Shown here: in pieces, positions 1 through 28,701 of the stretch
Position numbering within the stretch: position 1 is the stretch's first letter
Layout of the letters: each line of letters starts with the position of its first letter
Assembly (NCBI GenBank): GCA_964522265.1
Contig: CAZFVS010000004.1
Location: 1 to 28,701, forward strand
DNA length: 28,701 nucleotides
Direction: 5' to 3'
From: an uncultured Gammaproteobacteria bacterium
Lineage (GTDB): Bacteria > Patescibacteriota > Microgenomatia > Daviesbacterales > UBA10151
The notes under the pieces: model-generated
The model's database searches: none
The model's input: only the letters and a program-made list of their open reading frames with translations
What the model was told of the DNA's origin: nothing
Translations under genes and position numbers: made by a program

Positions 1-62
1 GCGGACTAAAAGAATACAATTTTAGCTATTTAAATACAAACTGGGGTAATGTCAGGGTATTT

Positions 63-1271
63 TTAAGTAAACGAGGTAGTTAATTTATAAATAGGCAGAA
101 TGATAGATAATATTAAAAATGCTACCCCAACCCCCAAAACCACCAAAACAATAGGTTCAATAGCAACTGTTAGGTTTTTAACCATATGGTCTGTTTCTGT
201 TTCAAAATATTCAGCCAGTTTGAAGGATACCTTATCAACCTTACCGGTTTCTTCTCCAACCCGGTACATCTGCGGAATGATTTTGGGGAAAACGCCGGCC
301 AGTTCCAGCTGGGTCGAAAAAGCCAAACCCCTTTCCACACCTTTCTGCACTTCTATGAGCACATTTTGGAAAACCCTGTTTCCTATAACTTCTGCAGCAA
401 TTTTTAAGCCCTCCAAAATAGGCACTCCTGCAGTAGTCAGCAGTCCGAAAGTACGGGTGAAGTTTGTTAAAGCTGTCCCCTGGATAATTTTACCTACAAG
501 CGGAATTTTTATTAATAAACCGTCAAAAGTCAACCTGCCTGAGGGCGTAGAAACCCATCTCCTAAAAAGGATTATCCCAAAAACCAGACCAGCTAATACC
601 AACCACCAAAAATTTATAAAGAAACCTGATACGGCGATCAGGATTTTGGTCGGAAGCGGTAATTCAATATTTGATTGGGAGTAAAGTGAAAGCAGTCTCG
701 GTATTACAAAAAAAATCATAATACCGGCTACTATCATCATCATAGATATCACCATCGCCGGGTAGATCAATGCTCCCTTGATTTTGCTCCTGAATTCCCG
801 ATCCAATTCTAAATTAGTGGCCATCTGTACTAGAATAATATCGAGTTTTCCAGATTCCTCACCAGCCTTAACAAGACTGGAATAAAGCGGAGGGAAAACA
901 TCAGGGTGTTTTTTTAAGGCTGCTGCCAAACCCAATCCACCTTTGATATCCCTTGATACCTCCCCTAAAACCTCTTTGAACCTTTTATTCGACTGCTGTT
1001 CGGTCAGGATATCTACAGCCTCGGACAACACCAGGCCGGACTCAACCATGGTGGCAAGCTGGCGGGTTGCTATAACTAAATCATTAAAGGAAACTTTATT
1101 AAGAATTTTATTTAAAACACTTTTGCCGCCTTCTGCCTTTTTGTTGATTGAAATTATTACCAACCCCTTTTTACTTAAAATTTGCGCAACCTGGGACTCA
1201 TCGACAGTTTCTATAGTACCTAAATGATCTGCTCCCCGTAAATCTCTCGCACGGTAAGTAAAAATGGCCAT
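63..1271 (-). CDS. pilC: Type IV pilus assembly platform protein (GspF/PilC family), 402 aa
   Basis: Two repeats of the T2SS-F fold pattern with hydrophobic helices (e.g. ALIYPAMVISMMMIVAGIMIFFVIP, IEPIVLVVLGVGVAFLILSIILPIY). The ATG at 1271 directly abuts the pilT stop (TAAATG). It sits in a pilB-pilT-pilC block. Confidence 0.85.
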   Translation of the reverse strand: MAIFTYRARDLRGADHLGTIETVDESQVAQILSKKGLVIISINKKAEGGKSVLNKILNKVSFNDLVIATRQLATMVESGLVLSEAVDILTEQQSNKRFKEVLGEVSRDIKGGLGLAAALKKHPDVFPPLYSSLVKAGEESGKLDIILVQMATNLELDREFRSKIKGALIYPAMVISMMMIVAGIMIFFVIPRLLSLYSQSNIELPLPTKILIAVSGFFINFWWLVLAGLVFGIILFRRWVSTPSGRLTFDGLLIKIPLVGKIIQGTALTNFTRTFGLLTTAGVPILEGLKIAAEVIGNRVFQNVLIEVQKGVERGLAFSTQLELAGVFPKIIPQMYRVGEETGKVDKVSFKLAEYFETETDHMVKNLTVAIEPIVLVVLGVGVAFLILSIILPIYKLTTSFT

Positions 1272-2335
1272 TTAATTGCCTGTTATTCCCAATAATTTGT
1301 TCAGCAGCTGGGGCCTGTAAGAATAGTTTTGGGCAATTTCAGCAGTAATATTACCCTCCCTTACTAAGGTTGCTAAAGAATTCTCCATAGTTCTCATGCC
1401 CATCTCCCCAGAGGTTTGTATCATGTTATCTATCAGGTGTGTTTTTCCCTCCCTAATCATTGCACGAAGAGCAGGGGTTGCAAATAAAAGTTCCGAAGCC
1501 AAAACTCTGCCCGGAGAAATAGTTGGTATTAACCGTTGCGATATCACAGCCTCCAAAACTGCAGCCAGCTGTACTCTGATCTGTGGTTGCTGGTCAACAG
1601 GAAAAACATCAACAACGCGGTCTATGGTTTGGGATGCCGAATTAGTGTGAAGGGTAGCAAAGACAAGATGACCTGTTTCGGCAATAGTCATCGCTGCTGA
1701 CATCGTTTCCAGATCACGCATCTCTCCAATTAAAACTACATCCGGATCTTCTCTAAGAGCAGATTTTAAGGCATTCGACCAGGACTTTGTATCCGAATTA
1801 AGCTCTCTTTGGGATATCATTGAACGGCCTTTAGGGTAAACATACTCAATAGGATCCTCAATTGCTACGATATGAGCATTTCTTGAAAGGTTAATCTGGT
1901 TTATGAAAGCAGCAAGGGTCGTGGACTTACCATGACTGTCGGGCCTGTCACTAAGATAAATCCCTGCCTCAACTCCGGGATTCTCGATACTACTTGTGGC
2001 AATCCTGTCTGCTCCAGTGTCCTAATCTGTCTTGGAATTAATCTGAAGGCTGCCGCCAAACCGCCTCGTTGCTTATACAAGTTTACCCTAAATCTGGCCT
2101 TACCCTCAAAATCCAGGCCTAAATCAAGCTCCCAGTTTTGGGTCAGGATATTCTTCTGATGGGGAACCAGTAAAGGAAAGATTAACCCTTCAATCTCGGG
2201 TTCAGAAGTCTTTTCTGTACCCTGTATTGCCACCAGTTCCCCATTTACCCTAAGCGAGGGCATCTCTCCCACTAAAATATGCAGATCAGAAGCATTTCTG
2301 GCAATTGTCAGATCCAATAATTGTTGAATAGTCAT
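1272..2335 (-). pseudogene. pilT: Twitching-motility ATPase PilT interrupted by a 1-nt frameshift in the Walker A motif
   Basis: The N-terminal ORF (1901-2335) ends ...GFILVTGPTVMVSPRP*. From 1931 downward another frame reads GKSTTLAAFINQINLSRNAHIVAIEDPIEYVYPKGRS and runs straight into the 1272-1820 ORF (REDPDVVLIGEMRDLETM...ETGHLVFATLHTNSA). Together these give a full-length PilT. The break maps to about 1932-1940 (acagtcatggtaag). Confidence 0.8.
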
Positions 2336-2339
2336 TACA

Positions 2340-4040
2340 TTAGTCTTGTGCTACCCTGAGCACTTCCTCCAGGGTTGTCACCCCTTCTAAGGTTTTCAAA
2401 AAACCATCTTGTTTAAGTGTCATCATACCTTCTGCAGTCGCCTGTTTTTCTATCTGAGCCGTAGACGCCCTCCCAAGTAATAATCTCATAATTTTATCTG
2501 AAACTACAAGTACCTCAAAAATCCCGATCCTGCCCAGATAACCAAGATTACCACATTCTACACAACCTTTTCCCTTAAAAAGTTGGATTTGTTTTGTCGG
2601 CATATATATACCTAAAATTGAAGTTATATTTTCCAAAACTTCGGGAGGAGGGTTGTAGGCGTAACGGCAATGTGTACAAATCTTCCTTAAAATCCTTTGC
2701 CCAACTACAGCATTTATGGAAGAAGCAAGTAAAAACGGCTCTGCACCCATATCCAAAAGTCTTGGCAAAGCGCCTGATGCAGAATTAGTATGGAGGGTGG
2801 AAAAAACCTGGTGGCCGGTCAGTGCAGCCTGAATCGCTAACTCAGTTGTTTCTGTATCCCGTATCTCCCCCACGAGGATTATATTGGGATCTTGGCGTAA
2901 AAAAGAGCGCAGGGCTGATGCAAAAGTTAAACCGATCTGGGAATTAACCTGAACCTGGTTCGCACCTGCGATATGGTATTCAACTGGGTCTTCAATTGTC
3001 AGAATATTGACTTTTGTGGAAGACAACCTGGATAAAATTGAATATAGGGAGGTTGTTTTACCGGAACCAGTAGGACCACATATTAGTATTATCCCATGGG
3101 TCCTTAACAGTTGTGCATCAAGGTTTTTTAATGCACTTGCCCTAAGCCCCAATTCTTGTAGCGTCGGCGGCTGGGTAGATTTAGGTAAAAGGCGCAAAAC
3201 CACCTTTTCCCCGAAAACAGTTGGAAGGGTTGAAACACGCAGGTCTATATCAACATCATGGTAGTCAAAAGTAAAACGGCCATCTTGAGGAAGCCTGTGC
3301 TCGTCAATCTTAAGGTTTGCCAAAATCTTAACCCTGGAGATCACTGCTTCATGTACTTTTTTCGTTATTTTTATTTTCTCATGCAATATACCGTCAATTC
3401 TAAAACGAACCCGGGTCTGACCTTCTTCCGGCTCTATATGGATGTCTGAAGATTTAGTTTTAGCGGCATATTCTAAAAGCTGCATGACTATATTGGAAAC
3501 AGGAGCCTCCCTGATAACTTCAGCCTTATCCAATTCCGAAGGTTTTTCTTCTACAGCCACCTCTCCAACTTCCTTGAGAGCTGAAACAACCTGGGATGTT
3601 AAGTTTTGTTGGTACTGCTCACTAATCACCTTCATGATATCGTCCGGTAAAGCCAGGAACCGTTCGATCTTTTTATTGGTTTTTTTCTCGATAAATTGAA
3701 TTACCTGCAGATCTAAAGGATCTGCCATCGCCACAAATATGGTGTCCTGGTTCTGCCCAAAAGGTATCAGTTTATACCGCCTTGCTACCTGTTCCGGGAT
3801 AAGACTTAAGGCTTCTGTTGAGACCGCCTTACCTTCCATTTTGATAAAAGGAACATTGAGCTGCAGTGCGTGCACTCGGCCAACCTGTTCAGGTGTAGCA
3901 AAACTGTGGTCTAAAATAATTTTTTCAGTACTTTGACCGGTACTGATACTTTCAAGCTTGATGGCAGAAACCTGGTCGGGCCTGAGTAAGCCTTCAGAAA
4001 GCAGTATATCTTCTACTGAATTTTGTTGATTTGGCTGCAT
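2340..4040 (-). CDS. pilB: Type IV pilus assembly ATPase PilB (GspE family), 566 aa
   Basis: It has an N-terminal GSPII_E_N-like region, Walker A GPTGSGKTT, GEIRDTETTELA, ALTGHQVFSTLHTNSA and a tetracysteine cluster CTHC...CVEC. Confidence 0.88.
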   Translation of the reverse strand: MQPNQQNSVEDILLSEGLLRPDQVSAIKLESISTGQSTEKIILDHSFATPEQVGRVHALQLNVPFIKMEGKAVSTEALSLIPEQVARRYKLIPFGQNQDTIFVAMADPLDLQVIQFIEKKTNKKIERFLALPDDIMKVISEQYQQNLTSQVVSALKEVGEVAVEEKPSELDKAEVIREAPVSNIVMQLLEYAAKTKSSDIHIEPEEGQTRVRFRIDGILHEKIKITKKVHEAVISRVKILANLKIDEHRLPQDGRFTFDYHDVDIDLRVSTLPTVFGEKVVLRLLPKSTQPPTLQELGLRASALKNLDAQLLRTHGIILICGPTGSGKTTSLYSILSRLSSTKVNILTIEDPVEYHIAGANQVQVNSQIGLTFASALRSFLRQDPNIILVGEIRDTETTELAIQAALTGHQVFSTLHTNSASGALPRLLDMGAEPFLLASSINAVVGQRILRKICTHCRYAYNPPPEVLENITSILGIYMPTKQIQLFKGKGCVECGNLGYLGRIGIFEVLVVSDKIMRLLLGRASTAQIEKQATAEGMMTLKQDGFLKTLEGVTTLEEVLRVAQD

Positions 4041-4050
4041 CTATTCCATT

Positions 4051-4076
4051 ATTATAAAGTTTGGAGCCACTGTCAA
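4051..4076 (-). promoter_or_regulatory. Possible pilB promoter: TTGACA (4076-4071) and TATAAT (4056-4051), with the -10 box 10 nt upstream of the pilB ATG
   Basis: Both hexamers are read directly on the minus strand. The spacer is only 14 nt, so the -35 assignment is doubtful. Confidence 0.35.
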
Positions 4077-4084
4077 TAATCTCA

Positions 4085-4113
4085 TTGATATTTACAACCA
4101 CAGGCCGTATATT
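4085..4113 (+). promoter_or_regulatory. Sigma70-type promoter TTGATA-17-TATATT, ending 7 nt upstream of the ATG at 4121
   Basis: Hexamers lie at 4085-4090 and 4108-4113 with a 17-nt spacer. There is no Shine-Dalgarno between the -10 box and the ATG. Confidence 0.5.
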
Positions 4114-4120
4114 TCCTATT

Positions 4121-4759
4121 ATGCTTGTAAAGATTTTGATTTCGCCGCTTTTGGAATCAAGAATCAGAGGGGCGGAGGAGATTTTAACTCAAATACAACT
4201 GACTCAAAAACACCCTGATGTTTTGTGGTTTCCTAACCACTCCAAACTTGGGGTGGAACAAGCAAACACTATCAGGGAACACTTAAGTTTAAAACCATAT
4301 TCTGCCAATAACCGAGCTATCGTGATAGAAAGTGCACAAAATTTTACTTTGGATGCTCAAAATGCACTACTCAAAACCCTGGAGGAACCTCCAGAGAATG
4401 CTGTAATTATCCTGGGCGCTGAAACAGAACACAATTTACTACCAACAGTTCTATCAAGGTGTAATGTGGAATTTTTAGAAAAGACGCCTTTTTTAGGTAG
4501 AGATATAGAAAACTATGACCGGTCAGTGGAAGGGTTAATAGATATGTCCCTGGAGGAGAGATTTGAATATATTGAAAAGCTCAAGGACAGAGAGGGCTTC
4601 CTGCAAACGCTCATCATATTTTTTCAAAAACAGTTAAAATCCCAACCCGGGAATGGGATTTTGGAATTTGCCAAAGACCTGCTACAGGCAGAAGAGTGGG
4701 TCAAATCTAACGGCAATATCAGGGCAATTCTGGAATATTTAATGCTAAAAATACCATAA
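4121..4759 (+). CDS. holB: Short DNA polymerase III delta-prime-like clamp-loader subunit (about 212 aa) lacking a P-loop
   Basis: Motifs present: HPDVLWF, LDAQNALLKTLEEPPENAVIILG and LLPTVLSRC (sensor/SRC motif). The ORF track opens at a TTG at 4061. I prefer the ATG at 4121 because a promoter sits immediately upstream. Confidence 0.6.
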   Translation: MLVKILISPLLESRIRGAEEILTQIQLTQKHPDVLWFPNHSKLGVEQANTIREHLSLKPYSANNRAIVIESAQNFTLDAQNALLKTLEEPPENAVIILGAETEHNLLPTVLSRCNVEFLEKTPFLGRDIENYDRSVEGLIDMSLEERFEYIEKLKDREGFLQTLIIFFQKQLKSQPGNGILEFAKDLLQAEEWVKSNGNIRAILEYLMLKIP

Positions 4760-4863
4760 TTAAAACCTCGTGATTATATTTTTGGGTTTTTCTGACAACC
4801 TAATCTATATATCAACTCTTGCAAAATCAGTCCTGAGCTGTTAAACTAACATCTCAGGGTTAA

Positions 4864-6849
<1,986 letters not shown>

Positions 6850-6882
6850 CAAGAATTGTGCGCGAAGCTATAAGCGAGTTTC

Positions 6883-6911
6883 TTGACATTTATATAAACC
6901 TATAGTATAAT
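6883..6911 (+). promoter_or_regulatory. Perfect-consensus sigma70 promoter TTGACA-17-TATAAT, ending 10 nt upstream of the ATG at 6922
   Basis: TTGACA lies at 6883-6888 and TATAAT at 6906-6911. The spacer is 17 nt. Confidence 0.7.
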
Positions 6912-6921
6912 ATTCTCCATA

Positions 6922-7206
6922 ATGAATATTGAACACGAACCTCAAATTAATGGTTACGGCGCTTTTGGCAGTGTAGAGGAATTTGCCCTGGCTGTTGAGG
7001 CGAGGAAAAAAGCAGGATTACCCCTTACCGGCAGCGGTGAAATTTTGCTGGGGGCTGAATTTATCAGCAGGTGGGAGATTAAAAAACCTCATATCAACTA
7101 TCCGCGGCTGAAAGTCAATGTCAGTACCCGCGGGGATCTGGTCATAACTTCTGATGAACCGATCGCAGGGCTTGGCCCCTGGAAAACACTAAACCCAATT
7201 ATTTAA
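6922..7206 (+). CDS. Hypothetical protein, 94 aa
   Basis: An ORF with no competing frame, directly downstream of a consensus promoter. I recognise no family. Confidence 0.5.
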   Translation: MNIEHEPQINGYGAFGSVEEFALAVEARKKAGLPLTGSGEILLGAEFISRWEIKKPHINYPRLKVNVSTRGDLVITSDEPIAGLGPWKTLNPII

Positions 7207-7244
7207 CCGAACAACTGACACAAACTGATTTTATTTTTACAAGT

Positions 7245-7253
7245 TGGTATTAT
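7245..7253 (+). promoter_or_regulatory. Extended -10 element TGgTATTAT, 8 nt upstream of the ATG at 7262
   Basis: Read directly. I saw no clear -35 box. Confidence 0.35.
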
Positions 7254-7261
7254 ATACCATA

Positions 7262-8023
7262 ATGTATACAACAATCGGTAAACAACAGATATATTATCAA
7301 AAAGTGGGCAAGGGCAGGGATCTGGCTATGCTCCATGGCTGGGGACAGGATGTATCCAGTTTCTGGGGTGTTGCAGAATTACTCAAGAATGATTTCACCC
7401 TATGGCTAATAGACTTACCTGGATTCGGGAGGTCTGATCTGCCTCAAAAACCATTTACAGTTTCAGATTATGCTGAAGTTATCAGGCAGTTTATTTTGCG
7501 AAATAAGATCCGTGATGCTGTTTTACTAGGCCATTCATTGGGCGGGCGGATCGCCATAAAACTTGCAGCCTCTCAAAAATCACACCCGGGGGATGTGATT
7601 TCAAAGTTAATTTTGGAGGATGCGGCAGGAATTAAACCTAAAAGGGATCTGATTAAATTTTTTATCTACCCGGCGGCCAAAATTTTCCGTCATCTGCCCA
7701 ATTTTTTAAACCTTAAAAATAAATTGCGCCACTGGTTTTATAAAAGCTTGAAAGCTGATTATATAAATGCCGGCCCACTTAAAGAGACGCTGACTAATAT
7801 CCTTGAAGAAGACTTAACACCGGATCTGCCCAGAATCACAACAGAGACGCTGCTCATCTGGGGCGAAAAGGACCCAACCCAAGAAGCATCCCTCAGTAAT
7901 GGGAAAAAGATGTACAAACTGATTCCTAATGCCAGGCTTGAAGTCATAGAAAACGTTGGCCATTTTCCGCACCTGGAAAATCCGGAAAGGTTTGTGTACT
8001 GGATTAAGGAGTTCATTTTATGA
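7262..8023 (+). CDS. Alpha/beta-fold hydrolase (about 253 aa)
   Basis: It has an HGWG oxyanion motif, the nucleophile elbow GHSLGG and a C-terminal GHFPHLE (catalytic His region). The ORF track starts at a TTG at 7244; I prefer the ATG at 7262. The stop overlaps the murF start (ATGA). Confidence 0.8.
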   Translation: MYTTIGKQQIYYQKVGKGRDLAMLHGWGQDVSSFWGVAELLKNDFTLWLIDLPGFGRSDLPQKPFTVSDYAEVIRQFILRNKIRDAVLLGHSLGGRIAIKLAASQKSHPGDVISKLILEDAAGIKPKRDLIKFFIYPAAKIFRHLPNFLNLKNKLRHWFYKSLKADYINAGPLKETLTNILEEDLTPDLPRITTETLLIWGEKDPTQEASLSNGKKMYKLIPNARLEVIENVGHFPHLENPERFVYWIKEFIL

Positions 8024-9441
8024 AATATCTAAAAATATTATTTCCTTTATCGGATCATCTTTATATATTTCAGATACTGGAATACAACCCGGTGGCATTT
8101 ATTAACTGGTTTCTAAGATACCCCTTCAAACGAAATTTGCAGAAAAAACATCAGCTGACTGCTACCCCTAAAGCAAGTCTGCTATTTATTATTTCACTGC
8201 TGCTGATGACTAAGGCTGCCATCATATCAAACTTATTGTTTCTGAGGGGTTTTGATTTGCCGGTGGTTATATTTCTTATTATATATTTTCAACTTTTTTC
8301 ACCTATTTTTCTACTTTTTAGCCAACTCATACTCTGGCCTTATGAACAATATTCCAAAAGAAAGATTATTAAGGCTGCACAAAAAAAGCTTGCCCAATGT
8401 AAAGGGTTAAGGATAGTTGCCATAACCGGAAGTTTTGCCAAAACATCCACTAAAAATATGCTCTATACTTTGCTTTGGAAAAAATACCGAGTCGTAAAAA
8501 CTCCTAAAAGTTATAATAACCCGCTGTCTATTGCCCAAACTATTCTGAAGGATGTCAAAGATAATACGGAAATTCTGATAGTAGAAGTCGGGGCATACAA
8601 AAAAGGTGAGATCAGAAAAGTAACCGGCTGGTTAAAACCGGATATGGGGATAATTACAGGCATAGCCCCTCAGCATCTGGAAAGGTTTGGATCTTTAAAA
8701 AATATTGCCCATGCAAAATTTGAACTGGTGGAAGGACTGGCAAAAAATAGTATTGCTGTTGTAAACGGGGAAAGTGAAATGCTGATTAAACTGGCTAAAA
8801 AAACAAAATGCAAGGTAATTTTTTATGGCACACAGAAGAATTTGTATTATGCATCTGGTATTAAAGTTGCACTACCGGGAACATCTTTTATTTTACACAC
8901 CACCCAAAATTTGTTACCGATCAATATCCCTCTTATTGGAGAACACCATGTCCAAAACTTTTTAGCAGCAGCTGCGGCAGCTTCATCTTTAGGAATGAGC
9001 CTGAAGGAGATAGGGGAGAGGGCGGACAAATTTCTGCCAACCCCGCACCGGCTTGAGATAAAAAATGAGGGCAGTATGACAATAATAGACAACAGCTACA
9101 ACACCAATCCAGATTCTGCAAAAATTTCTTTTAAGCTTTTAAAGGAGTACCCGGGCGGTCAAAAAATCATAATAACCCCGGGACTGATTGAGTTGGGCAG
9201 TGAAAGCTCCACTAAAAATCAGGAATTTGCAAAAGATGCTGCAAAAATTGCAAATGAAATAATAATAGTAGGGGAGACTAATAAAAAAGATTTGCTTGCA
9301 GGATTAAAAAATGCAAAATTCCTCAAAGGCAAAACCCACACAGCCAAGGATTTACAAGACGGCATGGATCTTTTACGTAAGATTGCCAAAGAGAGTGCGG
9401 TCGTCCTTATTGAAAATGATTTACCGGATCAATACTTTTAA
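8020..9441 (+). CDS. murF: MurF-like UDP-MurNAc-tripeptide--D-Ala-D-Ala ligase with a transmembrane N-terminal extension, 473 aa
   Basis: Mur ligase central and C-terminal motifs are present: ITGSFAKTSTKNML, GEHHVQNFLAAAAAASSLG, TPHRLE, DNSYNTNPDS. The first ~115 aa contain hydrophobic helices (LLFIISLLLMTKAAIISNLLFL, LPVVIFLIIYFQLFSPIFLLFSQLILWP) in place of the usual soluble domain 1. Confidence 0.8.
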   Translation: MKYLKILFPLSDHLYIFQILEYNPVAFINWFLRYPFKRNLQKKHQLTATPKASLLFIISLLLMTKAAIISNLLFLRGFDLPVVIFLIIYFQLFSPIFLLFSQLILWPYEQYSKRKIIKAAQKKLAQCKGLRIVAITGSFAKTSTKNMLYTLLWKKYRVVKTPKSYNNPLSIAQTILKDVKDNTEILIVEVGAYKKGEIRKVTGWLKPDMGIITGIAPQHLERFGSLKNIAHAKFELVEGLAKNSIAVVNGESEMLIKLAKKTKCKVIFYGTQKNLYYASGIKVALPGTSFILHTTQNLLPINIPLIGEHHVQNFLAAAAAASSLGMSLKEIGERADKFLPTPHRLEIKNEGSMTIIDNSYNTNPDSAKISFKLLKEYPGGQKIIITPGLIELGSESSTKNQEFAKDAAKIANEIIIVGETNKKDLLAGLKNAKFLKGKTHTAKDLQDGMDLLRKIAKESAVVLIENDLPDQYF

Positions 9442-9444
9442 AAC

Positions 9445-9705
9445 TTAACGTGCAACGTATTGATTTCTTTTTTGTTTTCTTCTTTCTCTGATAAAAGCTA
9501 CTGTCGGACCGACAAAGACACCTGTAAAGCTTATGAATAGCGTTTCATTATAGGTTTGCCTCCCAATTAACTGATTTATACCTGCATAAGCCAGGGGCGT
9601 AATCAACCCTCCCCAATATACTCCACTCAACAAAGCATTATTCATGCTATTTTGCCTTACTTGTTCTTCCAATTTTTTAATGTGTTGTTCTCGATCCTGA
9701 GACAT
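9445..9705 (-). CDS. Small membrane protein, 86 aa
   Basis: It has its own promoter (below), two hydrophobic segments and a basic C-terminus. Confidence 0.5.
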   Translation of the reverse strand: MSQDREQHIKKLEEQVRQNSMNNALLSGVYWGGLITPLAYAGINQLIGRQTYNETLFISFTGVFVGPTVAFIRERRKQKRNQYVAR

Positions 9706-9713
9706 GTTTGAAG

Positions 9714-9741
9714 ATTATATCACATTGTCAATATTGTCAAG
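9714..9741 (-). promoter_or_regulatory. Promoter TTGACA-16-(TGa)TATAAT, with the -10 box ending 8 nt upstream of the ATG at 9705
   Basis: Minus strand: TTGACA at 9741-9736 and TGATATAAT at 9722-9714. A second TTGACA lies at 9732-9727. Confidence 0.6.
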
Positions 9742-9743
9742 CA

Positions 9744-10931
9744 TCATTTTTTTGATCCTGAACCGGAAGCCATTTGGGAGAGTAACCCTGAATTAAGGGT
9801 GTACTGGGTCTTTTTCTGATCCTCAAACCTTTCCAAAGCATAGTTGATTAATTTGTCCAAAAGCTGCGGGTATCTGAGCCCTGATTTTTCCCAAAGGTAA
9901 AAAGCCAGAGAACCCGGGGGGGAATTTATCTCATTCACCCAAAATTTTTCCAGTTTAGGATCTACAAAAAAATCTATCCTGGCCACACCGCAGCCGTCAA
10001 ATGATTTAAAAATTTTCACTGTTGCCTGCTGAATCTGTTTTGTCAGTTTTTCACTGATGGGGGCGGGGATAACCCTGGAAAGCGAAGCCATACCGGCACC
10101 CTTACCACCTTTGCCACCCCGCTTGTACTTATCCTCAAAGCTTAAAATTCCGGAGGATGCAACCGGCATCTCACAGACAGAGGCTTTTACATCCTCACCA
10201 TACCCTAAAACAGAACAATTAACCTCTATACAGTTTTCAAAAGCTTCCTCAACTAAAATTTTATCCGAGTAGACTGAGGCAACTTCGATGGCAAAGGAGA
10301 GTGAATCCTCATCTTTGGCGGGATTTATCCCGATTGATGAACCGATATTGGCAGGCTTAATAAATAAAGGGAATTCCATGTCATCCTGCTCGCGAAGCGG
10401 TGCTTCCTCTACTTGTTTCAGGATCTTTTTAGGATTCTTCTCCCATTCTTTTCTGTTTACTGCAAAATATTTCCCAACTCCTAAACCCAGTTCCTTATAA
10501 ACCGCTTTTTGCAAAACTTTATCCATACCCAATGCCGAACCTGTTACACCAAATCCGACATAAGGGATCTGGTAAATCTCAAAAAGCCCCTGGATGCAAC
10601 CATCCTCCCCGAAGCTGCCGTGGAACAGGGGAAATGCCACATCAATTGGAGTAAATTTTTTAAAAAAACCCTGTTTTAAGTAACCGCCATGACCAAATTT
10701 ATTGGCCAAAAAAAGCTGGGCGGATGAAAGGAGTAAGCTTTCTATATCCTTGTAATTTTTAATATCCAAAAATTTCGGGTTGGTGAAAAAGTGGCCTGAT
10801 TTATCAACATAAATTGGGATTATCTCATATTTATTTTTATCCAAATTCTCATAAGCCTGAAGGGCAGTAATAACGCTTACTTCATGTTCCACACTCCGTC
10901 CGCCAAAAAATAAACCAATGCTGAGCTTCAT
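9744..10931 (-). CDS. ddl: D-alanine--D-alanine ligase, 395 aa
   Basis: Motifs present: FGGRSVEHEVS, FPLFHGSFGEDGCIQGLFE, an ATP-grasp core and EINSPPG. Confidence 0.92.
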   Translation of the reverse strand: MKLSIGLFFGGRSVEHEVSVITALQAYENLDKNKYEIIPIYVDKSGHFFTNPKFLDIKNYKDIESLLLSSAQLFLANKFGHGGYLKQGFFKKFTPIDVAFPLFHGSFGEDGCIQGLFEIYQIPYVGFGVTGSALGMDKVLQKAVYKELGLGVGKYFAVNRKEWEKNPKKILKQVEEAPLREQDDMEFPLFIKPANIGSSIGINPAKDEDSLSFAIEVASVYSDKILVEEAFENCIEVNCSVLGYGEDVKASVCEMPVASSGILSFEDKYKRGGKGGKGAGMASLSRVIPAPISEKLTKQIQQATVKIFKSFDGCGVARIDFFVDPKLEKFWVNEINSPPGSLAFYLWEKSGLRYPQLLDKLINYALERFEDQKKTQYTLNSGLLSQMASGSGSKK

Positions 10932-10938
10932 ACCATAA

Positions 10939-10968
10939 ATTATACTTCATCAGGCTAACCATAGGCAA
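10939..10968 (-). promoter_or_regulatory. Possible ddl promoter: TTGCCT-18-TATAAT, with the -10 box ending 7 nt upstream of the ATG at 10931
   Basis: TATAAT on the minus strand lies at 10944-10939. The -35 box is weak. Confidence 0.45.
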
Positions 10969-10981
10969 AAATGATGAATCT

Positions 10982-11004
10982 ACCCACGACCTAACGGTCG
11001 GGGT
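10982..11004. repeat. Hairpin/imperfect palindrome copy 1: ACCCaCGACC-TAAC-GGTCGGGGT
   Basis: 9-bp arms with one bulged A. It is nearly identical to copy 2, which lies 59 nt away in the ddl-murC divergent intergenic region. Confidence 0.7.
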
Positions 11005-11040
11005 ATCTTCTCTCGATCGGAACTCAATCGCTTTTGGAAA

Positions 11041-11063
11041 ACCCACGACTTTACAGTCGGGGT
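11041..11063. repeat. Hairpin/imperfect palindrome copy 2: ACCCaCGACT-TTAC-AGTCGGGGT
   Basis: Same architecture and orientation as copy 1. It overlaps the putative murC -35 box. Confidence 0.7.
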
Positions 11064-11079
11064 TTTATCGAGATAAAAT
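11051..11079 (+). promoter_or_regulatory. Possible murC promoter TTACAG-17-TAAAAT, with the -10 box ending 9 nt upstream of the ATG at 11089
   Basis: Hexamers read directly. They are only a moderate match to consensus. Confidence 0.4.
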
Positions 11080-11088
11080 GCACTTGTA

Positions 11089-12420
11089 ATGAAAAAAGTC
11101 CACTTCATGGGCATAGGCGGGTCAGGCGCATCATCTTGCGCTGCAATAGCTCAAGCTCAGGGATATCAGGTAACAGGCTGTGACACAAATCCTTATAATG
11201 AATTCACTCAAAGTTTTGACAGGGATATTTTGTCATCAGAACATTTACCTTCCCACATCTCAAGTGGGAATGTAGATCTGTTAGTAATTTCACCTGCCAT
11301 CACATCCCTCGACCCAGATAACCCAGAAATAATTGAAGCCAAAAAAAGAAAAATTAAAGTCATGACCTGGCAGAAATTTTTGGGAAAATACTTAATGAAA
11401 GACAAATTTGTTATTGCTGTCTGCGGAACCCATGGCAAAACAACCACCACAGCTATGATTGGACAGCTGCTGGAGGATGGGGTACTGGATCCAACAGTTT
11501 TAATCGGCACCATCGTCAAAAAATGGGGGACAAATTGCAGGGCTGGGAAAAGCAGATATTTTGTAGTTGAGGCAGATGAATTCAATAATAACTTTTTAAA
11601 TTATGACCCTGATATTGCAGTTTTAACCAATATTGAGATGGACCACCCTGAATATTTTAAAGATTTTACTTCATACAAAAGGAGTTTCCAGAATTTTTTG
11701 CATAAATCACAAAAAATGATCATCGCCAATCTGGAAGATTCCGGGAGTTTTGAAACTTTAAAAGAAAAGGGGGCAGGGTATGGAATATTTTTTAAACCAA
11801 TTCTGGACTATTCAAAAATGAAAATAGATTTTCCTTTAAAAGTTCCTGGGGATTTTAACCTCTTGAATGCTTCCGCAGCTTACCAGGTTGGCCTGGCGGT
11901 AGGGATCCAGGAAACAGCCATACAAAAAAGCTTAATGGGATTTGAAGGGTCAACCAGAAGATTTGAACTTTTGGGAGAGGTTAATCCTTCGACAAGCTCA
12001 GGACCTAGCGGTGCAAAAATCTATTCTGATTTTGCCCATCATCCGACTGAAATCGAGAAAACCCTGCAAGCTGCCCGGGGGAAGTATCCTGACCAAAAGA
12101 TTTGGGTTATTTACCAACCCCATATGTTTACAAGGACAAAAGCTTTTTTTGATAATTTTGTCAAAGTTTTTCAAGAAGCAGGGGTTGACCAAATTTATAT
12201 AATTGACATTTATCCTTCCAGGGAAAAAGATACAGGGATCACCAGCAGCAAAGCGCTTGTTGAGGCTATCGCCAGAAACAATGTAAAATACATAAGCCAA
12301 ATAGGGGATTTAACAAAAGTTTTGTCAAAGGTCATAAAAAAGGGTGATGTTTTATTTTTCATGGGAGCAGGGGATATAGACAGTATTGCCAGAGAGTTTG
12401 TCAAAGCATATGCAAAATAA
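11089..12420 (+). CDS. murC: UDP-N-acetylmuramate--L-alanine ligase, 443 aa
   Basis: Motifs present: HFMGIGGSGAS, CGTHGKTTTTAMIG, VVEADEF and DFAHHPTEI. Confidence 0.92.
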   Translation: MKKVHFMGIGGSGASSCAAIAQAQGYQVTGCDTNPYNEFTQSFDRDILSSEHLPSHISSGNVDLLVISPAITSLDPDNPEIIEAKKRKIKVMTWQKFLGKYLMKDKFVIAVCGTHGKTTTTAMIGQLLEDGVLDPTVLIGTIVKKWGTNCRAGKSRYFVVEADEFNNNFLNYDPDIAVLTNIEMDHPEYFKDFTSYKRSFQNFLHKSQKMIIANLEDSGSFETLKEKGAGYGIFFKPILDYSKMKIDFPLKVPGDFNLLNASAAYQVGLAVGIQETAIQKSLMGFEGSTRRFELLGEVNPSTSSGPSGAKIYSDFAHHPTEIEKTLQAARGKYPDQKIWVIYQPHMFTRTKAFFDNFVKVFQEAGVDQIYIIDIYPSREKDTGITSSKALVEAIARNNVKYISQIGDLTKVLSKVIKKGDVLFFMGAGDIDSIAREFVKAYAK

Positions 12421-12432
12421 TTTTTAAAATCC

Positions 12433-13794
12433 ATGGATAAATATATAAACCAAAAAATACTAATATTAGGGCTTGGGATAAACCAGGGTGGGGTAGGGGC
12501 GGCAAAATTTTTTGCCAAGATAGGGGCAGACTTAAGAGTCACAGACTTGAAAGATGCAAAAACCCTTAAGGTTTCTATTGACCAACTTAAAAAGTTTAAA
12601 AATATTGAGTATATCCTCGGCAAACACAGATATGAAGATATTGATTGGGCAGATTTAATAATCAGAAATCCTGCTTTGAAACCTGACAACAAATTTCTTG
12701 AGTATGCAAGGGAGAAGGGCAAGAAAATTGAAACTGATATGGGAGTATTCTTGGAGTTTGTCAAACCCGAACAGATTATTGGCATCACCGGAACCAAGGG
12801 TAAGTCTACAACTTCATCGCTGTTATATGAAATTTTAAAAAAATGCAAACCTGATGTAATGTTTGCAGGCAATATCGGTAAAAGCGCGCTCGACTCAGTC
12901 ACAAAAGTCAAACCATCAACCCTGGTGGTTTTGGAAATTTCCTCTTTTCAGCTGGAGGCTTTTGACGAACATAAAGTTGCCCCTAAATTTGCTGTCATTA
13001 CAAATATCTATCCCGACCATCTTAATTATTACCAAACTATGAAGGATTATATAAATTCAAAAAAATTAATTTTCAAAAATCAGCAAAAAAATGATTTTCT
13101 TTTTATCAGAAAAGGGGACAGGATTGTTGATAAACCAGAATTCCTCAAAGGATTAAAAAGCCAGCGGATCTATTTCTCATCAAAGGATCTGTCCAAAAAC
13201 TTCTCTGCTTATTTAGAAGGCGAACACAACAGGGAAAATATGTCAGCGGCGCTAGCTGTGGTAAAAACAATGGGTTGTAACACTAAAAAGGCCCTGGACG
13301 TGATGAAAAAATTCAAAGGAGTCCAGTTCCGCCTTCAGAAAATTTATGACAAAAAAGGCATAAAAATTTACAATGACTCTGCTGCCACCAACCCCGATGC
13401 AGCGATCCAAGCTCTCAAAGCTTTGGCTTCCCACATGGAAAGTGGGAGTTCAAATATTATATTAATAGTGGGTGGTGTCAATAAAAATCTGAATTACGGA
13501 GATTTTGCGGAAGCTATTGAAAAATATGCAAGAGCTGTCTATTTTTTGGAAGGTGATGCAACAGATACAATAATTTCAAATTTCAAAAAAATACACCCGC
13601 TTCTCGAACAAAATGCAAAATTAATAGGAATTTATAATAACCTGGAAAAATTACTGCGGGATGTTAAAAAAAATATACAAGTTGGCGACGTTATACTTTT
13701 TTCTCCTGGGGCAGCATCCTTCAACCTGTTTCAGAATGAATTTGACAGGGGAAAGAAATTTAACCAGGCAGTTGCAAAAGTTTTCCAAACTTAA
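12433..13794 (+). CDS. murD: UDP-N-acetylmuramoylalanine--D-glutamate ligase, 453 aa
   Basis: Motifs present: an N-terminal Rossmann-type ILGLGINQGGVG, GITGTKGKSTTSSL, LEISSFQLE, NDSAATNP and FSPGAASFNLFQNEFDRG. Confidence 0.9.
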   Translation: MDKYINQKILILGLGINQGGVGAAKFFAKIGADLRVTDLKDAKTLKVSIDQLKKFKNIEYILGKHRYEDIDWADLIIRNPALKPDNKFLEYAREKGKKIETDMGVFLEFVKPEQIIGITGTKGKSTTSSLLYEILKKCKPDVMFAGNIGKSALDSVTKVKPSTLVVLEISSFQLEAFDEHKVAPKFAVITNIYPDHLNYYQTMKDYINSKKLIFKNQQKNDFLFIRKGDRIVDKPEFLKGLKSQRIYFSSKDLSKNFSAYLEGEHNRENMSAALAVVKTMGCNTKKALDVMKKFKGVQFRLQKIYDKKGIKIYNDSAATNPDAAIQALKALASHMESGSSNIILIVGGVNKNLNYGDFAEAIEKYARAVYFLEGDATDTIISNFKKIHPLLEQNAKLIGIYNNLEKLLRDVKKNIQVGDVILFSPGAASFNLFQNEFDRGKKFNQAVAKVFQT

Positions 13795-13831
13795 GTGCTT
13801 GGTTTTTAGTATACCAATTTGTTAGAATAAG

Positions 13832-13851
13832 AAAGGGGACAACCCTTTTTT
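13832..13851 (+). terminator. Short hairpin AAAGGG-gacaa-CCCTTT followed by a T-run, downstream of murD and upstream of gyrA
   Basis: A 6-bp stem plus TTTTTT. It is weak, and it may instead lie in the gyrA leader. Confidence 0.35.
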
Positions 13852-13863
13852 CATGCCTTCTTT

Positions 13864-16392
13864 ATGAGTAATATCGGTAAAATCCAACCCATCTCACTTA
13901 TTGATGAAATGCAAAAGTCCTATTTGGACTATGCAATGAGTGTCATAGTTTCAAGAGCTCTTCCAGATGTCAGGGACGGATTAAAACCAGTCCAGCGGCG
14001 CATCATTTATGCCATGCACCAGCAGGGCTTGCACCACAATGCAAGATATCAAAAATCCGCTGCAGTAGTAGGGGAGGTTATGAAGCATTTCCATCCCCAT
14101 GGCGACTCATCTATTTACGATGCTATGGTACGGATGGCACAGTCATTTTCCATGCGCTATCCGCTGGTGGACGGACAGGGAAATTTTGGTTCAGTGGATG
14201 GTGACTCTCCAGCAGCTATGCGGTATACAGAAGCCAGGCTGTCTGCAATCTCCGATGAGCTATTGAGGGATATCGGTAAAAATACTGTAAATTTTATTGA
14301 CAACTATTCCGGCACAACCCAGGAACCTGTCTGGCTGCCCTCAGTTATCCCCAATCTGCTGCTTAACGGCGCCTCAGGCATAGCAGTTGGGATGGCTACC
14401 CAAATTCCTCCCCATAACCTCGGAGAAATAATTGATGCCTTAATTTATATGATAGAACACCAGGAAAAACCAGATGATGCTAAAGCTCAAAAACTCAATG
14501 AACCAGCAAATCAAAAAAACTTTGAACCATTCAGTTCTGTTGCCACCACAGACGACCTGATGAAATTTATCAAAGGCCCTGATTTCCCCACGGGTGCATC
14601 TATATACGATGCTTCAGAGATTCAAGCCGCTTATACAACCGGCAGAGGAAGAATTGTCATCAGGGCAAAAGCTGATATTGAGGAGACAAAAAGCGGGCGG
14701 TTCGATATCATCATCACTGAACTACCATACCAGGTTAACAAAGCCTTGCTTATTGCAAAAATTGCAGAATTGGTAAAGGAGAAAAAAATTGATGGTGTTG
14801 CGGATTTGCGGGATGAGTCGGACAGAAGAGGTATGCGGGTGGTAGTGGAGCTAAAAAGGGATGGGAAACCCCAGTCAATTTTAAACAATCTCTATCAACA
14901 TACAGCCATGCAGTCTGTTTTCAATGTCAATATGGTCGCCCTATCTGACGGTGTCCCACACCTGATGACTCTCAAAAGAATCCTGGAGGAGTTCATACAC
15001 CACAGACAGATAGTAATCACCAGAAGATCCAGATTTGAACTTACAGAAGCAAAAGCCAGAGAACATATCCTGGAGGGTTTGAAAATTGCCGTAGACAACA
15101 TAGATGCAGTAATAGACACAATCAAAAAGAGCAGGGATGCTGATGAAGCCAAGGAAAACCTTATGAAAAAATTTAAACTGACTGAAATCCAATCTGTTGC
15201 AATTTTGGACATGCAGTTAAGAAGGCTTGCGGCACTGGAGAGAAAAAAGATCGAGGATGAGTTAAAACTCATCAGGGAGCTGATTGCATATCTGGAAGAT
15301 CTGCTGGCACACCCGGAAAAAATCCTTAAAGTTATCCGGGAAGAACTTTTAAAAATTAAGGAGAGGTATGCCGATGACCGGAAGACCCGCGTATACAAAC
15401 AGAAGGTCGGTGATTTCTCTGAAGAAGACCTGGTTGCCGATGAACAAACCATAGTTACTGTTACCAGCGGCGGTTATATTAAAAGACAGTCGCCTTTTTC
15501 CTTCAGAACCCAAAACAGGGGGGGCAAAGGAGTATCCGGCATGACCACCAAAGAGCAGGATGCTGTCAGCCATATTTTCTACACCAGAACCTTAGATAAC
15601 CTGCTCTTTTTTACGGATAAGGGTAGGGTTTTCCAAATTAAGGTTTGGGAGATACCGGAAACCTCCAAGACGGCCAGAGGTCAGGCTATTGTCAACCTGA
15701 TAAACATTGACCAAGGGGAGAAAATTACAGCGATGCTGACTATCAAATCAAAAGATCCGATTAAATCTCTGTTTATGTGTACTAGAAACGGCAATGTTAA
15801 AAAAACATCAATAACAGAATACGCCAATATCCGCAAAAACGGGTTGATTTCGATCAAACTCGATCCCGGCGATCTGCTTGGTTGGGTCGTACCTACCAAA
15901 GAGGAGGATGATCTGATCCTGATCTCCCGAAAAGGTCAATCCATCCGTTTTGGTGAATCCCAGGTCAGACCTACCCATAGGGATACTTCTGGAGTAAGAG
16001 GGGTCTTTTTGACAAAGGATGACGAGGTAGTTTCCATGAACCTAATAGAGGATCCCAAAGCCCAGGTTTTGGTGGTGATGGAAAATGGACTTGGTAAAAA
16101 AACTGACCTGTCGGCTTGGAAAAGACAGGGCAGGGGAGGAACGGGCATAAAAGCAGCCCAGGTGACGGACAAAACCGGAAAAATTGTAACCGCGGAGATT
16201 GTCGGTAAAGGTGATGACACCTTGGTTATGACATCCAATAAAGGCCAGCTGATCAAACTTAGCCTGAAGGATGTCCCGACATTGCAAAGGCAAACACAGG
16301 GTGTCATACTGATGAGGGTCAGAATGGGGGAGAAAGTTGCTGCTGCAACAGTAGTATCCAGTAAGGAGCGTTCCGGAGAAACAGAAGAATGA
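13864..16392 (+). CDS. gyrA: DNA gyrase subunit A, 842 aa
   Basis: Motifs present: [37 protein letters not shown] (active-site Tyr region) and C-terminal beta-pinwheel repeats. Confidence 0.97.
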
Positions 16393-16403
16393 TTAGTATT
16401 TAA

Positions 16404-16607
16404 ATGGAAAAAAAACTGTCTGTAATTTTTACCCTTTATTTCTTATTCGGGATTATTTTTGCATTCGCTTTCGCACTTTATTACAGATGGCCACCTTTAG
16501 GATATTTAAGCCCCGGGTTTTATGTGGTAACTTTTACCTGGCCCTACCAGGCAATAGGGTTTATCCGGGACCTCCTTAACTTTGGCCTGGCAGGAAAACC
16601 AATTTAA
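16404..16607 (+). CDS. Small hydrophobic protein, 67 aa
   Basis: ORF with two predicted helices. No family recognised. Confidence 0.4.
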   Translation: MEKKLSVIFTLYFLFGIIFAFAFALYYRWPPLGYLSPGFYVVTFTWPYQAIGFIRDLLNFGLAGKPI

Positions 16608-16652
16608 GGCATATCTTGACTACTGATAATACTTTGTGAGTACAATATAAGT

Positions 16653-16660
16653 AGGAGGTG
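16653..16660 (+). promoter_or_regulatory. Canonical Shine-Dalgarno AGGAGGTG, 8 nt upstream of the TTG start at 16669
   Basis: Read directly. This shows the organism also uses SD-led initiation. Confidence 0.6.
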
Positions 16661-16668
16661 AGATTAAT

Positions 16669-17040
16669 TTGGGACTTATTATCTTTATATTGCTCAACTC
16701 GCTGGCTTTGATCATTACTGACTGGTTGCTACCGGGGTTTAATATTGCAGATTACCAAACAGCCATACTTGCTGCAATCGTAATAGGCCTAATCAATACA
16801 TTTATTAAACCATTCCTGCTTTTTATAACAGCCCCATTGAATTTTATGACACTGGGTCTTTTTGCTTTTGTAGTTAATGCAGTGGTATTATCCCTGACTT
16901 CCTGGATCCTGGGAAGTACATTCATCCTGGATAGTTTCTGGTGGGCAATTATGGCAGCAGCAGTACTGTCCGTTGTTTCAACTGCCTTGTCAACCCTGGC
17001 TAGAGATTTGGCAGTCACCGGGAAAAAACGGAAGCATTAG
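16669..17040 (+). CDS. 4-TM membrane protein of the holin superfamily IV / DUF360 type, 123 aa
   Basis: The pattern LLPGF...AAIVIGLINTFIKPFLLFITAPLNFMTLGLFAFVVNAVVL is typical of that family. It has a strong SD. The stop overlaps the convergent xer-like gene by 4 nt. Confidence 0.6.
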   Translation: MGLIIFILLNSLALIITDWLLPGFNIADYQTAILAAIVIGLINTFIKPFLLFITAPLNFMTLGLFAFVVNAVVLSLTSWILGSTFILDSFWWAIMAAAVLSVVSTALSTLARDLAVTGKKRKH

Positions 17041-17906
17041 ATACGATCCTTAAGTTGGGGGATTAACGAGATATTAGAATTACCCAGCATCTTCAAGATA
17101 CTTTTTACATCATTACCGTTATCTAAAAGGTTGGTTGTAAAGTTGTGACGGAGGGTATGGGGGGTAGCTTTGACTAACAAACCTGATAATTTAACATACT
17201 TTTCCACTATTCTCTCAATTGACCGGGGAGTAAGCCTCATCTTCTCTCCCTCATTTTCAGAATCAATGCTGCCTTGAAACCTGATAAATAGCGGGGCAAA
17301 GCTGTCTTGCCGTGACCTGATATACCGATCCAACCACCGTGCTGCCGAATCGGATATAAACACCATACGCTCCTTACCTCCCTTACCCCTCACCCCAAAT
17401 TCCTTTCTTTGCAGATTAATCTGTGAAATGTTTAAAGAAGCGAGCTCTGAGACTCTTAAACCTGTTGAAAACAACACTTCCAAAACAGTCCTGTCCCTTA
17501 ATCCATCTTTTCGTGTTACATTAGGCGCCATAAATAACCTTTCCAAATCACCTGCATCTAAAACTTTCAAGGGAGAAGGCTCTTGTATACCCAATTCTAT
17601 CTTTTCAGCAGAAAGTGTCTTGATATCATTTTCAGCCAGATATTTTACAAAGCTTCTTAAAGCAATTAAAAAGAAGTTTTGAGTTATTTTTTTAAGAGGT
17701 TCCTGGGTTTTTTGATCTGTGCAGCGGGCGAGATAAAATCTGTACCGCCTAATGAGCTCAGGATCAATCGCGGAGGGATTTATCTCCCCGGCAAAATCCT
17801 GAAACCGCCTAAGATAGTGGTCGTAATTTTTGATAGTTTTTGGGGATGCATTCCTTTCCAGCTCCAGATATTCCAGATAATTAGTAATCAGGGCAGAAAG
17901 AATCAT
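17037..17906 (-). CDS. XerC/XerD-like tyrosine recombinase homologue with a degenerate active site (no catalytic Tyr)
   Basis: The N-terminal SAM-like domain (YLEYLELERNASPKTIKNYDHYLRRF) is present, as are TGLRVSEL (Arg I), GKGGKERMV (Lys) and HTLRHNF (His/Arg II). The C-terminus reads MLGNSNISLIPQLKDRI*, where LGH...Y is expected. The ATG at 17906 lies 4 nt after the stop of the cohesin gene; the ORF track uses the TTG at 17909. Confidence 0.8.
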   Translation of the reverse strand: MILSALITNYLEYLELERNASPKTIKNYDHYLRRFQDFAGEINPSAIDPELIRRYRFYLARCTDQKTQEPLKKITQNFFLIALRSFVKYLAENDIKTLSAEKIELGIQEPSPLKVLDAGDLERLFMAPNVTRKDGLRDRTVLEVLFSTGLRVSELASLNISQINLQRKEFGVRGKGGKERMVFISDSAARWLDRYIRSRQDSFAPLFIRFQGSIDSENEGEKMRLTPRSIERIVEKYVKLSGLLVKATPHTLRHNFTTNLLDNGNDVKSILKMLGNSNISLIPQLKDRI

Positions 17907-17909
17907 CAA

Positions 17910-18668
17910 TTAAAGAAAAGCAAGTCCCAGAATTCCCAAGACAGTCAAAATACCTCCAATGATAGTTAGCATCATAGTTGGTCCTATAATACCAGGACAG
18001 GTCCCTCCAGGACATAGTGTTGGAGGAGGGGTTGCTGATTGGGAACTTGATGCCGGGACAAAGGTAGCAAGAGGCGGTGAGGTTGACCCAATTTGCCCTT
18101 GCCCGGACGGACCTGGGCTAGCACTTTGGCCGGCGCAGGTGCCTGTACCAATAGTATAACTGCCGTTTATTACAGAATTTAACACATCAGCTACCGTACC
18201 TCTCTCTACTACATTTGAATCCGTAGTTTTAGTTTTATTATTAGGATCAAATTCCAAAATGATTTGGGTTAAACCTGTTGGGGCGTTTTGAGGAACGGTA
18301 AAGTTCACTGTAGCCAGAGTACCACTGCTAGAAAACGCCTCCTGTACTGAAGCTAAACCAGAGATATTGATTTTTCTTGCCTGGGCATCAATAAAATTCC
18401 CAGGATAATCCGGGTAAATGGATCCGCTGATAATAGTTTGAGGGGTTACCCGAGTTGGGTCATAGTCCAAAATTGCGTCAGTCCCATCGGTTTGAGTACC
18501 CTGAGTATTAAGGTCAATTTTTATAGAAAAACTGCAGCCGCGGTTGAATGTTCCTGACGACGGATTCAAAGACAGGGTGGCTGCAAACGTCAAGCCTGGA
18601 TTAATTAATAAGGAACATGCCGCCATAAATACTAGTAGGCACGACAGCCAGTTTTTGACTCTATTCAT
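17910..18668 (-). CDS. Secreted cohesin-domain protein with a C-terminal transmembrane anchor, 252 aa
   Basis: Signal peptide (LLVFMAACSLLINPGLTFA/ATL). Cohesin-like beta-sandwich pattern (LSLNPSSGTF..GCSFSIKIDLNT.GTQTDGTDAILDYDPTRV ... GTLATVNFTV ... TTDSNVV). Ser/Pro/Gly linker. Terminal helix MMLTIIGGILTVLGILGLAFL. The start overlaps the upstream stop (ATGA). Confidence 0.75.
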   Translation of the reverse strand: MNRVKNWLSCLLVFMAACSLLINPGLTFAATLSLNPSSGTFNRGCSFSIKIDLNTQGTQTDGTDAILDYDPTRVTPQTIISGSIYPDYPGNFIDAQARKINISGLASVQEAFSSSGTLATVNFTVPQNAPTGLTQIILEFDPNNKTKTTDSNVVERGTVADVLNSVINGSYTIGTGTCAGQSASPGPSGQGQIGSTSPPLATFVPASSSQSATPPPTLCPGGTCPGIIGPTMMLTIIGGILTVLGILGLAFL

Positions 18669-19516
18669 TTTTTTATCTCACAGGTATCGCAAGCAGTCGT
18701 TAGATTCGGATCCCAAATGCACACATCATCCTTTTTCTTCCCTCCCTGGCATTCTTGGGTACCCTGACCTCCTGCCCCGTCCCAACAGATCTGTGAATAT
18801 CCTTCACAACGGTCTGAGGTGGCAGTTGTAACCTGACCTAAATCCCGGCTGCCGATTTGTAAATCAAGGTTGTAAACTTTGGTTAAAATATCATCTGTTG
18901 TTTTAGTCTCAATGATATTTGAGTCCGTAGTCAACCCCTTTTCGAAGTTAACAGCAATAGTTGCATTACCGCTTTTTTTGGTTTTAAAAGATAATACCCC
19001 AAAGGTACCAGTGCCATTAAAACCGTTTTTGTCAGGGTAGGCGATACCAGAAATTTCGATGATGCCAACTTTCGCATCATCGCTGACAATGGGGTATTCA
19101 TCGTATACCTCACCCTCGCTGAATGCAGAACTGCCTGCTGTCTCAAGTAAATTAGGGTCGTAATTTAGAACTACATCCATACCATCTGTAGTATGACCTC
19201 CAGTTGAGATTTTGATTGTAACTTTAACCGTGTCTCCTACGGGCAGATTTTTCTTGTCCGCAATTAAAACAATTTTACCCCCAGAAACCGGCTCCAATAC
19301 CTTAATTCTGGAAGATTGGAACGGAGTTTGCAAAATATTCATACCAACAAAAAGCCCAAACAGGATGACGGCCACTAAAATGACAATCCAAACTTTATAG
19401 TGCTTAAGAAATCTCGAAAAACTACTGTTTGGCAACTCTCCTCCGGGCGAAGAGATTTGAGCTGGTGAAAGCGACATATCGCTTTCGTATACTTCCGGTA
19501 ATTTCTCTTTACTCAT
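18665..19516 (-). CDS. N-terminally membrane-anchored cohesin-domain protein with a Cys-rich C-terminal module, 283 aa
   Basis: TM helix VWIVILVAVILFGLFVGMNIL. Cohesin-like pattern (VGDTVKVTIKISTGGHTTDGMDVVLNYDPNLL ... GTFGVLSFKTKKSG ... TTDSNII). Six Cys in the last 50 aa. There are 4-nt overlaps with both neighbouring genes. Confidence 0.75.
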   Translation of the reverse strand: MSKEKLPEVYESDMSLSPAQISSPGGELPNSSFSRFLKHYKVWIVILVAVILFGLFVGMNILQTPFQSSRIKVLEPVSGGKIVLIADKKNLPVGDTVKVTIKISTGGHTTDGMDVVLNYDPNLLETAGSSAFSEGEVYDEYPIVSDDAKVGIIEISGIAYPDKNGFNGTGTFGVLSFKTKKSGNATIAVNFEKGLTTDSNIIETKTTDDILTKVYNLDLQIGSRDLGQVTTATSDRCEGYSQICWDGAGGQGTQECQGGKKKDDVCIWDPNLTTACDTCEIKK

Positions 19517-21750
19517 AGTTCTGACTCATCCCTGCTATTAAAATCATACCTCATACAGGCCCAATCAAATGAATTCACTTTATTATCCCTGTTAAAATCT
19601 CCATTTCTTTGGGAGGATGACCTGCTTTCCCCCCATTCTCTATTTAACTCTGCTTTATCCGCTGAATTAATTACACCATCTCCGCCGTCTAAAGGAAAGA
19701 TATCACCAACAGGCAGTATCATATCAGGAATGATATTTACCCCTTCCTCAGCTGTAAAGGTAAATATCCGCCTTAAAGACATCGGCGCTTTCACAGAGAT
19801 GGTATAAGTTTTACCTGTTTCAAATTTTGTTTTAAGCCCTTGGACCTTCCCTTTTTTATCAACACTGACTATCTCTTTTTTGGGTTTAGATGTAGCGCTG
19901 CCCGATGCTTCGACCGAAGAAGGATCAGGTTCTTGGACAATAACAATTTCAACATCTTCTTGGGCATGATCACTGGGCTTGCGGCAAAACAATTTGGTCC
20001 CAAATTCAAGCTGCTCAAGCTGCCCGAGGGTACAGACTGTCTTGACCTCAACCCCATCAATCCTTTTTATTGCCAGAGGAAACTCTGCAGCCTCGTCTAA
20101 CTGCCCGAGGGAAAACTTTAACAGGGCATTGATGTTATTGTTATCCCATCTGTTAATTCTTACATCACCTGCACCAGAAGAATCATCGATTAAAAACTGG
20201 CCTTGCTCACTTCCAAAATTATTACCGGTCAGTTTGAATCTGATGCCATCCTCACCTAAACTCGTGGAACAGCTTTTGGAGGTAATTTGCGGATCCGGAC
20301 CAACAAATTTTATGGAAGCGTTCTTCCTTACAATAGTCCCTTTTGAACCGATAAATTCTATAAAAATAAACTTTTCAGGTTTTTTGTCGTCTGAAAATTT
20401 AAAGTTTACAACCACCGGCTCGATGGTGTATGGGATCTGCGGAGCATCTGCCAACCCATCAGGCGTTTCGGCGAATTTATAGAATGAAGTTTTCTCACCT
20501 TCAGAAGTAGACGGAGCAGTAGGTGTAGGTGAGGTAACCCCACCACTAGATGAGGGCGTTGGTTTAGGTGTCTTAGTAGGCTTGGGAGTTTTGGTTGGTT
20601 TAGGTGTCTTAGTAGGCTTGGGGGTAGGAGTACCGCTACCCCGGCAATAGTTGATATCCCTCTCATGTTCTGCAACCCATGCTTCGGCGGCTTTTTTAGG
20701 GTCATTATCGTTTCTCGCCAAAAAATCCTTTTGACTCTGTTCGCCCTCCGTACCAAACAGGCTCAACCCATCACAGGCTTTAATGATCGGAGCATCACTC
20801 AAATAGCCGCATACCCCATTGATCTGTCCTTTGTTGCGACATTCATAAAGGTCAGAACAAGCAGCAGACTTTGGTTGTACCTCTATTACATAACCTTCTT
20901 GCGCAAACTCTCCACCTTTTTTGTAACAAAAAGTATCAGGGTTGCCGCTGCATTCTGTATACGCATCACCTACATTTTCGCAAGTGTCTGTGTCTGCTTT
21001 TGCTATAGGAACAAACTCCTGTAACCAACCCGCTTCTTTTAGTTTTGGCGGCTCTTGGTCTGAAATGGTAATTTTGTCAATCATGAGCTCCCTGGTGCAT
21101 TTTGATGTCTGTTTTTCATTACTGTACTCTACGGTCACTGTATGCTTCTGGTCTGATAGTTTAGGATTGTCAAAATACTCCTGCCAGACAGTTGTTTTGA
21201 TAGGTTCGCTCAACACCCTTTTGCCATTCTCTATGCTGACCTTTACAGTAGGCCAGCCGCTGCAATCTTTAGCTTGGGCTCTCACTACAACATATTTCCC
21301 GGTGCCTGTAATCTCACCGGTGGCGGTACCTTTTTTGGTAAACCTCCTGGCCTTGCCACCGCTGGCATTGGTGTCATCAAAAACATCCCCATCACCTGTC
21401 ATAGCCTCTGCTTCCAAAACCTTGCTCACTCCTGGTGTTGGGGTAGGGGTAGCTGTGGGCGTAACTGTAGGGGTAGCTGTAGGAGTTGGTTCAGGTGTTC
21501 CAGGAGGCCCAATAGGGGAGACTGCCTCAACAGTAATGGGGTCAAGACAGGTAGCTACCAGCTTATTATCGCGGGCAACAACGCACTTTCCTTCAATAAA
21601 TTTTACATAACTTTGCTGGGCCCTGGAAGAAATAATCTGCTGCTGCCTGACAAGTGCAATCCCAACAGGCAGACCCAAGGCTATAATAATCAGCAATAAA
21701 ATATTAACAAGGTTTTTCCTTGTTTTCAGAAGGGTTATTAGATCATTCAC
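19513..21750 (-). CDS. Large secreted multidomain protein with a C-terminal dockerin, 745 aa
   Basis: Domains in order:
- aa 14-34: signal anchor.
- TP-rich linker.
- aa ~108-230: CBM6/35-like module (LEAEAM..D..NASGGKA...GKYVVVRA).
- aa ~255-370: Cys-rich module.
- aa 373-397: (PKPTKT)n linker.
- aa ~485-575: IPT/TIG-like module (FKLTGNNFGSEQG...).
- A beta-sandwich module.
- aa 682-745: dockerin with EF-hand-like loops DGGDGVINSAD and DFNRDNKVNSFD.
The start codon is GTG. Confidence 0.75.
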   Translation of the reverse strand: MNDLITLLKTRKNLVNILLLIIIALGLPVGIALVRQQQIISSRAQQSYVKFIEGKCVVARDNKLVATCLDPITVEAVSPIGPPGTPEPTPTATPTVTPTATPTPTPGVSKVLEAEAMTGDGDVFDDTNASGGKARRFTKKGTATGEITGTGKYVVVRAQAKDCSGWPTVKVSIENGKRVLSEPIKTTVWQEYFDNPKLSDQKHTVTVEYSNEKQTSKCTRELMIDKITISDQEPPKLKEAGWLQEFVPIAKADTDTCENVGDAYTECSGNPDTFCYKKGGEFAQEGYVIEVQPKSAACSDLYECRNKGQINGVCGYLSDAPIIKACDGLSLFGTEGEQSQKDFLARNDNDPKKAAEAWVAEHERDINYCRGSGTPTPKPTKTPKPTKTPKPTKTPKPTPSSSGGVTSPTPTAPSTSEGEKTSFYKFAETPDGLADAPQIPYTIEPVVVNFKFSDDKKPEKFIFIEFIGSKGTIVRKNASIKFVGPDPQITSKSCSTSLGEDGIRFKLTGNNFGSEQGQFLIDDSSGAGDVRINRWDNNNINALLKFSLGQLDEAAEFPLAIKRIDGVEVKTVCTLGQLEQLEFGTKLFCRKPSDHAQEDVEIVIVQEPDPSSVEASGSATSKPKKEIVSVDKKGKVQGLKTKFETGKTYTISVKAPMSLRRIFTFTAEEGVNIIPDMILPVGDIFPLDGGDGVINSADKAELNREWGESRSSSQRNGDFNRDNKVNSFDWACMRYDFNSRDESEL
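20571..20632. repeat. In-frame tandem repeat with a 36-nt period, encoding PKPTKTPKPTKT units
   Basis: The 26-mer ggtttaggtgtcttagtaggcttggg occurs at 20571-20596 and again at 20607-20632. Confidence 0.85.
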
Positions 21751-21757
21751 TACTTCT

Positions 21758-21787
21758 ATAGTGGAACAAACCAGACCATTTTGTCAA
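21758..21787 (-). promoter_or_regulatory. Possible operon promoter TTGACA-18-CACTAT, with the -10 box ending 7 nt upstream of the GTG at 21750
   Basis: A perfect -35 box lies on the minus strand (21787-21782). The -10 box is only a minimal match. Confidence 0.45.
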
Positions 21788-21875
21788 CCCCGATCCAACT
21801 GCGCTGAGGCCAAGTACTCATTCAAATATTGTACGACAATGATTTATTGGTAAAATCCGGATTTTTTTTAATATA

Positions 21876-22880
21876 TTACTTGTTACCGGGTACAGGTAGG
21901 GGATGGAAGCGTTTATGGGACTCCTGGGCAAATTTGTCGGAAGCATTGACATAACGGGTGGTAGTATTTAATGATTCGTGGCCCAGAAGCATTTGTATGG
22001 CAACCGGACTGGCTCCTTTCTCTGCCAAATAAGTAGCAAAACCATGGCGTAGGGAGTGAGGACTAATTGGAATATCAATTTTAAGCATTTCACGGTATTT
22101 TTTAATTTTTTCCTGTATATATCTGGTGGAAATTCTTCTTTGGGATTTATTAATAGTTTTTCCTTTAGTCGGAACAAATAATGCTTGCTGAGTATCATCT
22201 CTAAAACCAAGGTATTGGTTTAGAAATGCTTTTGCTCTTTCAGTAATATATGCAAACCGTTGTTTGCGTCCTTTTCCGGTTATTAAAATCCGTCCAGAAC
22301 GATTTAAATCGTGTATATTTAGGGATACAAGTTCAGATATACGCATTCCTGTTGCAAATAATACTTCAAGAATAGCCCTATTCCGTGATGCAATTTCTGG
22401 ATCGGATTCCAATACAGAAGGAGATTCTATCAAGGAGATTAGTTCGCTCAGTTCAGCAACATTTGGGTGCAACCGGTCTCTTTTAACCATCCTGAATTGG
22501 TCGGGTATTATTTCTAACCTAAAATCCTGATCAATTAAAAAGCGTAAATATGTCCTTACCGCCGATAAACATCTATTAATACTGGCGGGGGATAGATGTG
22601 ATTCGATTTTGAGCTTATTTGTAGCAGTTTTCCGGTCATCTGAAGCTAAATATGCCTTAAATTCGAAAACATTTCTTTTATCCATCTGGTTTAAAGTTAT
22701 CTCTTTTATTTTTAGGAAATCCTCGAATATAACCAGATCTTTTTGATAATTGTAAACAGTTTTGGGTGAGTAGTTATTAGTCTTAAGATATAAAAAAAAA
22801 TCTTCCACTTGAACCAGCAAGCTATGATTTATTATTCGCATAAGGATGATTATACGCATAATAACTAATCTTGAGTTCAA
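21876..22880 (-). CDS. Tyrosine recombinase of the XerC/XerD/integrase family with a complete active site
   Basis: Motifs present: ATGMRISEL, GKGRKQRFA, HSLRHGFATYL and LLGHESLNTTTRYV (catalytic Tyr). The start is uncertain. The longest ORF uses the TTG at 22880. The ATG at 22841 is preceded by TATAAT (22854-22849) 7 nt upstream. Confidence 0.85.
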   Translation of the reverse strand: MNSRLVIMRIIILMRIINHSLLVQVEDFFLYLKTNNYSPKTVYNYQKDLVIFEDFLKIKEITLNQMDKRNVFEFKAYLASDDRKTATNKLKIESHLSPASINRCLSAVRTYLRFLIDQDFRLEIIPDQFRMVKRDRLHPNVAELSELISLIESPSVLESDPEIASRNRAILEVLFATGMRISELVSLNIHDLNRSGRILITGKGRKQRFAYITERAKAFLNQYLGFRDDTQQALFVPTKGKTINKSQRRISTRYIQEKIKKYREMLKIDIPISPHSLRHGFATYLAEKGASPVAIQMLLGHESLNTTTRYVNASDKFAQESHKRFHPLPVPGNK

Positions 22881-22918
22881 TTGTCAAGTTTAAGGTTACT
22901 TCTCGACTCGTCTCGGCG

Positions 22919-22942
22919 AGGCGGGCGTGGCTTCGCCCGCCT
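22919..22942. other. Strong GC hairpin AGGCGGGCG-tggctt-CGCCCGCCT inside the 646-bp non-coding gap
   Basis: A 9-bp, all-Watson-Crick, GC-rich stem. No flanking T-run on either strand, so it is not a classical terminator. Confidence 0.6.
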
Positions 22943-23526
22943 TTGTGGCGTAGCCTTTTCCGGTCGTCTCGCAATTTAGCCTTGAGCCCTAAAATGACCC
23001 TTAAAACGGTTTATCGGCAGGGGAGATGTAGGATTGATCATTCTGAGTTTAGGCTGTTACAACGCGCTAAATAAAATTTAAGCTTTATCATCAAAGTACT
23101 AAAAAATTTTAAAAAAATTGCAGGATAAATTGGCAGAAATAGGTTCAATAAATCAGACTGAAAAATCTGCATTTTTGGTCCATGCTATCCCTTCATTATC
23201 TAAATGGGTGTCCCCTGAGAAATTAGGTTTATAACGTCGGACAATATCATGGTACGATATGCGCTTGGGTAGAAGTATACCCGAACAGAAAGGGTGGTGG
23301 AGAAAACAGACGATCAACTTAAATTTCGTTATATTCCGTGCTCCTTTATCACCTTCTTTTGAAATATCTTAAACTTATTCCCTACTGCATCGCTAAGTCC
23401 ATTTTTTTCACGCGTGTAAATTAATCTTTATAACACCCCTATCATATTTTTATCTTTTTGGGAATAGCTTATAGTTATCCACAATTCTCTAAGTTTGACT
23501 ATATCATTCTGTATCAATAATCTTTA

Positions 23527-24309
23527 TTAAACTCCCCAGGTAGTCACCAATGAGCTAAACAGTAATAATCCCCCCCCTACTCCAATGTATTCCCAGGTAA
23601 TTCTTTTGGTCAGTCTATCCTTAATGAATTCAGAAATAATCCCCAACATAACATAAATAATTACCGAGAGCGAAAAGGACCAAATAGTAGGTGCAACCGG
23701 CCAAAATGACAACGCTAATGCGGATTCACCCACCAGTAGTGAAAGTATCATGCTGTATACTAAAATTGTGGTGTCCACTTTTTCCATACCAACTGACCAG
23801 AGAATCTGCAAAATTAAAGGGAAACTAATTAAAAATACAGCCAAGGTATTAAGATAAAATGGGAGCTTCAGCGCAAAAACTACATTAAATAAAAAGAAGG
23901 CTGTGATCAGGGTAAAAAGGAAACTGACTGTAGAAGCCGCCCTGTACAAAGGAATTGTCCTCTGTGCAGCCACATTAAAAACATTTTGTGACAGAAGCAG
24001 GCTGTAAAACGACAGACCGAAGAGAAAAGCAACCGGAATACGCGTTAACCACCTAATTGGCAGTAAAAAGTAAAAACTTGCCACAGCAACGGTAAACATG
24101 GTAGGTAAAATCATCAACACTACCGCCTTTAGTTTACTCATACTCTCCCAAAGAGCCCAAAGTGACAGTAAATAGGCAAAAATCCCCAGGATAATAATTA
24201 ACCGGTAACTGATAAAGAAAAAGTTAACAAATTGAGTTGATAATAAACCTATAGTTATTAACACTGCCGCACTAATTATTTTTTGGCGTTTACTGAGATT
24301 AAATTTCAT
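23527..24309 (-). CDS. Polytopic integral membrane protein (about 8 TM), 260 aa
   Basis: Continuous alternation of hydrophobic helices. The ATG abuts the ruvC stop. No family recognised. Confidence 0.6.
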   Translation of the reverse strand: MKFNLSKRQKIISAAVLITIGLLSTQFVNFFFISYRLIIILGIFAYLLSLWALWESMSKLKAVVLMILPTMFTVAVASFYFLLPIRWLTRIPVAFLFGLSFYSLLLSQNVFNVAAQRTIPLYRAASTVSFLFTLITAFFLFNVVFALKLPFYLNTLAVFLISFPLILQILWSVGMEKVDTTILVYSMILSLLVGESALALSFWPVAPTIWSFSLSVIIYVMLGIISEFIKDRLTKRITWEYIGVGGGLLLFSSLVTTWGV

Positions 24310-24843
24310 TTATTTTGCTGCCAATTTTAGGGCGTGGCAAATAGCAATAGCAATAGCATCTGTGGCATCATCTAAATGTCCACCTTTCCAGTTCGCTTTT
24401 AGTTTTTTATGTTTGGGCCCTACTCCCCCTAAAAACTTCCTGACGCCTTCGTGTACCTGATTTTTATCAGCCCTCCCACTACCTGCAACCATCAGTTTTA
24501 TTGAAGGTCCGCTGTATTCATGAATAGGTACACCGTATTTTGCCGCAGAAAGCATTATCACTCCCCTAGCCTGCCCAACGGAAATTGCTGTCCTGGTGTT
24601 GGCACCAAAAAAGAGCATTTCAGTAATTAACATATCCGGCTTGTATTTTTCAATAATTCCGTTTAATTTATCATGAATCAGAAGCAGCCTGTCCTGCATT
24701 AATTTGTCTTTTGAGGTCGAAATATTTCCATAGGTAATAAGTTCTATGCCGTATTCAAACTCCCGCCCTAAAATATCATCCGGAATCTTAATGACACCAA
24801 AACCCGTGGTTGCAGTTCCAGGGTCAATACCAAGAAGAATCAT
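24310..24843 (-). CDS. ruvC: Holliday junction resolvase RuvC, 177 aa
   Basis: Motifs present: ILGIDPGTATTGFGVI, EMLFFGANTRTAISVGQARGV and a C-terminal DATDAIAIAICH. Confidence 0.92.
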   Translation of the reverse strand: MILLGIDPGTATTGFGVIKIPDDILGREFEYGIELITYGNISTSKDKLMQDRLLLIHDKLNGIIEKYKPDMLITEMLFFGANTRTAISVGQARGVIMLSAAKYGVPIHEYSGPSIKLMVAGSGRADKNQVHEGVRKFLGGVGPKHKKLKANWKGGHLDDATDAIAIAICHALKLAAK

Positions 24844-24851
24844 TGTTTAAT

Positions 24852-24880
24852 AATGTAGCGCAAATAAGTTTGCATAGCAA
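24852..24880 (-). promoter_or_regulatory. Possible ruvC promoter TTGCTA-17-TACATT, with the -10 box ending 8 nt upstream of the ATG at 24843
   Basis: Hexamers read on the minus strand at 24880-24875 and 24857-24852. Confidence 0.45.
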
Positions 24881-24888
24881 GTTAAATT

Positions 24889-24944
24889 TTTATCACACTT
24901 TATCACACCCCCCGGGTGTGAGTTTTTAGTAGTGTTAGTAGTGT
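24889..24944. repeat. Composite element upstream of ruvC: two tandem repeats flanking a hairpin
   Basis: Components, all read directly:
- Tandem tttatcacac x2 at 24889-24908.
- An 8-bp hairpin tcacaccc-ccc-gggtgtga at 24903-24921, followed by gttttt.
- Tandem tagtagtgt x2 at 24927-24944. Confidence 0.7.
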
Positions 24945-24953
24945 TTGGATATG

Positions 24954-24982
24954 AAAAGGGCGCCGGGTTTAATCCCGGCGCC
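24954..24982 (-). terminator. Intrinsic terminator of the zinc-ribbon gene: GGCGCCGGG-attaaa-CCCGGCGCC followed by CTTTT
   Basis: A 9-bp GC stem. The stop codon lies in the loop. A short T-run follows on the minus strand. Confidence 0.55.
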
Positions 24983-25232
24983 TGGCGGCCAAAGCCGCAT
25001 TAATCAACTTGTACTGCATCCCGGAAGGAATTCTCTCTGTCACCACATTTTCTGTGTGACAGTCATCACACAGAAACGATACCTCCGGTTCCCAAGTTTC
25101 GCCGCCATAAAAAACGGCATGGTTGAAAACTCTTAGATCTGACTCACCAACCTCCCACACCGTCTTGCACTCGCTGCAAGTGAACTTCTTAGCCCATCTG
25201 TCTCCACCTGAAATCCTTCGAACAGCTTTCAC
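24969..25232 (-). CDS. Small zinc-ribbon protein, 87 aa
   Basis: Two CxxC pairs (CSEC, CDDC). GTG start preceded by AGGAGG (25244-25239) at 6 nt. It has its own terminator. GC is visibly higher than in the neighbouring genes. Confidence 0.6.
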   Translation of the reverse strand: MKAVRRISGGDRWAKKFTCSECKTVWEVGESDLRVFNHAVFYGGETWEPEVSFLCDDCHTENVVTERIPSGMQYKLINAALAARRRD

Positions 25233-25353
25233 TGCCTACCTCCTGGTAGTAAAATTTCAAAGATCACTACAAAATGATTAACTGGGGCGCAAAAAGATTG
25301 CCTCAAGCTCTCATTTTGTAACAGAACAAATTTAGCACAAAATTACCCCATAG

Positions 25354-25578
25354 TCAATCATTAAGAAGTCCTACTGCTTCACTGAGCCTTGACTGGAAGT
25401 TTTGGATATCTTCAGGAAAAAGTATAAAGGTATTCCTTTTTTTCTCATCCCCTTCGCCAACAAACCTTGATTCAGTAACCTTAAGATACTTTTTGTTATT
25501 GGATGCAAGGTTTACATCAAAGAAAAAAGTTCGCCTTCCTGCTCTCAAAACTGAGGATTTTAATGCTTTCTTCTCCAT
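25354..25578 (-). CDS. PUR-alpha-like (DUF3276-type) single-stranded nucleic-acid-binding protein, 74 aa
   Basis: The pattern RAGRRTFFFDVNLASNNKKYLKVTESR...RNTFILFPEDIQNF matches a PUR repeat. It has the SD GGGAGGTGA and a promoter of its own. Confidence 0.65.
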   Translation of the reverse strand: MEKKALKSSVLRAGRRTFFFDVNLASNNKKYLKVTESRFVGEGDEKKRNTFILFPEDIQNFQSRLSEAVGLLND

Positions 25579-25648
25579 ACCTTTTACTCACCTCCCTTCC
25601 AAACCACTCTCTTTGACTAACCTATTAAGAGATTAAAGTTATAAATGT

Positions 25649-25677
25649 TTTATACCCGAAGAAAACCCATATGTCAA
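25649..25677 (-). promoter_or_regulatory. Near-consensus promoter TTGACA-17-TATAAA, about 70 nt upstream of the PUR-like gene
   Basis: Minus strand: TTGACA at 25677-25672 and TATAAA at 25654-25649. Confidence 0.6.
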
Positions 25678-25682
25678 TATAG

Positions 25683-26480
25683 TCAAACTATATTAAATTT
25701 ACCCGTCAACTCTGCCACTTTTTGGTAATCAAGTTTGACTGATTCCAAATCCGCCCCTTCCCTGTACCTCTGTTTATCAAGCATTCTAGTTTTATCACCT
25801 CCGGGCCATAACCTCCAGGAGTCATTATCAATAACATCACAAACCATAATCCTACCCTCATGATCCTGCCCAAACTCCAGTTTTAAATCAACCAGGGTAA
25901 TTCCCAGATCTACCCAGGCTTTCTCCAAAATTCCAAATACCTCTTTTGTGTAATATTTCATATGATAAATTTTAAAAAGCAGTTTATCCTGCCAAAAAGG
26001 ATTCATCTTTGCTATCAGGTTACTTCGTGTTTTTGGTAAGTGTGCATCATACATTAACCAAACTCCTTTATTAATATCATACTCAACCAGCGGGTCATGG
26101 TTTTTATCATCCTTGTAAAAAAACTCAAGCCTTAAATTTCTAAAAACTGTCCCCTCTTTTGTTTTGGGGTATCTTTGCAGATACGAGCCGGTTGCAACTT
26201 TCCTGGCAACTGATTCAATGGGAATCATCTGTGCTTTTTTTGCTAAAAATGTATTCTCTGAAACAGGTGCAATAAAATGGGTCGGTATGCCTTCCTCATT
26301 CAATAATCTAAAACAGTTGGCTGTAGTTTCTGTTGAAATTGCCCCTTTTCCTGTCATAACATCTCTTTTCAACCCATCCCCTGCCGTGATGTTGTCTTTA
26401 CTTTCAATAAAAACCAGGGCAGGGTCACCTGCCTGCCAGATTATTTTTGTCTTGCCCTCAGCCAGTTTTTCCCTATTCAT
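25683..26480 (-). CDS. purC: SAICAR synthetase, PAICS-N-terminal-like type, 265 aa
   Basis: Motifs present: EGKTKIIW, SKDNITAGDG, MIPIESVARKVATGSYLQR, EFFYKDDKNHDP, LVDLKLEFG and DVIDNDSWRLWPGGD. The start overlaps the purE stop by 8 nt. Confidence 0.92.
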   Translation of the reverse strand: MNREKLAEGKTKIIWQAGDPALVFIESKDNITAGDGLKRDVMTGKGAISTETTANCFRLLNEEGIPTHFIAPVSENTFLAKKAQMIPIESVARKVATGSYLQRYPKTKEGTVFRNLRLEFFYKDDKNHDPLVEYDINKGVWLMYDAHLPKTRSNLIAKMNPFWQDKLLFKIYHMKYYTKEVFGILEKAWVDLGITLVDLKLEFGQDHEGRIMVCDVIDNDSWRLWPGGDKTRMLDKQRYREGADLESVKLDYQKVAELTGKFNIV

Positions 26481-26979
26481 TTCGTTTTTTTAATTTCTGA
26501 TCAAGGTTTATTTTTTTCTTCACCAAACCCTCATGCAGCTCCTCTATTTTTCTTGCTAATTGAGGATTTCCCAGCGCAAAAATTTTAGCAACACTGATTG
26601 CTACTGCCTGCGGATGGATAACTAAACTCACGCCTATACCGGAGGGTGTATCAATGGATGACAGGTATTTTGCCAAACCAAAATCCTTGCTGTAGGGCGG
26701 TGCTGCTATCACAGGGAATTTACTTTGCCCGTCTATAAAAGCACTCAAAGCATCTGACCTGCCGGCTACTGCAACATAAACAATAGACTTATACCCATTC
26801 TCAACATCCCTTATTATATTCAAAACATGCCAGGGAGAAGTATGGGCTGACCCTCCTCTAAATTGGTACTCAATTCCAAGTTCTTGAAGACTATCAGCAA
26901 TTTTTCCTGCGTGATCCAAATCATCTTCTGAACCTAGTATTAAAACTGCAAGTTCTTTATTTACCAGTTCAGTGCTCAT
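26473..26979 (-). CDS. purE: AIR carboxylase, class II PurE-like, about 168 aa
   Basis: Motifs present: LILGSEDDLDH, GGSAHTSP, VAVAGRSDALS and FPVIAAPP. I prefer the ATG at 26979, which forms an ATGA overlap with the purB stop. The ORF track extends to 27021, inside purB. Confidence 0.82.
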   Translation of the reverse strand: MSTELVNKELAVLILGSEDDLDHAGKIADSLQELGIEYQFRGGSAHTSPWHVLNIIRDVENGYKSIVYVAVAGRSDALSAFIDGQSKFPVIAAPPYSKDFGLAKYLSSIDTPSGIGVSLVIHPQAVAISVAKIFALGNPQLARKIEELHEGLVKKKINLDQKLKKRNE

Positions 26980-28397
26980 TTTAGGGCCGGTAAAAGTTCT
27001 TCTTTTAGAAAAAAATCGCACCTTTGGGAAACATTGCCTACATGATGAAAAACAGCATCAAATGCCCGGTTAATTTTATCTTCATCTAAAACTTTTTTAA
27101 TTGTTGCATCATTTATGACCATCTCTTTCAGATTCACCTGTAAGCCAGATCTTTTAGCTTCAACCGCTCTTTCGGATATACTGACTAATCTTTCATGGGC
27201 CTCTACCCTATCCATTCCACTGTTTACTAAATCCCCCAAAATTATCTCTGTCGCACAAAAAGGTGCAAACTTATTAAAATTTACAGCAACTGACCCCTCA
27301 TGCACCTGTAAACCTTTGATAACTTTCGCGGAGTTTGTTAAAGCATCGTCTATTGTCATAAAAGCTTCCGGGAGGTAGCTTCTTTTGCCGGCTGAATCTT
27401 CCAAACCTCTTTCAAATGTCACAAAGGCTGAGGTGATCCAAGGTGAAATAAGTTTTCCCGGCATCTCTCTGGTAAGTGAGCAGATATTTTCTGAAATCTT
27501 GGGGTTTTGTTTGTGAGGCATAGCTGATGAACCGGTTGTGCCTTTTTTTCTGGGTTCGGAAACTTCATCAATCCATGGGGCTTGCAGGTGTTTGATCATA
27601 GCATGGGATCTGTGCAGTGAGGCTCCTATGCTTGCCAAACCAACCATTGTCAGGAATAAATATTTCCTGGGATATGTTTGGGAAGAGATCGTAACATAAG
27701 GAAGTCCTAAATTTTCCATAACTTTTTGCTCCAACTCCAAGGCACTCATCCGGGTATCCCTCAAAGCATTTTCAATTGAGCCGGCGGTCCCCACTGCCCC
27801 TTTAATCCCCTTTCCTTTAACTTCAGACCTAATGTAATCATTAAATTTAAGATCAATCAACAGATCCTGAGCCCACTGGGCAAACCTGTAACCCATTGTT
27901 GTAGGCTCGGCAATTTGTTCATGAGTATATCCCATACAGACTAAGTTTTTGTATTTTTCTATCTTATCTGCATAAGCTTCCAGCAAACTAATCAGTTTAG
28001 GCCTTAAACCACGATCATAAGAATCATGGATTAAAGCTATCTCAACATTCGATAGGATATCCTCAGAAGTTAAACCATGATGTAAAATTTCTCCCCCTAC
28101 GGGTGCTTTTTCGGAAAACTCTTTAATAGCTGCCATTACATCATGGGCTGTACCTGTTTTAGGGTCTTTCTCCAGTTCATAAATCCTCTCAACAGAAATT
28201 TCATAAACATGTTTTTGCAGATCTTTAAACTGGTCTTTGGTAACAACCCCTGCCTCCATCTGGACTCTGGCAACCTCATACCAAATACTCCTTGCGTATC
28301 TCCAAAAATTTGCCTGAGACCACCTATATCGCATATCATAACCTGAATATCTGTAACTGAATGGGGACTGGTAGCTGTCAAAATCAATTTCCTTCAT
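26976..28397 (-). CDS. purB: Adenylosuccinate lyase, 473 aa
   Basis: It carries the fumarate-lyase signature GSSAMPHKQNP, plus HGLTSEDI, GYTHEQIAEPTT and FERGLEDS. Confidence 0.93.
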   Translation of the reverse strand: MKEIDFDSYQSPFSYRYSGYDMRYRWSQANFWRYARSIWYEVARVQMEAGVVTKDQFKDLQKHVYEISVERIYELEKDPKTGTAHDVMAAIKEFSEKAPVGGEILHHGLTSEDILSNVEIALIHDSYDRGLRPKLISLLEAYADKIEKYKNLVCMGYTHEQIAEPTTMGYRFAQWAQDLLIDLKFNDYIRSEVKGKGIKGAVGTAGSIENALRDTRMSALELEQKVMENLGLPYVTISSQTYPRKYLFLTMVGLASIGASLHRSHAMIKHLQAPWIDEVSEPRKKGTTGSSAMPHKQNPKISENICSLTREMPGKLISPWITSAFVTFERGLEDSAGKRSYLPEAFMTIDDALTNSAKVIKGLQVHEGSVAVNFNKFAPFCATEIILGDLVNSGMDRVEAHERLVSISERAVEAKRSGLQVNLKEMVINDATIKKVLDEDKINRAFDAVFHHVGNVSQRCDFFLKEELLPALK

Positions 28398-28701
28398 CTT
28401 TTCCCTACCATCACTAAAACAGGCGTTGGTTTTATGGAATGGGCGCCCACTGCATTATACAAACTGACGTTTCCTGAAACAACAGGGACATTAAACTTGA
28501 AACATCTGTCTGCTAAAACTGTAATTGTTTGTGAAAATGCACCCATACTGTCTTTGGGGTGGCCAAAGTTTAGACAGTTGGTAAGACCTAAGGGTTCTGC
28601 CTTAAGTTTTTCCATCCATGAGTAACATTTATCAAAGGCGTATCCTACTCCCCGGGCGGGATTTTCGTTGGACAACCCCTCATCAGAGCTCCAGGAAACA
28701 A
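28394..28701 (-). CDS. purL: FGAM synthase II (PurL), 3-prime fragment. The gene runs off the window edge.
   Basis: Motifs present: LTNCLNFGHP, VPVVSGNVSLYN and IKPTPVLVMVG. The frame stays open through 28701 (VSWSSDEGLSNENP...). The stop forms an ATGA overlap with the purB start. Confidence 0.8.
   Translation of the reverse strand, partial: VSWSSDEGLSNENPARGVGYAFDKCYSWMEKLKAEPLGLTNCLNFGHPKDSMGAFSQTITVLADRCFKFNVPVVSGNVSLYNAVGAHSIKPTPVLVMVGKR

Follow-up and report, generated by a model that had tools for sequence, protein, structure and literature searches.

Recombinase A, an Xer-type tyrosine recombinase encoded at positions 17037..17909 on the (-) strand of the 28,701-nucleotide stretch of DNA analyzed here (the window), has lost both the conserved active-site histidine His-III and the nucleophilic tyrosine. 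With a confidence somewhat above even, we regard A as a non-catalytic DNA-binding remnant that is probably maintained by selection and whose chemistry may have been taken over by an intact second recombinase, B, of the same gene block. Enzyme relatives without catalytic activity tend to be written off as pseudogenes. In this one uncultured family, the same core recombinase appears to have been disabled in at least ten independent ways, each loss occurring only where a back-up paralogue exists and the disabled protein being kept by measurable selection. Taken alone, A would be no more than a small curiosity; of greater interest is the loss of catalysis across the family, which depends on a paralogue and is maintained by selection.

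Genomic context of recombinases A, B, and C

The genome (1.18 Mb in 147 contigs, 94% complete), which the database names of its homologues place in Candidatus Daviesbacteria, encodes three tyrosine recombinases, A, B, and C. Recombinase C, located on contig C121, is intact and was found as a full-length, single-copy gene in 91 of the 96 genomes of the family, and A-type genes are present in 90 of the 96 as well as in most other families of the class, at 46–58% identity. A and C are the two near-universal Xer-type tyrosine recombinases of this Patescibacteria class. Recombinase B (21876..22841, (-) strand, with the reading frame open to 22880) carries the R, K, HxxR, and LGH..Y motifs and a full tail, and its C-terminal motif, LLGHESLNTTTRYV, agrees with the initial annotation of an intact copy at 21876–22880. 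The start codon of B is probably the ATG at 22841, downstream of a promoter-like TTGACA-18-TATTAT at 22887–22858. B is optional in the family and is missing from this slot in a genome of the same genus (G001). A, which the initial annotation had called a paralogue, is the ancestral near-universal copy, and B is the optional extra.

B is encoded 4 kb upstream of A, at the head of the same dockerin-cohesin block. As assigned by Pfam search and synteny, the first surface gene of this operon encodes a dockerin/CBM60 protein of 745 aa (19513..21750, (-) strand), followed by a cohesin-domain protein of 283 aa (18665..19516, (-) strand) and another of 252 aa (17910..18668, (-) strand; PF00963), the stop of which lies 3 nt before the ATG of A. 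The taaTTGATG arrangement reported for this start is seen in the sequence, and the reported 4-nt overlap was found between the 3′ end of A and the convergent gene of a holin-like membrane protein with four TMS (PF04020; 16669..17040, (+) strand); in G001, the stops of the two genes are 11 nt apart. The family-wide gene order is RuvC, DUF5656, B (where present), dockerin protein, cohesin, cohesin, A, convergent holin-like gene, orf67, and gyrA. The adjacency of cohesin gene and A is conserved across nearly all family members, those with an intact A included, and the spacers between the two genes measure 1–3 nt in intact orthologues too. Neither A nor the cohesin gene was seen in five genomes, an absence that may be only apparent, as two contigs end just after gyrA. 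Since other families of the class hold A between DUF5656 and gyrA without dockerin or cohesin genes, A is an old core gene, upstream of which the surface operon was inserted as a family-specific element. The coupling of A to the cohesin operon, to which the initial annotation had drawn attention, is real but common to intact orthologues, and it is secondary because the operon is such a family-specific insertion.

It had also been suggested that A is a decaying integrase marking the edge of a mobile island. This reading is rejected, as A is a class-wide core gene in a conserved synteny across family and class (RuvC-DUF5656 ... A, convergent with gyrA), its coupling to the cohesin gene is also found in intact orthologues, and its frame has stayed open through a dS of about 0.74. 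Neither a tRNA gene nor convincing flanking repeats were found. An invertible or excisable cassette between A and B was considered as well and rejected, since the repeats detected were at chance level only. The two recombinase genes that bracket the dockerin-cohesin operon may be understood as redundant occupants of one ancestral slot and not as evidence of a mobile or invertible cassette. The one conserved motif, TGTCGTACAATAT, resembles a promoter -10 element; around the operon, the search yielded no candidate binding site, inverted repeat, recombination site, or operator.

Loss of the catalytic C-terminus of A

A matches the Pfam profile PF00589 with 112.1 bits (cut-off 27.1) and that of the N-terminal SAM-like core-binding domain PF02899 with 48 bits, and belongs to the tyrosine recombinase/phage integrase superfamily (PF00589 fold). 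The best NCBIfam profiles for A are XerC, XerD, and XerA, with scores of 178.6/177.3 bits that lie below the XerC/XerD equivalog cut-offs of 335/330 (TIGR02224/TIGR02225), as do those of the intact orthologue P0005 (243/234). In the AF2 model of A (pLDDT 85.8), the fold is whole to helix 268–275 and disordered beyond, and the top Foldseek matches are XerA, XerD, and IntI with a probability of 1.00, the nearest structures including 5hxy, 4a8e, and 1a0p. In this model, A keeps its fold as far as the helix that directly precedes the missing Tyr helix.

The open reading frame of A comprises 290 codons, beginning with TTG at 17909, followed by ATG as codon 2 (17906), which is the probable start, and ending with the stop at 17037–17039. 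All three motifs that had been named as kept are present in the translation, namely TGLRVSEL with Arg-I (R152, 17454..17456), GKGGKERMV with the beta-hairpin Lys (K176 in GKGGKER, 17382..17384), and HTLRHNF, in which HTLR (17148..17159) contains His-II (H251) and Arg-II (R254), all on the (-) strand. The C-terminus reads MLGNSNISLIPQLKDRI and then the stop. Codon 277 (17079..17081, (-) strand) specifies Asn at the position of His-III, changing LGH to LGN, in agreement with the earlier alignment of the second His with Asn. The nucleophilic Tyr had been described as replaced by Leu; instead, its whole segment is deleted. A DNA alignment with the intact orthologue of G001 revealed a gap of about 69–77 nt in A, bounded by ..AATATCTCAACA on one side and by the convergent gene's stop on the other; in the intact gene, the lost segment encodes TQIYTHxTNxQLKxVHxxFH. 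In place of the Tyr helix and the C-terminal helix, A has a new nine-residue tail without Tyr, LIPQLKDRI (17040..17066, (-) strand), at the junction of the ~69-nt deletion, as delimited by protein alignment and by DNA alignment with G001 and with contig L034, described below.

All alignments of A, including those with the XerC/XerD models, the intact neighbor P0002, and E. coli XerD (1a0p), end at residue 281–282 (..LGNSNIS), and none places a conserved Tyr or His of the R-K-H-R-(H/W)-Y set of active enzymes in the C-terminus of A. LGH....TT..Y is present in 116 of the 120 closest orthologues. With the Tyr helix deleted and His-III changed to Asn, A has no recognizable nucleophile. The other two frames stop at once, as the initial annotation had stated, and hold no TTxxY relic, so rescue by a frameshift is rejected. 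A split gene is rejected as well, because a search of the assembly, which is 94% complete, turned up no separate A-type tail.

A second genome with the same lesion

The closest database relative of A is P0004, which shares an amino acid identity of 77% and is encoded on L034, a 3.6-kb contig from a different sequencing run with the same gene order (cohesin, cohesin, A, convergent holin-like gene, orf67, gyrA). The initial annotation had envisaged an orthologue with the same substitutions, and P0004 is such a case: it has the same LGN and the same deletion junction (..ATCTCnnnAATCCC..), and A and P0004 have seven departures in common at columns whose conservation among 117 live orthologues is at least 97%. 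Because the LGN, the junction, and the seven departures are shared, the lesion is older than the split of the two copies, and comparison of the genes shows that the ~69-nt deletion dates to the common ancestor of the present genome and a second species. The C5 run at the junction in A is not conserved in L034. In P0004, the HTLRH box is changed to HTLRY.

This particular lesion is known from two genomes only. Scans of metagenome and genome contigs for the junction pattern returned no further members of the LGN clade, and in a search of 5.8 billion proteins with the C-terminal region, P0004 alone matched the lesion of the clade. When B was sought in the organism of L034, the closest B homologues found, at 73–74%, came from unrelated genomes.

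The fragmentation of the metagenome assembly into 147 contigs could point to an assembly or binning artefact, the true A gene having a normal 3′ end. However, the junction, the His-to-Asn change, and the flanking genes recur in an independent contig from another run at an amino acid identity of 77%, and the 3′ end of A abuts the conserved convergent gene in both contigs. We therefore consider an artefact hardly credible.

Selection on the disabled gene

For the dead pair, A and its L034 counterpart, a dN/dS of 0.17–0.22 was obtained (NG86 0.173, bootstrap CI 0.11–0.26) over 253–280 codons at a dS of 0.60–0.74, with zero stops and zero indels over 280 codons at dS 0.74. The values are 0.10–0.24 for the neighboring cohesin genes, 0.03–0.045 for gyrA, and 0.076 (CI 0.045–0.12) for the sole unsaturated pair of live A genes, which places the dead pair about twofold above live copies. 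Two other independent dead clades (G099/G102/G103 and G016/G110/G111) have a dN/dS of 0.13–0.25. A neutral pseudogene is rejected, since a dN/dS of 0.17 is far below 1 and neither a stop nor an indel has accumulated at this dS. The substitution pattern shows the remaining 281 codons of A as kept open under purifying selection.

This constraint is unevenly distributed along the protein. A retains 88–100% of the strongly conserved columns in residues 1–245 and 67% in residues 246–281, and the dead pair has 14–15 departures at near-invariant columns, mostly in residues 255–277, whereas live copies have 0.58 on average and 4 at most. Older dead lineages have kept residues 1–160 and 187–245 and lost the Lys hairpin and all beyond HxxR. 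Conservation in A covers the core-binding domain at the N-terminus and continues through two thirds of the catalytic domain, but is relaxed beside the lost active-site parts. Part of the protein is decaying, given a dN/dS about twice that of live copies and the 14–15 near-invariant departures.

Degeneration of A in the presence of a second recombinase

Across 96 species of the Daviesbacteria family, in which the A genes were compared with a full-length query, 22 of the 90 A genes are C-terminally truncated or lack catalytic residues. Each of the 22 degenerate genes is accompanied, at the operon's head, by B (19) or by A2, a third type (3), whereas B is present in just 16 of the 68 genomes having a full-length A; the association has a Fisher probability of 4e-11, a value that is uncorrected for kinship and overstates the case, since related genomes do not count as independent. 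Among the genomes whose sequences were checked, the 18 without B all have RKHRHY together with a full tail, and those with B comprise 10 with an intact and 22 with a degenerate A. All 10 full-length copies of B that were examined are intact, as is the copy in the window. The same pattern is seen within the genus, where G001 has a live A with B cleanly absent and the present genome has a dead A with B present.

The A genes of the family show at least 10 types of lesions. In addition to the loss of the Tyr helix in the present genome and L034, they include truncation after TTQ (G008, P0037) or after HTLRH (G024), internal in-frame deletions (G096, P0143), loss of the last helix alone (G042, G095, G105, G109), a change of His-II to Gln, with Arg-I kept or lost (G099, G102, G103), and a change of Arg-I to Leu (G023, G070), and in an older multi-genus group, the Lys hairpin has been lost too (G004, G007, G016, G046, G055, G110, G111). 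The C-terminal lesions are concentrated in the final fifth of A, and in-frame stops lie within the aligned stretch in G004, G097, and G109. The A gene tree, with 4 of 47 branches well supported, is resolved too weakly to give power to a kinship-corrected test of the association between degenerate A and B; it requires 12 parsimony changes, with two pairs on supported branches.

Complete loss of A was seen in no B-carrying genome with an assembled locus in the 96-species survey. Three other families carry a B orthologue (54–58% identity) between DUF5656 and gyrA and no A. Because degenerate A genes are confined to genomes with B or A2 and B replaces A in these three families, A and B appear to behave as interchangeable occupants of one slot across the class, and where both coexist, one seems to be lost, either by deletion of B or by crippling of A. 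Other families lost the redundant copy by plain deletion, so the long-term retention of a dead A is not a general rule.

These observations also bear on the possibility that A is a relic, which became redundant after the arrival of B, lost catalysis, and is slowly decaying without a function of its own, no stop or removal having occurred yet. The twofold higher dN/dS than in live copies, the departures at near-invariant sites, the in-frame stops in three relatives, and the retention of A alone or B alone in other families speak for it. However, the confidence interval of dN/dS lies far below 1, the 280 codons remain free of stops and indels, and the same dN/dS value is found in three independent dead clades; the lesions, moreover, concentrate at the C-terminus and are not spread along A, and A is never wholly lost from genomes with B. 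On this evidence we regard a functionless relic as unlikely, though still worth serious consideration.

A might, alternatively, still be catalytic, with a nucleophile supplied in trans by a partner, as in the shared active site of Flp, or by another residue. The retention of Arg-I, Lys, His-II, and Arg-II in the present copy would be compatible with this, but His-III is gone and the new tail offers no Tyr, P0004 has altered its HTLRH box in addition, and other dead lineages have lost Arg-I, Lys, or His-II. Xer, Cre, and lambda-Int enzymes, furthermore, cleave in cis. Residual catalysis by A is thus extremely improbable. As a caution for annotation, the calls of "tyrosine recombinase/integrase" in Patescibacteria include many non-catalytic copies.

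Possible roles of the disabled recombinase

The reading of A as a selected, non-catalytic remnant draws on the purifying selection, the whole fold, and the restriction of degeneration to genomes with a second recombinase. A would survive as a sequence-specific DNA-binding and DNA-bending protein that probably still sits on its ancestral site, and the strand cleavage once done by A would now be supplied by the intact B, with C possibly adding to catalysis. The proposal of a catalytically dead DNA-binding protein, a regulator or accessory of the intact recombinase, made in the initial annotation is favored in this respect, as dN/dS, fold, and the pattern of B agree with a protein that is dead and selected; DNA binding by A and any partnership with B are putative.

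It is also conceivable, although we judge it unlikely, that the dead A forms part of a mixed Xer complex, in which it would accompany B or C as a non-catalytic but obligate subunit. In such a natural "half-dead" recombinase, the live partner would exchange only one pair of strands, and RuvC or replication would finish the Holliday junction. If so, Daviesbacteria would have evolved a division of labor repeatedly, whenever a second paralogue was available. In canonical tyrosine-recombinase tetramers such as those of Cre and XerD, the C-terminal helix forms the contact between protomers. As this helix is lost from A, a classical heterotetramer role is disfavored.

A third possibility, rather less probable than these, is a stand-alone role of A outside recombination and independent of B and C, for example as a repressor or architectural factor of the dockerin-cohesin operon, which A terminates, or as an unloader of SMC. 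The unloading of SMC by XerD is not known to need catalysis. In nearly all members of the family, translation of A is coupled to that of the cohesin genes, and in the old dead lineages without all beyond HxxR, the docking of a partner is hardly possible; both points would fit such a role, as would the unloading of SMC at the terminus that is ascribed to B. subtilis XerD (Karaboja 2021, cited in PMC12322038 and PMC11898615). On the other hand, A is older than the operon, which was inserted upstream of it in this family, so A was no original regulator of it, and a stand-alone role by itself leaves unexplained why catalysis is lost only in the presence of B or A2. No SMC hinge, ScpA, or ScpB was detected in the genome, which is 94% complete, and this disfavors the analogy to an SMC unloader.

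Comparison with known systems

In the literature that was searched, nothing was found on Xer proteins or on recombinase-bearing cohesin-dockerin operons in Patescibacteria. A and the XerC/XerD and archaeal XerA recombinases have the same two-domain fold and these are the best profile and structural matches of A; each genome has a pair of near-universal single-copy paralogues, A and C, which parallels XerC and XerD, and FtsK was found here. XerC and XerD work jointly, under the control of FtsK, at a dif site in the terminus. In contrast to these enzymes, A scores below the equivalog cut-offs, as its intact orthologues do, and is without Tyr and His-III. A scan with the proteobacterial and Firmicute dif cores matched only an IS200/IS605-like repeat, and no dif site was identified by it.

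The closest known case is the streptococcal and lactococcal XerD-like protein YnbA, which is conserved, lacks the extreme C-terminus and two residues of the R-H-R-Y set, was inactive in recombination at difSL, and is found next to XerS, the recombinase that took its place and performs dimer resolution in that lineage (PMC1914069). The resemblance is a functional and evolutionary one only: both proteins are Xer-type, conserved across a lineage, and coexist with a recombinase that does, or in the case of A would do, the chemistry. A (P0001) has no match to the YnbA profile NF002685 at E ≤ 0.01 (cut-off 178 bits). Unlike that of YnbA, the loss in A is of recent date and has recurred within one family, where at least 10 types of lesion occur, and it goes along with an optional paralogue encoded in the same block, and the copy studied here retains the catalytic Arg, Lys, His, and Arg. 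A may serve as a testable case of the roles of Xer proteins beyond DNA cutting, a question that the streptococcal XerD-like protein poses as well.

Loss of the catalytic pocket in a protein derived from a tyrosine recombinase is also known from TnsF of Tn6022-like Tn7 transposons, in which an inactivated tyrosine-recombinase domain serves site-specific DNA recognition and targeting and of which an active ancestor is extant (PMC10293859). TnsF differs in having zinc fingers and a duplicated CB domain and in working inside a transposon, whereas A is a chromosomal core gene of ordinary Xer architecture. By sequence, A belongs to neither of the two families; it is an independent variant of the theme represented by YnbA and TnsF, one that recurs many times within a single family.

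Recombinase slot between DUF5656 and gyrA

Across the class, the slot between the DUF5656 gene and the convergent gyrA is occupied by a recombinase of either the A type (the Xer-type recombinase that is Tyr-less in the window) or the B type (its intact paralogue), as seen in G027, G036, and G040 (L085, L086, and L087) and at L025–L032. Within the class, insertion of the dockerin-cohesin operon into the slot is confined to the Daviesbacteria family. The position of B is taken in three genomes, G008 (L043), G110 (L074), and G099 (L077), by A2, a third recombinase type, which is intact and shares about 45% identity with A. G110 also carries part of B (residues 218–314), a remnant that immediately follows A2. 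The presence of A2 at this position, together with the adjoining B remnant, suggests that the occupant of the slot has been replaced repeatedly.

Upstream of B lies a 646-nt non-coding gap (22881–23526; core, 22972–23152), which contains a GC-rich hairpin at about 22919–22942. A 185-nt stretch of the gap shares 71% identity with the DUF5656-dockerin gap of G001, a genome of the same genus without B in the slot. Rfam gave no match to the gap at a threshold as loose as E ≤ 1, and the gap contains no tRNA. It could represent an undescribed small RNA, or a terminator or other regulatory element.

The motif TGTCGTACAATAT is located upstream of the dockerin gene (21818–21840, minus strand) and was found again at L049 (10854), L048 (12194), and L079 (8386). 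It precedes the first gene of the transcription unit, whichever gene that is; G019 has A in this place, G097 has B, and both the window and G001 have the dockerin gene. The motif is most simply read as a conserved promoter −10 region.

Genome features of G000

One and the same 3′ terminus of an IS200/IS605-like transposase gene, together with the terminal hairpin CCCGCGGACTTTAGTCCGCGG, occurs on at least three contigs of G000, the genome holding the window (C52, 2627–2646; C62, 3859–3878; C93, 4288–4307; L037–L039). The fragmentation of the assembly is probably due in part to this repeated IS element. FtsK was found in G000. Profile searches of the whole 94%-complete genome gave no match to the SMC hinge, ScpA, or ScpB; if this absence is true, the organism lacks the Smc-ScpAB condensin.

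Surroundings of truncated A genes in relatives

The A gene of G008 (L019) is cut after TTQ, its stop codon overlapping, in an ATGA (1002–1005), the start codon of a P-type ATPase gene that runs in the same direction. This rearrangement has put other sequence in place of the 3′ end of A and of its customary holin-like and gyrA neighbours. Downstream of the truncated A of G024 (L024, 113–1434), the usual neighbours give way to a lysis-module-like pair: an N-acetylmuramoyl-L-alanine-amidase-like gene and one for a small membrane protein.

Follow-up and report, generated by a model that had tools for sequence, protein, structure and literature searches.

We show that three consecutive genes in a 28,701-nucleotide stretch of DNA (the window) from an uncultured, tiny-genome groundwater bacterium, Candidatus Daviesbacteria-like (CPR/Microgenomates), encode one dockerin protein (A) and two cohesin proteins (B and C), and that this block is probably a non-cellulosomal cohesin–dockerin surface-display system. 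It looks as though cellulosome parts have been reused for surface attachment, not for the digestion of cellulose. The three minus-strand reading frames overlap as the original prediction stated: both junctions are ATGA, read directly in the sequence (...CTATGAGT... for A/B and ...AAATGAAT... for B/C), and A, B and C are translationally coupled. The description of the genes as a self-contained three-gene operon held only in part, in that the triad is real but a tyrosine recombinase gene, X, adjoins C without any gap (the TAA of C is followed immediately by TTGATG), and a second one, X2, starts the run 125 bp upstream of A. The intergenic region before A, the sole gap within the X2-A-B-C-X run, presumably holds the operon promoter and leader; a promoter and terminator scan of this region gave nothing above chance. 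Type IV pilus genes (PilB and PilC) also lie in the window, 15 kb from the block.

Table 1. Features of the block, by position in the window (aa, residues of the encoded protein)
Feature	Position	Strand	Description
X2, upstream tyrosine recombinase	21876..22880	-	334 aa; Pfam Phage_integrase E = 1.5e-33
Intergenic region upstream of A	21751..21875	-	125 bp
Gene A	19513..21750	-	745 aa, GTG start; modular surface protein, C-terminal dockerin
A aa 14-34, hydrophobic segment	21649..21711	-	21 aa after K/R-rich residues; hydropathy
A aa 48-88, small conserved beta-domain	21487..21609	-	two Cys; pLDDT about 90
A aa 135-234, CBM60-like beta-sandwich	21049..21348	-	variable head of this genome; Pfam, AF2
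A aa 250-335, Cys-rich module	20746..21003	-	BLASTP aa 263-317; pLDDT below 50
A aa 418-675, conserved stalk	19726..20499	-	three Ig-like/TIG-like beta-sandwiches; orthologue conservation, AF2, Foldseek
A aa 680-738, dockerin	19537..19713	-	LPVGDIFP…GDGVINSAD…GDFNRDNKVNSFDWACMRYDF; Pfam Dockerin_1
Gene B	18665..19516	-	283 aa; type-II membrane-anchored cohesin protein, Cys-rich tail
B aa 42-62, transmembrane anchor	19331..19393	-	hydropathy 2.89 over 19 aa, basic residues before
B aa 78-222, cohesin module	18851..19285	-	about 15 residues from membrane anchor
B aa 236-281, Cys-rich tail	18674..18811	-	6 Cys; confined to long B forms
Gene C	17910..18668	-	252 aa; secreted cohesin protein, C-terminal membrane helix
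C aa 1-29, cleavable signal peptide	18582..18668	-	cleavage between …LTFA and ATLSLNP
C aa 30-175, cohesin module	18144..18581	-	Pfam, AF2, Foldseek
C aa 176-252, C-terminal region	17913..18143	-	Ser/Pro/Gly linker, LCPGGTCPG motif, hydrophobic helix …LTVLGILGLAFL
X, downstream tyrosine recombinase	17037..17909	-	290 aa; Pfam Phage_integrase E = 3.3e-32

The triad is syntenic in related genomes, as had been proposed. Of 50 evaluable Daviesbacteria/Microgenomates loci, drawn from different species genomes, 48 carry A, B and C arranged as in the window, with the order and strand of A-B-C-X both retained, a recurrence far beyond chance. X follows C in every locus having downstream sequence, so the conserved unit comprises four genes rather than three, and "self-contained three-gene" is too narrow a label because the recombinase gene is always attached. 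Nor is the triad obligate, since two loci (L013 and L057) retain C-X with A-B missing and a third (L002) has an A-B pair without C. Duplicated A genes usually have their own B alongside, as does the paralogous A of a sister genome, and tandem A-B-A-B and A-A-B arrays are found among the loci. Mirror-tree comparisons gave r = 0.77 between the distances of the A core and the B cohesin, and r of about 0 for each of them against the recombinase; A and B have a common evolutionary history, decoupled from that of C and the recombinase. The dockerin tracks B less closely (r = 0.53) than does the non-dockerin part of A (r = 0.77), so its signal reflects linkage or a shared history and does not prove that the dockerin and B co-evolved.

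Across genomes, A is laid out as a constant N-terminal anchor, a swapped middle head, and a constant stalk ending in the dockerin. The predicted N-terminal hydrophobic segment is present by hydropathy, is kept by orthologues together with a QQQIIxSRA motif just after it, and lies within a helix (aa 2-46) in the AF2 model. It would either remain as a signal anchor or be cleaved off, as a long signal peptide, after the conserved S-R-A44; in the first case A would be fixed at both ends, an odd geometry. A Pro/Thr linker (aa 89-108) follows the small beta-domain, and aa 1-91 share 73% identity with P0001. The head of the window's A, originally described as CBM6/35-like, is instead called CBM60 by Pfam (aa 154-234, 30.3 bits; gathering cut-off 28.2), and AF2 models it as beta-strands with pLDDT 60-70. 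Orthologues have other modules in its place, and heads are swapped even among close relatives with conserved flanks: those in 55 A proteins include CBM60, discoidin, NedA-like, SdrD-B, fn3, Ig, C-type-lectin-like and beta-helix domains, with PA14 and cupredoxin heads in further relatives. Glycan binding, as first suggested, suits the CBM60-like head of this genome but is not a family-wide property. The Cys-rich module is common to P0001 and absent from P0002 and P0003.

The stalk is kept in all orthologues and is modeled with pLDDT about 90 at aa 420-580 and about 75 at aa 597-675. An IPT/TIG-like module had been predicted here; Pfam makes no TIG call in the window's A, but does so in 15 of 55 orthologues, and AF2 predicts three beta-sandwiches at aa 420-675. 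Foldseek likens this region to known rods, namely cadherin ectodomains, RTX adhesin repeats, SGBP-B, and GhpA, and in these models the conserved C-terminal core of A looks like an adhesin stalk. The stalk is followed by the most conserved part of an otherwise fast-diverging protein, the dockerin, which is 93% identical to its nearest relative compared with 61% for the stalk. Pfam calls Dockerin_1 at aa 690-733 (26.3 bits; gathering cut-off 22.9) and in 37 of 55 orthologues, and among PDB sequences the domain is matched best by type-I dockerins (1daq CelS, E = 5e-4). The predicted two-loop dockerin is thus recovered as a domain, but the full Ca-ligand set is limited to repeat 2, where positions 1, 3, 5, 9 and 12 are all present and are conserved in 50-55 of 55 A proteins; repeat 1 has positions 5, 9 and 12 only, its loop positions 1 and 3 being non-acidic. 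AF2 places two helices in this domain (aa 696-706 and 727-734) with pLDDT below 50.

Both predicted cohesins score above the Pfam gathering cut-off of 24.1, at 32.2 bits in B (aa 85-208) and 34.3 bits in C (aa 39-148), and they share 32% identity (E = 1e-15). The topologies proposed for the two proteins are also recovered. In B, the N-terminal anchor (aa 42-62 in Table 1, with its transmembrane call at aa 44-62) is preceded by about 41-43 residues, cytoplasmic by assignment, and the Cys-rich tail is present; its cohesin belongs to a family of 475 representative clusters (E <= 1e-10). In C, the signal peptide ends in an AxA-type site immediately upstream of the family-conserved mature N-terminus ATLSLSP. 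The cohesin fold of its module is confirmed at the level of predicted structure: the AF2 model is a beta-sandwich at aa 30-175 with pLDDT mostly above 85, and its top 50 Foldseek matches in the PDB are all cohesins (E down to 1e-9). Conservation of this module is high, the mean pairwise distance over 48 genomes being 0.36, and the motifs TDGxDAI, YPDYPG, and KTTDSNVV are invariant. A disordered linker (pLDDT below 50 at aa 181-220) leads to a near-invariant terminal helix (aa 229-252 by hydropathy, 229-251 in AF2) without a basic tail. Before this helix, 71 of 105 orthologues have LPxxG and 8 of 105 have LxPGG, the type to which the window's C belongs; a sortase-substrate family matched one C orthologue weakly, below threshold.

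On this evidence, A, B and C all appear to be membrane-tethered. We propose that A is exported via its conserved N-terminal hydrophobic segment and presents, in order, a lineage-variable binding head, three Ig-like domains forming a constant rod, and a C-terminal type-I-like dockerin; the head in the window would be a CBM60-like, probably Ca-dependent glycan-binding module together with the Cys-rich module. The dockerin would bind B and/or C, plugging, probably in a Ca-dependent manner, into a cohesin held at the envelope. An N-terminal anchor would keep the cohesin of B about 15 residues from the membrane, and a flexible linker of roughly 50 residues would join that of C to its C-terminal helix, which may instead be a sorting signal. 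Once assembled, the complex would show the binding module at the cell surface and might serve in adhesion to a host cell, glycan or particle, with A-B diversifying jointly as a cassette and C and the adjacent recombinase remaining constant. The display or adhesion role first suggested is thus supported by synteny, dockerin conservation, binding-type heads and an adhesin-like stalk. Other CPR bacteria already offer domain-level precedents for cohesin and dockerin proteins. In the epibiont Southlakia, an envelope protein containing a dockerin domain is essential (PMC10633639), and a Microgenomates MAG expresses proteins of both kinds (10.1101/2021.08.21.457207).

Modest Pfam scores (26-34 bits), a non-canonical first dockerin repeat and a low-confidence dockerin model would also fit independent envelope proteins with common extracellular folds, adjacent through a compact, operon-rich genome and making no cohesin–dockerin contact; the "dockerin" would then serve as a structural EF-hand tail that binds Ca, and the "cohesins" would be beta-sandwiches of a generic kind. 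Peer et al. 2009, as cited in PMC10066038, describe non-cellulosomal modules resembling cohesins and dockerins, with no known partners, as widespread, and in our loci an unrelated recombinase gene is linked as tightly as the cohesin genes. We nevertheless regard such independence as unlikely, given that a dockerin gene followed by two cohesin genes recurs at almost every locus, and given the conservation of the dockerin within a fast-diverging A, and the B that usually accompanies a duplicated A. Moreover, binding has been shown elsewhere for an adjacent single-cohesin and single-dockerin gene pair, that of Cellulosilyticum lentocellum, whose products form a complex (PMC13487519).

CBM60 is a xylan-binding family, cellulosomes are built from the same cohesin and dockerin families, and one A paralogue carries a pectate-lyase-like beta-helix, features that would be expected of a genuine minimal cellulosome, a complex that degrades polysaccharide. 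Bell et al., in their Olkiluoto study, interpreted similar Microgenomates MAG proteins as a cellulosome (10.1101/2021.08.21.457207), and the C. lentocellum pair offers a two-protein cellulosome-like system (PMC13487519). We consider this explanation quite improbable here. The originally noted lack of a glycoside hydrolase extends to all 55 A proteins, and no glycoside hydrolase, esterase or lyase family was found in A, in window ORFs of at least 110 aa or in the 55 orthologues, barring the single beta-helix. In addition, each cohesin protein has one cohesin, with no multi-cohesin scaffoldin, and the heads are adhesion-type domains.

The recombinases raise a further explanation, to which we give little credence, namely that the block is a variable surface-antigen locus in which the flanking enzymes swap or rearrange A-B at or near a dif-like site, altering surface specificity or evading phage, with cohesin–dockerin pairing as the constant docking interface. 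X2 has an intact catalytic region (…LLGHESLNTTTRY…), and 16 of the 48 complete loci carry it on the upstream side of A; it and X form separate orthologous groups (about 34% identity between groups, with a mean of 57% inside the X2 group). Recombinases on both sides, heads that differ between close relatives with shared flanks, the tandem arrays, and an A/B history decoupled from C and X would all fit, as would the conserved core site of recombinase type (10-6-10 nt) that 22 loci carry upstream of A. However, this dif-like site is missing from the window and single-copy wherever present, no convincing inverted or direct repeats flank the genes in the window, and no relatives were found on viral contigs. 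Furthermore, the window's X lacks the catalytic-Tyr segment TTQIYTHVTN and has LGN in place of LGH, and X orthologues, at 74% mean identity, look like a housekeeping Xer.

A last reading, which we think very unlikely, would make A-B an adhesin accessory to a type IV secretion or pilus apparatus, the window copy being a chromosomal relative of the mating or host-contact adhesin missing from the monoderm-type T4SS of Patescibacteria. In its favor, Gram-positive-type T4SSs depend on surface adhesins and none has been detected in Patescibacteria T4SS loci (PMC12102498), the paralogous A-B pair of the sister genome has T4SS_pilin genes on one side and a TrbL_3 gene on the other, and PilB and PilC are encoded in the window. 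Against it, that pair is the single T4SS-embedded example seen, and the window's block and the 48 orthologous loci lie between RuvC-DUF5656 and gyrA, outside T4SS clusters.

The B family has long and short forms. The Cys-rich tail is also kept in the B partner of the A paralogue at L002, and its motif recurs 15 times in P0226, a protein of 3,721 aa.

The three minus-strand genes that encode a dockerin-bearing surface protein (A) and two proteins with one cohesin each (B and C) most likely form a surface-display system, a reading that fits the parts of the operon, its conservation and the adhesion-type heads of A. The original prediction had proposed display or adhesion as the role of this locus, and our data agree with it on these three counts, the docking contact itself being presumed. 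The open reading frames lie exactly where they had been called, as consecutive genes with 4-nt overlaps, and the ATGA junctions between A and B and between B and C can be read directly (GAACTATGAGTAAA; AAAAAATGAATAGA). However, the run does not end at C, as the description of a three-gene module had implied: the stop codon of C is followed, with no gap, by the start codon of a tyrosine recombinase gene (X), and a second recombinase gene (X2) lies upstream of A. Elsewhere, the window is ordinary chromosome, with PilB/PilC, gyrB, gyrA, four Mur ligases, Ddl, RuvC, purB/C/E and DUF5656. It contains no tRNA genes or Rfam matches, a promoter and terminator scan gave counts at the level of shuffled sequence, and a search for inversion or att-type repeats between 16.5 and 23.6 kb returned short AT-rich matches only, none of which convincingly bracket genes.

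Coordinates of the operon, the flanking recombinase genes and minor features of the window
Feature	Position	Strand	Description
Gene A	19513..21750	-	745 aa, GTG start; dockerin surface protein
Gene B	18665..19516	-	283 aa; one cohesin
Gene C	17910..18668	-	252 aa; one cohesin
Recombinase gene X	17037..17909	-	290 aa, TTG/ATG start
Recombinase gene X2	21876..22880	-	125 bp upstream of A
Cys-rich tail of B	18674..18811		B aa 236-281
ORF without Pfam match	1901..2335	-	144 aa
ORF with partial T2SSE/PilT match	1272..1820	-	182 aa
PilB-like gene	2340..4040		full-length
First gap	22881..23526		~650 bp without an ORF of at least 110 aa
Second gap	24844..25682		~840 bp without an ORF of at least 110 aa
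GC-rich hairpin	~22918-22943		just upstream of the X2 start

The cohesins of B and C and the dockerin at the end of A, all of which had been recognized from the sequence alone, score above the curated Pfam cut-offs. Cohesin (PF00963) matches B at aa 85-208 with 32.2 bits and C at aa 39-148 with 34.3 bits (gathering score 24.1), and Dockerin_1 (PF00404) matches A at aa 690-733 with 26.3 bits (cut-off 22.9). The same families are found above cut-off in three of the four B orthologues scanned and, at E <= 1e-3, in 37 of 55 A proteins, respectively. The two cohesins are 32% identical to each other (E = 1e-15). The cohesin fold is a nine-stranded β-sandwich of the jelly-roll type. C was modelled with AlphaFold2 from an alignment containing 25 homologues. 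The model combines a confident β-sandwich (aa 30-175, pLDDT mostly >85) with a disordered linker (aa 181-220) and a terminal helix (aa 229-251), and each of the 50 best PDB structures that Foldseek retrieved with it is a cohesin, with E-values down to 1e-9 and a target-normalised TM-score of about 0.7. The modelled structure of C is that of a cohesin, as its sequence pattern had suggested.

Type I dockerins consist of two tandem EF-hand-like Ca-binding loops, with ligands at positions 1, 3, 5, 9 and 12, each followed by a helix. In sequence searches of the PDB, the C-terminal 73 residues of A align best, across both repeats, to the type-I dockerins of CelS (1daq) and CelA (2vn6). The second repeat has the canonical Ca-ligand positions (D718, N720, D722, N726 and D729), which are kept in 50-55 of the 55 A proteins. 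Of the ligand positions in the first repeat, 5, 9 and 12 (D691, N695 and D698) are present and 1 and 3 hold L/V/A and G/N, and the dockerin is therefore half canonical; the two-loop description holds for the second loop, while the first lacks two of its ligand positions. The AlphaFold2 model of A contains the two expected dockerin helices at pLDDT <50. Identity between the window and its nearest relative amounts to 93% for the dockerin, 75% for the C cohesin, 63% for the B cohesin and 61% for the A stalk.

We read the topology of the three proteins from sequence features only, and these agree with the opposite tethering that had been proposed for the two cohesins. B has a 41-residue N-terminus, a single transmembrane segment (aa 42-62), the cohesin about 15 residues beyond it and a tail with six cysteines. 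C has an AxA-type signal peptide, with a predicted cleavage site immediately ahead of the mature N-terminus that the whole family shares (ATLSLSP…), and ends in a near-invariant hydrophobic helix (…LTxLGILGLALL) without a basic tail. In A, one 21-residue hydrophobic segment (aa 14-34) follows basic residues and precedes a conserved QQQIIxSRA motif; the length of this segment favours a signal anchor, with cleavage after SRA44 as a possible alternative. Sortase substrates carry an LPXTG motif, a hydrophobic stretch and a positively charged tail. C of the window has LCPGG… and a helix ending in …GLAFL with no basic tail. Of its 105 orthologues with a complete C-terminus, 71 show LPxxG before the helix, likewise with no basic tail, and eight show LxPGG, as in the window; one C orthologue matches a sortase-substrate family, but below threshold (18.8 bits, cut-off 47). 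C does not show the full LPXTG pattern; a C-terminal sorting signal on this protein is possible. The Cys-rich tail of B has no Pfam family. It matches 15 repeated stretches in a protein of 3,721 aa (P0226), and is therefore a reusable extracellular repeat module.

Full-length A was modelled confidently only in parts, namely a small β-domain (aa 48-88), two β-sandwiches (aa 420-580, pLDDT ~90) and a third one (aa 597-675, pLDDT ~75), with the Cys-rich region and the dockerin poorly modelled. The confident C-terminal core (aa 418-675), which we call the stalk, matches tandem Ig-like rods of cadherins, RTX adhesin extenders, Bacteroides SGBP-B and GhpA. The N-terminal anchor (aa 1-90) and the C-terminal 330 residues (stalk and dockerin) are constant in the A family, and the middle, or head, is exchanged as a whole between close relatives, as seen in both pairwise and multiple alignments. 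In the window, the module that had been described as CBM6/35-like was probably misassigned: a Pfam scan at E <= 1 returned no CBM6 or CBM35, whereas CBM60 (PF16841) matches aa 154-234 with 30.3 bits, only just above its cut-off of 28.2. Since this match exceeds the gathering score, the module is best described as CBM60-like; AlphaFold2 models the region as a β-sandwich at pLDDT 60-70. CBM60 modules bind xylan in a Ca-dependent manner, and the head of A probably binds a glycan. Across the 55 A proteins, the variable region includes CBM60, discoidin/NedA-like, SdrD-B, fn3, several Ig types, C-type-lectin-like, carboxypeptidase-regulatory-like and extra cohesin-like modules, as well as one pectate-lyase-like β-helix; TIG is called in 15 of the 55, and PA14 and cupredoxin modules occur in further relatives. 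Three of the 55 (e.g. L006:5545-7320 and L046:267-3194) have a cohesin-like module in the head in addition to the C-terminal dockerin, and such proteins could in principle form chains.

The conservation of the block was assessed with C as the anchor. A full-length A query gave seven matches, swamped by Pro/Thr linkers, and a C-terminal A query gave eight, whereas C recovered 59 loci from GTDB species genomes, whose gene content was called with custom HMMs. Among the 50 loci with enough flanking DNA to be evaluated, 48 have A, B, C and the recombinase in the same order and on the same strand, in agreement with independent gene calls, so that the triad is syntenic in related genomes. The usual site of the block is between RuvC-DUF5656 and gyrA. 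Two loci (L013 and L057) have C and X without A and B, and an X2-type recombinase lies upstream in 16 of the 48. Tandem arrays occur as A-B-A-B(-C-X) in L043 and L067 and as A-A-B(-C-X) in L047, L055, L061 and L045, and dockerin identity between tandem copies is 31-58%. The C family is large and tightly conserved, with 779 matches, typically 50-60% identical, and those with a name all belong to Candidatus Daviesbacteria or Microgenomates; the B family comprises 475 representative clusters (E <= 1e-10), whose members are either short or, with the Cys-rich tail, long. Profile scans with A and C found no relatives on viral contigs.

Together, these features suggest a model in which the dockerin of A would plug into an envelope-tethered cohesin, a contact that we infer from the domains. 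B would hold its cohesin close to the membrane and C would carry its own on a long flexible tether, and docked A would then present a lineage-specific binding module, here CBM60-like. The same parts could bring to mind a cellulosome. In this respect, A-B-C shares two Pfam families with cellulosome anchoring in Clostridium thermocellum (type-I/II pairs and anchoring scaffoldins), the top PDB matches of C are cellulosomal cohesins, the A dockerin aligns to those of CelS and CelA, and the logic by which the C-terminal dockerin of a cargo plugs into a cell-bound cohesin, which is predicted for A-B-C, is common to both. However, the original prediction had found no glycoside hydrolase, and this holds well beyond the operon: no catalytic CAZyme family is present in A or in the window ORFs of at least 110 aa, and no glycoside hydrolase was seen in the 55 A proteins or in further relatives, the β-helix mentioned above being the only catalytic-type candidate among the 55. 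Moreover, B and C have one cohesin each, and there is no multi-cohesin scaffoldin. Because it lacks both enzymes and such a scaffoldin, the A-B-C system, judged by its encoded domains, falls outside the strict definition of a cellulosome. It further differs in being anchored by membrane helices instead of SLH domains, in a cargo that is a binding module on an Ig-like stalk, in the half-degenerate first dockerin repeat, and in the organism that carries it, a CPR bacterium with an ultra-small genome.

Closer parallels to a surface-display system exist outside cellulosomes. Non-cellulosomal cohesin- and dockerin-like modules were reportedly surveyed by Peer et al. in 2009. Like them, A-B-C belongs to a non-cellulolytic organism and has a low copy number per genome, and the non-cellulosomal cohesins 2xdh (Archaeoglobus fulgidus) and 2jh2 (Clostridium perfringens, cohesin-like) are among the structural matches of C; A-B-C differs from them in its lineage-wide operon, its one-dockerin/two-cohesin stoichiometry and its opposite anchoring topologies. 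The adjacent single-cohesin and single-dockerin genes of Cellulosilyticum lentocellum encode ClcC and ClcD, which have been shown to form a heterodimer and to enhance cellulase activity (PMC13487519). They are a direct precedent for a functional, reduced and gene-adjacent pair, although A-B-C has no enzyme, a second cohesin and predicted membrane anchors on all its components. Within Patescibacteria, cohesin/dockerin proteins are expressed in a Microgenomates MAG of Ca. Shapirobacterales (10.1101/2021.08.21.457207), and SEML1_0315 of Southlakia epibionticum, a dockerin-domain envelope protein, is essential for epibiotic growth, the authors of that study also suggesting adhesion to host glycans (PMC10633639). 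These envelope proteins resemble A-B-C by domain, but the reports consist of domain annotations, without an operon, partner cohesins, variable heads or conservation analysis. Non-cellulosomal dockerins have also been proposed to act as adhesins (PMC10066038). Among adhesins with Ig-like stalks, the tandem β-sandwich rods of RTX proteins, Bacteroides SGBP-B and the GhpA grappling hook match the A stalk in fold only, at 9-14% identity. As in A, the stalk of these adhesins is constant and the binding module at its distal end varies; T1SS retention modules, lipidation or other means serve as their anchors, whereas A would be anchored by its dockerin. As domain annotation, cohesin-dockerin pairs were already known both outside cellulosomes and in CPR genomes. 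A search of the full-text literature, the reach of which did not include Peer et al. 2009, returned neither the conserved A-B-C(-recombinase) operon nor the constant stalk and dockerin with exchangeable heads, the oppositely anchored cohesins or the behaviour of A and B as a cassette.

This last behaviour emerged from the question of which cohesin the dockerin prefers. In a mirror-tree analysis of 48 triads, dockerin distances correlated with those of B (r = 0.53) more than with those of C (r = 0.29), and did not correlate with those of the recombinase (r = -0.15). However, the non-dockerin core of A, used as a control, correlated with B even more strongly (r = 0.77), which rules out the analysis as evidence for dockerin-B specificity and indicates that the dockerin-B correlation reflects shared cassette history. 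A comparison of dockerin and B divergence among paralogues gave no consistent rule. A and B thus share one history, as a single unit, and it is separate from that of C and the recombinase, both of which are conserved.

Both flanking recombinases match Phage_integrase strongly. Xer-type tyrosine recombinases have a Phage_integrase catalytic domain with the residues R-H-R-(H/W)-Y, the tyrosine being the nucleophile. X2 keeps LLGHESLNTTTRY intact and belongs to a separate orthologous group, with 57% identity within the group and ~34% to X. As a core gene, X is highly conserved among its orthologues (mean identity 74%), to which the window copy is only ~65-70% identical; this copy has lost the TTQIYTHVTN segment with the catalytic tyrosine and has LGN in place of LGH, both of which all orthologues keep. 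Judging from these changes, X of the window is probably inactive, or its sequence is an assembly artefact. In 22 related loci, a strongly conserved, single-copy and operon-oriented site, CGTCG[Y/G]ACAA-TGTATC-TTATRCGACG, lies upstream of A (L001:9411-9436, L007:3531-3556, L063:5241-5266 and 19 others). It is located between DUF5656 and A, or directly before C in the two loci where A and B are absent, and its 10-nt inverted arms and 6-nt spacer have the layout of a tyrosine-recombinase core site and resemble dif. Further conserved blocks follow over ~300 nt, among them a hairpin with covariation (TTTAGGGCT…AGCCCTAA) and the invariant motif CCGTTTT; this element has no Rfam match (gathering or E <= 1), is neither a tRNA nor a tmRNA, and folds weakly as a consensus. 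The site and the element are absent from the window, and the site and X2 never occur together among the loci seen. In relatives, this element lies in ~900 bp of gene-free sequence that precedes A; the possibility that such gaps are decayed X2 copies was tested and rejected.

The cumulative GC skew of the window peaks at ~16.4-17.1 kb, where genes converge (plus-strand genes end at 17040 and minus-strand genes begin at 17037), and in 32 related loci the skew is higher on the left in 25 and flips sign in 14, an orientation-confounded comparison. A replication terminus beside the Xer-like genes is compatible with the former and modestly supported by the latter, and is thus weakly indicated. The nearest relative's genome (L002:1836-8565, GCA_016186955.1) has a paralogous A (P0002) with a β-helix head and its own B-like partner (38% identical to B, Cys tail included) without C, and this pair lies between T4SS_pilin genes and a TrbL_3 gene, with HicAB and a DDE transposase as neighbours. 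Since T4SS loci of Patescibacteria yielded no adhesin in a recent survey (PMC12102498), the pair is a possible candidate. One could imagine that an Xer/dif hot spot, possibly at the terminus, swaps head-plus-socket cassettes of A and B between strains and re-arms a constant C/dockerin platform, as a switch of host or substrate specificity in an episymbiont lineage, and that the T4SS-embedded paralogue is the "missing" adhesin; we consider this scenario quite improbable. For the window itself, Xer/dif-linked cassette exchange is conceivable but unsupported.

The locus bears on the role of non-cellulosomal cohesin-dockerin pairs and on the means by which CPR bacteria outside Saccharibacteria attach to hosts or substrates. 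Given its lineage-wide conservation, the system is probably important. The locus is compact, and its parts, namely one dockerin, two cohesins and an exchangeable head, are clearly separable and lend themselves to expression and in vitro assays with no need for a culture. If our model is true, the heads would be a readable catalogue of what different Daviesbacteria bind, and the dockerin and cohesin would provide a new orthogonal docking pair for protein engineering.

Finally, the window has minor features of its own. In an otherwise tightly packed sequence, two gaps stand out, the second of which is occupied in the relative L001 by a DUF3276 gene and a 289-aa gene, and a GC-rich hairpin (AAGGCGGGCG-AAGCCA-CGCCCGCCTC) precedes X2. 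At the other end, the match of the 182-aa ORF to the T2SSE/PilT ATPase profile is confined to the central part of the profile (positions 199-282 of 370), and this ORF adjoins the 144-aa ORF; the two adjoin the PilB-like gene and look like a split or decayed pilus ATPase gene.
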